Below are positions 1 to 39,762 of a stretch of 39,762 bases of DNA, piece after piece; the stretch's first letter is position 1; the number at the start of each line of letters is the position of its first letter. The stretch is from an uncultured Verrucomicrobiales bacterium. GTDB taxonomy: Bacteria > Verrucomicrobiota > Verrucomicrobiia > Verrucomicrobiales > Akkermansiaceae. Location of the stretch: NCBI GenBank assembly GCA_937969125.1, contig CALBVA010000014.1:1-39762 (forward strand). Direction: 5' to 3'. The position numbers and the translations under genes were made by a program. Under the pieces are notes generated by a model. That model did no database searches. It had not been told where the DNA came from and saw nothing but the letters and a program-made list of their open reading frames with translations.

Positions 1-329
1 GATGTTGGGTATGACTCAAAAACAAACAAAATGCTGCTGGCGGTCGGATCTTTAGGCTCTCCGCAAGGTGTGCATGACGAATCCAGAGGTTGGGTGGCTT
101 GTAACTCGTTTTTTTTAAGTGGTTATTCGGTTTTAAGCTCAGGGCCAAATAACAGGATTACATTCGCCGGGGGGACCGGTGATACTTACGCTACGATTAA
201 TAGCTTTGCAGGAATTCCGAAGCTCTTCTTCGTGCTTCGGAAGTTTAGCTCTGCCGAAGGCGCAAACGAATGATTTTTTGACCCGCGTGAGTGCGCGGTG
301 ACAAGATGTCTCTCGTAGGCAATCCAGCT

Positions 330-366
330 AAAAGGGGAGGGGGCTTAGGTTTTCGCCCCTTTTTTG
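330..366 (+). terminator. Intrinsic-terminator-like hairpin with T-tract closing the ORF-poor 5' region
   Basis: GGGGC (340-344) pairs with GCCCC (355-359), extendable by AGGGG/CCCCT, and is followed by TTTTTT (360-365). It ends a ~330-nt stretch with no convincing ORF on either strand. Confidence 0.45.
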
Positions 367-417
367 TCGGCAGCAGGCTGTTAGTTTCCTTTGATGGGGA
401 CCGTAATCCATTTCCTC

Positions 418-3219
418 ATGAAGAAACCCGCGTTCCTCGTCGCCATTTTCACCCTGCTGGCCGTCATTGCTGTGCCGCTCCTTGGTCAACTTTCAAAACA
501 CGGCGCGAAACGTGGTAAAGCACCCAGTGGGTGGACCAAGTTCGAGTGGCCGGAGAAAAAGGCCATCCTTTTCGGCCACTATGCGCCGACACAAGAGGAG
601 CTGGCCCTCATTGATCAGGCTGTGCCAAAGGCCCTGACCGCCAAGCCTGCAAAAAAGCGGCGGATCCTCCTTTTCTATAAATGCGCTTACCCGCACGCCT
701 CCATCGCCACTGGTGTGGCCGCCTTTCAGAAAATGGCGAAGACCGGGGCCTATGAGGTCGATATCAGCGATGACTCTGCTCACTTCAGCAAGGAGAACCT
801 CGAGAAGTATGATGCCGTTCTCCTCAATAACACCGTCGCTTTTGAGACCTTTCTCAATGACGGACAGCGCGCGAATCTTCTGGAATTCGTGAAGGGTGGA
901 AAGGGTCTCATTGGTATTCACGCAGCAGCCGATGCCTGTAAAGGCTGGAAGCCCGGTGCCGAGATGATCGGTGGGGTTTTCCGATGCCACCCATGGACTT
1001 CGCGCGGCGAGTGGGCTGCCCAGTTGGAATCCCCCCTTCATCCGCTGAACAACGCTTGGGAGAACAAGGCTCCTTATCTGCGTGACGAAATTTATTATTA
1101 CCGGAAGGGCTCCTTTTCCCGTGATCGCTCCCGCGTCCTTCTTAGTCTGGACATGGATAATCAGCGGAACTTCGTCGGTGATGGAATTGCCAAAAATCAG
1201 AAGGAGTTTGTGAATAAGGGCGACGATAATCCAGTTTCTTGGATTCATGAATTCGGGAAAGGTCGCGTCTTTTACTCCAATCTCGGACACAATAATTTCA
1301 CCTTCTGGAATCCCACCGTGCTTCAGCATTTCCTTGATGGTATCCAGTATGCTCTTGGTGATCTCCCAGCCGATGCTACCCCATCGGCAAAGATCGCCGA
1401 CCTGCATGTTAAGAAAGTGGACGCTAAGAAAATCATCTTCCTTGCCGGAAGGCCATCCCATCGTTCCGGTGACCATGAATTCCGTGCCGGATCGATCCTT
1501 CTCGCCAACCGGTTGAATACCCAGACTCAGCTTCCGGTGAATGCTCAGGTCATCTCCGGCTGGCCTAAGGATGACAGGATACTGGATGGCGCCGCAGCCA
1601 TCGTCATTTATTGTGATGCCGACTCCGTCCATCGGAAGCATTACGAGCGACTCATGGAGCTCTCCGAAGCCGGGACCGGCCTCTTTTTCATGCACTACGG
1701 CGTGCACCCGAATAAGATCGAGGATGGCCAAAAGTATTATATGCCCACCGTTGGTGGATTCATGGAGACCGGCTACTCGGTGAATCCCCACTGGGCTGCG
1801 GAACTTCACGTAACCTCCGACCACCCGGTGAGACGCGGTTGTGAAAAACCCATTAAGGTTCTCGATGAATGGTATTATTCACTGCGCTATGACGAGAAAT
1901 CCTTCCCGCTCGTCGAAGCAATCCCCACCAAAGAAAATATGGTGGAGGGCTCGAATCTCTGGAACAAAAATGCCACAGATAACTACGGCAAGAAGGTCCG
2001 CCTGATGTGGGGCTTTGAAAAACCCGATGGCACCCGCGGCGGCGGTTTCACTGGGGGGCATTATCACCGGAACTGGGCTATCGAAGGATTCCGGAAGGTG
2101 GTCCTCAATGCTATTGTCTGGACCGCTGGACTGGAAGTCCCCGAGGGCGGCGTGAAGTCGAAGAACCCGGATGAGGAGGAGATCAATGCCAACCTCGACA
2201 AGAAAAAGACCATGGCTCGCATTTCCCTCCCGCTGAAGTCAGCGATGGAATACCGAGCGGATATCCTCCGTGGCCGCGCTGAACGCCGGAAAGCCGCCGA
2301 AGCGGAAAGGAAAAAGAAGAAGGCAGCGGCTGAAAAAAAGAGGACTGAAACAAAGCCTGCCAGATCGGAAATGAAGGAAAAGGAGCCTGTCACGAAGGCT
2401 CCTTCCCGGGAAAACAATCAATGGCGTGATCTCCTGGATCCGTCCCTCAGTCAATGGGACGTCTGGATGGGAGTTCCGCATAAGACCGTCAAGCTTCCCG
2501 AGAGCTCGGACTTTGAGGTCGATCCCGAAAGCGATGGCATGCGCGGAAAACCGCTCGGGCTGAACAATGATCCCTTAAAGGTCTTCTCCGCAGCTGAGGA
2601 AAACGGCGAAGTCATCCTTAAGATCTCCGGCCAAATCTATGGCGGAATTACCACGAAGGAGGAATTTAAAAACTACCACCTGACCCTGCAATACCGCTGG
2701 GGTGATAAAAAATGGGAGCCACGTCTCAAGCGGAAGCGCGACTCCGGCCTCCTCCTCCACTGCGTCGGCAAACACGGGGCTTTTTGGAATGTCTGGAAGC
2801 GTTGCCTTGAATGCCAGATCCAGGAAGGGGACACCGGTGATTTCTATCCTCTTGCTGGGACCATTGCCGACATTCCGGCGAGTCTTCCGGAAGGTAAGAA
2901 GAAGCCAGTTTATACTCCCGGAGCCGAACTCTTCGAAGCCAGCAGCCCAGTGACCCATGGACCGTCCGAGGAAAAGCCGAATGGCGAGTGGAACACCGTC
3001 GAAATCTACACTGTGGGTGACAAGATGATTCACGTTGTCAATGGCACCCTCAATATGGTTCTCCTGAATACCCGCCAAAAGACCCCGCATGGCCACGCCC
3101 CCCTCACTAAAGGCCAAATCCAGATCCAGTCCGAAGCCGCAGAGATCGATTACCGGAGAATAAAGATTCGCAATATCACTGAATTCCCCGAGCAGTTCAG
3201 TAAGGCGGTGGAGGAATGA
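418..3219 (+). CDS. Secreted multidomain protein: ThuA-like domain + second ThuA/GATase-like module + K/E/A-rich linker + DUF1080 (3-keto-disaccharide hydrolase-like) domain
   Basis: The track ORF 391..3219 starts at TTG. The ATG at 418 gives a classic signal peptide, MKKPAFLVAIFTLLAVIAVPLLG. ThuA-like motifs are present (GLIGIHAAAD, VSWIHEFGKGRVFYSNLGH). A second related module begins KKIIFLAGRPSHRSGDHEF. The charged linker is RAERRKAAEAERKKKKAAAEKK. The C-terminal DUF1080-like region has NGEWNTVEIY and GQIQIQSEAAEIDYRRIKIRNI. Confidence 0.85.
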   Translation: MKKPAFLVAIFTLLAVIAVPLLGQLSKHGAKRGKAPSGWTKFEWPEKKAILFGHYAPTQEELALIDQAVPKALTAKPAKKRRILLFYKCAYPHASIATGVAAFQKMAKTGAYEVDISDDSAHFSKENLEKYDAVLLNNTVAFETFLNDGQRANLLEFVKGGKGLIGIHAAADACKGWKPGAEMIGGVFRCHPWTSRGEWAAQLESPLHPLNNAWENKAPYLRDEIYYYRKGSFSRDRSRVLLSLDMDNQRNFVGDGIAKNQKEFVNKGDDNPVSWIHEFGKGRVFYSNLGHNNFTFWNPTVLQHFLDGIQYALGDLPADATPSAKIADLHVKKVDAKKIIFLAGRPSHRSGDHEFRAGSILLANRLNTQTQLPVNAQVISGWPKDDRILDGAAAIVIYCDADSVHRKHYERLMELSEAGTGLFFMHYGVHPNKIEDGQKYYMPTVGGFMETGYSVNPHWAAELHVTSDHPVRRGCEKPIKVLDEWYYSLRYDEKSFPLVEAIPTKENMVEGSNLWNKNATDNYGKKVRLMWGFEKPDGTRGGGFTGGHYHRNWAIEGFRKVVLNAIVWTAGLEVPEGGVKSKNPDEEEINANLDKKKTMARISLPLKSAMEYRADILRGRAERRKAAEAERKKKKAAAEKKRTETKPARSEMKEKEPVTKAPSRENNQWRDLLDPSLSQWDVWMGVPHKTVKLPESSDFEVDPESDGMRGKPLGLNNDPLKVFSAAEENGEVILKISGQIYGGITTKEEFKNYHLTLQYRWGDKKWEPRLKRKRDSGLLLHCVGKHGAFWNVWKRCLECQIQEGDTGDFYPLAGTIADIPASLPEGKKKPVYTPGAELFEASSPVTHGPSEEKPNGEWNTVEIYTVGDKMIHVVNGTLNMVLLNTRQKTPHGHAPLTKGQIQIQSEAAEIDYRRIKIRNITEFPEQFSKAVEE

Positions 3220-3246
3220 GAGGTGATTAGATGAGAGGTAGAAGAT

Positions 3247-3281
3247 GATCCCGGCGGGATCAAAGCTTGTAGCCCGGGATC
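3247..3281. terminator. GC-rich inverted repeats between convergent genes (possible bidirectional terminator)
   Basis: GATCCC-GGC-GGGATC (3247-3261) is followed by a further CCCGGGATC (3273-3281). It lies in the 74-bp gap between two convergent stop codons. There is no strong T-tract. Confidence 0.3.
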
Positions 3282-3293
3282 GAGCTGACAGCT

Positions 3294-4205
3294 TCAAATT
3301 TCCTCCGGCTCTTCCAACTCGGTGCCGTTTCTCCGAATGAGTCCCTGCGGACCGAGGAGCCAGACGAGGAGGAAAATGATTCCGGTCATTGTGGCCATCA
3401 TTCCGGAGCTGGTCGTTTCGGGGAGGCCGAAGATGACGGGGATTGCCTTTGTCGTGAGGTGTCCGAGGATTGCTGATCCTGCGGCGATGATCAGGCTGAG
3501 AAGGATGAGGATGGGAAGTCGGCGGGTGAGAAGGAAGGCCGTCGCAGGCGGGACGATGAGCATCGCGATGACAATGATGGACCCGACGGCCTCAAACGCA
3601 GCGACTGTGGTCACGGCCACCATGGTCATGAGGATATAGTGCATGAGGCGGGGATGAAATCCCTGGGTTTCGGCAAGGCCCGAGTCAAAGGAGGCTATGG
3701 TGAATTCTTTGTAGAAAAAGCCGATGACGGCGAGATTGAAAAGCAGGGTCGAGCCGATGACGATGGCGGCGCGTGGCATTTCATAGTTCTCGAAGACGGT
3801 GACCATATTTAGTGGAACGAGTTCCAGTGCTCCATAAAGCACGCAGCGAGCATCGAGGTCCACATTGCCTGCACCCTGCTCGATCAGGATGAGCCCGACG
3901 GCAAACAGGGTGGTGAAGACGATCCCCATAGAGGCTCCGCGATCGACCTTGCCGAATTTGCTGATCCATTGCGTAAAGAGTGCGGTCATGACGCCTGCGA
4001 CAGCCGCGCCAAAAAACATCCACCAACTGGTGCGAGCTCCAGAGATGAGGAATGCCACGGCCAGTCCGGGCAGGACGGCGTGGCTGATGGCATCGCCCAT
4101 CATACTCATGCGGCGGAGGAGTAGAAAGGTTCCCGGAAGCGCGCACGCCATCGCACATAACACTCCGACGGTGGTGATGTGGAAGTCGGTCGTGGTCCAG
4201 GTCAT
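3294..4205 (-). CDS. Metal ABC transporter permease, ABC-3 family (second permease, MntD/TroD/YtgD-like)
   Basis: 303-aa polytopic membrane protein with the typical ABC-3 start (GVLCAMACALPGTFLLLRRMSMMGDAISHAVLPG). It is the last gene of the tightly packed SBP-ATPase-permease cluster, 5 nt after the preceding gene. Confidence 0.9.
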   Translation of the reverse strand: MTWTTTDFHITTVGVLCAMACALPGTFLLLRRMSMMGDAISHAVLPGLAVAFLISGARTSWWMFFGAAVAGVMTALFTQWISKFGKVDRGASMGIVFTTLFAVGLILIEQGAGNVDLDARCVLYGALELVPLNMVTVFENYEMPRAAIVIGSTLLFNLAVIGFFYKEFTIASFDSGLAETQGFHPRLMHYILMTMVAVTTVAAFEAVGSIIVIAMLIVPPATAFLLTRRLPILILLSLIIAAGSAILGHLTTKAIPVIFGLPETTSSGMMATMTGIIFLLVWLLGPQGLIRRNGTELEEPEEI

Positions 4206-4210
4206 GGTTC

Positions 4211-5146
4211 TTAGAATCGTTTCGTGAAGCCGGTGAAGAAGCCAAAGTCTTCCGAGTCGTTGTTCAAGCCGCCTTGTAATCCGAAGTCGAGAATGAGGTG
4301 CTGATTGACCTGGTAATTCATCCCACCGGCAAGATAAGCCTCATAGGCATCTTCGCCCGCGATACCGATGTATTCCAGGTATGCTCCGGTGCGCTCGGTG
4401 AGACTGAATCCGAGGACGGCGGTGTGGAGGAATTCGAAATCGTGATTTTTCCCCTCAGCGACGTAGTCAAACTCCGCCATGAGCCCGAGGCCCACGGTTT
4501 CGCTGAGCTCGATTGAGAAGGGGATGATCAGGCCGCCTTCCCATTCGTCATTGCTCAATTCGGTCCCGGTCGGAATTTTCACGAAAGGCATCAGGGCGAG
4601 AGCGGTGTCTCCGCCATCATTACCCCAGAGATTCCACTTGAGACGCAGCGTAACATCTCCAAAGCCTTCGCCCGGCTCTTCACCTTCGGAGTAGAGATCG
4701 ACCACGGTTTGAAAGTCGATATTTTGGGTGAGGCCTGTTTTGAAATTCAACTGCCCGAATGTGTAGGTGTCCGTGCCGCCATCACGACGCCAGTCGAATA
4801 ATGAAGCTTCGATGGCGAAGCGTCCGGCATCCACGGTGATGGGGGACTCGGTAGCGTCTGGTCGATCTGGCGAGAGATCACGGAGGATTGAATCCGGGGT
4901 GGGATTGAAGAGGTGGTAATGGCTCTTTGACTCAATTTCTTTAGGAGGAAGTCTGGAGTTTGGAACCTTGGTTTGAGCAAAAGGTTCGAGGGCGTTCTCT
5001 TTTGTAAGGGGTGAAGGACTGGCTAGAATGGCGTCGATGGCTTGCTCTTTCAGCGACAGCAAGGTGGAGGTGGCCTCATCAGAGGTTTTGATGTTGGTTC
5101 CAAAAGCTCCGCATGGAAGCAAAGATAAGACGACTAGTTTCTTCAT
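4211..5146 (-). CDS. Outer-membrane beta-barrel protein, transporter / 'MetA-pathway of phenol degradation'-like family
   Basis: It has a signal peptide (MKKLVVLSLLPCGAFG). It shows the family-typical SPDRPDATESPITVDAGRFAIE and LRLKWNLWGNDGGDTALALMPFVKIPTG, alternating beta-strand pattern, and a C-terminal aromatic residue (TKRF). It overlaps the upstream permease gene by 4 nt. Confidence 0.75.
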   Translation of the reverse strand: MKKLVVLSLLPCGAFGTNIKTSDEATSTLLSLKEQAIDAILASPSPLTKENALEPFAQTKVPNSRLPPKEIESKSHYHLFNPTPDSILRDLSPDRPDATESPITVDAGRFAIEASLFDWRRDGGTDTYTFGQLNFKTGLTQNIDFQTVVDLYSEGEEPGEGFGDVTLRLKWNLWGNDGGDTALALMPFVKIPTGTELSNDEWEGGLIIPFSIELSETVGLGLMAEFDYVAEGKNHDFEFLHTAVLGFSLTERTGAYLEYIGIAGEDAYEAYLAGGMNYQVNQHLILDFGLQGGLNNDSEDFGFFTGFTKRF

Positions 5147-6492
5147 GTCGTAATAACGTGTGGTGATTCGATCACCGGCTTTTCTAGCTCAAGCGCTTTC
5201 TCCAGCTCGCGCACAATCTCTGGTTCCAACAAGTGCTCCACCATGTCAGCATCGCGGTCGACGTGGGAGGGGGCGATGTCGGCGTGAGTGATAAGATACA
5301 TTTCCCAGAGGCGGTGATTTCGCGTGATGCGGGAGGCCTCTCCAAAGCCGGACTCCGAGAGGCAGATCTCGCCGGTGGGTCGGCGGACAATGTGGTCCTC
5401 GGCGTGGGCTTGGCGGATGAGTTTTGAAAGCTCACCCTTGCTCCAGTATCGATGCTTCCGCAAGGCCTCCAGCGGGATGGGGATGTTCTTGAGAATCTCC
5501 ACGCCTTGGGTGTCTTCCAGAATTTCGTAGGTGGAACGCAGGATGTGCTGGCGGCCCACTTTTTTCTGGAGCTTCAGGTGCCTGAGGTAGCGCGGTAGAA
5601 CTCCCCGCGCGGTTCCGAAGATCATACTGAAGAGGAAAATGGTGGCCGCGGCGATCACGATGATAGCACCTGCGGGGAGGCCGGGGAGGAGGGCCGAGGC
5701 CGTGGCGCCGAGCCATCCGGAGATCGCACCAATGAGCGCGGCCAGGACTAGTATATGGGTGAGCTTGTTCGTCCAAAATCGCGCCGCCGTCGCCGGGGTG
5801 ATGAGGAAGGCGATGATGAGAATGAGTCCCACTGATTGCAGCCCCACCACTGTGACGGCGGTGACGAGCGCCATGAGGATGATGTCCAGCCAGAGGGTAG
5901 GCCATCCCTCGGTGGAGGCGAAATTGGAATCAAAACAGAGCAGGGTGAGCTCCTTTAGCAGGGCGAGGGTGGCGATGGTCGTCGCGATGAGGGTGCCGGT
6001 GATGAGCCAGAAATCCAGGAGCACCATAGAGGCGGTCTTGCCATAGATGAATGACTCCAGCCCAGCCGAACTCTGCCCGGGAATTTGTTGCACCATGCGG
6101 AGGATCGCAATGCCCAGGCCAAAGAAAACTGAGAGCACGATGCCCATCGCGGCATCGTCCTTCAGCCGGGTGGTCCGGCGAATCGCGAGCACCAGGAGCA
6201 CGCCAAGCAGCCCGGTGATGGTGGCTCCAAGAAGCAGGCCGGGGAGGAATTTTCCGGTGATGCCCATTGCCGTCATGATGGCGAAGGCGATCCCGATTCC
6301 CGGCAGAGTGGCGTGCGAGAGAGCATCGCCGAGGAGCGATTGCTTCCGCAGCAGGAGGAAGCTCCCCACCAATCCCGCCGTGGCACCTAGAAAAGTCACG
6401 CCTCCGACGACGAGGCGCGTATTGTAACCCTTCAGGAAGAGGGTTTCGGTGAGAGCTGAGCCCAGCTCCGCGATGACACTAACGTCCCACAT
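5143..6492 (-). CDS. ABC-3 family metal permease fused to a C-terminal DtxR/MntR-family metalloregulator domain (YtgCR-like)
   Basis: Residues ~1-300 form a polytopic ABC-3 permease (LLLRKQSLLGDALSHATLPG). Residues ~305-449 resemble DtxR: GRQHILRSTYEILED (wHTH start), RNHRLWEMYL (DtxR KHRLAERLL) and DADMVEHLLEPEIVRELEKAL (DtxR EACRWEHVMSDEVERRL). It is a single uninterrupted 449-codon ORF. Confidence 0.85.
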   Translation of the reverse strand: MWDVSVIAELGSALTETLFLKGYNTRLVVGGVTFLGATAGLVGSFLLLRKQSLLGDALSHATLPGIGIAFAIMTAMGITGKFLPGLLLGATITGLLGVLLVLAIRRTTRLKDDAAMGIVLSVFFGLGIAILRMVQQIPGQSSAGLESFIYGKTASMVLLDFWLITGTLIATTIATLALLKELTLLCFDSNFASTEGWPTLWLDIILMALVTAVTVVGLQSVGLILIIAFLITPATAARFWTNKLTHILVLAALIGAISGWLGATASALLPGLPAGAIIVIAAATIFLFSMIFGTARGVLPRYLRHLKLQKKVGRQHILRSTYEILEDTQGVEILKNIPIPLEALRKHRYWSKGELSKLIRQAHAEDHIVRRPTGEICLSESGFGEASRITRNHRLWEMYLITHADIAPSHVDRDADMVEHLLEPEIVRELEKALELEKPVIESPHVITT

Positions 6493-7255
6493 TTTTTAAG
6501 GCCTCGGCGACATCGTCGAGGAGGTTGAGCTTGCCTCCATAGGTTTTCTGGAGGTTCTCGCGGGTGAAGGTTTCAGGCGTCGGGCCGCTCGCTACGATGC
6601 GCATGTTCAGCAGGATGAGGTGATCGAAGTAGCGTGAAACTGTGGCGAGATCGTGATGCACGCATAAGACTGTTTTTCCGCGAGCGTTGAGGTTTTGCAG
6701 CAATTCAATGATGGCCTGCTCCGTCGCGGCATCGACGGCAGCGAAGGGCTCATCCATGAAATAAATCTCGGCATCCTGCACCAGGGCGCGGGCGAGGAAA
6801 ACGCGCTGCTGCTGCCCGCCGGAAAGCTGGGAAATCTGCCGGTCCGCGAGGTGGCCAATGCCGACCTGCTCCAGTGCTTCGTGGGCCTGTTGTTTTTGCT
6901 GACGGCCCACGCGCTTGAACCAACCGAGCTTCCGGTAGGTCCCCATCGTGACGACATCCAGTGCACTCACCGGGAAGTCCCAATCGACACTTTCCCGCTG
7001 CGGGACGTAGGCAATGAGGTCTCGTTGTTCCTCATAAGGTTTGCCGTAGATGAGGACCTCGCCCGAGGTCTTCGGAATGAGGTCCAGACAGGCCTTCAGC
7101 AGGGTGGACTTACCGGCGCCGTTCGGCCCCACGATCCCCGCTAGCTTTCCTTCGGGAACATTGAGATCCAGATCCCAGAGTACCGGCTTGCGATGATAAG
7201 CCACCGTCAGGTCATGAACGGCGAGAGGATATTCGGGTGGATGTTCGGGGCGCAT
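6479..7255 (-). CDS. Metal ABC transporter ATP-binding protein (MntB/TroB/ZnuC-like)
   Basis: Walker A GPNGAGKST, ABC signature LSGGQQQR and Walker B IYFMDEPF are present. It overlaps the downstream permease gene by 14 nt. Confidence 0.93.
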   Translation of the reverse strand: MRPEHPPEYPLAVHDLTVAYHRKPVLWDLDLNVPEGKLAGIVGPNGAGKSTLLKACLDLIPKTSGEVLIYGKPYEEQRDLIAYVPQRESVDWDFPVSALDVVTMGTYRKLGWFKRVGRQQKQQAHEALEQVGIGHLADRQISQLSGGQQQRVFLARALVQDAEIYFMDEPFAAVDAATEQAIIELLQNLNARGKTVLCVHHDLATVSRYFDHLILLNMRIVASGPTPETFTRENLQKTYGGKLNLLDDVAEALKNVGR

Positions 7256-7260
7256 CGAGC

Positions 7261-8202
7261 TTAGCGGGAGAGCTTTTTGTTCAGGCCTTCCTTGGACACC
7301 GAGCCGCCAAGTGCAAGTGTGATGGTGGTGATATTGTGATCCATCATCCCGATGTAGGTGCCCTCGTAAGTGCCCGCCGGGCCCATGGCATCAGAGAAAA
7401 GCTTACCGCCGATCTTCACCTCATGTCCCTGTGCTTTCGCTCCTTCAATGAGGGCCCGCACCGTTTTATCGGAGACCGAAGTTTCCACAAAGACGGCCGG
7501 GATTTTCTTTTCCACCAGGAAATTGACCAGTTCGCTGATCCTCGCGTTTCCCGCTTCGGACTCGGTCGAGATCCCCTGAATTCCCATTACCTTCAGGCCG
7601 TAGGCGCGGCCGAGGTAGGAGAAGGCATCGTGTGCGGTTACCAGCACGCGCCGCTCCGGTGGGATGGTGGAGAGTGCCATCTGGGCGTAGGTCTGTAGGT
7701 CGGTGAGCTCTTTTCGGTAATTTTCGAAGCGCTTCGAATAGTGGTCAGCATTGTCAGGATCGAACTCCGCGAGCTTCTTCTGAATGCCTTCCGCGACCCG
7801 ACTCCAGATTCCGACATCCATCCAGAGGTGGGGATCGGCATGCTCTTCGCCTCCAATGAGCTCCACGTCCTCCAAACCTTCCGCGACCGCCATCGTCGGG
7901 TGGCCGGCTTCGCGTCGGTTGTCGAGCACCGTGCCCATTTTACCTTCCAGTAGGAGGCCGTTATAAAGCACGAGCCGGGAGGACTTGATCTTCTCAGTAT
8001 CACCGGCGGTGACATTGTAGGAGTGGGGATCGGTGCCTTCCTTAATGAGGGCAATGACGTCCTGTTTGTCTCCAGCGATTTCCTGAGTGACATCGGCGAT
8101 CATTCCCACTGTCGCAATAATTGGCCCGTCCGTGGCCTGTTCTTTTTTCTTGGTGCAGGCCGTGATTGAAAGAGCAGCAACGAGGAGGAGGAGAGTCTTC
8201 AT
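7261..8202 (-). CDS. Periplasmic metal-binding lipoprotein, cluster A-I SBP (PsaA/MntC/TroA-like)
   Basis: Lipobox-like signal (LLVAALSITAC). The putative His/His/Glu/Asp ligand set lies in DPHSY, DPHLW, STESE and FSDAMG, a pattern usually associated with Mn/Fe rather than Zn. It is the first gene of the operon. Confidence 0.93.
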   Translation of the reverse strand: MKTLLLLVAALSITACTKKKEQATDGPIIATVGMIADVTQEIAGDKQDVIALIKEGTDPHSYNVTAGDTEKIKSSRLVLYNGLLLEGKMGTVLDNRREAGHPTMAVAEGLEDVELIGGEEHADPHLWMDVGIWSRVAEGIQKKLAEFDPDNADHYSKRFENYRKELTDLQTYAQMALSTIPPERRVLVTAHDAFSYLGRAYGLKVMGIQGISTESEAGNARISELVNFLVEKKIPAVFVETSVSDKTVRALIEGAKAQGHEVKIGGKLFSDAMGPAGTYEGTYIGMMDHNITTITLALGGSVSKEGLNKKLSR

Positions 8203-8233
8203 GGGTCTTTTTTAGGTGGTGAACTTTGAGTTG

Positions 8234-8251
8234 TCAAAATTGAAATTTTGA
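8234..8251. promoter_or_regulatory. Candidate metalloregulator operator: perfect 8-2-8 palindrome TCAAAATT-GA-AATTTTGA
   Basis: A perfect inverted repeat read directly from the sequence. It lies 32-49 nt upstream of the SBP start codon (8202), in an AT-rich stretch where the operon promoter must be. Confidence 0.45.
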
Positions 8252-8456
8252 ATACTCCTAATCGTTCAATAAGCTATTGAGCAGGAGAGGTTTTTCCGAG
8301 CCTTGGTAAAGCGGATAGAGCACAAGCGCTGCTTACCCAGCACTTCAAGGAAGGTGCCCTGAGGTGATGCCATGATCGAATTTCCGGCATCAGAGATCTG
8401 GAATATCCTGGACTCAAATTGCGCGACCACTCTGTCATGCGTTCCTGACGAAGAGC

Positions 8457-8485
8457 CAAAAAAAGAGCACCCGGGAAGGGTGCTC
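8457..8485 (-). terminator. Rho-independent terminator of thiC
   Basis: A 9-bp perfect stem, AGAGCACCC (8463-8471) / GGGTGCTCT (8477-8485), has a 5-nt loop. On the minus strand it is followed by a T-run (complement of A 8458-8463). It sits 28 nt after the thiC stop. Confidence 0.7.
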
Positions 8486-8512
8486 TTTAAAAGAACTGCT
8501 GCTGTCAGGGAC

Positions 8513-10775
<2,263 letters not shown>

Positions 10776-10892
10776 AGCGGAACGGTGGGGGGCGATGGCA
10801 GATTTGTCAAATGAGGAAAGGGTCAGGCTGATTCAGCCATCATCATATCCATCCTTGAGCTTGTCGGTTCTCGCCGCCAATCTTCGCCGCAG

Positions 10893-12827
10893 ATGCTGCG
10901 GGGATTGATGACGTTTTCCGGGTTCACCTTGATGAGCCGCCTTCTGGGATTTCTTCGGGATATTCTCATCGCCGGACTGGTGGGAACCAGCGTGGTCGCG
11001 GATGCCTTTAATGCCGCCTTCCGCTTCCCGAACATGTTTCGCCGCATCTTCGGGGAGGGAGCTTTTAATTCCGCCTTCGTCCCGCTCTTCGGAAAACGGG
11101 TCGCGGAAGATGGGCGTTATTCCGCGATTCGCTTCGCCAATAATGCCTTTTCCGTTCTCTTCCTCGTTCTTGGCGTCCTGACCATCATCCTCATCCCTCT
11201 CATGGCGTGGATCATGCTCGCCGTGGTGCCGGGCTTTCTCCCGCAGTTCGATCAATCACTCTCCTCTCAACAAGCCGAATTTCGCATGGCCCTGCGTGGA
11301 GCGAAGGCTGTTTACATGCAGGTCGACGGTGATCCGGCGGAGGTCAAATTACAGAATCTTCAGCTCATCGAGCGTGGCACGCCACCGATGGGAAAGGTTT
11401 TGGGCGAGGTCTTCGGCGGTGAAGTTCAGGCAGTCGGCGAGACCATCCCGCTGGCTTCAGTGGTCGAGGATGGTTTACAGAGGGACTCCTACGGCGATGT
11501 CACAGCGGCGGACCTCATTGAAAACGGAGTTTGGAAATTCGGAGCCGATGGCCTGCTCGAAGTCCCGTTACCGATGAATCACGACTTCGCGATTCTTGAA
11601 GGCTCGGCCTCTGGAGCAGGAGACTTGCAGGTCTATCGCAATGATCCCGTGGCCTTCGATCTCACCGTGTTGCTGTCCAAGATCACCTTCGTTTATCTCC
11701 TTTGCATGGCTCTGGTGGCCCATCTCAGCGGGGTGCTGACCACCTTGAAGAAGTTCGCCGCTCCCGCTTTTTCTCCGGTCTTGCTCAACGTCATCTTCCT
11801 CCTCGGGCTCCTGATCTTCGCTCGCTTCACCGAATCGCGCGAAGCCAAGGGCCTCCTTCTAGCCTGGTGTGTGGCCATCGCGGGCTTCGTCCAACTTGGT
11901 CTCCTCTGGTGGACCTGCCGCCGTGCCGGACTTCCGGTAGCCTTGCAAAAACCGGTCTTCGACCCCTCGATCAAACGCCTCTTCATCCTGATGGGCCCCG
12001 GCGTGATCGCCGCTGGAATTCAGCAAATCAATCTCCTCATTGGAGGCATCATTGCCTCGTTCCAGCAGGGTGCCATCTCCATGCTTTACTACGCCGACCG
12101 GGTCTATCAGCTCCCCTTGGGCATGATTGGCATTGCCTTCGGTATGGTCCTGCTCCCCGAAATTACCCGTCTCCTCAGCGGTGGCAAGGAAGGCGAGGCT
12201 TCCGAGACAATGCGGAAGGGAATCGAACTAGCCATGCTCATCACCGTCCCGGCGGCCATCGCTTTCATGACCATTCCGGGCGAAATCATCTCCGTCCTTT
12301 TCGAGCGGGGAGCATTTTCCCATGAGGACTCGGTCAAGACCGGCCAGGCCCTCGCGGCCTTCGCTATCGGCTTACCCGGCTACGTCCTTATTAAGGTGCT
12401 CCAGCCCGGCTACTTCGCTCGGGAAGACACCCGCTCGCCCATGAAAATGGCGGGCATTACCGTCATCGTGAACATCGTGGTGAGCTTGCTCCTCTTTCCG
12501 TTTTTCCAGCATGTCGGCATTGCCGTCGCGACTTCGGTGGCCGCTTGGGTCAATGTCTTCCTACTCTGGTTCGGGCTGCGTGGCTTTGTCACGCTCGATT
12601 CTGAAAGCCGCCGCCGCCTGCTCGGCATGGTCATCGCTAGTGTCATTATGGCGTTGTGCCTGGTTGTGGCAAAACACTTCCTCGGAGGCTGGCTCGTCGC
12701 CGACTTCTGGCAAAAAACCATCGCCCTAGCCATACTGATCAGCTTCGGACTCACCGTTTACATCGCTGGTGTCCTCGGCATGAAAGTCACCAGTCTCCAC
12801 GAACTGAAAAACTCCTTCCGGAAGTAG
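10893..12827 (+). CDS. murJ: Lipid II flippase MurJ (MviN) with a ~140-aa insertion after TM3
   Basis: N-terminus SRLLGFLRDILIAGLVGTSVVADAFNAAFRFPNMFRRIFGEGAFNSAFVPLF. Later motifs are YYADRVYQLPLGMIGIAFGMVLLP and VLQPGYFAREDTRSPMK. It is 644 aa, against roughly 510-540 for typical MurJ. Confidence 0.93.
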   Translation: MLRGLMTFSGFTLMSRLLGFLRDILIAGLVGTSVVADAFNAAFRFPNMFRRIFGEGAFNSAFVPLFGKRVAEDGRYSAIRFANNAFSVLFLVLGVLTIILIPLMAWIMLAVVPGFLPQFDQSLSSQQAEFRMALRGAKAVYMQVDGDPAEVKLQNLQLIERGTPPMGKVLGEVFGGEVQAVGETIPLASVVEDGLQRDSYGDVTAADLIENGVWKFGADGLLEVPLPMNHDFAILEGSASGAGDLQVYRNDPVAFDLTVLLSKITFVYLLCMALVAHLSGVLTTLKKFAAPAFSPVLLNVIFLLGLLIFARFTESREAKGLLLAWCVAIAGFVQLGLLWWTCRRAGLPVALQKPVFDPSIKRLFILMGPGVIAAGIQQINLLIGGIIASFQQGAISMLYYADRVYQLPLGMIGIAFGMVLLPEITRLLSGGKEGEASETMRKGIELAMLITVPAAIAFMTIPGEIISVLFERGAFSHEDSVKTGQALAAFAIGLPGYVLIKVLQPGYFAREDTRSPMKMAGITVIVNIVVSLLLFPFFQHVGIAVATSVAAWVNVFLLWFGLRGFVTLDSESRRRLLGMVIASVIMALCLVVAKHFLGGWLVADFWQKTIALAILISFGLTVYIAGVLGMKVTSLHELKNSFRK

Positions 12828-12840
12828 GACGCGGGATCGA

Positions 12841-13251
12841 TTATACCGACTCCAGAATGAGGTTTCCGTAAGCAGTCGGATCTCCGGTGCGAATGAGGCC
12901 AATCGCTTGGGGCACCTTCTTTTTAAATTCGTCGTGATCAAGGCGGGTCACCTGCAGGCCATCGTGCTTCTCCTTGAAAGCATCGAATTTCGACTGATAG
13001 AGATCGATGGTCTCCTGCGGATTGGTATCCAGAAATTGCTCTGCCTGCCAGATGTGACCGACTAGGAAGTTGGGAGCGAGTAAGTCGAGAAGGTCGGTAA
13101 TTTTGGGAATGCCCTTGGTCAAGGTCAGGTCGATGACCTCGATCTCAGTCCAATAAGGAAAGGCCCAGTCGGAGATGACGAGGGTGTTGGTGTGGCGGAT
13201 TCGGGAGAGGAGGTGATTGACGGCAGGATTAAGAATTCCGTTTTGGAGCAT
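12841..13251 (-). CDS. RbsD/FucU-family sugar mutarotase (D-ribose pyranase-like)
   Basis: 136 aa. MLQNGILNPAVNHLLSRIRHTNTLVISDWAFPYW...IDLTLTKGIPKITDLLDLL parallels the E. coli RbsD N-terminus ([29 protein letters not shown]...IDMALTQGVP). Confidence 0.85.
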   Translation of the reverse strand: MLQNGILNPAVNHLLSRIRHTNTLVISDWAFPYWTEIEVIDLTLTKGIPKITDLLDLLAPNFLVGHIWQAEQFLDTNPQETIDLYQSKFDAFKEKHDGLQVTRLDHDEFKKKVPQAIGLIRTGDPTAYGNLILESV

Positions 13252-13305
13252 GATTATCGGTTGTCGGTTATTGAGTCATAAAGTGAAGCCTGTCTCGGCT
13301 CCCAA

Positions 13306-14376
13306 TCAGACCGAAAGATCAGGGTAGGAGCCGAGGATTTTCACCAGCGAGCAGTGGGTCTCGAGGGTATCGAGAGCCTTTCTGACTTCCGGATCCTCGC
13401 AGTGGCCGGCGAGGTCGACATAGAAGATGTATTCCCAGTCCTTTTGTTTGGAGGGACGGGATTCGATCTTGGACATATTGATCTCAAAGGAATCAAAGGC
13501 CTGCAGAGCCTTAACCAGCGAGCCAGGTCGATCATGGACCGAGAAGAGGATACTGGTGCGATCCTTTCCAGTTGGTGGGCAGGTCTCTTCGCCGATGACG
13601 AGGAAGCGGGTGGTATTGGTGGCGCGATCCTGAATGGCTTCATCGAGCATAGTGAGTCCATAGAGCTCGGCCGCGAGCGGGCCACCCATCGCGGCAGCTC
13701 CTTCCGAGGCGCGGTCGTGCGCGATTTCGGCAGCTTTTGAAGTGGAGGAGACATTGACCAAATCAGCGTCCGGGAAATTCTGGAGAATCCACTGGCGGCA
13801 CTGGCCGAAGACCTGTGGATGGGAGTAAAGAGTTTTGATCTCTTCACGAGGAATGGCTGCCATGAGGCCGTTTTCGATACGTAGGAGGATTTGCGCGCAG
13901 ATGCGAAGAGGGGATTCTACGAAGAGATCGAGAGCGTGAGAGACGGCTCCTTCGGTGGAATTTTCAATGGGAACCACTCCGTAGGAGGCCTTTCGCCGCG
14001 TGACGGCATCGAAGACTTCGGCAAAGTTGGCCAGCGGTTGATATTCGACGGAATGGCCAAATTTTTTGATCGCGGCCTGATTGGTCCAAGTCCCCATCGG
14101 TCCGAGGTAGGCGATTTTCAGCTCGTCTTCCAGATGAAGTGCCATCGACATGATCTCGCGATAAATGGCGCGGACGGAATGATCGGGAAGGCGGCCCGCG
14201 TTCTTCTTTTCGAGAGCTCTGAGGAGGGAGTCTTCGCGTTCCGGAGCGTAGATTTGTAATCCTTCCTTCTTCTTAATAACTCCGACTTCATGGACGGCCT
14301 TAGCGCGCTCGGCGAGCAGGTCGAGAAGCTGAGTGTCGATCCGGTCGATCGTTTTGCGGATGTCGTCGAGAGGCAT
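13306..14376 (-). CDS. pheA: Bifunctional chorismate mutase / prephenate dehydratase (P-protein)
   Basis: N-terminal CM helix (LDDIRKTIDRIDTQLLDLLAERA). PDT domain (IAYLGPMGTWTNQAA, NTTRFLVIG). ACT domain (SILFSVHDRPGSLVKAL, ESRPS). Confidence 0.95.
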   Translation of the reverse strand: MPLDDIRKTIDRIDTQLLDLLAERAKAVHEVGVIKKKEGLQIYAPEREDSLLRALEKKNAGRLPDHSVRAIYREIMSMALHLEDELKIAYLGPMGTWTNQAAIKKFGHSVEYQPLANFAEVFDAVTRRKASYGVVPIENSTEGAVSHALDLFVESPLRICAQILLRIENGLMAAIPREEIKTLYSHPQVFGQCRQWILQNFPDADLVNVSSTSKAAEIAHDRASEGAAAMGGPLAAELYGLTMLDEAIQDRATNTTRFLVIGEETCPPTGKDRTSILFSVHDRPGSLVKALQAFDSFEINMSKIESRPSKQKDWEYIFYVDLAGHCEDPEVRKALDTLETHCSLVKILGSYPDLSV

Positions 14377-14397
14377 GTTTTCGGTGACCGTGATGGG

Positions 14398-15180
14398 TTA
14401 TTCCTCTTCGTCGGACTGCGTCGTTTCCTCTGCTGCCTCGGTCGGCTTCTCGATGGCGCTCAGTGCGAGCTGCGTCTCGACCTCCTGAGTGGTGGCATTG
14501 GGAATGGGTGCCTCTTCCCCATCTTCAGGCTTGGGCTCGTCTTCCTCAGTCCCGTCCGGAAGCTCGACTTTGCGAAGTTCTCCGATGTTCGGGAGCTCCT
14601 CAATGTCGCTGATGCCGAAGTGCTCCAGGAAAAGCTCGGTGGTGGCGTAGAGCAGAGGCCGGCCGGGGAGGTCGGCCCGGCCATCGATTTTGACCAGTTC
14701 ACGGTCCAGGAGCTTTTGCAGCATTCCGTCGCAAGAGACTCCGCGCACCGCTTCGAGGGCGGATTTGGTGACTGGCTGGCGGTAGGCAATGATGGCCAGG
14801 GTCTCCATGGCAGGCGGGCTGAGTCGTTCGGGTTTGCGGCCCGGGAAAAGGAGCCGGACGAAGCCTGCATAGTCCGCCTTGGTGAAGATCTTCCAGCCTT
14901 TGGCCCGCTGTGCGATGATGAAGGAACGATTGGACGACTCGTAAGTTTTATTGAGTTCGTCCAGCGCGGTCGTGATTTCCTGTTCGGTAATGGTGGCCAG
15001 GGCATCGAGATCCAGCGCTCTCTCAGGACTGTCGGCTGAGGGGGCATTTTCAGGATTTTCGGTGATGGAGTCCTCGGCAAATTCAGCCGCCCGCGCACGG
15101 ATGAGCCGGGCAATCTCCGAGGAGGGCAGGGGAGTCTCAGAGGCGATGAGGAGGGATTCGATGATGGAGGATAGATCCAT
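14398..15180 (-). CDS. scpB: Segregation and condensation protein B (ScpB) with acidic C-terminal extension
   Basis: IIESLLIASETPL, LSPPAMETLAIIAYRQPVTKSALEAVRGV and GRPLLYATTELFLEHFG. The ORF extends to 15219, but the Met at 15180 (MDLSSIIESLL) matches usual ScpB N-termini. The last ~60 aa are rich in Glu/Asp/Pro/Thr. Confidence 0.9.
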   Translation of the reverse strand: MDLSSIIESLLIASETPLPSSEIARLIRARAAEFAEDSITENPENAPSADSPERALDLDALATITEQEITTALDELNKTYESSNRSFIIAQRAKGWKIFTKADYAGFVRLLFPGRKPERLSPPAMETLAIIAYRQPVTKSALEAVRGVSCDGMLQKLLDRELVKIDGRADLPGRPLLYATTELFLEHFGISDIEELPNIGELRKVELPDGTEEDEPKPEDGEEAPIPNATTQEVETQLALSAIEKPTEAAEETTQSDEEE

Positions 15181-15368
15181 AAGGCGGGCGTAGACTAGAA
15201 GGGCGTGGCGAGAATTCAAGAGCCTGGTGGTTTCGTGTCAAATTCGAGATGGAAAATCAGCTTGCGCCGTCGCTAGAAACTCTCTAATGGTCCCGCCCTC
15301 TCGAAAATGTGGGAACTCCGAGTCTCTCTCATTTCAAAAATCTCTCCACTCATAGAATATTTCCCTTC

Positions 15369-16268
15369 ATGGCTAAGAAAGTTTCAAAAAAGAAGACTGC
15401 GAAAAAGGCTGCAAAAAAAGCACCTGCAAAAAAAGCAGTGAAGAAGGTCGTCAAAAAGGCTGCAAAAGTTGCCAAAAAAGCTGTGAAGAAAGCCCCATCT
15501 AAAAAGGCTGCGAAGAAAGTCACCAAAAAAACGGCCAAGAAAACCACTAAAAAGGCAGCCAAGAAGGTCGCTAAGAAAGCGGTAAAGAAGGTTGCTAAAA
15601 AAGCGACGAAGACGGTCACGAAAAAAGCGGCTAAGAAAGTCATAAAAAAGGCCGCCAAGAAAGCAACACCGGCCAAAAAGACTGTCACAAAGGCGGCTAA
15701 AAAAGTTGCGAAGAAAGCCCAGATCAAGGTCGCCGAGCCCGCTCCGGCGAAGCCGATTGCCAAAAAGGCTGTCAAGCGGGCCCGCAAGGCTACCAAAGTC
15801 GAGGAAGACCTCCCGCCCGTCGTGGTGAAACGCCGCTACGTGAAGCCGGAAACGGTTGCCAAGCTCAGCCTGTTCCAAAAAAAGCAGCAGCAGCGCCTCC
15901 TGGATCTCCGCGATCAAATCACCGACTCGATGTATGGCATCCAGAATGACACCATCAAGAATAGTGCCGAAAACACCGACACCGGTGGCGGCGGAATGCA
16001 CCAGGGAGATGCCGGATCGGATGCTTATGACCGCGATTTCGCGCTGACCATGCTTTCGAAGGAGGCGAACGCTCTCGGTGAGATTGAGGAAGCCCTCCAG
16101 CGTCTGGAACTCGGCACTTACGGGATCTGCGAAGAATCCGGCGAAAAAATTCCGAATCCGCGCCTTGAGGCCATGCCCTTCGCTCGGCTCACCGTGGAGT
16201 GCCAGGCGCGACGCGAGAAGGAGCACTCCAAAAGCGATTTTAGCAGCCGGGAATACGGATTTAATTAG
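15369..16268 (+). CDS. DksA/TraR-family protein with N-terminal histone-H1-like Lys/Ala-rich domain
   Basis: The ATG at 15369 gives MAKKVSKKKTAKKAAKK..., ~135 aa of (A/V/T)KK repeats. The C-terminal ~110 aa are DksA/TraR-like: GDAGSDAYDRDFA, IEEALQRLELGTYGICEESGEKIPNPRLEAMPFARLTVECQ. Confidence 0.85.
   Translation: MAKKVSKKKTAKKAAKKAPAKKAVKKVVKKAAKVAKKAVKKAPSKKAAKKVTKKTAKKTTKKAAKKVAKKAVKKVAKKATKTVTKKAAKKVIKKAAKKATPAKKTVTKAAKKVAKKAQIKVAEPAPAKPIAKKAVKRARKATKVEEDLPPVVVKRRYVKPETVAKLSLFQKKQQQRLLDLRDQITDSMYGIQNDTIKNSAENTDTGGGGMHQGDAGSDAYDRDFALTMLSKEANALGEIEEALQRLELGTYGICEESGEKIPNPRLEAMPFARLTVECQARREKEHSKSDFSSREYGFN
15372..15773 (+). repeat. Low-complexity AAG/AAA/GCN-rich coding tract (Lys/Ala repeats)
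   Basis: Directly visible degenerate short-period repeats encode AKKAAKKV-type units. The mirrored reverse-strand ORFs (15350..15796, 15384..16226) are artefacts of this composition. Confidence 0.8.
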
Positions 16269-16384
16269 AGCTTACCGAAACGATCCGAAGCAGACTGCCT
16301 TCATTGATTTTCACATGCCCTTTGGAGGCAGGCTTCTCCGCTGGAATGATCCCGTGGAGCGAGATCGAAGAGGTCTACAAAACA

Positions 16385-16413
16385 AAAAGAGCCCTGCGAA
16401 AAAGCTCTCTTTG
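16385..16413. terminator. Weak hairpin flanked by A- and T-runs between convergent genes
   Basis: AAAAAGAGC-cctgcgaaaaa-GCTCTCTTT. The stem is short (AGAGC/GCTCT). It lies between the DksA-like stop (16268) and the helicase stop (16505). Confidence 0.35.
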
Positions 16414-16504
16414 ATCCGTCCGTGATGTTGCATTTTCGCAGATGGCTCCGCGTCTCTTTGCGGATTCCTTTCCCTCAACCTGCTTTTCGAAAATTCCCTG
16501 ACCG

Positions 16505-17683
16505 CTAAGCCGGACCGAAGTAGATTCCCAGCTGTTTGGCCAGGTTGTTCAGCCGCTTTTCCTCTCGCTTGTCGATGAGGACTAGGGAGAGACCTTTTTT
16601 GCCGGCACGGGCGGTGCGGCCGCTGCGGTGGGTGTAGTATTCGTCCTGCTCGGGGAGCTGGTGGTGGACGACGAAGGAGAGATCGGCAACATCAATGCCG
16701 CGGGCGGCGACGTCAGTGGCGATGAGGAACTGGGTTCGTTCTTTTTTGAAGGCGCGCATCACCTTATCGCGTTCCCACTGGGTGAGATCGCCCTGTAGGA
16801 CGTCCACGCTATGGCCTTCCTTCTTGAGCTTCTTGCCGAGCATGTCGCAACCGTCCTTGGTTCGGCAGAAGATGAGGCCGCGCTTTTCGTCCTGACGGGA
16901 GAGGAATGCATCAATGAAATCCGTTTTGTCTTCCTTCGCGACGACGGCGTAGCGGTGATCAATGTCACGATTCACGACGCTCTTGGAGCCAATTTTCACC
17001 GTTTTCGGCTCTGGTGCCATGCACACTTTGACGAGCTCTTTCAGGGCATCGGGGAAGGTGGCCGAGAAGAGCCAGGTGGCCTTGCGGTTTTTGGTGATCT
17101 CGATGGCGTCTTTAATCTGTGGTTTGAAACCCATGCTGAGCATCTCGTCCGCTTCATCGAGAATGAGATACTGGACGTGCTCTAGGTTCACGGCCCGGCG
17201 TTGCAGGAGGTCATAAAGCCGGCCGGGAGTGGCGACGAGAATCTGGGTCGGGCGGCGGAGGCGGGCGATCTGAAGGTCAATCTTATCCCCACCGGCGACC
17301 ACTTCCAGGAAGGTGCGTTCGTCGGCGTATTTGGTGAACTTGAAGAGAGCCTTGCCGATCTGCTTCGCGAGTTCACGAGTCGGGGCGAGAATGAGTGCCT
17401 GGATATGTTCCTTCTTGCCGGAAATTTTGGTGAGAAGCGGCAATCCGAAAGCCGCGGTTTTGCCGGTGCCTGTCTGGGCCTGTCCGACGAAATCATGCCC
17501 TTTTTCCAAAAGATAAGGGATGGATTGGGCCTGGACGGGGGTGGGTTTCCGGATGCCGAGTTCATCAAGTCCTTTGACGAGATCGGCAGGGACGCCCAGA
17601 GATTGAAAGTCGCTCACGGATGACGGTCTAGGGTGAGGGTTGCGGAAGGTCAAGGATTGCGAGCGGTGGGGAATAGGACGCAA
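16505..17683 (-). CDS. DEAD-box ATP-dependent RNA helicase (minimal two-RecA-domain core)
   Basis: Q-motif region FQSLGV...PTPVQ, motif I AQTGTGKT, motif II DEAD (LILDEADEML), motif III SAT, motif VI HRSGRTARAG. The start is ambiguous: the ATG at 17683 adds a Pro/Arg-rich 22-aa leader, and a GTG at 17617 is an alternative. Confidence 0.93.
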   Translation of the reverse strand: MRPIPHRSQSLTFRNPHPRPSSVSDFQSLGVPADLVKGLDELGIRKPTPVQAQSIPYLLEKGHDFVGQAQTGTGKTAAFGLPLLTKISGKKEHIQALILAPTRELAKQIGKALFKFTKYADERTFLEVVAGGDKIDLQIARLRRPTQILVATPGRLYDLLQRRAVNLEHVQYLILDEADEMLSMGFKPQIKDAIEITKNRKATWLFSATFPDALKELVKVCMAPEPKTVKIGSKSVVNRDIDHRYAVVAKEDKTDFIDAFLSRQDEKRGLIFCRTKDGCDMLGKKLKKEGHSVDVLQGDLTQWERDKVMRAFKKERTQFLIATDVAARGIDVADLSFVVHHQLPEQDEYYTHRSGRTARAGKKGLSLVLIDKREEKRLNNLAKQLGIYFGPA

Positions 17684-17825
17684 TGGCCGAGGTGCCTTGG
17701 TAGTGAGCTTTTGGAAGTTGGCTGTTAGTGTGCCTACCGCAGGGGAGCTAAGAGTTGACTTCGTAGCACCTTTCGCCCGCTTCTAGATCGGCCATTCTGG
17801 CCTTCACGGCTTGCCCTGAAAGATC

Positions 17826-17857
17826 CTCCGTCCCGACCAACTGCGACCGGGACGGAG
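17826..17857. other. Perfect 10-bp-stem hairpin in a 277-bp intergenic spacer
   Basis: CTCCGTCCCG (17826-17835), a 12-nt loop, then CGGGACGGAG (17848-17857). No adjacent T-tract on either strand. Confidence 0.6.
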
Positions 17858-17960
17858 AAATGGCTTTCAGCAAGCGTCAGGTAAATAACGCTCGTCACCC
17901 TTAATTAGTCTGTTTTTGCTCAAGAGTTACGGCTTTTTAGAAAATTCGTGTATTTTCCTG

Positions 17961-18557
17961 TCAGGCTGGTCTGATCGCTTCTTCGATGAAGCTCAAAATT
18001 TCCTTCCTGCCTTCGCGATTTGTTGAGGAGCTTTGGAAGACGATGGGTTCGCCTTCCGCAAATTCCTTCATGCTGTCGGTGAAGAGTTCGATGTTCTTCT
18101 GAACGACCTTTGGTTTGACCTTATCGGTCTTGGTGAAGATGAGCGCAAATGGGATATTATTCTCAATGATCCACTGGACAAAGCGGAGATCCAGTTTCTG
18201 GGGAGAATGCCGGGAGTCGATGAGAACGAAAGTGCCGATGAGGTTCTCGCGTTTCAGGATATATTCGGAGACGAACTCGTTAAATTCCCCACGCATAGAC
18301 TTTGAAACCTTTGCGTAGCCATATCCGGGGAGGTCAACAAGGGTCCACGCCTTGTTAATCTTGAAGAAATTAATCTCACGAGTTCGGCCAGGGGTTTTCG
18401 AGACTCGGGCGAGGGTGTCCTTGTTGGTGAGGGTATTGATCAGCGATGATTTACCGACATTCGAGCGGCCGATGAAGGCGAATTCAGGAAGTTCCGTCGA
18501 CGGGCAATCGGCGAGGGCGACTGCTGCTTTGGTGAAAGTTGCCGATTGAATCCGCAT
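17961..18557 (-). CDS. engB: Ribosome-biogenesis GTPase EngB (YsxC/YihA)
   Basis: PEFAFIGRSNVGKSSLIN (G1), DLPGYGYA (G3), TKTDK (G4). The Met at 18557 (MRIQSATFTKAAV...) matches usual EngB N-termini. The track ORF starts further upstream at a TTG (18593). Confidence 0.93.
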   Translation of the reverse strand: MRIQSATFTKAAVALADCPSTELPEFAFIGRSNVGKSSLINTLTNKDTLARVSKTPGRTREINFFKINKAWTLVDLPGYGYAKVSKSMRGEFNEFVSEYILKRENLIGTFVLIDSRHSPQKLDLRFVQWIIENNIPFALIFTKTDKVKPKVVQKNIELFTDSMKEFAEGEPIVFQSSSTNREGRKEILSFIEEAIRPA

Positions 18558-18776
18558 GAGTCGGAAGGTAACGGGGAAGAAAGAGGGGGACAATTCATTC
18601 CCCTAATTCCTCACTGAGTTTCATGTGGAGGAATCCTTTCTCAGGATTAGCGGGAGGCAGGATGCGGAGATCATTGCCATCATCATCTGGGCGACCGTCG
18701 GGCTCCGGGTAGCCGAGAAGGTCTAAAGCCACAGCCCCAATTCCGAGTAGCACGGCGAGACGGCTGATAACTTGGA

Positions 18777-19550
18777 TCAGGTTCCAAGCAGGATTCCTTC
18801 GTGTTGAAGGAGCTTCCGTTTAATTTCAAGCCCGCCTCCAAACCCCACGAGTTCTCCGTTTTTTCCGATGACCCGATGGCAGGGGACGATGATGGAAATC
18901 GGGTTAGCACCGTTCGCGGTGCCTACGGCGCGGACCGCTTTCGGGTTGCCTAGATTCTCAGCCAGCTCGCCGTAGCCCATGGTGGTTCCGTAGGGGATTT
19001 GGCTCAATTGCCGCCAAACATCACGGCGGAAAGCCGTGCCTTTGGCGTCCAGGGGCACGGTAAATTTCTCCCGCTGACGGGCAAAGTATTCTTCCAGCTC
19101 GGAGGTCGCGAGCTGGAGAAATTTGTTTCTGGGATCCTCCTTCGGTAGTGTCGTCGGTTCGATTCGATGCCCGAAGTAAACTCCGCAGAGGCCCTTCTTC
19201 GAGGCCAGGAGATAAAGAGGGCCAAGAGTGCTCTGAATTTTCAGATGAGAGATCGCGTGATCCGGGGCATGGTCTTTCTTCTTCTCCTTACGTGGCTGTT
19301 TTTTTGCGGTTCCAGCCTTCGTGCCGGGAGCCGTCCGCTTGTGGCCAAAGTATTTTTCGCTCCGGTATCGTAGCCAGATACGGAGCTGCTCCGGGACCTC
19401 ATTCCGCTCTTCCTTGGTGAGCGTTTCATAGAGGTTGAGGGCGCGATCACGCATGCGGCGGCAGGCGGCGTTTTCATGCGCGTCCCATCGCTTTTTCGCT
19501 TCACGAATGAGCGAGTTCACTTCCTTGATGAGATCGCGGCGGGTGGTCAT
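18777..19550 (-). CDS. ogt: Methylated-DNA-protein-cysteine methyltransferase (Ogt/MGMT) with ~100-aa basic N-terminal extension
   Basis: Active-site PCHRVIG, IPYGTTMGYGELA and NPISIIVPCHRV. The ATG at 19550 (MTTRRDL...) avoids overlap with the upstream gene, which stops at 19555. Confidence 0.9.
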   Translation of the reverse strand: MTTRRDLIKEVNSLIREAKKRWDAHENAACRRMRDRALNLYETLTKEERNEVPEQLRIWLRYRSEKYFGHKRTAPGTKAGTAKKQPRKEKKKDHAPDHAISHLKIQSTLGPLYLLASKKGLCGVYFGHRIEPTTLPKEDPRNKFLQLATSELEEYFARQREKFTVPLDAKGTAFRRDVWRQLSQIPYGTTMGYGELAENLGNPKAVRAVGTANGANPISIIVPCHRVIGKNGELVGFGGGLEIKRKLLQHEGILLGT

Positions 19551-19554
19551 TGGT

Positions 19555-21480
19555 TTATTGGGAAACGCGCAGGACGCGGTAGAAGAGGATGTCGCCATCC
19601 GGGGTGATCATCGCCGAGTTAGTCCCATCCGGTCCCCCGGTGATGGTGGGCCCGTTGGCAGGACTCCAGGGGAGTTTGAGGTCGGGGCTGGATTGAATGA
19701 GATACGTCGCTCCGGGAACCGAGTCCCAAGTCAGCGTGAAGGTTCCTGCTGTCTCACCGGGTGTCAATGCCGCGCTGAAAGATGCCGGTTCCGGGACCTC
19801 ACCCATTGCGAAGATCCGCATGTCCATCCCCAAGTCGGAGCTGGTATCGCCGTTATTGTGCAGGCTCACCGCGACGCGGACCGGAACTCCAGCCGGGAGG
19901 TTTTGATCCAGAGCGACGGCATACTGGGCATGGGTTTCGGTGGGGCGGTCATCTACGACCGGGGTCACGGCGGTCAGAGTCCAGTCATCGGCATCTTCGG
20001 TGGGATCGACGTTAATTCGGGCGGCCTCCTCATCATTAATATAAATGATGGCCCCGTCATCAAAGAGCCCTTCAAAGCCAAGATGACGGACCGCATTTTC
20101 AGGAGTAAAGAGGGTGCGGAAGTAGGCCACATTCCGATCTCCACGGTCAGGGAGGTCTTCGCCATTCGGATCAACAGCCTCCCAAATTTCGGTGACGATC
20201 GGAGAGGCATTGACTCCGCCGTAGCCGAGTGGGGCAGGGGAAGGGCCGAGGAATGTGGGACCATTGTAGCCGATGGGATTCCGCCAAGTGTCGTAGAAGG
20301 CAGGATCCAGATCAGCGGGATCGACCGGTTCCGTTTGGCTGTCGACCGCGATGAGATGCTCCCAATCACTCCCGGCTGGGAGAAGGAGAGCTGTAGGTTC
20401 GAGCGGACTGTATCCTTCTTCGAGGGTCAGATTGACCTGTCCCACCTGGCCATCTTCGCCATCCACCGCGATGTAATAAGTCGTCCCTGCCGTAACGGTA
20501 AACTCGACGCGTGCATTCTCAAAAAAGAGCTCTGAATCCGCGATGCTGGAGGCTTCCTCAGTATAGGTTTCGTAGCGTCTCACCGGGGTCAGGGCATCGA
20601 CGCTCTCTCCAGTGTAGATCGCGAGTAGCGGAGTGAACGCAGTGGAATCGGCGCTGATCGCCAGTCGTCCGTCACTGATCGCAGTGTATTTCCACCAGAG
20701 CGAAGCTCCGCCGGGCTGATCAGCGTGGTCCGGCTCGCCTGCCTCCTTAAAAGCTCCGGGCATGCCGAGATTGTTGTCACTGATACCGCTAATGCTGATG
20801 GGAAGGTCCCCGGTGATTTCGCTGGCATCCGTGAAGAGATCATTCGGGGGTAGTAGCTCCTCCACTGATTCGATCTCCAGGCCGAAGCCGATGTCAGAGC
20901 TGGAAGAGGAAGAATTGTGCAATGAAACCGCTACCGTCACCGGGACGTTTGGGGCGAGATCGACCGCTGCAAAAAATCGGGAAGGATTGTCCTCATCACC
21001 ATTATTGTTGGCCCTCAGGGCCCAGGTATCCGGGAAATCACCCACCTGAAAGCGGGTCAGCTCCTGACCATCGAGATAGACCACCACGCCATCATCAATG
21101 ACGCCGGTGAACTTGAGATTCGAGACCGCCTCAGTCGGAGTGATCGTAGTGCGGAAGTAAACAGTCAGCCGAGCCCCTTCCGGTGGCTCATCCTCTGATT
21201 CACTGCCGTCGGGATTCCAGACATTGACGGTGATCGTCTCGGAATCAATGGAACCGTATCCGAAGTATCCCGAGCCAGTCAGAAATGGTGGGCCACTGTA
21301 GCCCACCGGATTCTGCCACGTCGTGTTGAAGTCCGGATCGATCGTCGCGGGATCGCGCGGGACCGAATCGACCCGATAGAGCAGGTAGTTCCAAGAGTCA
21401 GCGGTAGCTTGCAGGATCTCTCCAAAAACCGGCGAGACGCTGAGGGCAGCTAGCGAAAAAAATAAGGGGCGGATATTCAT
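19555..21480 (-). CDS. Secreted protein with two paralogous jelly-roll (galactose-binding/CBM-like) modules flanking a pre-peptidase-C-terminal-like domain
   Basis: Signal peptide MNIRPLFFSLAALSVSPVFG. The internal duplication is visible: DPDFNTTWQNPVGYSGPPFLTG...YFRTTITPTEAVSNLKFTGVIDDGVVVYLDGQE versus DPAFYDTWRNPIGYNGPTFLGP...YFRTLFTPENAVRHLGFEGLFDDGAIIYINDEE. The central segment reads GGASLWWKYTA...TAGTTYYIAVDGEDG. Confidence 0.8.
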   Translation of the reverse strand: MNIRPLFFSLAALSVSPVFGEILQATADSWNYLLYRVDSVPRDPATIDPDFNTTWQNPVGYSGPPFLTGSGYFGYGSIDSETITVNVWNPDGSESEDEPPEGARLTVYFRTTITPTEAVSNLKFTGVIDDGVVVYLDGQELTRFQVGDFPDTWALRANNNGDEDNPSRFFAAVDLAPNVPVTVAVSLHNSSSSSSDIGFGLEIESVEELLPPNDLFTDASEITGDLPISISGISDNNLGMPGAFKEAGEPDHADQPGGASLWWKYTAISDGRLAISADSTAFTPLLAIYTGESVDALTPVRRYETYTEEASSIADSELFFENARVEFTVTAGTTYYIAVDGEDGQVGQVNLTLEEGYSPLEPTALLLPAGSDWEHLIAVDSQTEPVDPADLDPAFYDTWRNPIGYNGPTFLGPSPAPLGYGGVNASPIVTEIWEAVDPNGEDLPDRGDRNVAYFRTLFTPENAVRHLGFEGLFDDGAIIYINDEEAARINVDPTEDADDWTLTAVTPVVDDRPTETHAQYAVALDQNLPAGVPVRVAVSLHNNGDTSSDLGMDMRIFAMGEVPEPASFSAALTPGETAGTFTLTWDSVPGATYLIQSSPDLKLPWSPANGPTITGGPDGTNSAMITPDGDILFYRVLRVSQ

Positions 21481-21547
21481 GATGTTGACGCATATCGAAA
21501 TATCACCAAGAGGTCCGCCCTAAAATTTATGGGGGGGAATTGCTCCG

Positions 21548-23086
21548 CTACTTCACCGCACTCACTTTAAAAGTGTATGCGTAGTTGCATGGCATACGGG
21601 AGGGGTTGACCTTCGGCATGGTGATGACGAGGTGTGCTCCGTCCTGCTTCCACTGCAGATCGCCATTCGCACCGAGGAATGTGACCTTGGCCCCTTCCTT
21701 CGCGGTGATGTTTTTCAGGACCAATTGATCATCTGGGAAGACCGGGCAGATCGCGTAGAGAGCCTCACCTTTGCGGGTGAAGAGAGCCTCCTTACGTGCC
21801 TTGCCCGGATCGGGGTTCTTGAGGAGCTTATTGACATCATACTTCACGCGGTAGTTTCCGTGCTTCAGTTCCTGAATCTTACCATCGGTCCATTGGCAGG
21901 ACTCCGAATGAGTGGTAGTGCCGTAGATGGCCTCGCCATTCACCTCCAGCCAGTTGCCGATTTCGGCCAGTCGCTCCTCCATGAGTGGGGGAATGCGTCC
22001 GTCTCCGGTTGGTCCGATATCGAGAAGGAAATTGCCGCCCCGTGAGACGATATCGATGAGCATGTAGGTCAGAGCTTCGCTGGAGTTATAGTCCTCGAAG
22101 CGCTCCGCCTTGCTGTAGCCAAAGGAGTGCGCCATCCCGCGATTCTCTTCCCAGGCATTTTCGGCATTTGGGAGGCCGGCACCATACTCGGTGGTGTAAT
22201 AGCCGCCGTGCTTGTGGCGATCTCCCTTACCCCAGCGATCATTGATAACCACGTGATTCTTCACTTTGGACTCATTGAAGAGCCAGGTGAGAACCTCTGC
22301 AGAGCGCCAGGTAGTCGCAGGATGGTCCCACTCACCGTCCACGAAGATAGCGTTCGGCTCGTACTTGGTGACGATGTCTTTGAACTGGGGAACGAGAACC
22401 TTATCCACGAAAACGTGTGGATCTGCCTTATAGAGAGGATTGAACCACTCATAGATCGAGAAGTAGAGGCCCATCTTCACATCGGTCTTATTGACTGCCT
22501 CGGTGAGTTCGCCCACGAGATCGCGGCCGGGGCCGGAGTTCGTGGAGCTCCATGGACGACCCCATGATCGGTCGGCTTCCTTCGAGGGCCAGAGGCAATA
22601 ACCGTCGTGATGCTTGGCCGTCAGGACGACATACTTTGCGCCGGAATTCTGGAAGGTCTTGGCCCATTGGTCGGGTTGGAACATCTCACATTTGAACTCC
22701 TTGACGAAGTCGGGGTAGGTATAAAGCGGTCCATATACTTCGTTGTGGAAGGCTTTCACTTCCTTGTGCGCTGCGCGCTTCGGATTGGCGAGGTCCATCC
22801 AATACCATTCGGAGTAGGTCCCTTTTGAGGCGCCGTCCTTGTCTTTGTAAACCTTGGAATAAGCGGGGACGGAATACGGCCCCCAGTGAATAAAAATTCC
22901 GAACTTGGCATCACGCCACCATTTAGGCGTTTCGCGGGCGTCGATGGCCTTCCACTGCTCGGCTTCTTTCTTGGCCTTCTGGTCTTTTTCGGTATTGACT
23001 GACTTATCCTGCTGGGCGGAAAGCGGTGCGAGAGAGGCTAGGGACAGGAGTCCGGTCAGGGCGTATTTATTCATGAGGACTGGCAT
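21548..23086 (-). CDS. Alpha-L-fucosidase, glycoside hydrolase family 29
   Basis: Signal peptide, then WWRDAKFGIFIHWGPYSVPA, KYVVLTAKHHDGYCLWPS, IFVDGEW and GGNFLLDIGP. An alternative ATG lies at 23074. Confidence 0.95.
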   Translation of the reverse strand: MPVLMNKYALTGLLSLASLAPLSAQQDKSVNTEKDQKAKKEAEQWKAIDARETPKWWRDAKFGIFIHWGPYSVPAYSKVYKDKDGASKGTYSEWYWMDLANPKRAAHKEVKAFHNEVYGPLYTYPDFVKEFKCEMFQPDQWAKTFQNSGAKYVVLTAKHHDGYCLWPSKEADRSWGRPWSSTNSGPGRDLVGELTEAVNKTDVKMGLYFSIYEWFNPLYKADPHVFVDKVLVPQFKDIVTKYEPNAIFVDGEWDHPATTWRSAEVLTWLFNESKVKNHVVINDRWGKGDRHKHGGYYTTEYGAGLPNAENAWEENRGMAHSFGYSKAERFEDYNSSEALTYMLIDIVSRGGNFLLDIGPTGDGRIPPLMEERLAEIGNWLEVNGEAIYGTTTHSESCQWTDGKIQELKHGNYRVKYDVNKLLKNPDPGKARKEALFTRKGEALYAICPVFPDDQLVLKNITAKEGAKVTFLGANGDLQWKQDGAHLVITMPKVNPSRMPCNYAYTFKVSAVK

Positions 23087-23334
23087 TTTCTGGTGCCGAT
23101 CCTGTCGTTCCCGTCAGAGTGGGTCGAGGTGAAATATGACTGTCTTTGCGACTGAAGGGAGTAATTACAGAACTAGTGTTCCGAAAAACTTAAACTGGTG
23201 GATAGATCCGCTGGAGATTTTTGGGAGCGCAAGGAGGAATTCTTGCAGTGAATCGGGATTCTTAGAAAGGATGACGACGCGGCGATCGCGAAAATACACA
23301 AGGGGATATTCGTCAGTTTAAGGTTTTCGGAGCA

Positions 23335-24666
23335 CTAGGGCACGGTAGGATGGGAAATCTCTCGGAAGATCTTTTGTAGCTCCTCGGCCTTTTCATATTT
23401 CTTCTCCATTCTTTCGGCCATCCGCTCCCACTTCTTCATCGTGTGATTCCTTTTCGGATGATAAAGATTCCCATGTTTGGTGTATTGGCGGCGGGAGAAA
23501 TTTGCGAGGGCCTCCAGTCCTTCCAGATGAGCCTTCGCTCCTTCTTTTTCCAGTAGGGCATTGTGCAGTTTCTCGATTTCGGTCTTAAATTCACCACTGA
23601 GAGAGCATCGTTTGACCAGCATTTCGGTTAGAAAGATAGCCTCGCCCTCGGAGGTGTCGGCGAGGTCGGTGATCCATGGGAGAAAGCGTTTCTCAAACTC
23701 CTCCGCCTCCTTGGATCGGGAGGCCTTCCCACCGTAAAGTCCCTGAGTATACATCCACATCATGCCCAGTGTCACGGTGTCACGATTCGGGAAGACGTGT
23801 CCTCCCGGGTGGATGTAATGAACCCCCCGGTCGCCAAATTTTGCGGCGGCCCACGCAGTGAGGTAGCGATTATAGTCCATCGCTCCACCGGCCATGAAAT
23901 GATGTCCGGGATTGTTCCCGGTCATGTCTGGGGTGAAAAATCCGGAGATCGTGAAGGTCCCCACGCTATTCATCTTGAGTGAATTCCAAAAGGCCGCAGC
24001 CGCACCGCTGTCATTACCGCCGTAGTGCACGGCGTCACCATTGAGGGGGAGTTTTACCTTCGCGTGGCGGAGGGCATCATTGGCATGCGCGAGGTTATTG
24101 ATCAATGTCACCTCCTTCTCCTTCTTGGCTTCTACCGGGACAATGAGGACCATCCCAGCGAGGTCGGCTGCTTCCACGAGGTGTCTGAGCGTATCCGCCT
24201 TGCCGCCGTTATTTTGCGTCCAAATCATCACCGAGGCCTTAATGTCCTTCTGGAACTCCTCCGGCTGGTAAATGTAATAACTCGTGGACGGGGTGGCCTT
24301 GACTGGTCCGGTTAACTCGCCAGGTGAAAAGGTCAGCTTTTCAAAGCCGTCATCCCGATCATCGTCGTCATCCAGATCTTCATCATCTTCAATTTCCTCT
24401 TCATCAATCTCATCCCGCTCGGCGCGGAAAAAGAGGCGGAGGAATTCCTGATCGTCCTTCGAAAGCTTCCGGAGGTGAATATTGATCGTCTTTCCTTCAT
24501 CAGTCTCCAGCGTCACCATATCGCGGTCGGTGAGATCGGTGGCCTTCGCCGTGATCTTTGTGCCTTTAACAGAAGTCCATTCCCGCTCCACGGTCTCTTC
24601 GATAGCGAGGGCGCTATTGAACAGAAGAATGGCAGCGAGAAGGCGTGGTAATAAATTCACCTTCAT
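23335..24666 (-). CDS. Secreted protein: SHD1-like domain + poly-acidic linker + alpha/beta-hydrolase-like domain + helical C-terminus
   Basis: The ATG at 24666 gives signal peptide MKVNLLPRLLAAILLFNSALA. REWTSVKGTKITAKATDL...TINIHLRKLSKDDQEFL resembles SHD1 domains. The linker is DEIDEEEIEDDEDLDDDDDRDD. The remainder has alternating beta/alpha character but no canonical GxSxG. Confidence 0.75.
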   Translation of the reverse strand: MKVNLLPRLLAAILLFNSALAIEETVEREWTSVKGTKITAKATDLTDRDMVTLETDEGKTINIHLRKLSKDDQEFLRLFFRAERDEIDEEEIEDDEDLDDDDDRDDGFEKLTFSPGELTGPVKATPSTSYYIYQPEEFQKDIKASVMIWTQNNGGKADTLRHLVEAADLAGMVLIVPVEAKKEKEVTLINNLAHANDALRHAKVKLPLNGDAVHYGGNDSGAAAAFWNSLKMNSVGTFTISGFFTPDMTGNNPGHHFMAGGAMDYNRYLTAWAAAKFGDRGVHYIHPGGHVFPNRDTVTLGMMWMYTQGLYGGKASRSKEAEEFEKRFLPWITDLADTSEGEAIFLTEMLVKRCSLSGEFKTEIEKLHNALLEKEGAKAHLEGLEALANFSRRQYTKHGNLYHPKRNHTMKKWERMAERMEKKYEKAEELQKIFREISHPTVP

Positions 24667-24718
24667 ATGTTTTAGAAAACCACGAGTCGGGTGATTTGTC
24701 AAAGTCGGGGAATTGATC

Positions 24719-25405
24719 TCACGCTCCGCGAATGGCGCTGATCGCTTCTTTCATATCCGGTGCTCCGAAGGTCGATGAGCCGGCCACCAGGACGTTGGCT
24801 CCGGCTGCGGTTGCGATCGGGGCGGTCTCGATGCCAATGCCGCCATCAACCTGGATGTGGTAGGCGAGGTCATGTGATGAGCGATAAGCCGTCGCCTCCT
24901 CGATCTTAGGCATGACCGATTCCATGAATGACTGCCCGCCAAAGCCTGGCACCACCGTCATGGCGAGGAGGAGATCGATGTCTGTGAGATAGGGGACCAC
25001 CGCATCGAAGGGAGTGGCGGGGTTGAAAGCGAGGCCGGCCTTGCAACCGGCTTCGCGGATCGCCTTGAGCGTGGACGCCACATCGTGATCCGCCTCGGGC
25101 TCTACATGCACGGTGATGAGGTCAGAGCCGGCCCCGATGAAGCGGGGAAGGAAGTGATCCGGCCTCGTGATCATCAGATGAACGTCGAGGAAGACGTCAT
25201 TGGTCTCGTGAATAGCCTGAATGATCGCCGGTCCGAAGGAGATATTATCCACGAAGTGCCCGTCCATGACATCCAGATGCATCCAATCGGCACCCGCATT
25301 GATGGCACGCGTTGTTTCATCAGCCACTCGACCGAAGTCGGCAGCTAGCAGTGAGGGGGCGATGATTCGGTCCTGATAATTCCACTTCTTCACGCCGCGA
25401 TTCAT
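24719..25405 (-). CDS. rpe: Ribulose-phosphate 3-epimerase
   Basis: IAPSLLAADF, HLDVMDGHFV, DVHLM, GFGGQSF and VDGGI. The ATG at 25405 (MNRGVKKW...) is preferred over the longer ORF start at 25471. Confidence 0.95.
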   Translation of the reverse strand: MNRGVKKWNYQDRIIAPSLLAADFGRVADETTRAINAGADWMHLDVMDGHFVDNISFGPAIIQAIHETNDVFLDVHLMITRPDHFLPRFIGAGSDLITVHVEPEADHDVASTLKAIREAGCKAGLAFNPATPFDAVVPYLTDIDLLLAMTVVPGFGGQSFMESVMPKIEEATAYRSSHDLAYHIQVDGGIGIETAPIATAAGANVLVAGSSTFGAPDMKEAISAIRGA

Positions 25406-25491
25406 AGGCGGATTCCCCGGCAATGGCTCGCAAAAAAAAGCGACCGTCCGGAATATCCGGAGCGGCCGCATGGGAAGATGATCAGTAGAGG

Positions 25492-26091
25492 TTAATCAAA
25501 GGGATTGGCTTTCTTCTGATTCTTTTTTTCAATGTTACCGGTCTTTGGGGCTTTCGAGCCAGTCGGGCGAATCACTGTGGCATACTCATCGTAGCGCGCA
25601 GTGGCTCCGGCACTATCCAGAATGTATTTCAGTGCGGCGGAAATCGGGATGTTGTTCAGCTTCAAGTTCACCGTCTTCTTTGTGAGTTTTCCCGTGGGAT
25701 CCTGCACCACGAAATTCGGGGTGAATTCCTCGTTTGTCGCCTTCGACGACAGAGCGTCTAGGGCCTGCAGAGCTTCCTCGAAAGTGGCCTTGTTGAAGTG
25801 CACCTCTTTCAGCCGCGTCGTGGTGAAAAGTTTCTTCCGCTTGGCCAATTTCACCTTCGCCGTGATGGCGGGCAGTTGGGTCAGCTGATAGCGTGCGTGA
25901 CCGTGGTTCGGCTGGAGCTTTAGTAATGCTTCGAAGGCTGACTTGGCCTTGATGGGATCACCTGCTTTCAGCGAGGCAATGCCACTCTTATAGAGGGCAT
26001 TGATTTTCTTCGCCTTGTCTTTGAATTCGTCGGCGAGCGCGCAGGTCGTCATGGACAACCCAATTGCCAGGATGGCTTTCAGTTTTTTCAT
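25492..26091 (-). CDS. Secreted hypothetical protein, TPR-like N-terminus and secretin-N/STN-like C-terminal domain
   Basis: Signal peptide MKKLKAILAIGLSMTTCALA. A helical repeat follows (ALYKSGIASLKAGDPIKAKSAFEALLKLQP). Then comes VHFNKATFEEALQALDAL...LNNIPISAALKYILDSAG, reminiscent of short secretin/STN domains. Function unknown. Confidence 0.7.
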   Translation of the reverse strand: MKKLKAILAIGLSMTTCALADEFKDKAKKINALYKSGIASLKAGDPIKAKSAFEALLKLQPNHGHARYQLTQLPAITAKVKLAKRKKLFTTTRLKEVHFNKATFEEALQALDALSSKATNEEFTPNFVVQDPTGKLTKKTVNLKLNNIPISAALKYILDSAGATARYDEYATVIRPTGSKAPKTGNIEKKNQKKANPFD

Positions 26092-26241
26092 TGTAGTTTG
26101 GGATTTGGTTGGTGTTGATTGGCGGAGCGTGAAATTCGCTTAACCAATCAGCACTCTATGGAGGGTGATTTAATACGTCAAGATCCCCCTTGAATTGAAA
26201 TGACCTTGCAGGCTTATTTTTAAATTTGAGCTGGACTTGAT

Positions 26242-26270
26242 TGATCTAATGAATAGTGTTCATTGAATCA
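26242..26270. promoter_or_regulatory. Candidate LexA operator: imperfect 29-bp palindrome with core AATGAA-N5-TTCATT and a TGTTC half-site
   Basis: tgatctAATGAAtagtgTTCATTgaatca. The arms pair at 10 of 12 positions around 26256, and it ends 9 nt before the lexA ATG. TGTTC is at 26257-26261, followed 4 nt later by AATCA. Confidence 0.4.
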
Positions 26271-26278
26271 CTTTCACC

Positions 26279-26896
26279 ATGGCCGAAAAACTTACAAAGC
26301 GTCAGCAGGAGCTCCTCGATTTTCTTAAGTATTCTCAAAACAAGAACGGCCTCATGCCGTCCACTCGTGAAATTCAGGCCCATTTCGGTTTTGCCAGCCA
26401 GACCGCTGCCATGAGTCATCTTCGCGCTTTGGAGAAGAAGGGCGTCATTGTTCGCCTCGCCGGTAAGGCCCGTGCTGTCGTATTTCCTGCCGATCTTGAG
26501 CGGGAAGAAGTCATGGATATCCCCGTTTACGGCAGCATTGCCGCAGGTATGGCGGAAGTGGTGGATGAAGAAAAGGTGGGCTGTGTTTCCATCGATATTG
26601 CCTCACTGGGAATTCCTAGGAATGCTCGCACCTTCGGCCTCCAAGTCCGTGGGGAATCGATGATCGATGCCCACATCTGTGATGGAGACACTGTCATCAT
26701 GGAATTCCGTGAGCCTCGTCACCTCGATATCGTTGCCGCTTTGATTGATGACGAGACCACTCTGAAAAGATTCATCATGGAGAAGGGGCGTCCCTATCTT
26801 CGCGCCGAAAATGAGAACTTCCCCGATCTCATTCCTGCCCGCGAACTCGTCGTCCAGGGCGTAATGGTCGGTCTGCTCCGTACGGGCCGCATGTAA
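26279..26896 (+). CDS. lexA: SOS repressor LexA
   Basis: N-terminal wHTH (LTKRQQELLDFL...REIQAHFGFASQTAAMSHLRALEKKG), Ala-Gly cleavage site (GSIAAGMA), and catalytic Ser (VRGESMIDA) and Lys (ETTLKRF). Confidence 0.95.
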   Translation: MAEKLTKRQQELLDFLKYSQNKNGLMPSTREIQAHFGFASQTAAMSHLRALEKKGVIVRLAGKARAVVFPADLEREEVMDIPVYGSIAAGMAEVVDEEKVGCVSIDIASLGIPRNARTFGLQVRGESMIDAHICDGDTVIMEFREPRHLDIVAALIDDETTLKRFIMEKGRPYLRAENENFPDLIPARELVVQGVMVGLLRTGRM

Positions 26897-27031
26897 AGTG
26901 GCGGCGCTTTCCAGGCGCCAAGCCAAATTCCAAGGAATCCCGGTCAAGCGTATCGTCATGGCGTTTGAAAAGCACCACCACGCTGCTTTCCCCATCGACG
27001 ACTGGGCTCGAGTCCGTAAACTTCGCCTGAC

Positions 27032-27676
27032 ATGATGAATGGAAAAGCAGTCGAATGGATCTCGCGCCTCCTCCTTGCCGGAGTCTTTCTGTGGAGTGGA
27101 ATCACTAGCCTGTTGGAGCAGCTCGCGTCTCCGGGGCATTGGACATTTTTTCTTATTCCGTCGCTGGAGATTTTAACGGCTCTCATTGTCCTCATCGCGA
27201 CCTGGCGGGTCCTCTTCCTCATTTTCGGGGCCTATTTCATCACCAGTGGAATTCTAAAGCTCGGTGCGCTTCAGGCCTTTACTCAGGCCATTGGAAATTA
27301 CGCACCCGCCTTTGCCGGTGATTATTGGAAGAGCTTCCGCTCATTGATGGAGGAACCGAAGGACGCGTACGTAGCCTACTCGCTCCCGTGGTTGGAGATT
27401 TTCACCGGAGCAATGGTCATCATTGGCTTCGGTCGGCGTCTCTCCCTCGTCGTCCTCATGGGTCTGCTCATGTTCTTCAACTTCCTCATTGCGATGGCTA
27501 TGTTCCAGGGACTCAATATCAACTGCGGTTGCTTCGCTGAAGACAGTAAGCCTACGAATTACCCCTTGAAGCTCGCGGTTAATACCGGCCTCTGGATCAT
27601 CGCCGCGCTCTTACTGATCTTCGATTTTAGGCTCGCCCGCTTTCGGTCGGCGGAGGCGAATGGGAGTGATGCATGA
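27032..27676 (+). CDS. MauE/DoxX-family integral membrane protein
   Basis: Multiple TM helices, LLLAGVFLWSGITSLLE at the N-terminus, and the family-typical CGCF motif (GLNINCGCFAEDSKP). Confidence 0.8.
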   Translation: MMNGKAVEWISRLLLAGVFLWSGITSLLEQLASPGHWTFFLIPSLEILTALIVLIATWRVLFLIFGAYFITSGILKLGALQAFTQAIGNYAPAFAGDYWKSFRSLMEEPKDAYVAYSLPWLEIFTGAMVIIGFGRRLSLVVLMGLLMFFNFLIAMAMFQGLNINCGCFAEDSKPTNYPLKLAVNTGLWIIAALLLIFDFRLARFRSAEANGSDA

Positions 27677-27716
27677 TCGCCTTGCCACCGTGAGGTCCAT
27701 CGTTACCCTTTCGCCC

Positions 27717-28496
27717 ATGACCTACGTTGACCGTCTAAAATCCCGCCTTGAAGTGACCGGCTCAGCCCTCTGTGTGGGCCTCGATCCGAGACCTGATTTT
27801 ACCGAAGGCGGGGTTGATGGGGTCGCGGAATTCCTGTACCGCGTTGTCGGGGAAACTGCCGAATACGCCGCCGCCTTTAAGCCGAATATGGCTTACTTTG
27901 AAGCGATGGGATTGCGAGGAATTGAGATCCTCGAAAACCTCCTCCAGAAGATGCCAAAGGAGGTCCCCGTCATTCTCGATGCGAAGCGTAGCGACATCGG
28001 CGAAACCCAGAAATACTACGCCCGCTCCTACTTCGAAAACTGGGGAGTCGATGCCGTCACTCTCAATCCCTTTCTCGGTTATGACACTCTGGAGCCCTTT
28101 CTCGATTTCGAGGGAAAGGGAGTGTACCTCCTCGCCGTCACCTCGAACCCCGGCAGTGCTGATTTCCAGCGTCGTGACTGCGAAGGAAAGGCCCTCTTTG
28201 AACGCGTCGGCGATCTCTGCGAACGCGCGCTTTCCGAGGGCAAGAAAACGACCGCTGGCCTGGTGGTGGGATTGACCAATGCCGACTCGGGTGTCCTGGC
28301 CAATCTCCCCGACGTCCCGCTTCTCGTCCCCGGCCTCGGTGCACAGGGCGGCAGCTTGAATGCGCTTTCCGACAGCGGTCGCACCGCCGCCAGTGTCATC
28401 AATGTCTCCCGCGGCATCACCTATGCTGATGGGAATACCAACTACGCTGGCCTCGCCAAACATTGGGCGGACGAAATCGCGAAGAGCCTCGCGTAA
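27717..28496 (+). CDS. pyrF: Orotidine 5'-phosphate decarboxylase (type 2)
   Basis: LCVGLDPR, AAFKPNMAYFE, ILDAKRSDIGET and VPGLGAQGG. The ATG at 27717 (MTYVDRLKSRLE...) is preferred over the track start at 27660, which overlaps the upstream gene. Confidence 0.93.
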   Translation: MTYVDRLKSRLEVTGSALCVGLDPRPDFTEGGVDGVAEFLYRVVGETAEYAAAFKPNMAYFEAMGLRGIEILENLLQKMPKEVPVILDAKRSDIGETQKYYARSYFENWGVDAVTLNPFLGYDTLEPFLDFEGKGVYLLAVTSNPGSADFQRRDCEGKALFERVGDLCERALSEGKKTTAGLVVGLTNADSGVLANLPDVPLLVPGLGAQGGSLNALSDSGRTAASVINVSRGITYADGNTNYAGLAKHWADEIAKSLA

Positions 28497-28502
28497 TCGG
28501 TC

Positions 28503-29399
28503 ATGGATAAGCAGCAGCGAAACGCCGGACTGCGTCCGAAGAAAGGCTGGCCGGGGAGGAATTACACTTTCTGGCGACATCGCCTGCTGCCTCAGCTCCT
28601 TAAAAAACGGGAAGGCGAAATGCGCGAGCCCGTCCTCTCTCCGCCTGATGAGGGTGTCATTCGCGCGACCTGGATAGGTCATGCTTCTTTTCTGGTGCAG
28701 TTCGGGAGTCACGCCGTGATCTTTGATCCCAATTGGGCCCACTTCCACGGACCAGTGAAGCGACAGACCGAGCCTGGCCTTAGCATTGGCAACCTGCCGG
28801 ATCTCGATCTCGTCCTCGTCTCCCATGCTCACTTCGATCACCTCCATAAAAAATCACTTCGGACCATTGAGACGGGAGAGGGGATTGTCGTCCCAAGAGG
28901 GAGTGGGAATCTTGTCCGGAAACTCGGCTTTGATCGCGTCACGGAGATGAAGGTCTGGGAAGAAATGAATTTTGGCGGGATGCGTGTGGTTCACACGCCG
29001 AGCCATCACTGGGGTGCACGCTACGGAACGGATGTGAATCGGGACTACGGCGGCTTCCTCGTCGGGTCCGGCGATCGAAAAGTTTTCCATTGTGGTGACA
29101 GCGCCTACTTTGAGGGCTTTAAGGAGATCGGCCTCCGCGAGGATATCTGCCTCGCTCTTTTACCCATCGGAGCCTACGAAGCTCCGAGTGGAAGGGATGT
29201 CCATATGAATCCCGAGGAAGCGCTCGATGCCTTTGGGGATCTCAATGCCGACTTCATGATCCCCATGCACTACGGTACTTTTCCGCTCGGCAATGAGCAC
29301 CCCAACGAGCCGGTGGAGCGTCTTCTCGCCGAGGCCAAGCGACGCGGGATTCAGGATCAGGTCATCATTCCTCAGCCGGGGAGTGCGATCGAAGTCTAG
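28503..29399 (+). CDS. MBL-fold metallo-hydrolase
   Basis: HxHxDH motif (LVSHAHFDH), downstream His/Asp ligands (HTPSHHWG, HCGDSAY, PMHYGTF), and the N-terminal ATWIGHASFLV pattern typical of this subfamily. Confidence 0.9.
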   Translation: MDKQQRNAGLRPKKGWPGRNYTFWRHRLLPQLLKKREGEMREPVLSPPDEGVIRATWIGHASFLVQFGSHAVIFDPNWAHFHGPVKRQTEPGLSIGNLPDLDLVLVSHAHFDHLHKKSLRTIETGEGIVVPRGSGNLVRKLGFDRVTEMKVWEEMNFGGMRVVHTPSHHWGARYGTDVNRDYGGFLVGSGDRKVFHCGDSAYFEGFKEIGLREDICLALLPIGAYEAPSGRDVHMNPEEALDAFGDLNADFMIPMHYGTFPLGNEHPNEPVERLLAEAKRRGIQDQVIIPQPGSAIEV

Positions 29400-31732
29400 T
29401 CGCTCACATCATCCACGGTCTCCAGGCTTTCGCTTGAGACCCACCCGCTAAGGCCGCCTGAAAGCTGGATGTAGGACCACTCGCCCGAAGTCTTCGTGAC
29501 ATGGCAAATGCTCCCGACGAGATTTGCGCGCGTGGGCTTGCCTCCCTTATAAGGCTGACTCTGTAAAGGCACCTCAGTGGTGACGACACTCATCCGATGG
29601 ATGGGCAGGGCGTCGGTCGGTTCGGGATAGAGGAACCATCCGGAAATGCCGAGAACAAGCCCCAGCGCAGCTATCGTGGAGCTGACGGGCAGGACGATAC
29701 TCCGAAGCTTTCCGGGCCTAAGAAGCAGGACTGTGAAAATAAGAATGACGCCCCAAGCTCCTGCAAAGATCAGCTGGAGGTAAAGTTGCTTTGGTAGAAT
29801 TGCGACCAGTTCGGTGCCTTTTAGTTTCTCCCGATGAATGCCCGGGAGGCGATTGAGAAGTTCGGAAGCATCGCCGCCTTGCGCTTCAAATCGGGCCGCC
29901 CAGAGAACCGCTGGGCCGGGGTTTTTGAGCGCTTCTTCGCAGAGGGCGAGGTTATAGAAATGTTCCGGAGTGGGATTGGACGCCATCTCGCGAATAATCT
30001 CTGCCTTTGATCCTTCCGGGTCAGCCGGATCCAGCGCGTGAGCGGGGAGGGTCTGGAAGGTGAGGAGCAGACCGATCAACAAAACGGGGCTGAGTGATTT
30101 TAGCAGATTCAGAATGCGGTTCTTCTCTGTCGTTTCCAGCGGCTCTGGCTCGAGATCGGGCGCGAAGCAGATCGCATCGCGGGTCTCGAAGATCTCCTGA
30201 AGATCTCCATTCTCCCCGCCGCGCCAGCGGGTCGCGAAGTTCGCGCTTAGCCGGTAAAATTGCACCCGGTCTTCTGCTGACTTTGAGAGTTCGCCGAGTT
30301 CATTCTGGAATTCTCGGACCGGCTGGGAGGCGATCATTCTTTCCGCCATCCGCTGCTTCATCCAGAGGGCAAGGATTGCAATGAAAAGTCCGGCCGGAAG
30401 AATTTGCCAGAGCCAGGGAAGCGCAGGGTTGGCTCCGACAGTGTTAAAGTTTTTGATCCCGGCACTACCCGGCGTGAGAAATTGCAAACCTCCGGTTTCC
30501 TTTGCGGTCATTGCTAATGAGGTCCCGGTGATCTTCAACGGTTGCGGCGGGGAATTGAGAGTTCGGAATTTCTCGAGAACGGGGTCGAAGAAAACGAAGC
30601 GGTAGGGCGGAAGTTGACCAACGTTTTTGATCGGGCGGATGACTTGGGAAAATTCCACCGTTCCAATACTGGATCTGCGTTCTCCGCCTTGTGGTTTTGC
30701 GGCCATCTCGAATTGCTTCCAGTGGCCCTCTGGATCGACGAGGACGGGGCCGGAGAACTGGTCGAGGTTTCCTTGGCCACTGATCTTGGCTTCGACGGTG
30801 ATAGTGTCGCCGAGGTTGATTTCGGTATTGAGGGCCTTCGTGGTGAGGGTGAAATTGCCCACCGCTCCGGCGAAGCCTGCCGGAGCCCCGGCGGGAAGGG
30901 GGCGGACGTTGAGTGTGACTGAGGGAAAGTTGAAATCATGTGCCTCGCTTCGTGAGACAAACATGCCACGTCCCGAGACCGTGCGGGAGCAGAAGGTCTG
31001 CGCTTTCCCCGGACCAAGGGTGAGGGTTCCCTCACGGAGGGCATTGATGGAGGAACGGTAGGAGGTGACGAGAAACTGGGTTCCCTCCCGAACCAGGATT
31101 CCGGTAGCCTCCCGTTCTCCGGCAAAGCGCCACGCCGCGAGGCCATCTTTTTCCATCTCGATGATCCTTGGATCGGTGATTCTCAGGCGGTCGGGCTGTT
31201 GGTAGGCAAGGTAGAGCTTGGCCTCCACCGATTGTGTTTCACCGAGGAAGGGGGAGTTTTTCTCCAGGAAGATGCCGGAGAGGTAGGGAGTCACAGCGCC
31301 TCCACCAAGGCTGAGACCATTGATCTTGAGTTTTTCGACCGGGTGAACGCGGACGAGGAATGGCTTGGTTTCGAAGACTCGGTTGCCGGAGACGACTTTA
31401 AAGGACGGGATGGTGTGCAGTCCGGGTTCGAGTCCGGAGACGAAGTATTGGTAAACCTCACGAATGTATCCGCCCCGCCTAACATTACCCTGTTGTCGGC
31501 GTTCGAGGACGAGAGGGTGCATCTCCGGTTGTTCCGGCCAGCCGATGATGCGGACATTCTGCAACTCAAGGTTGAGCATGGCTTTCTCGCCGACGACGAG
31601 ATTCTCGGAGCTGAGAGTGGCGGTGACAGCTGCGGTGCGGGAATCATTTTGCATTTGACCGTGCACCAGGCCGATCAGAAAAAATGAGAACCACCGAATG
31701 AAGTGGAATTGAAAAGTGGAAGGGCGGAACAC
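29396..31732 (-). CDS. batD: BatD-like oxygen-tolerance protein fused to a BatE-like C-terminal module (TM segments + bacterial SH3 domain)
   Basis: It occupies the BatD position, last in the VWA operon. It has a signal/anchor sequence, a ~440-aa beta-rich ectodomain (LTLGPG..., NFTLTTKALNTEINLGDTITVEAKISGQGNL), then a TM helix (LPWLWQILPAGLFIAILALWM). More TM helices follow, then an SH3-like GSICHVTKTSGEWSYIQLSGGLSGWVSSESL. Confidence 0.75.
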   Translation of the reverse strand: MFRPSTFQFHFIRWFSFFLIGLVHGQMQNDSRTAAVTATLSSENLVVGEKAMLNLELQNVRIIGWPEQPEMHPLVLERRQQGNVRRGGYIREVYQYFVSGLEPGLHTIPSFKVVSGNRVFETKPFLVRVHPVEKLKINGLSLGGGAVTPYLSGIFLEKNSPFLGETQSVEAKLYLAYQQPDRLRITDPRIIEMEKDGLAAWRFAGEREATGILVREGTQFLVTSYRSSINALREGTLTLGPGKAQTFCSRTVSGRGMFVSRSEAHDFNFPSVTLNVRPLPAGAPAGFAGAVGNFTLTTKALNTEINLGDTITVEAKISGQGNLDQFSGPVLVDPEGHWKQFEMAAKPQGGERRSSIGTVEFSQVIRPIKNVGQLPPYRFVFFDPVLEKFRTLNSPPQPLKITGTSLAMTAKETGGLQFLTPGSAGIKNFNTVGANPALPWLWQILPAGLFIAILALWMKQRMAERMIASQPVREFQNELGELSKSAEDRVQFYRLSANFATRWRGGENGDLQEIFETRDAICFAPDLEPEPLETTEKNRILNLLKSLSPVLLIGLLLTFQTLPAHALDPADPEGSKAEIIREMASNPTPEHFYNLALCEEALKNPGPAVLWAARFEAQGGDASELLNRLPGIHREKLKGTELVAILPKQLYLQLIFAGAWGVILIFTVLLLRPGKLRSIVLPVSSTIAALGLVLGISGWFLYPEPTDALPIHRMSVVTTEVPLQSQPYKGGKPTRANLVGSICHVTKTSGEWSYIQLSGGLSGWVSSESLETVDDVSD

Positions 31733-31750
31733 TCGGATATGGGGGAGAGA

Positions 31751-33754
31751 TTACCAGTCCTGGGCGGCGCGACGGGGCGGGCGGCGGATGTAGCGGGGAG
31801 CCTTGCCACCGAAGTCGGCGTATTGGCGGAGGAGGCGGCGCGCGCGTTGTTGGGGAGTTTCGTTTTCCTTGGGCGGGTTTTCTTGGTCGAGTTTGGAAGG
31901 CTGAGGTTGCTTGGCCTGGTCTTGCGGTTTCTCTTGGTCCTCGTTGCCTTGTTGTCCCAGCTTATCGTCTTTCTTGTCTTCGCCGTTCTTGGGCTTGTCG
32001 GGCTGGTTGTTTTGATCTGTTTGATCTGTTTGATCTGACTGATCTGACTGATCTGATTCCTTTTGCTCACCGGGCTTTGTTTTGTCTTCACCCTCACCCT
32101 CGTTATTCTCCCCGTCCTCTCCTTTTTGATTCTTCTCCTTCTCTTCCTCGGACCTCTGCTTTTCCTCCTCAGACTTCTGCTTTTCCTCCTCAGACTTCTG
32201 CTTTTCCTCCTCGGACTTTGGCTGTTCCTCCTCAGACTTCTGCTGTTCCTCTTCGGACTTCTGCTGTTCGTTCTTTTTTTTCTCCTGCTCCTGCCTCTTC
32301 TTCAGAAGTTTCTCCACAATCGCTTTGTTTTCCGTGGCCTGTTGTGGATTTTCTGAAAGCTCGATCGCCTGCTGATAGTGCTCAATTGCTCCCTTCCAGG
32401 CTTTCACCTGTTGCTCGCCCTGCATGGTGCCACCGAGGTAATAAAGACTGTTCGCGAGTGAGTAGTGAGCTTGTTCCTGTCGGATAGTTTGGTCTGAGGG
32501 TAAGTTGGCCAGTGCAGAGCTGAATGAATCTGTTGCAGAGTCCCATTGCTTCGCCTCATAAGCTGCGGTGCCAGCAGCAAGGTGAAGTCTGGCCGCGCGT
32601 TCACCGGTGCTTTCTTCGGCTGCTTCATTAAAGGCCCGATAAGCGGCAGCAGGATCATTGTCCTCGAGGGCGGCTTTGCCATCTGCAATCAAGCCAGCCT
32701 CGGCAGGCGGCGTAGTGAGAAGACAGGCCGTAAAAACTACCGCGACTTTCGAGGCGGCATTGAAGGGAAGGCAACGGACCAGAATAGAACTCATGAGAAG
32801 GAGGAGACCCCCGAAAAGAAACCATGTATGGGCTGGCTTCGCAACCCGTTGATGGCGGGCTTCCTCTTCAAAGCGGTCCATTTCCATTAGGGCCGCATCG
32901 AGCTTGATGAGAAAGCTACGTCCGATCCCGCGCGAATAAACTCCATCAGTACGCTCGGCGAGGGTTTGCAAGGCCTCCTCATTGAGCTTGCTGAAGACGG
33001 GATTCCGGGAGCGATCACGGAACTTGCCATCAGCTTGGCGGGGATCCGGGATAAAGTCGCCCTCTTTCCCCATACCGAGGGCGTAGATGAAGACACCCTC
33101 CGATTTTGCAAAGTCGGCGGCTGCCTCCAGATTCGGGGAGGATTTCTCGCCGTCACTGAAGACGACCATGATGTTGTTTCGCTGATTGGTATCGACCAGC
33201 ATTTTGACTCCCTTGTTCACTGCTTCGGTGAGATTAGATCCGCCATTCGGGATGTCATTGGGAGTGAGCTGGGCCAGGGTATCTTCTACGAATGAGTGAT
33301 CGATGGTGAGTGGGGCCTGCACCAGAACATCACCGGAGAAGACGAGGACTCCGACGCGGTCAGCGGGGAAGCGTTCCAGAATTTCCAGCGCCGCTGCGCG
33401 CGCGGCCATTAGGCGGTTCGGCTCGATATCGGCGGTGAGCATACTGCGGGAGATATCGATACAGAAGAGGATGTTCCGCCCCTCGCTTTTAATCTCGATC
33501 CACTCTTCTCCGGACTCGGGTTCGGCGAAAGCAGTGATCAATCCAGCCACTCCGGTGAGGGCGAGACCGAGGGCGAGGAAGTGGGTCCAGGCAGGTCGGC
33601 GGGAGGTGAGGCGGTCTCGCAAGCGGGGGGCGACGAGCTTCTTCCATCGGTCGCCGCGCTTGATCCAAGCGAGCCAGGCGGCGAAGCCAAGGACGGGCGG
33701 AATGATCAGAAGGAGAAGCCATTCCGGCTTCGCAAAAGTCAGTGCAGCAATCAT
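31751..33754 (-). CDS. batB: BatB-like VWA protein fused to BatC-like TPR region and a long polyampholyte (E/K/Q/D-rich) tail
   Basis: Two N-terminal TM helices, VWA MIDAS motif (ILFCIDISRSM), a further TM helix, and TPR-like repeats (AAYRAFNEAAE..., AHYSLANSLYYLGG..., AIEHYQQAIEL). After these come ~190 aa of KSEEEKQ / SDQ repeats, ending RRLLRQYADFGGKAPRYIRRPPRRAAQDW. Confidence 0.85.
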   Translation of the reverse strand: MIAALTFAKPEWLLLLIIPPVLGFAAWLAWIKRGDRWKKLVAPRLRDRLTSRRPAWTHFLALGLALTGVAGLITAFAEPESGEEWIEIKSEGRNILFCIDISRSMLTADIEPNRLMAARAAALEILERFPADRVGVLVFSGDVLVQAPLTIDHSFVEDTLAQLTPNDIPNGGSNLTEAVNKGVKMLVDTNQRNNIMVVFSDGEKSSPNLEAAADFAKSEGVFIYALGMGKEGDFIPDPRQADGKFRDRSRNPVFSKLNEEALQTLAERTDGVYSRGIGRSFLIKLDAALMEMDRFEEEARHQRVAKPAHTWFLFGGLLLLMSSILVRCLPFNAASKVAVVFTACLLTTPPAEAGLIADGKAALEDNDPAAAYRAFNEAAEESTGERAARLHLAAGTAAYEAKQWDSATDSFSSALANLPSDQTIRQEQAHYSLANSLYYLGGTMQGEQQVKAWKGAIEHYQQAIELSENPQQATENKAIVEKLLKKRQEQEKKKNEQQKSEEEQQKSEEEQPKSEEEKQKSEEEKQKSEEEKQRSEEEKEKNQKGEDGENNEGEGEDKTKPGEQKESDQSDQSDQTDQTDQNNQPDKPKNGEDKKDDKLGQQGNEDQEKPQDQAKQPQPSKLDQENPPKENETPQQRARRLLRQYADFGGKAPRYIRRPPRRAAQDW
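32014..32058. repeat. 9-bp tandem repeat, 5 units (GATCTGNNT), coding SDQ/TDQ on the minus strand
   Basis: gatctgttt gatctgttt gatctgact gatctgact gatctgatt, read directly from the sequence. It lies inside the BatB/C tail. Confidence 0.9.
32145..32270. repeat. 21-bp tandem repeat, 6 units, coding the heptad (E/Q)(Q/K)(Q/K/P)KSEEE on the minus strand
   Basis: Units begin at 32145, 32166, 32187, 32208, 32229 and 32250. The consensus is tcctcagacttctgcttttcc. Units 2 and 3 are identical and the others differ at 1-5 positions. Confidence 0.9.
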
Positions 33755-34785
33755 GGCATGGGGGGAGGATTGATGGCCTGATAACCGAGGAAGAGGAGTA
33801 GCAGGATGATAGAGGGTGCGACAAACCAGGGATAGAGTTCCTTCTTGGTCAGCCAGGTGTTTCGTTTGACCTCGGTTTTTTCCAGTTGGTCGATGCTGGT
33901 GAAGGCCTCCCGCAAGCCAGCATAACTTTTGGCGTGGTAGAATTCCCCCTTCGTGATTTCAGCGACCTGTTTGAGGGTGTCTGGATCGAATTCCTGTTGG
34001 TCACGATTGGCAAGACGACCCTGCGGGGTACCGATGGCAATCGTGTAAGTCTTGATACCGAGGTCGGCGACGAGCTTTGAGGCATCGACTGGTGAGAGCT
34101 GGCCGGAGTTACTTTTACCATCGGTGATGAGGACGATGATCTTACTCTTATTCTTCTCGAGGGCATCATTGTCCTTTGCGTCTTCGCGCTCCAGCTCCTC
34201 CAGCCGCTGACCAGCCGCCACGATGGCACTACCGATCGCGGTGCCGCTCTCCGTCTCGTTTTCGACCAGCGCGACATCCCGCAAGGTGAGTGAGAGGATC
34301 TCGTGATCCAGCGTAACCGGAGCGACGGTGTAGGGACGGGCGGCAAAGCTCACGATGCCAATCCGGTCATCCGGGCGACGCTTGATGAATTCGAGAATGA
34401 TTTTTTTAGCGGCATTGATGCGGCGTTCGAGGCCGGCCATGCGCCTGTTCGGGTCCGCAAAGTCGGGGGTATTCATCGAGAGTGAGGCATCCAGGGCAAT
34501 GAGGATATCGATGCCGCTGGCAGTGCGAGAGGTGCGGGTTTTCTGTTCCTGCGGGCGCGCCAGGCCGATGATGGCGGGGATTAAAAGCAGGGGCAGGATG
34601 ACGGGGCCAAAGCGGAAGGTGCGCTCTTTTGGCTTCCATCCCAGAGTGCCGAGGACACGAAGAGTGGGGAAATTGAGATACGAACGGGTGCCTAATTTGT
34701 GAGCGAGGAAAGCAAGTAAGGGAACGAGGAGCAGCAGGAGAAGCCACCAGGGTTCGGCGAGGACATAGTCGTTATAGAGCTTCAT
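33751..34785 (-). CDS. batA: BatA-like VWA-domain membrane protein
   Basis: N-terminal TM helices (WWLLLLLLVPLLAFLA), MIDAS DxSxS (ILIALDASLSM) and a C-terminal TM helix. There is a 4-nt ATGA overlap with the downstream BatB-like gene. Confidence 0.88.
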   Translation of the reverse strand: MKLYNDYVLAEPWWLLLLLLVPLLAFLAHKLGTRSYLNFPTLRVLGTLGWKPKERTFRFGPVILPLLLIPAIIGLARPQEQKTRTSRTASGIDILIALDASLSMNTPDFADPNRRMAGLERRINAAKKIILEFIKRRPDDRIGIVSFAARPYTVAPVTLDHEILSLTLRDVALVENETESGTAIGSAIVAAGQRLEELEREDAKDNDALEKNKSKIIVLITDGKSNSGQLSPVDASKLVADLGIKTYTIAIGTPQGRLANRDQQEFDPDTLKQVAEITKGEFYHAKSYAGLREAFTSIDQLEKTEVKRNTWLTKKELYPWFVAPSIILLLLFLGYQAINPPPMP

Positions 34786-35348
34786 CAGTTCACGGCGGGT
34801 TCCGGTAGTTCAGCGGCCGAGTGGAGGGTATGCAGAAGACTCTGCGAGCGCGTCAGGAAGTCACGGGCTCGCGATTCATCGATGGTGGACTTGGCATACT
34901 TGGCGTCATTGAGATCATCGAGGAGGGAAGTGACGGCCAGGGGGAGTGAGGGATTCCGCGCTTTGAACTCCTCGGTCGTTTCGTAGAGCGCGGGTTCGTT
35001 TTTCACTCCGGCAAGGTAGCCGCGAATGGCAAAAGACGCGTTTGAGGCGACCTGGGCGAGCGGCTTGTCCCCGCAGTCAGTCTCCAGCCTGGTGAGCGAG
35101 GCACTGGCGATGGCGTAGTGGTTTTTTTGCGGCTGGAGTGGAGGTGCGGCATCCTTGAGGGTGCGTTTGATGATCCAAATGAGCAAGGCGAGCAGCAGGA
35201 TCACGCCGAGTCCAATGAGGCCCCAAATCCACCAGGGAGTTCCGGGTAGGTAATCCTCGGGGGCGGGGAGCTCGTGAGCCAGTTTCGGGAGCTCGGGGAG
35301 TTCCGGGGGATTCGCCGATGCAGAGTCGGGTTCTAATTCTTCAGCCAT
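34785..35348 (-). CDS. Single-pass membrane protein in the DUF4381 position of Bat operons
   Basis: A Pro/Glu-rich N-terminus, one TM helix (WWIWGLIGLGVILLLALLIWII), then a helical domain. It lies between the DUF58 and BatA genes, and its TGA overlaps the BatA ATG (TGATG). Confidence 0.65.
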   Translation of the reverse strand: MAEELEPDSASANPPELPELPKLAHELPAPEDYLPGTPWWIWGLIGLGVILLLALLIWIIKRTLKDAAPPLQPQKNHYAIASASLTRLETDCGDKPLAQVASNASFAIRGYLAGVKNEPALYETTEEFKARNPSLPLAVTSLLDDLNDAKYAKSTIDESRARDFLTRSQSLLHTLHSAAELPEPAVN

Positions 35349-35359
35349 GTTCGAGTGGA

Positions 35360-36256
35360 CTAGCGGCGATGCGCCCGGCGTTGGAAAAGTTGATGAAGGT
35401 CGGCGAGGTAATCATCGCGGGTGGAGATGATGGTGGAATCGATGGCGTGTTTTTTAAAGAACGCCGTCAGACCTTCGCGGTATCTTTTGGAGAGTTTCGT
35501 CATGCCCATGCGGGTGTTGGCGTTCGAAGTGTTGACGAGAATCTCCTGCCCGGTTTCGGGATCACGCAGATAGACCTTCCCGACATCAGGGAGGTGTTTC
35601 TCCAGCGGGTCGACGAGCGGGAGGGCAATGAGATCGTGCTGGCGGGCGAGCGAGCCGAGAGGCTTTTCGAACCCCCAGTCGATAAAATCAGAGATCATGA
35701 AAACGAGGCCTTTCCTCTTCAAAGTCTGAAGGAGGAATTTCGCAGCTTCCGAAATCGAGGTTCCAGGGGCAGCTGGTTTCGTGGTGAGAATTTCGCGGAC
35801 CGCACGAAGGACTGATTTTCCGCCTTTCGCGGGTGGGAGATAGAGGATGGGCTCCTTGGCAAAGAGGAGAAGGCCAACTTTGTCCCCATTATAGCGTGCG
35901 CTGAATCCGAGGAGGGCGGCCAGCTCTGCAGCGCGCTCACGCTTGCTTAGAAAATTGCTCCCGTATTCCGTAGAGGCGGATATATCCACCGCGAGGATTA
36001 CCGAGAGCTCCCGCTCCTCGCGAAACTTCCGGATGTAGGGAACCTGGCTGCGCGCGGTGACATTCCAATCAATGAAGCGAACCTCATCGCCTGGTTGGTA
36101 TTCGCGAAACTCATCAAAATCCAGTCCCTGACCACGAAAGGACGAATGATAATCTCCGGAGAAAACCTCCGAAGCGAGGCGACGGGCACGGATCTCAAGC
36201 CGCCGGACCCGGCGCATGACTTCCTCGATGCTTTCTTCCTCGTTGATCTCCTCCAT
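35360..36256 (-). CDS. DUF58-domain protein (MoxR-partner, VWA-like)
   Basis: Hallmark FREYQPGDEVRFIDWNVTAR, then LSVILAVDISAST. It is the first gene of the Bat-type operon. Confidence 0.9.
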   Translation of the reverse strand: MEEINEEESIEEVMRRVRRLEIRARRLASEVFSGDYHSSFRGQGLDFDEFREYQPGDEVRFIDWNVTARSQVPYIRKFREERELSVILAVDISASTEYGSNFLSKRERAAELAALLGFSARYNGDKVGLLLFAKEPILYLPPAKGGKSVLRAVREILTTKPAAPGTSISEAAKFLLQTLKRKGLVFMISDFIDWGFEKPLGSLARQHDLIALPLVDPLEKHLPDVGKVYLRDPETGQEILVNTSNANTRMGMTKLSKRYREGLTAFFKKHAIDSTIISTRDDYLADLHQLFQRRAHRR

Positions 36257-36308
36257 ATGCTGGTTGTTGTCCCCGTCGTTTTAGAGGGAAGGGACAGGCC
36301 AGGGAAAT

Positions 36309-36341
36309 GAAAAAGCCGCCCCCGGTAAGATGAGGGCAGCT
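36309..36341 (-). terminator. Rho-independent terminator after the outer-membrane barrel gene
   Basis: AGCCGCCC (36314-36321) pairs with GGGCAGCT (36334-36341) at 7 of 8 positions, with a 12-nt loop. On the minus strand it is followed by TTTTT, 29 nt after the stop at 36370. Confidence 0.55.
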
Positions 36342-36369
36342 TTGTTGAGATGATCTGTGTCAGTCGTCC

Positions 36370-37332
36370 TTAAAAGGCAAAACGCACCCCGGCAGTTAGG
36401 GACCAATCGTTCCCGAGTTGCGGTCCATCGAGGTCCTGCCAAAGAGTTTGGCCAAATTCGAGGCCCGCATTGATCCCGGTATTAGGGTCGGAGTAGTTCA
36501 ACCCGAAGGCCAGATCCAGGCGGGTGCCGCCACGCAGGTCCGGGCGGGCGGTTGGGACGGGGAGTGGGAGGAGGTCCTCGTCACGCCCTTCAATATTGTC
36601 CCAGTCAGTGAGGGTGGCTCGCAGGGAAAGGGAGAAATTGTCTCCAAGGGGCTTGGCGATCCAACCGGTCAGTTCGTAGCGGTCGCCGAGCTTGTAACCC
36701 TGCGAATTCGAATCGAGGTAGAACTTTCCTCCCAGCTGCGCACCGAAGGACCAGTGGTCGGTGAAGCTGCGATAGGTCAGGGTGGGGGCGAGACCCCAGC
36801 TGCCGGAGCCCAGCTGCATGGGGTAAGGTAGGCGGGTTTCGCCGGGGCCGGGAATGAAATCCTCCTCCTCGATATCGGCAGTAGGCAGGATCAGTCCGAG
36901 ACCGGCGTGGAAGTTGTCATCCAGTCGGAGCAGCGCGCCGATGGAGCTGTCACCCAGTCCGCGCGAGGTTGTTTTAAAGTTGAGACCGTCACGGCGGACG
37001 TGGTTCATCGAGAGTTCGACGAGGTTGATCATCGCCATGAAGGTGAGGCGATCGGACGGGGCATACATTAACCCGAACATGTGCATTTCCATGTCCATAT
37101 CGGTAGGGGTGACGCCGAAGCCGGCATCGTGCACCTGGCTGTCACTGAGCGAATCACTGCCGCTGAAGTTTTCATTCATCTGCATGAACATGTAGCGGTA
37201 GGAGACCATGAGCTTTCCCTCGCTGTGGAGGTGGTCACCCATCACGCCGATGGGGCCGTAGTGATCAGCTCGCTGTTGGCCGGTGGCGGCGATGGAGGAA
37301 GCGAGAAGAAGAGAAAGTGTAGTGAGTTTCAT
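36370..37332 (-). CDS. Outer-membrane beta-barrel protein, same transporter/'MetA-pathway'-like family as 4211..5146
   Basis: Signal peptide MKLTTLSLLLASSIAATG, central MQLGSGSWGLAPTLTY motif, alternating strands, and a terminal aromatic residue (GVRFAF). The N-terminal third is Met/His-rich (GVMGDHLHSEG, YMFMQM, DMDMEMHMFGLMY). Confidence 0.8.
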   Translation of the reverse strand: MKLTTLSLLLASSIAATGQQRADHYGPIGVMGDHLHSEGKLMVSYRYMFMQMNENFSGSDSLSDSQVHDAGFGVTPTDMDMEMHMFGLMYAPSDRLTFMAMINLVELSMNHVRRDGLNFKTTSRGLGDSSIGALLRLDDNFHAGLGLILPTADIEEEDFIPGPGETRLPYPMQLGSGSWGLAPTLTYRSFTDHWSFGAQLGGKFYLDSNSQGYKLGDRYELTGWIAKPLGDNFSLSLRATLTDWDNIEGRDEDLLPLPVPTARPDLRGGTRLDLAFGLNYSDPNTGINAGLEFGQTLWQDLDGPQLGNDWSLTAGVRFAF

Positions 37333-37464
37333 TGTACGATAAGTTTAGTAATTCTAGAGATGCGGGCATAATTCACCCGCGAGGTGGAGGTGGGACGAGT
37401 CCGCGCTCTGAGTCTGTGACAGAGGCGGGCGGGGATCCGGATGAGACGGATCTGTCTGGCGGAA

Positions 37465-37878
37465 TTACGCGACTTTCGGCGGAGGCGTGGGTAGTTCGTG
37501 AATCACGGACTGGAAGCGGGCAGCAGCAGTAAGGCTGAGAAAGCGATATTGCGATGGCGGAAAGACGGCAGGTTGCTTCGTGATGGAAGCGGGTGAGAAG
37601 AGCTTGGAGGATTCTTTTTCACTTTGGCGGAGCGGATTTTCCTCCTGTTCTTTTTGGTCAGCAGCGGCCATCGCTTCGCAAATCTCACAGGGATGCTCGC
37701 CGGAGAAGGTGTCATTCAAGGCCTCCTCAAATCCCATCTCGGATGTCCGATCTGAGATCATGGTCATCCAAGCGTATCCCTGCACCGCGGCACGGTCCAG
37801 GCCACCTAGCGCAATGAGCGCGAGGACCAGGGCAAGCCGGCCAAGGTGAAGAAATGCGTTGGTGCGGTGGATGATCAC
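37465..37878 (-). CDS. Small membrane-anchored protein with HPCxxC motif, unknown function
   Basis: The GTG start overlaps the upstream stop (GTGA). It has one TM helix (GRLALVLALIALGGL), then AAVQGYAWMTMISD...LNDTFSGEHPCEICEAM and a charged, Pro-rich tail. Support for coding comes from the translational-coupling geometry and the lack of an alternative gene. Confidence 0.6.
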   Translation of the reverse strand: MIIHRTNAFLHLGRLALVLALIALGGLDRAAVQGYAWMTMISDRTSEMGFEEALNDTFSGEHPCEICEAMAAADQKEQEENPLRQSEKESSKLFSPASITKQPAVFPPSQYRFLSLTAAARFQSVIHELPTPPPKVA

Positions 37879-39762
37879 TTTTGGTAATCTTTTAACTTCT
37901 GAAGTGCCTCGGGGGTGCCGATAGCGCGGAGGGTCGAGATAATTTTGGCCTTGGCTGCTTTTTTCTGTTTGGCGGATTTGGCGTAAAGGCTCTCGACAAT
38001 GACGTAGTGCCTGAGCGCTTCCTGGGGTTTGTCGTCCGCGATGTCAATATCTCCGGCGTGCATTCTCAGCTGCACATCCAGTTCGCCCTGTGGGCGGATT
38101 TTTAGCGCATCCGAGGTGGCTTCGCGGGCTTCCACATATTTTTTGAGGCCGGTGAGAGCTCGAGATTTGAAGTAAAGAGCTTCAGCTTTGCGGTAGGCAT
38201 TCTCCTCGGTGGCGAGCAGCTTGTCAGCTGCCATGAGGGCGGATTTGTAATTTTGTGTTTCCAGCGAGGAGATGGCGAAGAGTTTCCAAATGAGCTTTGC
38301 GGCGGGTTTGCTCTCGTCCTTCAGGCCCTCATTGAGGAAGGGCCAGGCGCGCTGGTGCTGACCTTCCTTCGAGAGGGTCGCACCGAGCCAAGTGAGGATG
38401 GGGGAGGGGAGTTTGGTTGATTTGGAGACCCGGCGGAGGTCATTGATCTCCTTTTCGAGAAGTTTGATGTCTTCGGCTTGGTAAGCGGCTCGGATAAGGA
38501 GTGGTCCAACTTTTGGTGAGTAGGTTTTTCGGTCGAGCTCGCGGGCCTTCTTGAAAAATGGAACGGCCTTTTTGGAATTCTTCAGACGGTAGTGATTCCA
38601 TCCGAGCCAGAAATTCGCCGAGGCCTCGGTGGCACGATCGAGTTTCGGAAGAAGAAGAATTTTTTCCTGAAGGGTAGCGAAGTTTTTCCAATCCTTCTTT
38701 TCCTGATAGACGGCGGAGAGGCGAAGTAAGATGATACGCTTGAGCTTCGCGTCGCCGGTAGCGGCGAGGACTTTTTGGTAGTCGTCCAGAGCTTCGGATT
38801 CACGGCCTTTCGTAGTGAGTAATTCAGCCCGGTCGAGGCGGAGCTGGGTGGCCTGTTTGCTTTTTGGGAAGCTTTTGACAAAGGCGTCGATGGCAGCCAG
38901 CGCGCCACGTTCATTCTTCAGAGCGAGCTGGGACTTGGCGACGTGGTAGCGGACTCCGAGTTGGTTGGATGGATCAACGGCCTTGAGATCGAGGAGGCGG
39001 TAGTGATCGATAGCTTTCTGATGCTGCTTTTTCGCGTAGTAGTGCTCGGCGATGAGAAGGCGCGCGGAGTGGATGCGGGCATCCTTGGCATGCTTTTTAC
39101 CGTAGGTTTTTAAAAAGGCCTCGGCGGTCTTGGGAAAGCGAGCGGGGTTCTTCTCGTGATCACGGACGAGGATGCGGTATGCGGCGGAAATACTGTTCGC
39201 GGAGCCTGGTGAGAGCTTGGAGATCTTCGCGGAGAGGGCTAGGACTTGTTCATCTTGCCCTAAGGCTTCGTGCGATTTCGCGGCCATGATGAGGCGTTGG
39301 AGTTCGCTTTCTTTTTTTAGGCCGAAGTCGCCTTTCCGAAAGGCGCTGATGACCTTTTTCCACTCCTTGTCCTGATAGTGCAGGTTCATCAGCGCGAGTT
39401 GAGTTTGGCCGCGCAGCTTCTTGAGGCCGGGTTCGTCGAGAGCCTTAGCAAACCATTTTTTTGTGAGAGCTTTGTCACCGAGTTTTTCCGCGGTCAATGC
39501 TGCCTGCAGGGTGGCGTCGGATCGGATTTCTTTCTTCGGAGAGGTCGCGAGCCGGGCGAATTGCTCATGGGCCTGACGGTGGCTTTGGCTGGATTGGTAG
39601 AGTCGAGCAAGCGATAGGCGTGCTGTTTCTTCGAAGGGGTTACCCTTGTCATCAATGACCGCCTTCAGGGCGAGAAGGAGGGATCCTTTGTTGCCGGTCT
39701 TTTGAAAGCAGAGAGCCCGGCGATAAAGAGCTTCATGTCGGACTTGGGCATCCTTGGTCGTA
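37875..39762 (-). CDS. Large TPR-repeat protein, 5' end outside the window
   Basis: The track ORF starts at a TTG (39497). I translated the same frame to 39762 by hand and it stays open (…ALYRRALCFQKTGNKGSLLLALKAVIDDKGNPFEETARLSLARLYQSSQSHRQAHEQFARLATSPKK…). It has repeated ~34-aa helical-pair units with A/Y/L signatures throughout. Confidence 0.8.
   Translation of the reverse strand, partial: TTKDAQVRHEALYRRALCFQKTGNKGSLLLALKAVIDDKGNPFEETARLSLARLYQSSQSHRQAHEQFARLATSPKKEIRSDATLQAALTAEKLGDKALTKKWFAKALDEPGLKKLRGQTQLALMNLHYQDKEWKKVISAFRKGDFGLKKESELQRLIMAAKSHEALGQDEQVLALSAKISKLSPGSANSISAAYRILVRDHEKNPARFPKTAEAFLKTYGKKHAKDARIHSARLLIAEHYYAKKQHQKAIDHYRLLDLKAVDPSNQLGVRYHVAKSQLALKNERGALAAIDAFVKSFPKSKQATQLRLDRAELLTTKGRESEALDDYQKVLAATGDAKLKRIILLRLSAVYQEKKDWKNFATLQEKILLLPKLDRATEASANFWLGWNHYRLKNSKKAVPFFKKARELDRKTYSPKVGPLLIRAAYQAEDIKLLEKEINDLRRVSKSTKLPSPILTWLGATLSKEGQHQRAWPFLNEGLKDESKPAAKLIWKLFAISSLETQNYKSALMAADKLLATEENAYRKAEALYFKSRALTGLKKYVEAREATSDALKIRPQGELDVQLRMHAGDIDIADDKPQEALRHYVIVESLYAKSAKQKKAAKAKIISTLRAIGTPEALQKLKDYQK

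Follow-up and report, generated by a model that had tools for sequence, protein, structure and literature searches.

A metal permease fused to a DtxR/TroR-type domain in a Verrucomicrobial uptake operon with a conserved TroR-type operator

We describe an operon of an uncultured Verrucomicrobiales bacterium that would encode a divalent-metal ABC importer of the Tro/Ytg type together with an outer-membrane barrel protein. The cytoplasmic C-terminus of the first of its two permeases is predicted to form a complete metal-sensing repressor of the TroR/DtxR type, and a TroR-type operator lies at the putative promoter of the operon. The fusion probably shuts off its own operon, with metal-dependent autorepression as the most likely mechanism, and repression would probably be preceded by proteolytic release of the repressor, by analogy with YtgCR of Chlamydia trachomatis. 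We regard this autoregulation model, taken as a whole, as likely.

Permease-repressor fusions have been studied only in Chlamydia, an organism that is hard to manipulate and in which both the protease with its cleavage signal and the reason why the two proteins are fused are still to be found (PMC5599777). Free-living Verrucomicrobiota have this architecture as a rule, together with a clearly defined, conserved TroR-type operator that overlaps the promoter. They offer systems open to manipulation, and a concrete target on the DNA, for asking how, and whether, the repressor leaves the membrane. Culturable hosts of the fusion include Coraliomargarita algicola, Roseibacillus ishigakijimensis, Haloferula helveola and Pirellulimonas nuda, and these would open the protease and cleavage signal of YtgCR to experiment.

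The fused gene and its repressor domain

The fusion gene occupies positions 5143..6492 on the minus strand of the window (the whole 39.8-kb stretch of DNA analysed) as a single unbroken, ATG-initiated frame of 449 codons encoding 449 aa. The first-pass annotation had read the same open reading frame without giving its strand, and its description of the first ~300 aa as a polytopic ABC-3 permease also held. Pfam ABC-3 matches aa 31-292 (E 1.9e-57), nine TM helices are predicted in the permease part (aa 1-295; 5608..6492, minus strand), and the closest structure found for this part by Foldseek is the Mn importer PsaBC (7kyp; TM 0.87, 32% identity). The permease is followed by a short basic linker, RGVLPRYLRHL (aa 296-306; 5575..5607, minus strand). 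The AF2 model of the fusion protein (pLDDT 84) predicts a permease joined to a DtxR-type two-domain module, with the linker forming one helix that runs into repressor helix alpha-1; helix H298-329 covers the linker and the start of alpha-1. An internal start at Met290 was considered and is unsupported, as this conserved Met has no preceding Shine-Dalgarno sequence and lies within the last TM helix. Neither a protease nor a cleavage motif is identifiable.

The remainder of the protein (aa 307-449; 5146..5574, minus strand) is a DtxR/TroR-type domain consisting of a wHTH, a dimerisation/metal-binding domain and a conserved S-P-H motif at the C-terminus; an SH3-like domain is absent from this tail. 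The first-pass annotation had assigned a DtxR-like wHTH as well as a metal-binding/dimerisation domain to the tail. The latter was matched by Pfam Fe_dep_repr_C (PF02742) at aa 380-435 (E 6e-12; 45.8-49 bits against a gathering cut-off of 27). The N-terminal HTH model, PF01325, however, gave no match on the isolated C-terminal 157 aa even at E<=10, and it is listed for none of the homologues. Fold prediction was therefore used for the HTH part, and the wHTH is supported at the fold level only. In profile searches against PDB structures, SloR was the best match (E 5e-12), and DtxR was also recovered (E 2e-9). The AF2 model of the isolated domain (pLDDT 90) comprises the elements H4-35, H47-53, H58-70, E74-76 and E82-84 (model numbering), followed by three helices. 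It superposes on residues 1-118 of DNA-bound DtxR (1ddn) with a TM of 0.82 over 120 columns, and its best 50 Foldseek matches are all DtxR, IdeR, MntR, SloR or ScaR structures. As modelled, the tail shows a full winged-helix and dimerisation fold.

Both motifs singled out in the first-pass annotation, RNHRLWEMYL and DADMVEH, are present in the fusion protein, and profile alignment to DtxR reproduced its ligand assignments: H393 corresponds to His79, E397 to Glu83, D412 to His98, D416 to Cys102, E419 to Glu105 and H420 to His106. To these the alignment adds H316, which falls at the position of Met10 (the Met10/Asp8 site in DtxR-family terms), so that residue 1 of DtxR corresponds to about aa 307. 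Three ligand positions are thus changed relative to DtxR, namely Met to His, His to Asp and Cys to Asp. All seven residues are potential ligands and are invariant in 48 Verrucomicrobial homologues, as are S443 and H445, and each of the six ligand positions of the dimerisation domain is either invariant or conserved at >=90% in two alignments. Some distant members have Asn in place of H316. The homologue alignment shows no variation at R348, W350, H367 or the residues of the wing; the recognition helix is the least conserved stretch of the repressor domain and is far less well conserved than the metal-binding/dimerisation half.

The operon, its operator and its putative promoter

All genes of the operon lie on the minus strand, in the order TroA-type SBP, ATPase, permease::repressor, outer-membrane barrel gene and second permease; Pfam matches and 80 related loci bear out the order given in the first-pass annotation. 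The first gene (7261..8202) encodes a TroA-type periplasmic metal-binding protein of SBP cluster A-I (Pfam ZnuA, E 3e-79) with a lipoprotein-like signal peptide. Among solved structures its best homologue is T. pallidum TroA (1toa, E 1.4e-74), and the TroA ligand motifs DPH, DPH, AHD and SDA of the His3Asp site are all aligned and identical. The ATPase gene (6479..7255; Pfam ABC_tran, E 1e-31) overlaps the fusion gene by 14 nt, and the best NCBIfam matches of its product are Mn/Fe ATPases, with scores under the equivalog cut-offs. An outer-membrane beta-barrel-family gene (Phenol_MetA_deg, PF13557, E 1.6e-17; 4211..5146) sits between the two permease genes, and its start overlaps the stop of the fusion gene (ATGA). 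Of the 80 related operons, 25 contain this gene, though not always in the same place. The second ABC-3 permease (3294..4205; Pfam E 1.8e-44) has no repressor domain. It shares 31% identity with the permease portion of the fusion protein and is its presumed heterodimer partner; at each of the 80 related loci, its gene comes after the fusion gene. Upstream, a terminator-like hairpin after thiC (8462..8488, minus strand), with an 11-bp stem followed by a T run, marks the boundary of the metal-uptake transcription unit. No separate regulator gene was seen within the operon, here or in the related loci, and no Rfam riboswitch match was found for the operon.

The palindrome at 8234-8251, TCAAAATT tc AATTTTGA, to which the first-pass annotation had drawn attention, is real and belongs to a phylogenetically conserved operator of three 7-nt half-sites with 11-bp spacing (8223..8251, minus strand; TCAAAAT-ttca-ATTTTGA-caac-TCAAAGT). 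Within it, positions 8223-8240 form a TroR-type 18-bp dyad that reads ATTTTGAcaacTCAAAGT; the functionally tested TroR operators are ATTTTGAtataTCAAAAT in T. denticola and ACTTTGAtgcaTCAAAAT in T. pallidum (PMC2628430). The 7-4-7 dyad architecture is common to the window and Treponema operators. The core, YTTGA-N4-TCAAR, precedes 53 of 72 related operons and has no other occurrence in about 850 kb. The consensus of 54 sites (those of the 53 related loci and the window) is TCAAatt-TTTt-ATcTTGA-ctAn-TCAAaaT. Among the other related loci, 13 have no recognisable operator and 6 have a different, DtxR-box-like palindrome. A recognition-helix variant, 'LLRTA', is found at five of these six loci and is absent from all 54 sequences of the TroR type; this co-variation was not counted as evidence because it is confounded by phylogeny and several upstream regions were unusable. 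A search for further operator copies in the window returned only two sites with one mismatch, both upstream of lexA, which is at chance level (3 found against 1.4 expected).

A putative promoter (8209..8237, minus strand) was recognised from its layout, with a -35-like TTGACA (8237-8232), a 17-nt spacer and a -10-like TAAAAA (8214-8209). The -35-like element falls inside the middle half-site of the operator. The ATG is only 6 nt downstream of the -10-like element, so the operon mRNA is possibly leaderless. Many related loci share a layout of TTGACn, 16-17 nt, TAGAAT, 6 nt and ATG. An automatic sigma-70 scan did not report the promoter at 8209..8237.

Distribution of the fusion and its likeness to known systems

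Related loci and homologues place the host in the Verrucomicrobiota, in keeping with the PVC affiliation proposed earlier. The fused architecture is carried by 120 of the 120 best database homologues, and in 80 of 80 independent related loci the same unbroken fused gene lies in the same operon, with its gene order conserved (identity of these relatives, 58-84%); the fusion is therefore genuine and not an assembly artefact. It is the norm in Verrucomicrobiota, with at least 585 species representatives matched. Three homologue searches also yielded Planctomycetota, Bacteroidota and Oligoflexia, and the fusion occurs in Kiritimatiellae as well. Naturally split permease and regulator genes were sought among the matches. 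Short 'stand-alone' matches proved to be contig-end fragments, and two 'stand-alone' copies on long contigs were fusions broken by frameshifts in error-rich assemblies.

The first-pass annotation was right that the fusion occurs outside Chlamydiae, but the novelty it implied was overstated: a 2017 review (PMC5599777) credits Thompson et al. 2012 with finding fusions of this kind in 11 bacterial phyla, and thousands are present in public databases. The window fusion is one more case of a fusion type reported outside Chlamydiae since 2012, and the current picture is unchanged, since such cases had already been described.

By architecture, the fusion is close to C. trachomatis YtgCR (CT069, of ytgABCD), an ABC-3 permease with a C-terminal DtxR-like repressor domain. 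The ytgABCD operon shares the gene order SBP, ATPase, permease::repressor, permease and likewise encodes a TroA-like SBP. The YtgR operator has been reported to align with the TroR operator, a further likeness to the window operon. YtgR represses its own ytg promoter, and the 49-kDa YtgC yields a 28-kDa YtgR product (PMC5599777). The window system differs from the chlamydial one in having a free-living Verrucomicrobial host, an extra outer-membrane barrel gene inside the operon, and a ligand set made up entirely of N/O ligands, with His at the Met10 position and Asp at those of His98 and Cys102. Iron dependence and cleavage are features described for YtgCR, as is Trp-codon (WWW) attenuation, which is not evident in the window.

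The TroABCD-TroR systems of T. pallidum and T. denticola share other features with the window operon, whose SBP is closest to TroA, with the same His3Asp site, and whose operator contains the same type of 18-bp dyad, A(Y)TTTGA-N4-TCAAAAT. PMC2628430 describes the T. pallidum TroR orthologue as having no C-terminal SH3-like domain, unlike T. denticola TroR, and the window domain resembles the former in this respect. In Treponema, however, TroR has a gene of its own, located downstream of troD, whereas the window regulator forms one protein with the first permease; the window operator also has a third half-site, upstream.

The best sequence matches among solved structures are the Mn-responsive streptococcal regulators SloR, ScaR and MtsR and Bacillus subtilis MntR. 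Like the window domain, they have a carboxylate where DtxR has Cys102, as is usual for Mn-responsive members of the DtxR family. They differ from it in being soluble, stand-alone proteins and in their ligand motif, HEEAExLEH as against DRDADxVEH in the window domain; SloR, ScaR and MtsR also have a C-terminal FeoA/SH3-like domain. In the Streptococcus pneumoniae Mn2+ importer PsaBC, the structure that best matches the permease part, PsaC forms a homodimer without a regulatory domain, whereas the window operon encodes two different permeases, one of them with a repressor.

Possible modes of action of the fused domain

According to the autoregulation model, accumulation of the imported metal would fill two DtxR-type sites, one formed by H316, D416, E419 and H420 and the other by H393, E397 and D412, perhaps completed by H445. 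The metal that is imported and sensed would most likely be Mn2+, given that the ligands are all N/O; Zn2+ or Fe2+ is possible on the same grounds. The metal-filled domain would dimerise and then bind the three-half-site operator. The -35 element and spacer of the operon's putative promoter overlap with this operator, so a bound repressor would switch the operon off, which would amount to negative autoregulation. As each transporter would contain one repressor-bearing permease, and as the linker is only about 11 residues long, the active dimer would most probably form once proteolysis has freed the C-terminal fragment, as in chlamydial YtgCR. Counted against the autoregulation model are the lack of a PF01325 match, the variable recognition helix, the absence of an identifiable protease or cleavage motif, the 13 and 6 of 72 loci that have no recognisable operator or a different palindrome, and the replacement of H316 by Asn in some distant members. 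A separate regulator, encoded elsewhere in the genome beyond the visible 39.8 kb, could also be the protein that uses the operator.

Two extensions of the model are speculative, and we give them low credence. In Verrucomicrobiota the fusion may be more than a way of delivering a soluble repressor: the domain could work on the transporter and sense metal on its exit from the permease, and so either gate transport or hold the promoter of the leaderless operon at the membrane, with release as a regulated second step. In a related reading, the fusion and its three-half-site TroR-type operator may be ancestral to the PVC superphylum, in which case chlamydial YtgCR may be a vertically inherited relic and not a chlamydial invention.

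It is rather unlikely that the domain is never released and represses while tethered to the membrane, with two transporter complexes pairing through their DtxR-type dimerisation domains when metal-bound and operator DNA held at the membrane, akin to ToxR/CadC-type or artificially anchored LacI regulators. Such tethering would accord with the strict maintenance of the fusion, which suggests that the covalent link itself is selected: full-length relatives are all fused, and the 'split' copies checked were frameshifts. Full-length YtgC repressed in E. coli, and the review allows for a tethered mode (PMC5599777). Co-translational membrane insertion of the products of a leaderless operon would also keep the locus near the membrane. 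Set against this are the single repressor-bearing permease of each heterodimeric transporter and the linker, modelled as a rigid helix. Such a linker would put the wHTH next to the ATPase and close up to the membrane, a poor geometry for DNA wrapping by a dimer or a pair of dimers. A free fragment was moreover observed in Chlamydia (PMC5599777).

We consider it improbable that the tail binds no DNA and is a metal sensor on the cytoplasmic side, gating the transporter by trans-inhibition as the regulatory domains of MetNI or ModBC do and leaving the operator to another regulator. The stronger conservation of the metal-binding/dimerisation half, the failure of PF01325 to detect the HTH and the place next to the ATPase that the domain would take up are what gating would lead one to expect. 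It sits poorly, however, with a complete wHTH and wing that are predicted with high confidence and superpose on DNA-bound DtxR, with the invariance of R348, W350, H367 and the wing residues, with a TroR-type operator at just the site expected for an autoregulator, and with DNA binding by the chlamydial homologue.

A last reading takes the single frame for an assembly artefact that runs a permease gene and a separate regulator gene together across an overlooked stop or frameshift, the case that the first-pass annotation itself had named as refuting the fusion. It finds no support and is already refuted by the comparative data: the fusion is unbroken at 80 of 80 loci and present in all 120 best homologues, and the opposite artefact was seen, with fused genes frameshifted in error-prone contigs.

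The fused protein and its predicted fold

The permease::repressor fusion is encoded by a single 449-codon frame (5143-6492, minus strand) that begins with ATG and runs without interruption. Pfam places an ABC-3 permease domain at residues 31-292 (E 1.9e-57) and Fe_dep_repr_C, the DtxR-family metal-binding/dimerisation domain, at residues 380-435 (E 6e-12; 45.8 bits versus a cut-off of 27). Thus the frame, the N-terminal permease and the C-terminal dimerisation domain of the first-pass annotation all stand. The winged helix-turn-helix (HTH) claimed along with them found no match to the N-terminal HTH model PF01325, even when the fusion tail was scanned alone at E ≤ 10, so that only half of the DtxR module is proven by sequence alone.

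An AlphaFold2 model of the whole fusion (48 homologues as input, mean pLDDT 84) has nine transmembrane helices. Directly after the last of these comes a long helix (residues 298-329), and then, in order, a pair of short helices, a wing formed by a beta-hairpin and another three helices. Modelled alone, the C-terminal 155 residues reach a pLDDT of 90, and the top 50 PDB matches comprise only DtxR, IdeR, MntR, SloR, ScaR and DR2539, the closest being two-domain, DNA-bound DtxR (1ddn_A; TM 0.82 over 120 columns). The predicted fold and these matches indicate that the winged HTH is present despite the PF01325 miss, diverged beyond the Pfam model. The permease half is closest to PsaBC, a Mn2+ importer (TM 0.87, 32% identity).

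Operon structure and distribution

The operon consists of five minus-strand genes that overlap or lie very close together, in the order previously read from the sequence: a ZnuA-family binding protein (SBP, 7261-8202), an ABC ATPase (6479-7255), the fusion, an outer-membrane-barrel protein of the Phenol_MetA_deg family (PF13557; OMP, 4211-5146), which separates the two permeases, and a second ABC-3 permease (3294-4205) that is 31% identical to the first. The SBP is closest to Treponema pallidum TroA (E 1.4e-74), with all four ligand motifs identical. A 240-aa ORF at the operon end (2575-3297, minus strand) is almost certainly a shadow ORF; it has no family match and lies antisense inside a convergent gene (391-3219, plus strand) for a 942-aa ThuA and 3-keto-disaccharide hydrolase protein. 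The thiC terminator (8462-8488) bounds the operon on the upstream side. No family attained its gathering score when the whole window was scanned with Rfam. Upstream of thiC (8513-10600), a full-length, sub-threshold TPP riboswitch match (10686-10776, minus strand; 22 bits, E 0.27, gathering score 54) has the place and strand expected for thiC and is likely a divergent THI element.

The ABC-3 plus Fe_dep_repr_C architecture is common to all 120 best database matches (the top one 84% identical), among which Akkermansiaceae, Verrucomicrobiaceae, Roseibacillus, Coraliomargarita and Opitutales are named. When one genome per species was scanned, at least 585 species representatives had a relative. 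Bin labels of the best 80 are nearly all Verrucomicrobiota, a few being Planctomycetaceae, Phycisphaeraceae, Chitinivibrionales or Rhizobiaceae, and the order SBP-ATPase-fusion-(OMP)-permease is kept in every one of these 80 loci. The OMP gene, whose product may be an outer-membrane entry channel for metal, is found in 25 of these 80 operons (related loci L003-L080) and takes one of four positions: between the two permease genes, downstream of the second, ahead of the SBP, or between SBP and ATPase. With the C-terminal domain as query, an exhaustive HMMER search returned 948 clusters at 50% identity, 352 of them at E ≤ 1e-10. Among the best 150, full-length proteins have 420-613 residues and the domain invariably matches at their C-terminal end. 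Named proteins of this architecture also come from Pirellulimonas nuda and other Planctomycetota, from Oligoflexia and from several Bacteroidota; in Kiritimatiellae and Phycisphaerae it is seen as fragments.

Where apparent stand-alone regulators were checked, they proved to be fragments or fusions broken by frameshifts. Two metagenomic contigs (L081, 2992-4471; L082, 3154-4468) look as if permease and regulator were separate genes, but by tblastn the fused gene runs on across frameshifts, and adjacent genes are fragmented too; both are error-rich assemblies rather than natural splits. Orthologous fusions in 11 bacterial phyla were already reported by Thompson et al. (2012), according to a review (PMC5599777); occurrence outside Chlamydiae, implied to be a novelty in the first-pass annotation, is therefore not new, and the locus is an uncharacterised example of a described fusion type. 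What is added here is a three-half-site TroR-type operator conserved across Verrucomicrobiota, an all-N/O ligand set, a C-terminal S-P-H motif and a recurrent outer-membrane partner gene.

Operator, putative promoter and proposed autoregulation

The three-half-site element TCAAAAT-ttca-ATTTTGA-caac-TCAAAGT lies at 8223-8251, and the palindrome noticed earlier at 8234-8251 is real, making up its left two-thirds. In its 7-4-7 architecture the right-hand dyad equals the TroR operators of T. denticola and T. pallidum that have been tested functionally (PMC2628430), and its sequence is almost identical to theirs; the YtgR operator of the chlamydial fusion has also been reported to align with the TroR operator. 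Of 72 usable loci, 53 have the core YTTGA-N4-TCAAR no more than 400 nt upstream of the operon, and the rest of the ~850 kb of flanks has no copy; all three half-sites are kept in the 54-site consensus. Core matches in the window number three against a chance mean of 1.4, which is not above chance. Two one-mismatch matches (26168-26250, plus strand) lie upstream of lexA (26279-26896).

The middle half-site includes a -35-like TTGACn, and a -10-like hexamer 16-17 nt further on ends 6 nt before the SBP ATG in the window and many related loci (54 aligned sites; putative promoter to SBP start, 8202-8237, minus strand). This arrangement suggests repression by promoter occlusion, and an operon mRNA that is probably leaderless, since there is no Shine-Dalgarno room between hexamer and ATG.

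A DtxR-box-like TTAGG/C...CTAA palindrome replaces the TroR-type dyad in six of the 72 loci, and 13 have nothing recognisable. In these six (L026, L030, L034, L045, L055, L066) the DtxR/IdeR-box-like palindrome lies upstream of the SBP gene (TTAGGTTAACCTAA, TTAGCnnnnGCTAA), and five have Thr at the Q361 position of the recognition helix ('LLRTA'), a variant found in none of the 54 TroR-type sequences (53 loci and the window). The association, confounded by phylogeny, may reflect helix-operator co-evolution.

In the best-supported reading the fused TroR-type domain represses its own operon in a metal-dependent manner (negative autoregulation), and it would be released from the permease before acting on the operator. 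Release is favoured over the possible action of a repressor still tethered to the membrane permease because each heterodimeric transporter has one repressor-bearing permease, because the linker is helical and only ~11 residues long, and because of the chlamydial precedent, in which a 49-kDa precursor yields a 28-kDa product (PMC5599777). It is also possible that the C-terminal domain gates transport.

Metal ligands and the C-terminal tail

Ligands were mapped from the printed alignment of a profile of 50 C-terminal domains with solved structures; the profile matches SloR (E 5e-12), MtsR, ScaR and DtxR (E 2e-9). H393, E397, D412, D416, E419 and H420 correspond to DtxR His79, Glu83, His98, Cys102, Glu105 and His106, which bears out the earlier by-eye assignment and adds a seventh ligand, H316 in helix alpha-1, at the position of Met10 in DtxR and Asp7 in SloR. 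All seven are invariant among 48 full-length Verrucomicrobial homologues. In a more diverse alignment, the six dimerisation-domain ligands remain invariant or at least 90% conserved, and Asn replaces H316 in some distant members. The set is entirely N/O, without Met or Cys. All-N/O ligands are the pattern of Mn-responsive family members, not of Fe-responsive DtxR and IdeR; the ligand pattern of the fused domain would be of the Mn-responsive rather than the Fe-responsive type.

In place of an SH3-like third domain, the fused repressor has a short tail that ends in the S-P-H motif (residues 443-445; 5146-5166, minus strand). S443 and H445 are invariant and P444 is conserved in at least 90% of sequences (A1 and A2, alignments of fused homologues); a variable spacer precedes the motif, which is (nearly) invariant throughout the fused family. 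We speculate that it might complete an ancillary site, replacing the ligands that the SH3-like domain supplies in DtxR.
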